This document shows, one piece after another, positions 1-22,117 of a stretch of DNA of 22,117 bases. The position numbers were made by a program, and so were the translations under genes. Each line of letters opens with the position of its first letter. Position 1 is the stretch's first letter. The notes below the pieces were generated by a model. It was not told where the DNA came from. It ran no database searches and was given only the letters and a program-made list of their open reading frames with translations. The stretch is from Candidatus Babeliales bacterium (GTDB lineage Bacteria > Babelota > Babeliae > Babelales > Vermiphilaceae), in NCBI GenBank assembly GCA_044451405.1, contig JBIOKB010000018.1, forward strand, positions 1 through 22,117, given 5' to 3'.

Positions 1-5
1 GATAT

Positions 6-629
6 ATGCAATGCGCAGTAGTATGTTTGGGAATGCAGAGTTATGTAGGTGCTACGGAAATGGTGCGAGCTCCTAAACCGCGTGCAGAATCAGTACCAGC
101 GGGTTCTACAACAACACCGATTGCAATAACGCCGCGAGCAGCAAGTGATAGTGGATTACGTAAGAAAAAATTAGAAATGAGAGGAAGAAGTTTTATTCCC
201 GAATTTTTAATGAAAGAAGAAAGAACTCCGGAAGATTTTGCGATGATGGAAACCGTATCGCAACAACTTGAAGCAGATCTCTTACGCAGACAAGCGGGGG
301 CTTTGGCCTTTGGCATACGCTCAGATAAAAAAACAAAAAATAATTTTAAGAATAAATATAAGCGGGTGAAAGAACCGTTATTTCATGCTCATACAGATAT
401 TGATGATACTACCAATTATGTAAAGCCTAACCCTATCAGTATCAGCGATGAAGAAGAAAGTGCAGTCCGTAAAGCTCGTTTAGAGAAACGATTTGCACAA
501 TTTAAGCTTAAAAAACAATCTTCTCTAAGAGTAGTTGTTACTTCTCCACATCAAGAAAAAACAGAAGAAGTTATAAGCCCCTTAGATCTTTATGAAAATG
601 AGCTGCAATTTAATATGGATGATGTTTAA
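6..629 (+). CDS. Hypothetical basic, low-complexity protein; possible signal peptide; may start upstream of the window
   Basis: 207-aa ORF, frame open to the window edge, hydrophobic N-terminus, Lys/Arg clusters; ends 19 bp before orn. Confidence 0.7.
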   Translation: MQCAVVCLGMQSYVGATEMVRAPKPRAESVPAGSTTTPIAITPRAASDSGLRKKKLEMRGRSFIPEFLMKEERTPEDFAMMETVSQQLEADLLRRQAGALAFGIRSDKKTKNNFKNKYKRVKEPLFHAHTDIDDTTNYVKPNPISISDEEESAVRKARLEKRFAQFKLKKQSSLRVVVTSPHQEKTEEVISPLDLYENELQFNMDDV

Positions 630-648
630 AAATTAAGAGGAGCGTACC

Positions 649-1197
649 ATGAGCAAACTGGGTAATTTAGTATGGATCGATTTAGAAATGACGGGCTTAA
701 ATCCAGAAACGGATGCGATTCTTGAAATTGCAACCATAATTACTGATGGCATGTTAACGGTATTAGAAGAAGGGCCATCACTGGTTATTCACCAGTCAGA
801 TGCGGTGCTTGAAGCTATGGGTCCATGGGTACAAGATTTGCATGCTACATCAGGGTTAACTGAACGTGTGCGCGCTTCAACCGTATCATTAGAACAAGCA
901 GAACGTGAAACGTTAGCCTGTATTAAAAAATACTGTACTCCACAGATGGGAATTTTATGCGGCAACTCTGTATGGCAAGATCGCAATTTTTTGGTTCGTC
1001 ATATGCCAAGCATAACCGATTATCTGCATTATCGTCTTATTGATGTTACCAGTGTGAAACAGGTCGTAGCAGCCTGGTATCCAGGTAATCCGCATCTGAG
1101 TTTTGTAAAACAAGATAAACATCGTGCACTTGCAGATATTTTTGAATCAATTGAAGAGCTCCGCCATTACCGTAAATATTTCTTTATCTCAACTTAA
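649..1197 (+). CDS. orn: Oligoribonuclease (DEDDh 3'-5' exoribonuclease)
   Basis: LVWIDLEMTGL, ILEIATIITD, LCGNSVWQDR, YLHYRLIDV and HRALADIFESIEELRHYR motifs; SD GAGGAG upstream. Confidence 0.97.
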   Translation: MSKLGNLVWIDLEMTGLNPETDAILEIATIITDGMLTVLEEGPSLVIHQSDAVLEAMGPWVQDLHATSGLTERVRASTVSLEQAERETLACIKKYCTPQMGILCGNSVWQDRNFLVRHMPSITDYLHYRLIDVTSVKQVVAAWYPGNPHLSFVKQDKHRALADIFESIEELRHYRKYFFIST

Positions 1198-3188
1198 TGG
1201 ACGGGATTTGGGGTAAAAAAGATCTGACTTTTATACGATGTGTGATTAATGGTTTGATAGGCAGCAATAATAGTCCGCATCGAGCTACTTTTTATATAGA
1301 TTTTACGCATATATATTTTTTTAATCATATGCACTGGTGGTTTTGCTGGCCCAAGTACCGTAATGGAGAGCTTCATCTCCTGCATGGCAGCAATCAACTG
1401 TTCTACCATTCGCTGTGCTTCAATTTCCACCGTTGCTTCATGCGTATACTTTAATTCCAATTCAACTAAACGAAGGTAGGGAGGGTAACCAACATCGGCC
1501 CGTGTTGCCATTTCTTGCTCATAAAAGTGTAAATACTCTGTTTCCTGTAAGTAGTTAAACAGAGTGTGATCTTTCATGGCTTGTACAATGACGCGACTAT
1601 CAGAGCGCATGCGTCCTGCGCGTCCTGCCACTTGAATGAGCTGTTGTAATGCCGTTTCTGTTGCGTTATATATGGGAAAATGAACATTTAAATCAGCCCA
1701 AATGATACCAACTAAGGTAACGTTAGGAAAATGAAATCCTTTGGTAATTGTTTGGGTGCCTACCAAGATATCAAGAGCGCCCTGTTCAAAATTATGTAAC
1801 GTTTCTTGCCACAATTTCTTTTTAGCGGTGGTATCTAAATCAGCACGTCCAATGCGTGCGTGGGGGAACATCTTCTGTAAAATCATAACTACCTGCTGAG
1901 TTCCAATTCCTTTATTAATAAAATCAGGTTGTTTGCATGCAGGGCAGTGTGCTGGTTGTGGTATACAAAAACCACAATAGTGACAGGTGAGTGTATTATG
2001 CTCGTGCACCGTTAAACTTACTGAACAGTGTGAGCAGGTAATAATATGCGCACACGCTTTGCATTGGATAAAGAAACTAAAGCCACGGCGATTGATAAAA
2101 ATAATACATTGTTCTTTTTTTTCTAAACATGCGGCGATTGCCTGCTCAAGTGGTTGCGAAATCCAAAAATTTTTACGCTGTTTTTTATCAGTTAACAGAA
2201 CACGGGTAATAGTAGGAAGCGAACCCGCAAAACGGTGTTTAAGTTCAAAAAAGTGCCAGCCTTTAGTTTTCACGTTATATAAAGAACTTAATGAGGGGGT
2301 AGCTGAGCCTAAAAGAATGGGTATGTTTGCTATATGCGCACGCAAAAGAGCAGCATCTTTGGTATTAATTTTTGGATGTTTTTTTTCTTGATAGCCACCA
2401 TCATGCTCTTCATCAACTATAATAATCCCAAGGTTATTAATAGGAAGCAAAATAGGTAAATGGACGCCAATAATCAGCATAGGTTCATTGGCAAGCAGGC
2501 GTTGCCACAGGAGCTGTTTTTGTTTAGGCGTAACACCTGAATGAAACGCATAGAGCGGTACACTGCTTGGCAGCTGAGCTTGTAATAGTTTTTGAAATTG
2601 CAGTGCGAGGGTAACTTCTGGTAATAATAAAAGCGCAGTTTTTCCTGCTGCAAGGGCACGTATGATAAGTTGTTTATATACTTCCGTTTTTCCCGACCCG
2701 GTTATTCCATGCAGTAAAGTTGGTGTGTAGGTTGGCGTGTGCAGCGTGGGTGTAAGAAAATCAACGACTGCCTGTTGCTCAGGAGTGAGAGTGATTGATT
2801 CTGGTCCTGCCTGTCCGTCATTTCTGTCGTGGACACGCACAAACACTCCATTTACTTCAGAAATGTCGGAGGTTTCTTGGAGTAAAAAGTGCCGAATGCG
2901 TTTAATAAAATGCAATGGATCTACTTGATAGTAAGCGCCAAGGTGCTCAATAAAATTACTGTAGTGTGGATCATGGGGTAAAGGCTCAAGTGCGATAATA
3001 TCTTTGATTGCGAATGATGGTTTCTCTGCAAGCTCTTTACAGCTGCTGAGCACGACTGCAGCGCTAATGGTATTGCGAATAGGAACACGTACAATGCGCC
3101 CTACCTGTATATCGGCATGATACTGCGTGGGTACGGAGTAGGTGAGGGGGTTTGGAAAGCCTTTGAGTAATTTTACTTGAATGAACAT
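1194..3188 (-). CDS. priA: Primosomal protein N' (replication restart helicase)
   Basis: LTY N-terminal 3'-binding motif, Walker A HGITGSGKT, DEEH, GSATPS, four CxxC zinc pairs, GTQTITKGFHFPNV, QVAGRAGR; ATG at 3188 preferred over TTG at 3209. Confidence 0.96.
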   Translation of the reverse strand: MFIQVKLLKGFPNPLTYSVPTQYHADIQVGRIVRVPIRNTISAAVVLSSCKELAEKPSFAIKDIIALEPLPHDPHYSNFIEHLGAYYQVDPLHFIKRIRHFLLQETSDISEVNGVFVRVHDRNDGQAGPESITLTPEQQAVVDFLTPTLHTPTYTPTLLHGITGSGKTEVYKQLIIRALAAGKTALLLLPEVTLALQFQKLLQAQLPSSVPLYAFHSGVTPKQKQLLWQRLLANEPMLIIGVHLPILLPINNLGIIIVDEEHDGGYQEKKHPKINTKDAALLRAHIANIPILLGSATPSLSSLYNVKTKGWHFFELKHRFAGSLPTITRVLLTDKKQRKNFWISQPLEQAIAACLEKKEQCIIFINRRGFSFFIQCKACAHIITCSHCSVSLTVHEHNTLTCHYCGFCIPQPAHCPACKQPDFINKGIGTQQVVMILQKMFPHARIGRADLDTTAKKKLWQETLHNFEQGALDILVGTQTITKGFHFPNVTLVGIIWADLNVHFPIYNATETALQQLIQVAGRAGRMRSDSRVIVQAMKDHTLFNYLQETEYLHFYEQEMATRADVGYPPYLRLVELELKYTHEATVEIEAQRMVEQLIAAMQEMKLSITVLGPAKPPVHMIKKIYMRKIYIKSSSMRTIIAAYQTINHTSYKSQIFFTPNPVH

Positions 3189-3195
3189 AGGGCAT

Positions 3196-3203
3196 AGTAT
3201 ACT
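3196..3203. promoter_or_regulatory. Palindromic -10 element (TATACT on both strands) between divergent priA and polA
   Basis: AGTATACT in the 58-bp intergenic region; the minus-strand hexamer lies 7 nt upstream of the priA ATG. Confidence 0.4.
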
Positions 3204-3246
3204 GAACAAGCGAAGTTATGTAGAGTTATATATTATAGGAGCTCGC

Positions 3247-5955
3247 ATGAAATTTAATCCTGAAAAAACCGTATTTATTATCGATGGTTCATCATTTTTA
3301 TATAGAGCCTATTACGGCACGCGTCCATTGCATACACCGCAAGGGACTCCCGTACAGGCGGTGTATAGTTTTTGCCGGACGATCAAAAAATTAGTTGATA
3401 CATTTTCGCCGCACTATTGTGCGTTAGTGTGGGATAGCAAAGGCAAAACAACCAGACATGAAATGTATGAAGAGTATAAAGCAACGCGCCAAGCGCCACC
3501 AAGCGATCTGTTTGTACAAAAAGAGTACATCATTAAATTTGCAGATCTCATTGGTTTAAAGCAGGTGCAAACACAAGGGCTTGAAGCTGATGATATTATG
3601 TATTCATTAGCAAAAGAATTAAGTGCTGATGGTTTTACGGTTGTACTCGTTACCTCTGATAAAGATATGGGGCAAACACTAACACCTACTATTTTTATGT
3701 ATGATGCATTTAAAGAAGCGGTGCTTGATAAAGATAGTTTTGAACAAAAAATGGGATTCCCCGTAGCCAAATTACCGTTTTATTTTGCAATCTTAGGTGA
3801 TACATCAGATAACATTCCTGGTGTAAAAGGCATCGGTGAAAAAGGAGCCACGGAATTAGTTACCCAGTTTGCGTCGCTCGATGATGTGTATAAACATATT
3901 GATGCCATTACCAAAAATAAAATGCGTGAGGCATTACTTGAACAAAAAGATAACGCCTATTTAAGTGAGCGCTTATTTTTATTGCAGTATTATCCTACCG
4001 GATTAACTAAAGATGATGTGCGTTTTAATCCTGAGAGTTGGAGCAGCGCGCGTCCGTTATTTGAAGAGCTCGCATTTAAATCATTGTTAAAAGATCTTGC
4101 AGGAGCCGTTTCAGTAGAAAAAAAGTTAGCATCTATGGCTGCTTATGATTTTAAAGCGGTAACAACAGAACAAGAACTGAAAGAGCTGTGTGCACTGCTT
4201 TCTCAAACACGCGCATATGCCATGGATACAGAAACTGATGGCCTTGAACCACTACAAAATACACTTGTTGGTCTTTCATTTTGTGTGCGAGAGGGGCAAG
4301 CTTTTTATGTACCCTGCGGGCACCGGGTGGCAACGCCTCAATTATCACGGGAGCAGGTTATTACTGCATTAAAGCCACTGCTAGAAGATCCGACGCATAA
4401 AAAATATCTTCACAATGTAAAATTTGATCAGGAAGTGCTTGCTCATGCTGGCATTAATTTACGTGGTGTTGTGTTTGATACGATGATTGCAGCAAATTTA
4501 GTTACCCAAGATTGGCAGCGCATTGGGCTTAAATATTTATCAGAGCACTATTTTAATGAGAGCATGCTGAATTATGATGATATGGTAACTGCGCATAAAC
4601 GTAAGGATTTTTCCTATGTGCCTATTGATGAAGCAACGCGGTATGCAGCAGCTGATGCACACCAAACGTTTAAATTAGTATCCGTGTTACAAAAACAGTT
4701 AGATGAAATTCCGACGCTCAAGCGTCTGTATGAAATGATAGAATTTCCATTGGTTGATGTGCTTGCGCGCATGGAGATGGAGGGCATTTATGTAGATGCG
4801 GGTGATTTGCAAGATCTTAATACTGAAGTCACTAAGCAGCTTGATGTGATAGAATCTGAAATTTTAGAGCATATTGGTCAAGCAAGTGTAGCTGAATCAA
4901 TCAATTTAAATTCACCAAAACAGATAGAACAGTTGCTCTTTTACGAACTTAAGTTGCCACCACAAAAAAAGAGTGCTAAAGGAAGTTATTCAACTGACCA
5001 AGAAGTGCTTGAAACATTAACACCACTCCATCCGGTGCCAGGGCTTATTTTACGCTACCGTGAGTTGTTTAAATTAAAAAGTACTTATATTGAAGCGTTG
5101 CCCTTAGCAATAAATCCAGATACTGAAAAAGTTCATACAACATTTAGCCAAATTAATGTTGCTACCGGCCGTTTATCCAGTTCAGATCCTAATTTGCAAA
5201 ATATTCCCGCTTCAGGGTACGGTGTTCAGGTTCGTGCAGCATTTAAACCAGAAGAAGGGCACAGTTTTTTATCAACAGATTACTCGCAAATTGAATTGCG
5301 TGTATTAGCAGAATTCTCACAAGATCCCCATTTGCTTGAAGCGTTTATGCAGGGACATGATATTCATGCACAAACCGCATCAAAATTATTTGATGTACCC
5401 TTAAAGACAGTAACGCATGATCAACGCCAGATTGGCAAGCGGATTAATTTTAGTGTGCTGTATGGATTAACTCCGTTTGGTTTATCACAAGATTTAGGCA
5501 TTCCATTTAAAGATGCAAAGCAGTACATTAGCACCTACTTTGCACAATATCCTGCTGTTGCTGGCTGGATGGAGGAAGTAGTTGAAGAAACAAAACGAGC
5601 AGGATACGTACAAACATATTATGGCCGTAGACGCTCTATTCCGGCAATTCATGAAAAAAATAAAGCGTTGTATGAAGAAGCACGCCGCGTAGCGATTAAC
5701 ACCAAAGCACAAGGAACTGCAGCAGAGATTATGAAGCTGGGCATGATTGCCGTAGATCGTGCATTGCACAACCATAACTATGATGCACACATTGTGTTAC
5801 AAATTCATGATGAATTATTAATCAGTGTTGATGATGCGCAAAAAGAACGCGTAGCAGCGCTTATTAAAAAAGAGCTTGAATCAGTTGTTGATTGGAAAAC
5901 ACCCCTTGAAGTTACTACACGTTTTGGTAAAAATTGGAAAGAGGTGACAAAATAA
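3247..5955 (+). CDS. polA: DNA polymerase I (5'-3' exonuclease, 3'-5' exonuclease and polymerase domains)
   Basis: IDGSSFLYRAY, EADD, GDTSDNIPGVKGIG, ExoI DTET, ExoII HNVKFD, ExoIII YAAAD, TGRLSSSDPNLQNIP, DYSQIELRV, QIHDEL; ATG at 3247 follows AGGAG. Confidence 0.98.
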   Translation: MKFNPEKTVFIIDGSSFLYRAYYGTRPLHTPQGTPVQAVYSFCRTIKKLVDTFSPHYCALVWDSKGKTTRHEMYEEYKATRQAPPSDLFVQKEYIIKFADLIGLKQVQTQGLEADDIMYSLAKELSADGFTVVLVTSDKDMGQTLTPTIFMYDAFKEAVLDKDSFEQKMGFPVAKLPFYFAILGDTSDNIPGVKGIGEKGATELVTQFASLDDVYKHIDAITKNKMREALLEQKDNAYLSERLFLLQYYPTGLTKDDVRFNPESWSSARPLFEELAFKSLLKDLAGAVSVEKKLASMAAYDFKAVTTEQELKELCALLSQTRAYAMDTETDGLEPLQNTLVGLSFCVREGQAFYVPCGHRVATPQLSREQVITALKPLLEDPTHKKYLHNVKFDQEVLAHAGINLRGVVFDTMIAANLVTQDWQRIGLKYLSEHYFNESMLNYDDMVTAHKRKDFSYVPIDEATRYAAADAHQTFKLVSVLQKQLDEIPTLKRLYEMIEFPLVDVLARMEMEGIYVDAGDLQDLNTEVTKQLDVIESEILEHIGQASVAESINLNSPKQIEQLLFYELKLPPQKKSAKGSYSTDQEVLETLTPLHPVPGLILRYRELFKLKSTYIEALPLAINPDTEKVHTTFSQINVATGRLSSSDPNLQNIPASGYGVQVRAAFKPEEGHSFLSTDYSQIELRVLAEFSQDPHLLEAFMQGHDIHAQTASKLFDVPLKTVTHDQRQIGKRINFSVLYGLTPFGLSQDLGIPFKDAKQYISTYFAQYPAVAGWMEEVVEETKRAGYVQTYYGRRRSIPAIHEKNKALYEEARRVAINTKAQGTAAEIMKLGMIAVDRALHNHNYDAHIVLQIHDELLISVDDAQKERVAALIKKELESVVDWKTPLEVTTRFGKNWKEVTK

Positions 5956-6118
5956 TTTCTTTAGTTTAGAATATGCGACATGTGTCGTGAAAGACAATGA
6001 GTGTACGTTATGTGCACGTCTCATGACTAACAGCATCCGGAGCTCGTTATTCATGTGTTAGTTGAAAAAAAATAATAGTAAGTATTGTTTAACCATTTAA
6101 TAGGTAAAGGAATAGAGT

Positions 6119-6598
6119 ATGAAAACTCTTACCGCAAAATTAGCTGTAGCAGCGTTATTGGTAGCAGGCGCAGCGCAAGCAGAAACAAATACAGCAACTG
6201 TTTTAGCAAGTGGTGTTATGGCAACAGCAAGCGTATTTGATGCAGGACAAAGTCTAGCTACAACTTGGTATGCACAACAAAATAAGAATGCAAGCAGATT
6301 ACAAAGAGCTAGTGGTGCAGCAGTTAATTATGGTCTTCCGGTAGCACAAATTGCAGCAACTGCACTATTAGCAGCACGTGCAAATGGTTGTGATTGCTCA
6401 GTAACTAATTCCGTTACAGGTAAATTGTCTCCACTTGCAGCACTTGGAGCTTTAACTGTATTAACAACAGGCAAGCTACTTTGGAACAAGCGTTCTGCAG
6501 CACAAGTAACAGCAGATGCAGCAGTAGCGGCACAAGTTCAAGCGTCAGCTCAAGCAGCAGCTCAAGCGACAACAGCAGATGCTAGCAAACGCAAGTAA
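6119..6598 (+). CDS. Small Ala-rich exported/membrane hypothetical protein
   Basis: 159 aa, signal peptide ending AQA, further hydrophobic segments, strong GCA codon preference, SD AAGGA, downstream terminator. Confidence 0.85.
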   Translation: MKTLTAKLAVAALLVAGAAQAETNTATVLASGVMATASVFDAGQSLATTWYAQQNKNASRLQRASGAAVNYGLPVAQIAATALLAARANGCDCSVTNSVTGKLSPLAALGALTVLTTGKLLWNKRSAAQVTADAAVAAQVQASAQAAAQATTADASKRK

Positions 6599-6635
6599 AA
6601 AATTAATGCATCACATATGATGTGTTGAAAAAATT

Positions 6636-6664
6636 AAGCGGTAGAAAATCTCTACCGCTTTTTT
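6636..6664 (+). terminator. Intrinsic terminator
   Basis: AAGCGGTAGA-aaatc-TCTACCGCTT followed by T-run. Confidence 0.85.
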
Positions 6665-6693
6665 ATTGTGTGTTTTTTATGAAAGGGAATCGT

Positions 6694-7014
6694 ATGAAAA
6701 AAATTTATGGTTTATTAGCAGCAGTGTTCATGAGTGTTGGGTGTGGTAGCATGCAGGCAATGAGTGCTGAAACTGGCAACAATCTTCTTTTGGGTGTTGC
6801 TACAGGGGGAATTGCACGACTCGCTTCCTATGCCCTTAAGGATCAAGGCGGCTCATCTAATAATCAAGCAATGATTGGTGCAGGATTTGTTGCAGGAGTG
6901 TGTATTTTAGCTGCGCAAACAAGAAATAGTGGCAGCTTTAATGGTGGAATGATTCAATTGGCGGCCGCACTAGGTACCTATGTAACAAGCATGTATGTGT
7001 TTAGAACAACATAA
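6694..7014 (+). CDS. Small Gly/Ala-rich exported/membrane hypothetical protein
   Basis: 106 aa from ATG 6694 (MKKIYGLLAAVF...), SD AAGGGA, signal peptide plus three hydrophobic stretches. Confidence 0.8.
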   Translation: MKKIYGLLAAVFMSVGCGSMQAMSAETGNNLLLGVATGGIARLASYALKDQGGSSNNQAMIGAGFVAGVCILAAQTRNSGSFNGGMIQLAAALGTYVTSMYVFRTT

Positions 7015-7044
7015 AAATATACATACATAAGAAGCTAAGATTAT

Positions 7045-7069
7045 ACGGCCAGATAACTCCTGGCCGTTT
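7045..7069 (+). terminator. Probable intrinsic terminator
   Basis: ACGGCCAG-ataactc-CTGGCCGT followed by a short T tract. Confidence 0.55.
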
Positions 7070-7081
7070 GCATTAATAATA

Positions 7082-7111
7082 TTGCATTACCTGCGACCTC
7101 ATTACTATAGT
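7082..7111 (+). promoter_or_regulatory. Putative sigma70 promoter
   Basis: TTGCAT-18 bp-TATAGT upstream of the 7152 gene. Confidence 0.45.
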
Positions 7112-7151
7112 TGCCACCAGTCAGTGTTATTTATCTAAAGAAGGAGTACGT

Positions 7152-7547
7152 ATGAAGATATCACAATTATTTATGGCGGGCGCAACTCTTGTAGCAGTGC
7201 ATTCAGCATATGCAGGCCTAGGCCAAGATGCAGTGTATGGTGTGGGCACAGGGGTCGTTTCATTAGGTGTATTTTATGGGGCGCAAGGCAGCTACTTTAA
7301 TGAAACAGAAGGTAGGGCGTTAGCCGCAGCGACGCTTGTAGGGGTAGTGCTTCCTGCATTTGCTCAAGCATATGATCGCGCGGGTGTCCTCAGTTATTTA
7401 ACTACATTGGCAGCAGCAGCCATTACCTTTGGGCTAGGAAAGCATATCTATGAAAATCAAGAATCGCTACTCGCCCAACTTCAGGGGTCACAACCAGGAG
7501 TAGCAGCCCAAGTAGGCACTTCAGCTCAGGTTGCGCCAGCTAATTAA
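7152..7547 (+). CDS. Small Gly/Ala-rich exported/membrane hypothetical protein
   Basis: 131 aa, signal peptide ending AYA, three hydrophobic stretches, SD AAGGAG. Confidence 0.85.
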   Translation: MKISQLFMAGATLVAVHSAYAGLGQDAVYGVGTGVVSLGVFYGAQGSYFNETEGRALAAATLVGVVLPAFAQAYDRAGVLSYLTTLAAAAITFGLGKHIYENQESLLAQLQGSQPGVAAQVGTSAQVAPAN

Positions 7548-7580
7548 GGCGGTTAAAGTACGAAATTAAGATAGAGAATT

Positions 7581-7616
7581 AAAAACAGCCCTAGGGTAAC
7601 CTGGGGTTGTTTGTTT
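7581..7616 (+). terminator. Intrinsic terminator
   Basis: AAACAGCCCTAGG-gtaa-CCTGGGGTTGTTT followed by GTTT. Confidence 0.75.
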
Positions 7617-7654
7617 GCCCGATGGTAGTAAGCAAGATTATTGAAATAACGGGG

Positions 7655-7682
7655 TTGACTTTTTTAGGCATCGAGCCATAAT
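7655..7682 (+). promoter_or_regulatory. Putative sigma70 promoter of rpmA
   Basis: TTGACT-16 bp-CATAAT, between a terminator and rpmA. Confidence 0.55.
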
Positions 7683-7777
7683 AAAAAGCAATAAGTTCAA
7701 AGAAATTTATAGCATCTCAACGTATAACACTCTGTTATGCGTATCTTTCAAAAAAAGTACCCTATAAAAGGATTGCG

Positions 7778-8035
7778 ATGGCAACAAGTAAAACCGGCGG
7801 ATCGACACAGAATGGCCGTGATAGTCAAAGTAAACGTCTTGGTGTGAAATTATTTGATGGACAGGTAGTCACTGGCGGTGAAATCATTGTTCGTCAGCGC
7901 GGGACCCATATTAACCCAGGTAAGTTTGTTGGCAAGGGAGGCGATGATACTCTCTTTGTAATGGCGCCGGGCAAGATCAAATTCCATTATGGCATGAAGG
8001 GTCGCCGGTTCGTTTCTATAATCCAAAGTTCTTAA
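7778..8035 (+). CDS. rpmA: 50S ribosomal protein L27
   Basis: [28 protein letters not shown] and [10 protein letters not shown] motifs; 85 aa. Confidence 0.98.
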
Positions 8036-8169
8036 TAAATATCACTATAGATCAGAGCACACTGAAAGTGTATGTAGTGCACGTGTAGGAATTTCTGTGC
8101 CTGATTAAAGAAGCTAGACATTTGTTTGATTATGGTGCGCGGAATGCGCACTGTTATCTGGGGAGTACC

Positions 8170-9057
8170 ATGATTGATTTTCTCAAGTATCGCATTGTAA
8201 CTGCACTCATATCGGCATTTATCATCTTTGGATCGGTAGGTCTCTATTTTTATAAGATGCACACCCGTGGTTATGCATTTGCCTATAGTATCGATTTCAC
8301 CGGTGGTACCCAAGTACATATGCGTTTTGAAAAACCAATCAGTGTTGCCCAACTGAAAGATGTTTTAGAAAATCATGGATGGTCTAACGCAGTAGTTCGT
8401 GAATTTTCATCAACCGAAGTATTGATTCGAGTAAAAGAGTTTGCTAGTGATGCGCAAGGGTTAGCTGACCGTATGCGTGAAGCAATTGTACACGATTTAC
8501 CTGATAATACGGTAACCGTGTTGCAAAGTGAGGCGGTTGGTGCTGGTGTAGGTGCTGAGTTGCGCTGGAAATCAGCACGCGCGGTACTCGTTGGCCTTAT
8601 CGCCATGTTAATGTACATAGCAGTTACCTTCTGGTCTACCGCATTTGCACTTGGTGCAATTGTTTCATTGATTCATGATGTCATTGTTATGCTTGCAATG
8701 TTCTTAATTCTAGATAAAGAAATTTCTATAAATGTTATTGGTGCCGTATTAACGGTTATTGGTTATTCTATGAACGATACTATTGTGGTGTTTGCACGCA
8801 TACGCTCTATGCTTAAAACGATGTCGAATGCGCCATTATATGATATTGTAAATACGAGTATTAACACTACATTGCGTCGCACTATTTTGACCAGCTTTGC
8901 TACAACATTAACCGTGCTTTCCATGCTCATATTAGGTGGCGAAGCATTGAGAGACTTTGCATTGGCATTATTAATAGGTATTGTTTTTGGTACTTATTCA
9001 TCTATATATATTGCAAGTCCAGTCATGATGTTGCTATATAAAAATAAAAAAGCGTAA
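8170..9057 (+). CDS. secF: Protein translocase subunit SecF
   Basis: IDFTGGT, SLIHDV, LTVIGYSMNDTIVVFARIR, RTILTS and GTYSSIYIASP motifs; ATG 8170 follows GGGAG. Confidence 0.96.
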   Translation: MIDFLKYRIVTALISAFIIFGSVGLYFYKMHTRGYAFAYSIDFTGGTQVHMRFEKPISVAQLKDVLENHGWSNAVVREFSSTEVLIRVKEFASDAQGLADRMREAIVHDLPDNTVTVLQSEAVGAGVGAELRWKSARAVLVGLIAMLMYIAVTFWSTAFALGAIVSLIHDVIVMLAMFLILDKEISINVIGAVLTVIGYSMNDTIVVFARIRSMLKTMSNAPLYDIVNTSINTTLRRTILTSFATTLTVLSMLILGGEALRDFALALLIGIVFGTYSSIYIASPVMMLLYKNKKA

Positions 9058-9246
9058 GTAAAGAATACACAGTACGTGTCTGTAGTGTGTATGATGAGTA
9101 GAGAGTAAGAAGTCTTAATCAGATTTTTTCTGTAACGATGTGCGTGCCACAATCAGTACGTTTCTATTCTTGAATATATAGTTGCCTAATATAGGACATA
9201 AATCATATGACATATTGTAAACAAGACTCTGTTGGAGGATTCTTAC

Positions 9247-10959
9247 ATGACACCCCATGACCCAAGCAAAGATCCTAAAGATCTCGCGATAAAAACATCT
9301 GAAGGTAAACAAACGCCTGAAGCATCGCGTGATGGGGAAACAGAGCAAACCCGTATCAGTAGTGCTGGCGAACATGAGGGACATGCAAAAACGTCAACAC
9401 GACGAACTGCCGCACATAAATCAAAAGCTGGTGAAGGGATGGGAACTGCTGAGCATCCTGAACATAAAGTTTACCAAGAACGAACTCTGCCTGATGTACA
9501 ACCCGGGGTGAAAGAAGAGAGTATCCTATCAACTGAACCTAAATCTGATACAGCTCCTACCGTAAAACATGAACATGAACCGCGTAGAGAACGTGAGTAT
9601 CGTCCGCACCATAAAAATCAGTATCAACAGCAATCACAACAGTACCAAGAGCCTAAAAAAACACGGCTTGAAGAATTCTCTCTCAACGACTTAAATCTCT
9701 ATGCGCGTCGGTTGGGTATTGTTGGTGCTTCTCTTATGAATAAAGAAGATCTTGTTAAAAAGATTCGCTATGTAGAAGCGCATCCAGATCTTGAAATGGA
9801 AGTAATAGGGGTCCTTGAAAAATTGCCCGATGGTTTTGGGTTCTTGCGTTCTTCTGCCTATGATTATGTATCAGGACCAGATGATATTTATGTTTCACCA
9901 TCACAAATTCGTCGCTTTAATTTAAAAACGGGCGATACAGTCACCGGGGTAATCCGCAAACCAAAAGAAGGTGAAAAATATTTTGCGTTACTGAAAGTAA
10001 GCAAGATTAATGATAACGAGCCTTCCTTGACTGCCGATCGGATTAATTTTGATAACTTATCACCGCTGCATCCCAATAAAAAATTTAACCTTGAATTTAA
10101 TCCAACGGTACTTTCAACCCGCATTATGGATATTTTTGCACCTATTGGCCGCGGTCAGCGTGGGTTAATTGTTGCACCTCCTAAAGTGGGTAAAACGGTA
10201 CTCCTTAAAGAAATTTCCCAAGCAGTTATCGCCAATCACCCTGAAGTTATACTCATTGTATTGCTTGTGGATGAACGTCCTGAAGAAGTTGCTGATATGA
10301 AGCGTATGGTCAGGGGTACTTCTGCAGAAGTAATTAGCTCAACGTTTGATGAATCAGCAGAACGTCACGTACAAGTTGCAGAAGTTGTGCTTGAAAAAGC
10401 AAAGCGTATGGTTGAATCTGGCAAAGATGTGGTAATCATTCTTGATTCTCTTACCCGGTTAGCACGTGCCTATAACGCGATTGCACCAGCATCAGGTAAA
10501 GTTCTTACTGGTGGTGTTGATGCTAACGCATTGCAGCGTCCTAAGCGATTCTTTGGTGCAGCACGTAATACTGAAGAAGGCGGCTCATTAACCATTATTG
10601 CATCAGCCTTGATTGATACTGGTTCACGTATGGATGAAGTAATTTACGAAGAGTTCAAAGGTACCGGTAACATGGAAATTCACCTGACACGTAAATTATC
10701 AAATCGTCGTGTATTCCCTGCATTTGATCTTATTAATTCAGGTACGCGTAGAGAAGATCTCTTGCTTCCAGAAGATGAATTGAAGAAAGTATGGATCTTG
10801 CAGAAGTTCTTATCAACAATGAACACGGCCGAAGGCATGGAGTTCTTGATTGAGAAGATTAAAAAGACAGCAACTAACCGTGAATTCCTGGATTCGATTA
10901 ATAAAAAGACGGCCGGCGTTGGCGGTGGAGGCGGCTCCAATGGAAGTAGCGGTTTTTAA
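9247..10959 (+). CDS. rho: Transcription termination factor Rho with long N-terminal extension
   Basis: [74 protein letters not shown] before ATG 9247. Confidence 0.98.
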
Positions 10960-10978
10960 TAAGCAGACATAGATAACT

Positions 10979-11010
10979 AAAAATCCCGGAAGAAATTCCG
11001 GGATTTTTTT
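10979..11010. terminator. Bidirectional intrinsic terminator between convergent rho and tsaD
   Basis: AAAAATCCCGGAA-gaaa-TTCCGGGATTTTT, with an A-run before and a T-run after. Confidence 0.9.
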
Positions 11011-12022
11011 ATTTTAAAATATCCAACGTTAAATCAGAAAACTCACCCTTGCGCGCTTTGTAGCCACCCACAAAAGCTATCATAGCGCCATTATCGGTGC
11101 AGTATTGTGGTGAGGGAGTAAAAAAGGCAAGCCCTTGATTAGCACACCAGGATTGTAGATTATTGCGTATATATTTATTACACGCTACACCGCCAACAAA
11201 TGATACTGCTTTAATCTGTGGATACTGTGCGTACGCTAAACTTAGTTTTTCTTTAAAAATATCAGAAATGCAGGCAAGCAATGAGCTTGAAACGTGTTGT
11301 TTTAACGTTTCACTGGTATCGAGTAATGTTTTGTTGCGCATATCGTATGCTCCCCGCTTAACCAGATTGTAGAGTACCGCAGTTTTAAGGCCAGAGAAGC
11401 TAAAATCTAATGTTTTTTTTGTTGAGCGCGGGTAGTTAAAAAAATCCTGAAATGCTACTTGCTGCGCTAACTTTTCAATGACCGGGCCACCAGGATAGGG
11501 AAGATTCAACAGCTTTGCTATTTTATCAAACGCTTCCCCTGCTGCATCATCAGCCGTATGGCCAATAAGATCATAGACCCCAAAATCATGTACCAGATAA
11601 AGTGCGGTATGTCCGCCGGACGCGGTTAAACAGAGAAAGGGGAATGGAATAGTATGTTCGATGTTTGCTGAAAATATGTGTCCCTCTAAATGATTAACCC
11701 CAATAAGTTTTTTCTGTTTAACCCACGCAACTGCTTTTGCAAAACAAACACCAATTAATAAAGAGCCAGGCAATCCCGGTTTATGGGTCACGGCAATAGC
11801 ATCAATAGTATCTAATGTTGCGCCTGCAGCTGCTAACGCTTCATCGATAATAACGCCAATTTTTTCTAGATGTGATCGGGAGGCAATTTCAGGTACCACG
11901 CCGCCATACTGCTTATGCATCTCAATTTGTGAAAATAATTTGTTAGAAAGCATACCGCGTGAGGTATCATAGACTGCTGCAGCAGTTTCATCACAGGATG
12001 TTTCAATGCCTAAAATTTTAAT
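11009..12022 (-). CDS. tsaD: tRNA N6-adenosine threonylcarbamoyltransferase TsaD; probable ATT start
   Basis: KILGIETSCDET lies in frame upstream of the tracked ATG; GGVVPEIASRSH, NHLEGH, SGGHT, DDAAGEAFDK, SFSGLKT, GGVACN, CTDNGAMIA; 337 aa from ATT 12022. Confidence 0.96.
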   Translation of the reverse strand: MKILGIETSCDETAAAVYDTSRGMLSNKLFSQIEMHKQYGGVVPEIASRSHLEKIGVIIDEALAAAGATLDTIDAIAVTHKPGLPGSLLIGVCFAKAVAWVKQKKLIGVNHLEGHIFSANIEHTIPFPFLCLTASGGHTALYLVHDFGVYDLIGHTADDAAGEAFDKIAKLLNLPYPGGPVIEKLAQQVAFQDFFNYPRSTKKTLDFSFSGLKTAVLYNLVKRGAYDMRNKTLLDTSETLKQHVSSSLLACISDIFKEKLSLAYAQYPQIKAVSFVGGVACNKYIRNNLQSWCANQGLAFFTPSPQYCTDNGAMIAFVGGYKARKGEFSDLTLDILK

Positions 12023-12037
12023 GGGGTTTCCTCGGGA

Positions 12038-12730
12038 TTATTTATTCATGGCGAGTACTGTTTTTTGCCCATGGTGCAGTTCTTGCTCTATGGTTGAATG
12101 GAGTGCATTTACATCTAATGATGCAAGCAGAAGCTCTATTGATTTTTCATGGAGAGAGTGCTCAGAGCCCACTAAATCAACCACGTTAGATTTTATGGTA
12201 ATGGTTGGCAAATCTATTGCGTTGCCTCCTGTAAGATCTTCGACCAAATTCGGATCATAACAGATAATGATTGCATCATCAGGAATGCGGCGATCGCTGC
12301 CGTGGCCAAAAAAGAGCTTATGAATTTCCCATCCATATGGAGATTGCCCTTTGTTTCCCTCTATCATCGCTTTTTTTACCAGGAGAATGCGGTACCATGT
12401 ATACGCTTGTTCTTGAGGAATGGTTAGATATTTAATGGTATTAAGTTCGTGTACTTTGTAGCTAATTTTTGGCGTGATAATAATGTCAAAATAAAAGCGC
12501 TGGCGATCACCAGGAATAGCAAATGACATATATTTATTGGTATTATGAGCCTCACATTTTATTTTATGGCCGCAGTGATACACACGCATGACGGGCAATT
12601 CTTCCAGATCGCGAGGAAATTGAATGCTTCCCATATACAACATATGCAGTGGTGTTGCTATAAGGGATAGGTGAGCGCATGCACATAAAATGGTTACAAA
12701 GACGACTTTGTTGAATGATTTTTTTATCAT
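12038..12730 (-). CDS. Hypothetical exported protein
   Basis: 230 aa from ATG 12730 (MIKKSFNKVVFVTILC...), SD AGGA, signal-peptide-like N-terminus; ends 15 bp before tsaD. Confidence 0.8.
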   Translation of the reverse strand: MIKKSFNKVVFVTILCACAHLSLIATPLHMLYMGSIQFPRDLEELPVMRVYHCGHKIKCEAHNTNKYMSFAIPGDRQRFYFDIIITPKISYKVHELNTIKYLTIPQEQAYTWYRILLVKKAMIEGNKGQSPYGWEIHKLFFGHGSDRRIPDDAIIICYDPNLVEDLTGGNAIDLPTITIKSNVVDLVGSEHSLHEKSIELLLASLDVNALHSTIEQELHHGQKTVLAMNK

Positions 12731-12828
12731 AGAGTATCCTAGGTAGTGTGTACTATACAGATGTAATGTTACCGCGTACAATACTATATTCTACTATTGT
12801 TGGTCTGGCCCAAAAATCTATACAAACT

Positions 12829-13332
12829 ATGATTATACAGCGTCTACATAATTTTTTAAGATCACTTTTAACTAAAGAACGATCTCCGCACAAATTGGCA
12901 TTATCCGTATCGTTAGGGATATATATCGCATTTTGCCCTTTTATTGGTTTTCATACTCTCATTACCTTTTTGTTCTCATGGCTTTTAGGGCTTAATGTAG
13001 TGGTTGTCTGGATTGTATGCCATATTATTAATAATCCATGGACTATGGTACCAGTATATGGTGTTGGGTACATGTTTGGTGATTGGCTATTAACTGATGT
13101 GATTGGGTGGAATACCATGGCGCTCAATCCTTCCTGGATGCAGTGGGTGAATGGATTGTTAAATGCCCATATTGGCATGCCGCACGTTGCATTCTGGTCG
13201 TTGATGATAGGGGGTAACATCATTGGGTTAGCTCTTGCGCTACCAGCCTATCCATTTTTTAAGCGTATTATTACCCGCCTTGCAGCCGAGCCAGTCCATA
13301 AGCATCTTAAGAGCAACAAAGAGACGGCGTAG
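12829..13332 (+). CDS. DUF2062-like membrane protein
   Basis: SPHKLALSVSLGIYIAFCPFIGFHT and NNPWTMVPVY match the recalled DUF2062 pattern; several TM segments; start uncertain. Confidence 0.8.
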   Translation: MIIQRLHNFLRSLLTKERSPHKLALSVSLGIYIAFCPFIGFHTLITFLFSWLLGLNVVVVWIVCHIINNPWTMVPVYGVGYMFGDWLLTDVIGWNTMALNPSWMQWVNGLLNAHIGMPHVAFWSLMIGGNIIGLALALPAYPFFKRIITRLAAEPVHKHLKSNKETA

Positions 13333-13342
13333 GATAGGGGAC

Positions 13343-13804
13343 ATGAAAATTATAGTTCAGAACAAAAAAGCCTTTTTTGATTATGATATCGCAGAAAAGC
13401 TAGAAGCGGGTATCGTGCTTACCGGCGATGAAGTAAAATCCCTGCGGGCAGGTCAGGTATCATTAGCCGGCTCATTTGCCCATGTACGCAATGGCGAGCT
13501 CTATCTAAACAACGCCTCAATTACTCCCTACGCTAAAGCCTTCAGCAAGGGTGATGAAAAAAGTGCTACCAAGGCGCGTAAATTGCTCCTTAAAAAGCGG
13601 GAACTAGAAAAATTAATCGGGGATATCTCTAAAAAAGGCATAACTATCGTGCCGTTACGTATGTATTTTAATGATAAAAACTTCGTAAAAGTTGAGCTTG
13701 GGGTTGGTAAATCTAAAAAAGCAGCGGGTAAAAAGCAAACTATTAAAGAACGGGATATTGCCCGGGAAACCCGGCGTGAGCTTAAGGACGTGTACAAATA
13801 TTAG
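13343..13804 (+). CDS. smpB: SsrA-binding protein
   Basis: NKKAFFDY, EAGIVLTGDEVKSLR, RKLLLKKRE, TIVPLRMYF; 153 aa from ATG 13343. Confidence 0.98.
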   Translation: MKIIVQNKKAFFDYDIAEKLEAGIVLTGDEVKSLRAGQVSLAGSFAHVRNGELYLNNASITPYAKAFSKGDEKSATKARKLLLKKRELEKLIGDISKKGITIVPLRMYFNDKNFVKVELGVGKSKKAAGKKQTIKERDIARETRRELKDVYKY

Positions 13805-13823
13805 GGTATAGAAAGGGATTATT

Positions 13824-15095
13824 GTGTATTACGTAAAACATCTTTCACTGCTGTCACTTATTGCTATCGCATCACTTAATGGTATGTCTGAAGAACCAGC
13901 TTTTAAAAAACAAAGAGTTAGTAGCTCTGAAGATGAGGTTAAATTAAAAGCTGCTGCACAGCATGCTCTTACAAAACCACAAGAAATGGGTATACAAGAT
14001 ACGTTAGCAAGTTTTATACGTCGTGATCCTACAACAATTGTAAAGGCGTATCTGGGATGGGATAAACAATCATATGGTATACTAAAGTCGTCGACTTGTT
14101 TAGCTTTTGGACGAGATGAGCAGGATAAGCCACTTGTGTACATAGGTAACCCTATCTATGTGAATATTTTTTGTCCTGCTGAAAAAAGAATATTAGAAAA
14201 AATTCTTGTTGCTGAACCTTATCTGTATACAAGTGTAGTAGATTCAATTTTTCCGTTGGCAGCAGGTAAGTTTATAGCTAAATCACTATCGTCTATTCGA
14301 TTATTTAATCGCGATCATGAGGAAGACTTGAGTAGAGTAAATATAGATACCCCGGGTTCTTTAGCACAAAATAGATTTTTATCTATGTCCGTGGGTACCA
14401 ATAATATAGGTATTCCAACGCTGCTTATAAGAAGATATGGCGTGTCTATGGGGAGGGTCATTAAAGCATTCTTAAGAGGATCTGATCTATTACTTCCTAA
14501 GATCAATAGACAAACAGAAAATATTTTTGTATTGGAGACTGATGAACAGGAGACTGCTTCGTGTATTGGTAAAGCAAAGAATGGTGATTGCCTTGGGTAT
14601 TACATATATGATAACGGGGTGGCAGTATTCAATCTTGAAAGTGGAATGCTTAAAAAACAATTTCCCTATGATCCTAAATTGAAATCAAAACTTAATGGAG
14701 TGCTTTGCTCTGCTAATGATGAGGGACATGTTGCTATAGGGGCTTTAGAATGTGTATATATTTACGATGAAAATGGCACATTAATTAAAGAAATTCCATT
14801 TCCTTTTCTAGGCTCAGTTGACTTGACGAATAAAGGTCGTTGTATACTTGGAGATACAAAAAAGGGATTATTGCGTAGTTTTTCCATTGCTTCAGATGAA
14901 GTACATGATATTGGAACCTGTTCTTTCGAAAAAAGGCATTGGTACCCCATTTTAGATACTAAGAATGTTACAGTTGATCGTAACAAACCAACGAGAGTTG
15001 CTGCATTAAATGAACAAGGTGCGCTTACTATATGGACTGATGAGGCGGAAGCTATTGAGGCGTATGATAGGGAATTAAAAGAACGCCGATCGTAA
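13824..15095 (+). CDS. Hypothetical exported protein, beta-rich (possible beta-propeller)
   Basis: 423-aa ORF, GTG start after AAGGGA, signal-peptide-like N-terminus, WD40-like strands (IRLFN, VAVFN, VYIYD, LTIWT). Confidence 0.8.
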   Translation: MYYVKHLSLLSLIAIASLNGMSEEPAFKKQRVSSSEDEVKLKAAAQHALTKPQEMGIQDTLASFIRRDPTTIVKAYLGWDKQSYGILKSSTCLAFGRDEQDKPLVYIGNPIYVNIFCPAEKRILEKILVAEPYLYTSVVDSIFPLAAGKFIAKSLSSIRLFNRDHEEDLSRVNIDTPGSLAQNRFLSMSVGTNNIGIPTLLIRRYGVSMGRVIKAFLRGSDLLLPKINRQTENIFVLETDEQETASCIGKAKNGDCLGYYIYDNGVAVFNLESGMLKKQFPYDPKLKSKLNGVLCSANDEGHVAIGALECVYIYDENGTLIKEIPFPFLGSVDLTNKGRCILGDTKKGLLRSFSIASDEVHDIGTCSFEKRHWYPILDTKNVTVDRNKPTRVAALNEQGALTIWTDEAEAIEAYDRELKERRS

Positions 15096-15123
15096 CCATC
15101 TGGGGGCTTTAAAAATATACCTT

Positions 15124-15153
15124 TTGCACAAGAACCTAAAGCCTTGCTATACT
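15124..15153 (+). promoter_or_regulatory. Putative ssrA promoter
   Basis: TTGCAC-18 bp-TATACT with extended TG; an overlapping TATAAT at 15153-15158. Confidence 0.6.
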
Positions 15154-15178
15154 ATAATAAAATCTCTTTGAAATTTTT

Positions 15179-15548
15179 GGGGGCGTACTGGCTTCGACGG
15201 GTTATGAATGGCGTTGAAAGCATGCCGAGCGTGATTCAAGTGCTCGTTAAACAATTGGATAAACAAGAAACGCAACTCCTAGCGAGTTCAACAACGCTAA
15301 CTTAGCTTACTGCTAATTTAGCTTGTTCTTGTCAGTTAATTCGTGCCTGTGAGGGTTGCTGACTCGTATTTACTCACATAGGACTTATCGGGTAAGGATT
15401 GCTAGATGTGTAGCCTGATTCGTATCACACAACTGGTTCACGAACAATGCTCTGTTTTCGAGGCGTTTGTGAATATAATCGAAAAATAAGCATGTAGTGT
15501 TTGACACTTGCAGTAATGCGGACATGGGTTCGACTCCCATCGCCTCCA
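15179..15548 (+). ncRNA. ssrA: tmRNA (one-piece)
   Basis: 5' GGGGGCGTACTGGCTTCGACGGG pairs with 3' CGCCTCC-A with a G3.U pair; T-arm ATGGGTTCGACTCCCAT; pk1 (CGAGC/GCTCG, ATTCAA/TTGGAT); tag reading frame 15272-15316; smpB nearby. Confidence 0.96.
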
Positions 15549-15600
15549 ATTTTATCTTGTATATTTAGGCTGTTCTTTATCAGAGCAGTCTATTTTTTTG

Positions 15601-15641
15601 CCGTTCGCTCCCTTCGTCAAGCTCAGGGCGAACGGGTTTTT
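15601..15641 (+). repeat. Palindromic REP-like element that may also terminate ssrA
   Basis: CCGTTCGCTC...GGGCGAACGG stem enclosing CCTTCGTCAAGCTCA, resembling the widespread CTTCGACAAGCTCAG-type repeat; T-run follows. Confidence 0.6.
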
Positions 15642-15681
15642 CTAATCTTCTTGTTAAACATAAAAATCTATAAATTGCTAC

Positions 15682-15877
15682 TGGTACGCGAGTTAAGCCA
15701 ACTTCAATCGAACGTAGTGAGAGTGGGGTTGAGCGCCATGTCTGAGCGAAATAATAATTGTGCTTGGCCAATCCGGTTGCCGCCATAATGAATGCGGCCT
15801 TGAGCATTCATCTGGCGAGCTGGATTCCAAAGGTAGCCTTTGGTTTGGGGTGCAGGGTGTTCAAACTAACACCCTGC
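15682..15877 (+). other. Structured non-coding element with four hairpins
   Basis: Stems at 15699-15731, 15770-15826, 15827-15843 and 15852-15877. Confidence 0.55.
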
Positions 15878-15910
15878 GAAGATATTTTGTTAGGTTGTTT
15901 AGTGAAGCAG

Positions 15911-17155
15911 TTATAACGTATAAATGCTGAATAAGCTCTCCATGGATTTGAACAAGTCAACTTGTTCAGCAATCTGCTTACTTCTCCCTTGTGCCAACGC
16001 TTCATTATGTACCCATTCAGGAACAATGCGTTGTGCATAGCGCATGAATGAGGCAAGGCCAATGCTATAGCCAGGATTGCCTAATTTATCTTGGGTTTTT
16101 TCTGGAAAGGCTATGCCAATGCCAAAGAGTCTTGGCGCAATAAATCCTGTTTTTTCATTGTAATCAGTAATAGGACTAGTGCCATTGATGGATGGTAGTT
16201 CGTTACGGTCAAAACCCATAGCGTAGATAACTTTATTGCACTGCGGTAACAGCTGATCTAATGCCTCAGGGGTGCTTTTTATGCGCGTTAAATTGGCTGG
16301 CGGATTCTTTTCTAATACGGTCCGTGCCCATTCAGCGGTAATCCCTTTAAGACCATCATACGGGTTGAGTATCCAGCCTCCCATATCAACAGCGTATACA
16401 ATTGGATGCTTATAGAAATTATAAATATGCTGTACCTCAATTTCGGATAAGAACTTTAAGAGTAAAATTGCCGAGTGTGATCCACCAACAACACCTACCG
16501 TATCAGTTGGATTAACCAGTGGCGGTTTAAGATTCTGTGGGTCAAGGGCGATATCAAGTGGAATAACTGATTGGTTGTTATATTCGAGCGTGCGTGGGTG
16601 GGATCCAGTTGCGAGCACTACATGTTGAGCGGATAGCAACGTGCCTCCCTTGGTTCCTACATGCCATACATCATCAGTAAAATTGAGTGCGGTTAACATA
16701 TCTTTAATGGCATGTACTTTGGTACATAGGTAATCGGTTATAGCTTTGAGTGGCTCAATGATCACCTGGAGTTCAGGGAACTTTTGAGGATCATATTCTT
16801 TTAAAGCTTCAAGGGCGGGACAGTTGCATTCTTGGAAAGATTTGCACGCATTAACAAAATTAACAAACTCCTTGGTGTTATTGTTTGCGGGCACGTGTCC
16901 GTAATAGGCCCCTATGCGTCCAACATTAAATTCAGGGTCGATCCAGGTTATACGCTCAGGCATGATCCCAATATCGAGTAACAGACCAACTACTGCTATA
17001 CCAGCAGGACCAGCACCAATAATAAGCCAATCAGCATCGGTATTTTGGGGTAACTTATAGGTTACGTGGGATGCAATAGAAGTGTCTTGCGGTAACGGTG
17101 TTCCTGTTAGTAGTGTGCACCAGAGAAATATCATACTAAATAGGTGACGTTTCAT
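15911..17155 (-). CDS. FAD/NAD(P)-dependent oxidoreductase (pyridine nucleotide-disulfide/monooxygenase-like) with signal peptide
   Basis: IIGAGPAG Rossmann motif, VVLATGS, second motif VVGGSHSA, YAMGF; ATG 17155 follows AGGAG. Confidence 0.88.
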   Translation of the reverse strand: MKRHLFSMIFLWCTLLTGTPLPQDTSIASHVTYKLPQNTDADWLIIGAGPAGIAVVGLLLDIGIMPERITWIDPEFNVGRIGAYYGHVPANNNTKEFVNFVNACKSFQECNCPALEALKEYDPQKFPELQVIIEPLKAITDYLCTKVHAIKDMLTALNFTDDVWHVGTKGGTLLSAQHVVLATGSHPRTLEYNNQSVIPLDIALDPQNLKPPLVNPTDTVGVVGGSHSAILLLKFLSEIEVQHIYNFYKHPIVYAVDMGGWILNPYDGLKGITAEWARTVLEKNPPANLTRIKSTPEALDQLLPQCNKVIYAMGFDRNELPSINGTSPITDYNEKTGFIAPRLFGIGIAFPEKTQDKLGNPGYSIGLASFMRYAQRIVPEWVHNEALAQGRSKQIAEQVDLFKSMESLFSIYTL

Positions 17156-17309
17156 AGTTCTCCTGTAAAATAGGTAATATGCTTCATACCATGTATTTAC
17201 CATACTCACTTATCTTATCAGGTGTAAAGGGTTATAGGCCGCCACTCTCATGGCTTGCACTCCAAGTAACAACTGGAGTCAGAGAGGGTGAAACTTTAGG
17301 GATTTTATT

Positions 17310-19364
17310 GTGAAACGAACATTCTTTTCTTGGTTAGGGCTGGTTGGCCTTATAACGGTAGTACTACCATGTCATGCACAGAATAAAGAAGTTGAATCGC
17401 TCTATCATAAGGTGGAACGATTTTCGTTGGCCCAGCTTGAATGGGAAGATGAAGATTGGTCTGAAACAACGTATTATGAATATCTTAAACGCTGCCTTGC
17501 CTATCAACGTAATCCCCAAGAATTTAAAAAGCGCCGCTCAGCATTTAGGCTTTTATGCTCGTTAGAAGCAACACGTGATCACATACCAAGTACGGTGCTT
17601 GCTGATACTACCACATGGACCGATCTCAATCTTTTTTCCGGTGATCGTGATCCTGCAGCGTGCCTTGTTGATAAGATTAATCGCAGTCATACCCAATTAG
17701 GACGTGCGCTGCTCTGTTGTATGTTGGCGCAACCAAATACTAAGATTACTGAATTGCAAAAGCGCCAACAGATTATTCAGGAACTTATTAATAATCCATC
17801 ACTGTGTGATGCGCTTGATGCAGCGTTAGAGCGGAGTGCGCGCACAGAAAATTATATGCTTTCTTTTTGGCTGCAGGATCAACTTGGACAAGCGGCAAAG
17901 CGCCACTATTTTAATGTTGCTGGATTTGAGTCATTTAATAATCTGCTTAATAAAAATGAAGCAGCGCTTGGTGTTGGTATGCTCTGGGAATACAACTTAT
18001 TGCTGACCAATGCATGTACCTGTGCTCTTGCTGCTGTTGTGTTACCCGTATATGCGTTATCACGTGCTTTAGATAAAAAGTTGCCAGAACGGGTAGAGAA
18101 ATTTGGTGAAAAGCTACGTCGCGGTGGTGCTATAACCGCGTTGACTGCGTATGTATTATCCCGTGTCGGGAGCCTTAAAGTTATCCGTGCTGGTGAAAAT
18201 GGTGAGATTATGGGCGACGGGTTATTGTATGGTATGGGTATTAAAAGTAACTTTGAATGGGTGCGTGATAACATCATGCTCGATGTATTATTGCAGGAGA
18301 AATTAATTGATGTTGCTGCCTATATTGAAGCGCTCCATGATATTGAAGCTATCGTGCGTACATCAGATACGTTAACACACGCATTATCGTTAGTTGGCGA
18401 TTTACACCATGTAGTGCATGAGTTGCCGCAGCAGTCAGAAGACGTCGCACAGCTTTTTGAGTTGTTAAAAACTGATACATTTACGGGTACCGCATCACTT
18501 GTTGCACATAAAGGACGTGTGCTTGCAGCGTATCGGTTAGTGCCCATGGTAAAAGATAAACTTGCACCAGCGTTTGCGGCGCTTGCTGAACTTGATGTGT
18601 ATGTGGGTATTGCAAAGTTAATGAAGGAATTTCAGCATAAGCGAGTTTCCTATAGCTTTGCCAACTTTAAGCAGAATGCTACACCTTACATTTCCTTAAA
18701 AGATTTTTGGAATCCGTTTGTTGATGTAGCAAAAGTAGTGCCGAATACCATCATACTTGATGGCAGTAATAATCAGGCAAATGGTATTTTAACGGGCCCT
18801 AATGCGGGCGGGAAATCAACGATTCTTAAAGCAATAGCCCTCAACCTTATTTTGGGGCAAACCTTTGGCGTGTGTCCAGCAGCTGCAGCAACCATTACAC
18901 CCTTTAGTTCTATTGCTACCTATTTAAATATTGCTGATGATATTGCAAGCGGTAATTCACTCTTTAAAGCAGAGGTGCTGCGTGCACAGGCGCTGGTAAA
19001 AAAAGTGGAAAGTCTGCAAGATGGAGAATTTAGTTTTGTTGCTATTGATGAGATGTTTAGTGGCACCTCGCCGCATGAAGGGCGCGCTGCTGCGTATAGC
19101 GTTGCAAAACATTTAGGCAAATTTAAAAATAATATGAGCATCATCGCAACCCACTTCCCCCTCTTAACTAACCTTGCCAACGATACGTCCTACTTTACGA
19201 ACTACAAAGTAACGGTACACGTAGCTCCCGATGGCACTATAACCTATCCGTTTAAACTCGAGCAGGGGATATCTAACCAGCACGTGGCTATTGATATCTT
19301 AAAAGCTGAAGGGTTTGATAATCAGATATTAACTGATGCCTTGAATCTGATAAGGAATGGGTAA
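17310..19364 (+). CDS. MutS-related ATPase (domains III and V; lacks the mismatch-recognition domain)
   Basis: TQLGRALL...P, RQQII, LAELD, Walker A TGPNAGGKST, SLFKAE, Walker B IDEMFSGT, IATHF, FKLEQGIS; GTG start. Confidence 0.9.
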   Translation: MKRTFFSWLGLVGLITVVLPCHAQNKEVESLYHKVERFSLAQLEWEDEDWSETTYYEYLKRCLAYQRNPQEFKKRRSAFRLLCSLEATRDHIPSTVLADTTTWTDLNLFSGDRDPAACLVDKINRSHTQLGRALLCCMLAQPNTKITELQKRQQIIQELINNPSLCDALDAALERSARTENYMLSFWLQDQLGQAAKRHYFNVAGFESFNNLLNKNEAALGVGMLWEYNLLLTNACTCALAAVVLPVYALSRALDKKLPERVEKFGEKLRRGGAITALTAYVLSRVGSLKVIRAGENGEIMGDGLLYGMGIKSNFEWVRDNIMLDVLLQEKLIDVAAYIEALHDIEAIVRTSDTLTHALSLVGDLHHVVHELPQQSEDVAQLFELLKTDTFTGTASLVAHKGRVLAAYRLVPMVKDKLAPAFAALAELDVYVGIAKLMKEFQHKRVSYSFANFKQNATPYISLKDFWNPFVDVAKVVPNTIILDGSNNQANGILTGPNAGGKSTILKAIALNLILGQTFGVCPAAAATITPFSSIATYLNIADDIASGNSLFKAEVLRAQALVKKVESLQDGEFSFVAIDEMFSGTSPHEGRAAAYSVAKHLGKFKNNMSIIATHFPLLTNLANDTSYFTNYKVTVHVAPDGTITYPFKLEQGISNQHVAIDILKAEGFDNQILTDALNLIRNG

Positions 19365-19389
19365 AGAAAAACACCCCCTATTTCTATTA

Positions 19390-19419
19390 TTGACAAATAG
19401 AATAAAAATAAGGTAGATT
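19390..19419 (+). promoter_or_regulatory. Putative sigma70 promoter of a small RNA
   Basis: TTGACA-18 bp-TAGATT. Confidence 0.6.
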
Positions 19420-19425
19420 AAGAGT

Positions 19426-19509
19426 AAAATAAGGTACAAATTATGCAACAGGAATGAGCATGAGACCTCCATTAGGGGAAGCTCCGCAAAAACGGGGCTT
19501 TCTTTGTTT
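19426..19509 (+). ncRNA. Candidate small RNA or attenuated leader, about 85 nt
   Basis: Bounded by a consensus-like promoter and an intrinsic terminator, with no substantial ORF; ends approximate. Confidence 0.4.
19479..19509 (+). terminator. Intrinsic terminator
   Basis: AAGCTCCG-caaaaa-CGGGGCTT followed by TCTTTGTTT. Confidence 0.7.
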
Positions 19510-19532
19510 CCGATCCAAATAATCAAAAACTA

Positions 19533-19562
19533 TTGCATTAAGAATAACCCTTTCAGTACAGT
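19533..19562 (+). promoter_or_regulatory. Putative promoter of the histone-like gene
   Basis: TTGCAT-18 bp-TACAGT. Confidence 0.4.
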
Positions 19563-19704
19563 GGCCTGTAGAGTATTACAACGCGGGAGCAGAAGGGGAG
19601 TGGGGTGAGCAATACAACAACGTAGTGGACGCTATGCAAAATGGAGGTTCCCGCGTTTTGATCCAGTAATAAAGCATGACATTTTTAAAAAAAGGAATGA
19701 TGCA

Positions 19705-20022
19705 ATGGCTGCAAAAAAAGCACGAAGAAAAACAAGCCCCAAAGCTCAAAAAACCGTAAAGCGTGTTATGGAAGAATTTAAAGAAGGTGAGCTTGAAAGT
19801 GGCAAAGCAGGTAAAAAAGTAAAAAGCAGAAAACAAGCTGTTGCTATCGGACTTTCAGAAGCACGTAAAAAGGGTGAAAAAGTTGCCCCTAAGCGTAAAG
19901 CAAAAAAGAAATCTGCTAAAAAAACAGTGAAACGTAAAACTACAAAGCGTAAAACAGCAAAACGCAAAGCAGCTCCAAAACGTGCTGCAAAGCGTAGAAC
20001 AGCTAAACGCGCAAAAGCATAA
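19705..20022 (+). CDS. DUF6496-like domain fused to a histone H1-like Lys/Arg/Ala tail
   Basis: VMEEFKEGELESG...KVKSRKQAVAIGLSEARKKG core; 45 of 105 residues are Lys or Arg; pentapeptide repeats TVKRK/TTKRK/TAKRK; SD AAGGA. Confidence 0.88.
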   Translation: MAAKKARRKTSPKAQKTVKRVMEEFKEGELESGKAGKKVKSRKQAVAIGLSEARKKGEKVAPKRKAKKKSAKKTVKRKTTKRKTAKRKAAPKRAAKRRTAKRAKA

Positions 20023-20042
20023 CGGTAAATTCAGCGATATAC

Positions 20043-20072
20043 AAAAGAGCTTGGTGCATGCCAAGCTCTTTT
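20043..20072. terminator. Intrinsic terminator
   Basis: AAAAGAGCTTGG-tgcatg-CCAAGCTCTTTT. Confidence 0.85.
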
Positions 20073-20095
20073 CATTTCTAAGTAAAAAAACCATG

Positions 20096-20124
20096 TTGAC
20101 TAATCCCCTGCAAATAAGTAGGAT
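20096..20124 (+). promoter_or_regulatory. Putative sigma70 promoter
   Basis: TTGACT-17 bp-TAGGAT. Confidence 0.55.
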
Positions 20125-20176
20125 GAGCCCCATCATTTAAGATATATGTTCACTACTATTTAAAGGGATTAATGTC

Positions 20177-20794
20177 ATGAAAACAATGACTCGTTTTTCT
20201 ATCACCGCATTGTGTGCACTAACTACCGCAGGTCTTATGGCTGAAGCGGCAAAAACAACAGCATCTACAACAACAACTCCTACACCTACCACTTCGGCAA
20301 GCAAAACGTCAGTAGGTCAGCCATGCACGTCATTATACGTTAATGGAAATGATCTTATGACTGGTACCAAGAAGGCAAAAGAAGAAAATAATAAGTTAGT
20401 TGAAAAGCAAAAAAAGTTAACGGCTGATGTGCAAAAAATTGCCAACGAACTTAAAGGTAAGATGGATGAGTTGGATGGTAAGAAATCAACGTTGAGCCAA
20501 TCAGCAATGGAAAAGCTACAAAATGAGATTCTTGCATTGCGTGGTAAATATGAAAGCACGCTACAAACGGCTGACAATCAATTGAAATTGGAAGTACAAC
20601 GTGCAACGGAAATGTTATCAGCTGATGCTGAAGCTGCAGGAAGACAACTTGCTGAAGCAGCTAAAGTTGATGCAGTAGTTGATGCTATATCTGGTCGTCC
20701 TATCTATCTTTCTGAAAAAGTTAAGAACAATACGCAAGAATTAATGAAGATTATGGACAAGAATTACGATACTAAAAAAACCAAGACAGCATAA
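20177..20794 (+). CDS. OmpH/Skp-family periplasmic chaperone-like protein
   Basis: Signal peptide, YVN strand, long coiled coil with LSQSA kink, C-terminal VDAVVD...IY...NTQELMK pattern typical of Skp. Confidence 0.7.
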   Translation: MKTMTRFSITALCALTTAGLMAEAAKTTASTTTTPTPTTSASKTSVGQPCTSLYVNGNDLMTGTKKAKEENNKLVEKQKKLTADVQKIANELKGKMDELDGKKSTLSQSAMEKLQNEILALRGKYESTLQTADNQLKLEVQRATEMLSADAEAAGRQLAEAAKVDAVVDAISGRPIYLSEKVKNNTQELMKIMDKNYDTKKTKTA

Positions 20795-20812
20795 GCGTAT
20801 AAAAAATACGGC

Positions 20813-20850
20813 AGCCCGTCATTTCATTTTAGAAATGACGGGCTTTTTTT
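20813..20850 (+). terminator. Strong intrinsic terminator
   Basis: AGCCCGTCATTTC-atttta-GAAATGACGGGCT followed by T-run. Confidence 0.9.
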
Positions 20851-20864
20851 ACTACAGGTTTTTT

Positions 20865-21404
20865 ATGACCCAAAAAATATATCACATTAAAGCAGTTATT
20901 GGCTTAGGTAATCCAGGACCCAAATTTCATATGACGCGTCATAACATCGGTTTTTTAGTGCTTGATGCGCTTTGTGACCGTTACCATGGCAACTGGCAAG
21001 CGCGCGAGAATATGGAACAAGCTTCTATTACTCTTGATAATCACCCACTTATTCTTATAAAACCACAAACGTTTATGAATACATCAGGTGCTGTTATTCC
21101 TTTTTTAACAAAGCAGGGAATAAAGCCAGAAAATATTCTGGTAATACATGACGAACTAGAATTACCTTTTGGTAAAATGCGCATAAAACATGGTGGCAGC
21201 GCGCGTGGCCATAATGGATTACGTTCTATTATTGAACGTTGTGGTGCCGATTTTCCCCGCCTTTCATTTGGTATTGGTCGTCCTGAACAGAAGGAAATGG
21301 TGGGCGATTATGTACTGCAGAATTTTAGTGAAAAGAAAATGGAGCTTGAAGATAAGATTAATGCTGCAGTGAGTATGATAGAAGATGTGGTGAGGGGCTC
21401 TTAA
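20865..21404 (+). CDS. pth: Peptidyl-tRNA hydrolase
   Basis: GLGNPG, TRHNIGF, KPQTFMNTSG, VIHDELELPFG, GHNGLRSI, GIGRP; ATG 20865 follows AGGT. Confidence 0.97.
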   Translation: MTQKIYHIKAVIGLGNPGPKFHMTRHNIGFLVLDALCDRYHGNWQARENMEQASITLDNHPLILIKPQTFMNTSGAVIPFLTKQGIKPENILVIHDELELPFGKMRIKHGGSARGHNGLRSIIERCGADFPRLSFGIGRPEQKEMVGDYVLQNFSEKKMELEDKINAAVSMIEDVVRGS

Positions 21405-22117
21405 TCTAGTGTAACGTCAAATGTCCAGTGTGCTTTTTTGCACAATGGCTCACGTAATACATGATCACCCGGCCCATATTTACCGAGTGCATTAAACAGT
21501 GACTCACATCGTTGGGTGCGCGGAATATCAGGATGACTTAACGCCATGTGCATGCACTGAGTAAAATCAGGCGTCATGCTCAATGCATACAGTGCATTGT
21601 TGCACGCGTTATCTCCTGCGTTGCATCGAATGTGGCCAGATAGATATATGGTGTGCGTAGTTTGTTTATTGTTCATATCAGGGGTAATTTTTTCGTACGT
21701 TTTTGTGCATGATGATGTTGGAAATCCAAGTGAGGTTACATCATGGTTAGCGGTAATGATTCCTGCATTGTCTGGATAGGTACCAGTAAATGATGCGGTG
21801 AATTTTCCTGCAAGTGGTTTTGGATAATCTTGCGTGGTATCTTGCTTGAACGATTTATACGCTGCGCGTATCTTTTTAGAAACTTTGAACTGACGATTGT
21901 TAGATGTTTCTTTTTCGCTAGCAGTTTTATTATCTACTTTCTTAGCGTGATTTGTCTTTTTCGATCCTGTGTATGCAAGTACCATTCCTGTGGTAACAAT
22001 GCCGGCATAGGGCGCTGGGCGTCGGTACCACGGTTTGCTAATGGCGCGAGAAAGGCGGGCTATGGTGGTTATAGAACCACATAACGGCATCGCACTGATT
22101 AAACTAAGTATAAATAC
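21401..22117 (-). CDS. Hypothetical protein, probably 5'-truncated by the window end
   Basis: Frame open to the window edge (VFILSLISAMPLC..., signal-peptide-like); one hydrophobic segment; Cys-rich C-terminal half. Confidence 0.7.
   Translation of the reverse strand, partial: VFILSLISAMPLCGSITTIARLSRAISKPWYRRPAPYAGIVTTGMVLAYTGSKKTNHAKKVDNKTASEKETSNNRQFKVSKKIRAAYKSFKQDTTQDYPKPLAGKFTASFTGTYPDNAGIITANHDVTSLGFPTSSCTKTYEKITPDMNNKQTTHTIYLSGHIRCNAGDNACNNALYALSMTPDFTQCMHMALSHPDIPRTQRCESLFNALGKYGPGDHVLREPLCKKAHWTFDVTLD

Follow-up and report, generated by a model that had tools for sequence, protein, structure and literature searches.

AUU start codons are already known in bacteria, and NCBI translation table 11 permits ATT as a start. 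The closest described systems are infC (IF3) and pcnB of Escherichia coli, chromosomal genes without a canonical start where AUU occupies the Met1 position behind a Shine-Dalgarno (SD) sequence and low output is expected. Staphylococcus aureus provides further cases in cvfC1 (AUU) and in ccpN and infC (AUA), whose non-canonical starts were missed by gene finders; as described in PMC13009471, these sites carry extended SDs and were mapped by retapamulin ribosome profiling. The output given for AUU is, in E. coli, about 0.3% of that from ATG (Hecht 2017, cited by PMC10666635) and about 10% of that from AUG behind extended SDs in S. aureus (PMC13009471). Belinky, Rogozin and Koonin 2017 (PMC5622118) describe switches from an ancestral AUG to a weaker start behind a better SD, where weak start codons tend to accompany stronger SDs. 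Most of these switches lead to GUG or UUG, and AUG-to-AUU switches are very rare, with 1 among 61,358 ancestral AUG starts. A further point of comparison is termination-reinitiation coupling between co-directional genes, where Huber et al. 2023 (PMC10666635) report for E. coli and Haloferax that reinitiation fell by 40-80% once the gap was 14 nt.

Here we analyzed the 5' end of tsaD in the genome G000 and consider it likely that this gene is translated from AUU (12022-12020) following the loss of its ATG, a tolerated state probably shared by a small clade. The gene resembles infC and pcnB in lacking a canonical start, in placing ATT at Met1 behind an SD and in its expected low output. Unlike G000 tsaD, where the ATT is restricted to a very small clade, infC retains a widely conserved AUU that forms part of a demonstrated autoregulatory loop. 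The S. aureus sites differ in their extended SDs and ribosome profiling evidence, whereas tsaD presents a 4-nt GAGG and is known from sequence only. As in the switches of Belinky et al., an ancestral AUG would have given way to a weaker codon behind a better SD, although the new codon is AUU. The arrangement is also like that of reinitiating gene pairs, where the co-directional upstream gene stops between -4 and +15 nt from the tsaD start in 33 of the 40 usable relatives. The gap in G000 measures 15 nt and contains the SD, a distance at which coupling in the pairs of Huber et al. is already down by 40-80%. No earlier report of an AUU start in tsaD was found in a literature search, the supplementary tables of PMC5622118 aside; the one paper that matched on tsaD start codons concerns eukaryotic KEOPS. 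The gene adds another probable case of AUU initiation and no new mechanism.

The tsaD start region

G000 is a metagenome-assembled genome (MAG) of 1,023,543 bases in 89 contigs, estimated at 95.7% completeness and 0.3% contamination, and is the sole member of its own genus among the genomes compared. The window, that is, the whole 22,117-nt stretch of DNA analyzed, is its contig C18. The minus strand around the tsaD start reads TAA TCC CGA GGA AAC CCC ATT AAA ATT TTA GGC ATT GAA ACA TCC TGT GAT GAA ACT, and its translation from the TAA (12040-12038) is a stop followed by SRGNPIKILGIETSCDET. The sequence-only reading of this locus had claimed that no ATG, GTG or TTG separates the in-frame TAA from the conserved TsaD N-terminus, and that the ATT opens a product of 337 aa. 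Both claims were confirmed, as were all of its coordinates, where the first canonical codon is the ATG at 11953-11951 and translation from the ATT proceeds to the stop at 11011-11009 (Table 1). A run of 28 codons without a canonical start is not rare by itself. The significance of this stretch is that a conserved and structurally required N-terminus lies inside it.

Table 1 Features of the tsaD start region in the window
Feature	Position	Strand	Remarks
Proposed tsaD initiation codon, ATT	12020..12022	-	Homologous to Met1 of solved TsaD structures and to the ATG of P0002/P0003
tsaD CDS from ATT, 337 codons plus stop	11009..12022	-	Sole tsaD copy in G000
tsaD stop codon	11011-11009	-	From translation
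TAA, stop of upstream gene, in tsaD frame	12038..12040	-	From sequence
15-nt spacer from upstream stop to ATT	12023..12037	-	Start region predicted to be weakly structured
SD-like GAGGA	12029..12033	-	GAGG (12033-12030) alone complementary to 16S 3' tail; 7 nt to ATT
First canonical in-frame start, ATG (Met24)	11951..11953	-	Would give 314-aa product without GIETSCDET; lacks an SD (-2.2 kcal/mol duplex)
Second in-frame ATT, codon 3	12014..12016	-	13 nt behind GAGG; less likely alternative start
Upstream co-directional ORF, 247 aa at most	12038..12781	-	Unmatched in Pfam and NCBIfam; synteny with tsaD within the family

The translated product is TsaD. It matches the equivalog profile TIGR03723 at 383.8 bits (E 5e-115), above the curated cut-off of 296.1, as well as PF00814 (E 9e-90), where positions 1-312 of the 314 in TIGR03723 correspond to residues 3-322 counted from the ATT. 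Read from this codon, residues 2-333 are collinear with residues 2-323 of 3zet, 4wq5 and 4ydu, which are Salmonella/E. coli TsaD chains. Because residue 2 aligns with residue 2 of all three chains, the ATT coincides with the structural Met1. A product read from the ATT contains the motif ILGIETSCDET, and the Met24 product would miss the segment with which both the profile and the structures open. The sequence-only reading had placed the ATT where Met is expected, which is borne out by these structures and by relatives at 85-86% identity described below. A profile search of G000 recovered TsaB (C10, 92.9 bits, cut-off 69.3), TsaE (C1, 93.2 bits, cut-off 60.1) and TsaC/Sua5 (C5, TIGR00057, 130 bits, cut-off 123.2). 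With all three above their cut-offs and tsaD present as a single copy, the t6A pathway looks intact and requires this tsaD.

The 16S rRNA of G000 ends in ...GGAUCACCUCCUUUC and carries an anti-SD. The sequence-only reading had proposed GAGGA as the SD, and while an SD is present at a working spacing, only its GAGG portion pairs with the tail GGAUCACCUCCUUUC. This GAGG-16S duplex is worth -5.9 kcal/mol, and the GAGG, 7 nt before the ATT, falls within the G-rich peak found at -11 to -7 across 453 G000 gene starts. Duplexes at least as strong occur at 35% of those 453 starts and at 12% of 2000 random positions, and at the tsaD starts of only 4 of 50 relatives. The SD at the ATT is real and better than that of most relatives' tsaD, yet for G000 it is an ordinary, moderate 4-nt core whose duplex is average to good. 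A stronger SD fits compensation for a weak codon, where one post-hoc case proves nothing. Separately, a comparison of 4-mer SDs with non-ATG starts gave 3 of 4 versus 5 of 41 (Fisher p 0.014), a post-hoc result that ignores relatedness and is a hint only.

The segment spanning -53 to +48 has weaker predicted structure than its shuffled versions (z +1.79), 195 of 200 of which fold equally well or better. Open structure is usual at initiation sites. The ATT at codon 3 is a less likely start because it lies 13 nt behind the GAGG, a worse spacing, and the sequence evidence supports the ATT at 12022 as the best candidate initiation codon of tsaD. The initiator tRNA gene of G000 (anticodon CAU, contig C6) is a standard one, with the C1xA72 mismatch and an anticodon stem that contains three G-C pairs, as judged by eye. 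A tRNA(AAU) was considered as a special initiator and rejected; its gene lies next to a phage portal gene, and a search of 40 relatives did not recover it.

Start codons in relatives and across the genome

A search of a large protein collection was used to learn how the closest relatives of this TsaD begin. Among the 120 matches listed, which range from 185 to 590 aa, the four closest are singletons on separate Logan contigs. P0002 and P0003 are 86% and 85% identical to the G000 protein, respectively, and both are 337 aa in length and begin MKILGIETSCDETAAAVYDTSRG. Their Met falls exactly at the position of the G000 ATT and the 22 residues that follow agree in full, such that the match between MKILGIETSCDETAAAVYDTSRG and the G000 sequence IKILGIETSCDETAAAVYDTSRG indicates that the ATT stands in for an ATG. 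P0004 (91% identity) and P0005 (87%) are each 314 aa in length and begin MLSNKLF at Met24, which is where a gene finder restricted to ATG, GTG and TTG would begin in G000. They are the only entries cut at Met24 among the 120 matches listed. G000, P0004 and P0005 all keep an uninterrupted reading frame as far as the usual C-terminus. A maximum-likelihood tree joins G000 and P0002-P0005 in one clade (99/99), pairing G000 with P0004 (99/96) and P0002 with P0003 (100/99); the placement of P0005 inside this five-sequence clade is not settled by the tree.

Since the two 314-aa calls come from independent assemblies, the loss of the start is probably common to a small clade and not an error of assembly. 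Judged from the length of the gene calls, the ATT state is probably common to G000 and P0004, and perhaps to P0005. Apparent retention of this state over 9-13% TsaD divergence with an intact frame argues against an assembly error and against a dead gene. The 314-aa product of G000 itself has no exact match in the protein collection, and a search for short N-terminal pieces of clade members returned nothing above 77% identity. A named match, from a Candidatus Dependentiae bacterium, has 73% identity, which makes Dependentiae the probable lineage of this uncultured organism.

Beyond this clade, tsaD starts were read in 50 distinct relatives from the same family or order (57-71% identity), which remained from 54 loci once duplicates and loci cut at the 5' end were left out. 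They comprise 47 ATG, 2 TTG and 1 GTG, and in all 50 a canonical start lies at or before the ATT position in an open frame. Likewise, none of 134 distant bacterial loci (141 given, 7 skipped) has a tsaD without a canonical start. The sequence-only reading had suggested comparing tsaD 5' ends for a conserved ATT, ATC or ATA, and the 50 family or order relatives and 134 distant loci show that the ATT is not conserved outside a very small clade. DNA relatives inside the P0002-P0005 clade were absent from the genome contigs (best 69%) and metagenome contigs (best 68%) searched. Across the 40 relatives and 79 family genomes, the best match was 71% and none belonged to this clade.

The upstream gene provides a further comparison, where its stop lies out of the tsaD frame in 29 of 40 relatives. 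With another frame in 29 of 40 and an own start for tsaD in 50 of 50, a fusion is no part of the operon design. Tight coupling between the upstream gene and tsaD appears, from these sequences, to be the family design, and read-through fusion does not.

We surveyed the whole of G000 for other genes in the same condition by comparing its stop-to-stop ORFs with those of a relative, G009 (1.2 of 1.229 Mb), where antisense shadow ORFs were filtered by overlap. The comparison covered 520 G000 genes that have a G009 homologue and are closed at the 5' end. Among them, tsaD is the one protein gene with well-conserved sequence upstream of its first canonical start, with 17 of 24 aligned residues identical to G009. 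Several apparent further cases were discarded. C40 falls within the 16S rRNA gene, C19 is the terminal part of an upstream gene that overlaps and C17 is a frame-split gene, and C11, C60, C6, C4 and C8 are weak alignment extensions with 3-8 identical residues upstream. The survey indicates that G000 makes no wide use of non-canonical starts where at least 8 conserved residues would reveal them.

The quality of the assembly was assessed in the same genome. Of 488 genes tested, 1 is split between frames, at an A7 run, which indicates that the assembly is not error-ridden. A search for sequencing runs turned up two from soil metagenomes, at the low shares of 0.10 and 0.09, and none of RNA. Their contigs match the window at 12112-12269 and 12437-12585 without differences, and none lies between 11972 and 12103.

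A probable, tolerated AUU start and its alternatives

The proposed history begins with an ancestral tsaD ATG that would have become ATT by a single G-to-T change at the third base. The ATT state would be common to a small clade of G000 and two relatives at 87-91% TsaD identity, with tsaD apparently under purifying selection since the ATG was lost. By analogy with characterised cases, the ordinary initiator tRNA (CAU) would pair with AUU at two of three bases with a mismatch at the third, and IF3 would be expected to disfavour such AUU-initiator complexes. Two features may help. The GAGG core stands at the usual distance for G000, and ribosomes may arrive from the upstream gene, whose stop is 15 nt away. 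Weak AUU efficiency together with the 15-nt gap leads us to expect low TsaD output, and coupling at 15 nt may add little because a 14-nt gap cut reinitiation by 40-80%. TsaD output would be a small fraction of the ATG level, which is probably tolerable for a low-copy enzyme.

An error of consensus or assembly, in which the true codon is ATG and the T at 12020 was miscalled in a low-coverage MAG, is quite unlikely. The fragmentation of the MAG into 89 contigs, the gene split at an A7 run (possibly a sequence error) and the lack of cover at 12020-12022 in the contigs of the two runs would each suit such an error, as would the canonical start in 50 of 50 relatives and the great rarity of genuine AUG-to-AUU switches (PMC5622118). 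Against these points, a miscall would have to strike one of about 3000 start-codon bases in a genome where only 1 of 488 genes looks frame-split. P0004 and P0005, from independent assemblies, are moreover both called at 314 aa from Met24, whereas the ATG-bearing P0002 and P0003 are called at 337 aa. It is very unlikely that tsaD is instead not properly expressed, as a young pseudogene or as a 314-aa product only, with t6A lost or impaired. The absence of a canonical start, the long open frame from the first canonical ATG and the commonness of gene loss in reduced genomes would be consistent with decay, yet the 23 codons before Met24 are intact, where 22 of 22 residues after the start equal those of P0002 while the rest is 85% identical. 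No interruption precedes the usual C-terminus in G000, P0004 or P0005 either, and TsaB, TsaE and TsaC are intact. Initiation at the ATG at 11953 would lack an SD (-2.2 kcal/mol) and would yield a form without GIETSCDET, with which the family profile and solved structures start. Read-through of the in-frame TAA, fusing TsaD to the upstream protein, is extremely improbable. The TAA does lie in the tsaD frame with no further stop before the TsaD N-terminus, but the stop is TAA with no recoding signal seen, and no fused form occurs among the matches listed (185-590 aa). The sequence-only reading had judged read-through less likely, a judgement that the TAA and the out-of-frame upstream stop in 29 of 40 relatives uphold, as does the own start of tsaD in 50 of 50.

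The remaining alternative treats the AUU as a selected regulatory device, acting as an IF3 or fidelity throttle or through t6A feedback, and we consider it unlikely. The AUU and AUA starts of E. coli and S. aureus lower expression and respond to IF3 (PMC4705826, PMC13009471). The ATT state also appears to have been kept while TsaD diverged by about 9-13%, and 46 of 50 relatives have a weaker SD at their tsaD start. Set against this, only a tiny clade has the trait, tsaD is the sole such gene among 520 surveyed, and a drift-fixed, weakly deleterious change in a small-genome lineage explains the persistence equally well. The sequence-only reading had suggested that t6A synthesis may be tied to initiation fidelity or under feedback. 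A t6A link to the AUU start is not supported, as the start codon is read by fMet-tRNA, which the Asano 2014 review (PMC4705826) gives as the one ANN-reading tRNA without t6A in bacteria, leaving no direct route from t6A status to AUU recognition. Its observation that the first three codons are all ANN is likewise not special, where 87 of 453 G000 genes (19%) have ANN at codons 2 and 3 and ATG is itself an ANN codon. The infC gene of G000 has an ATG two codons after an in-frame stop, such that an AUU-based IF3 circuit is not evident in this genome. A more specific version, in which a genus-level, Dependentiae-like clade selected the AUU as a throttle that keeps TsaD scarce and tied to initiation fidelity through IF3 level, with a newly gained SD compensating, is likewise unlikely.

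Translation of tsaD from an AUU that replaced ATG is most likely what the sequence reflects. No canonical start is available, the ATT corresponds to Met1 and to the ATG of the relatives, the condition is unique in G000 and the t6A genes are intact. The change from ATG to ATT is, we infer, most likely a substitution that this small-genome lineage tolerated and in part compensated, and not a regulatory device.

Consequences for TsaD and reduced genomes

Gene finders restricted to ATG, GTG and TTG cut the essential TsaD to 314 aa, with loss of its N-terminal nucleotide-binding segment. Such cutting has apparently happened in two public gene calls (P0004 and P0005), and in a reduced genome it could pass for gene decay. 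Were the AUU a selected throttle after all, it would constitute a second infC-type housekeeping circuit, in a reduced genome whose own infC gave up AUU. As a tolerated start, it places an essential tRNA-modification gene among the few bacterial genes that have apparently lasted for some evolutionary time on AUU. P0002 and P0003 versus G000 form a natural ATG/ATT pair for asking how much TsaD cells need.

The reading frame preceding tsaD

Conservation and synteny were examined for the co-directional ORF located 5' of tsaD, which has no Pfam or NCBIfam match. This ORF is conserved and syntenic with tsaD throughout the family and order, where tblastn searches return matches at 39 of 48 loci with 20-39% identity. 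In relatives, the distance between the ORF and the tsaD start is usually -4 to +15 nt. Inspection by eye indicates that the N-terminus of the encoded protein looks hydrophobic and signal-peptide-like.

Features within and outside the window (C, contig; L257, locus on contig C3 of the genome under study)
Feature	Location	Strand	Rfam match
ORF 5' of tsaD	window, 12038-12781	(-)	
tsaD match, family genome G089	G089:C1:71264-72268		
tsaD match, family genome G081	G081:C1:1016414-1017169		
tsaD match, family genome G083	G083:C25:8390-9399		
tRNA gene, 8-nt anticodon loop with A run	outside window, C3:34504-34577 (L257:7505-7578)		tRNA, 47.6 bits
tRNA gene, anticodon AAU	outside window, C3:34746-34818 (L257:7748-7818)		tRNA, 64.8 bits

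Interrupted reading frames

The tsaD matches of the three family genomes tabulated carry in-frame stops (1 TAA, 1 TAA and 2 TGA) or lie in two pieces, and these may represent broken copies or assembly errors. A database match, P0173, is a 116-aa 'hypothetical protein' with 73% identity to the TsaD N-terminal region; the complete 1.22-Mb Candidatus Dependentiae genome that encodes it may carry a split or truncated tsaD. Within the genome under study, comparison of 488 genes with the relative G009 reveals a sole frame-split case, where a single gene on contig C17 (~6650-7300, outside the window) is broken into two frames at an A7 run near position 6950. Judged by eye from its sequence, this gene is probably ribulose-phosphate 3-epimerase. 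The split could mark a gene that has truly decayed into a pseudogene, a slippery site, or an error in the homopolymer.

tRNA complement and an unusual tRNA pair

Aragorn identified 34 tRNA genes in the whole genome under study. Lys(UUU), Glu(UUC) and Arg(UCU) are absent from this list and are all present in G009; their absence most likely stems from incompleteness of the 89-contig MAG under study. Two unusual tRNA genes reside on contig C3, separated by a spacing of 170 nt. One carries the anticodon AAU, cognate to AUU, together with an A1xA72 mismatch and A73. Neither gene was found in a search of 40 relatives. The gene that follows shortly downstream of the pair encodes a P22-like portal protein (PF16510, E 2e-73), and both tRNAs are probably phage-borne.
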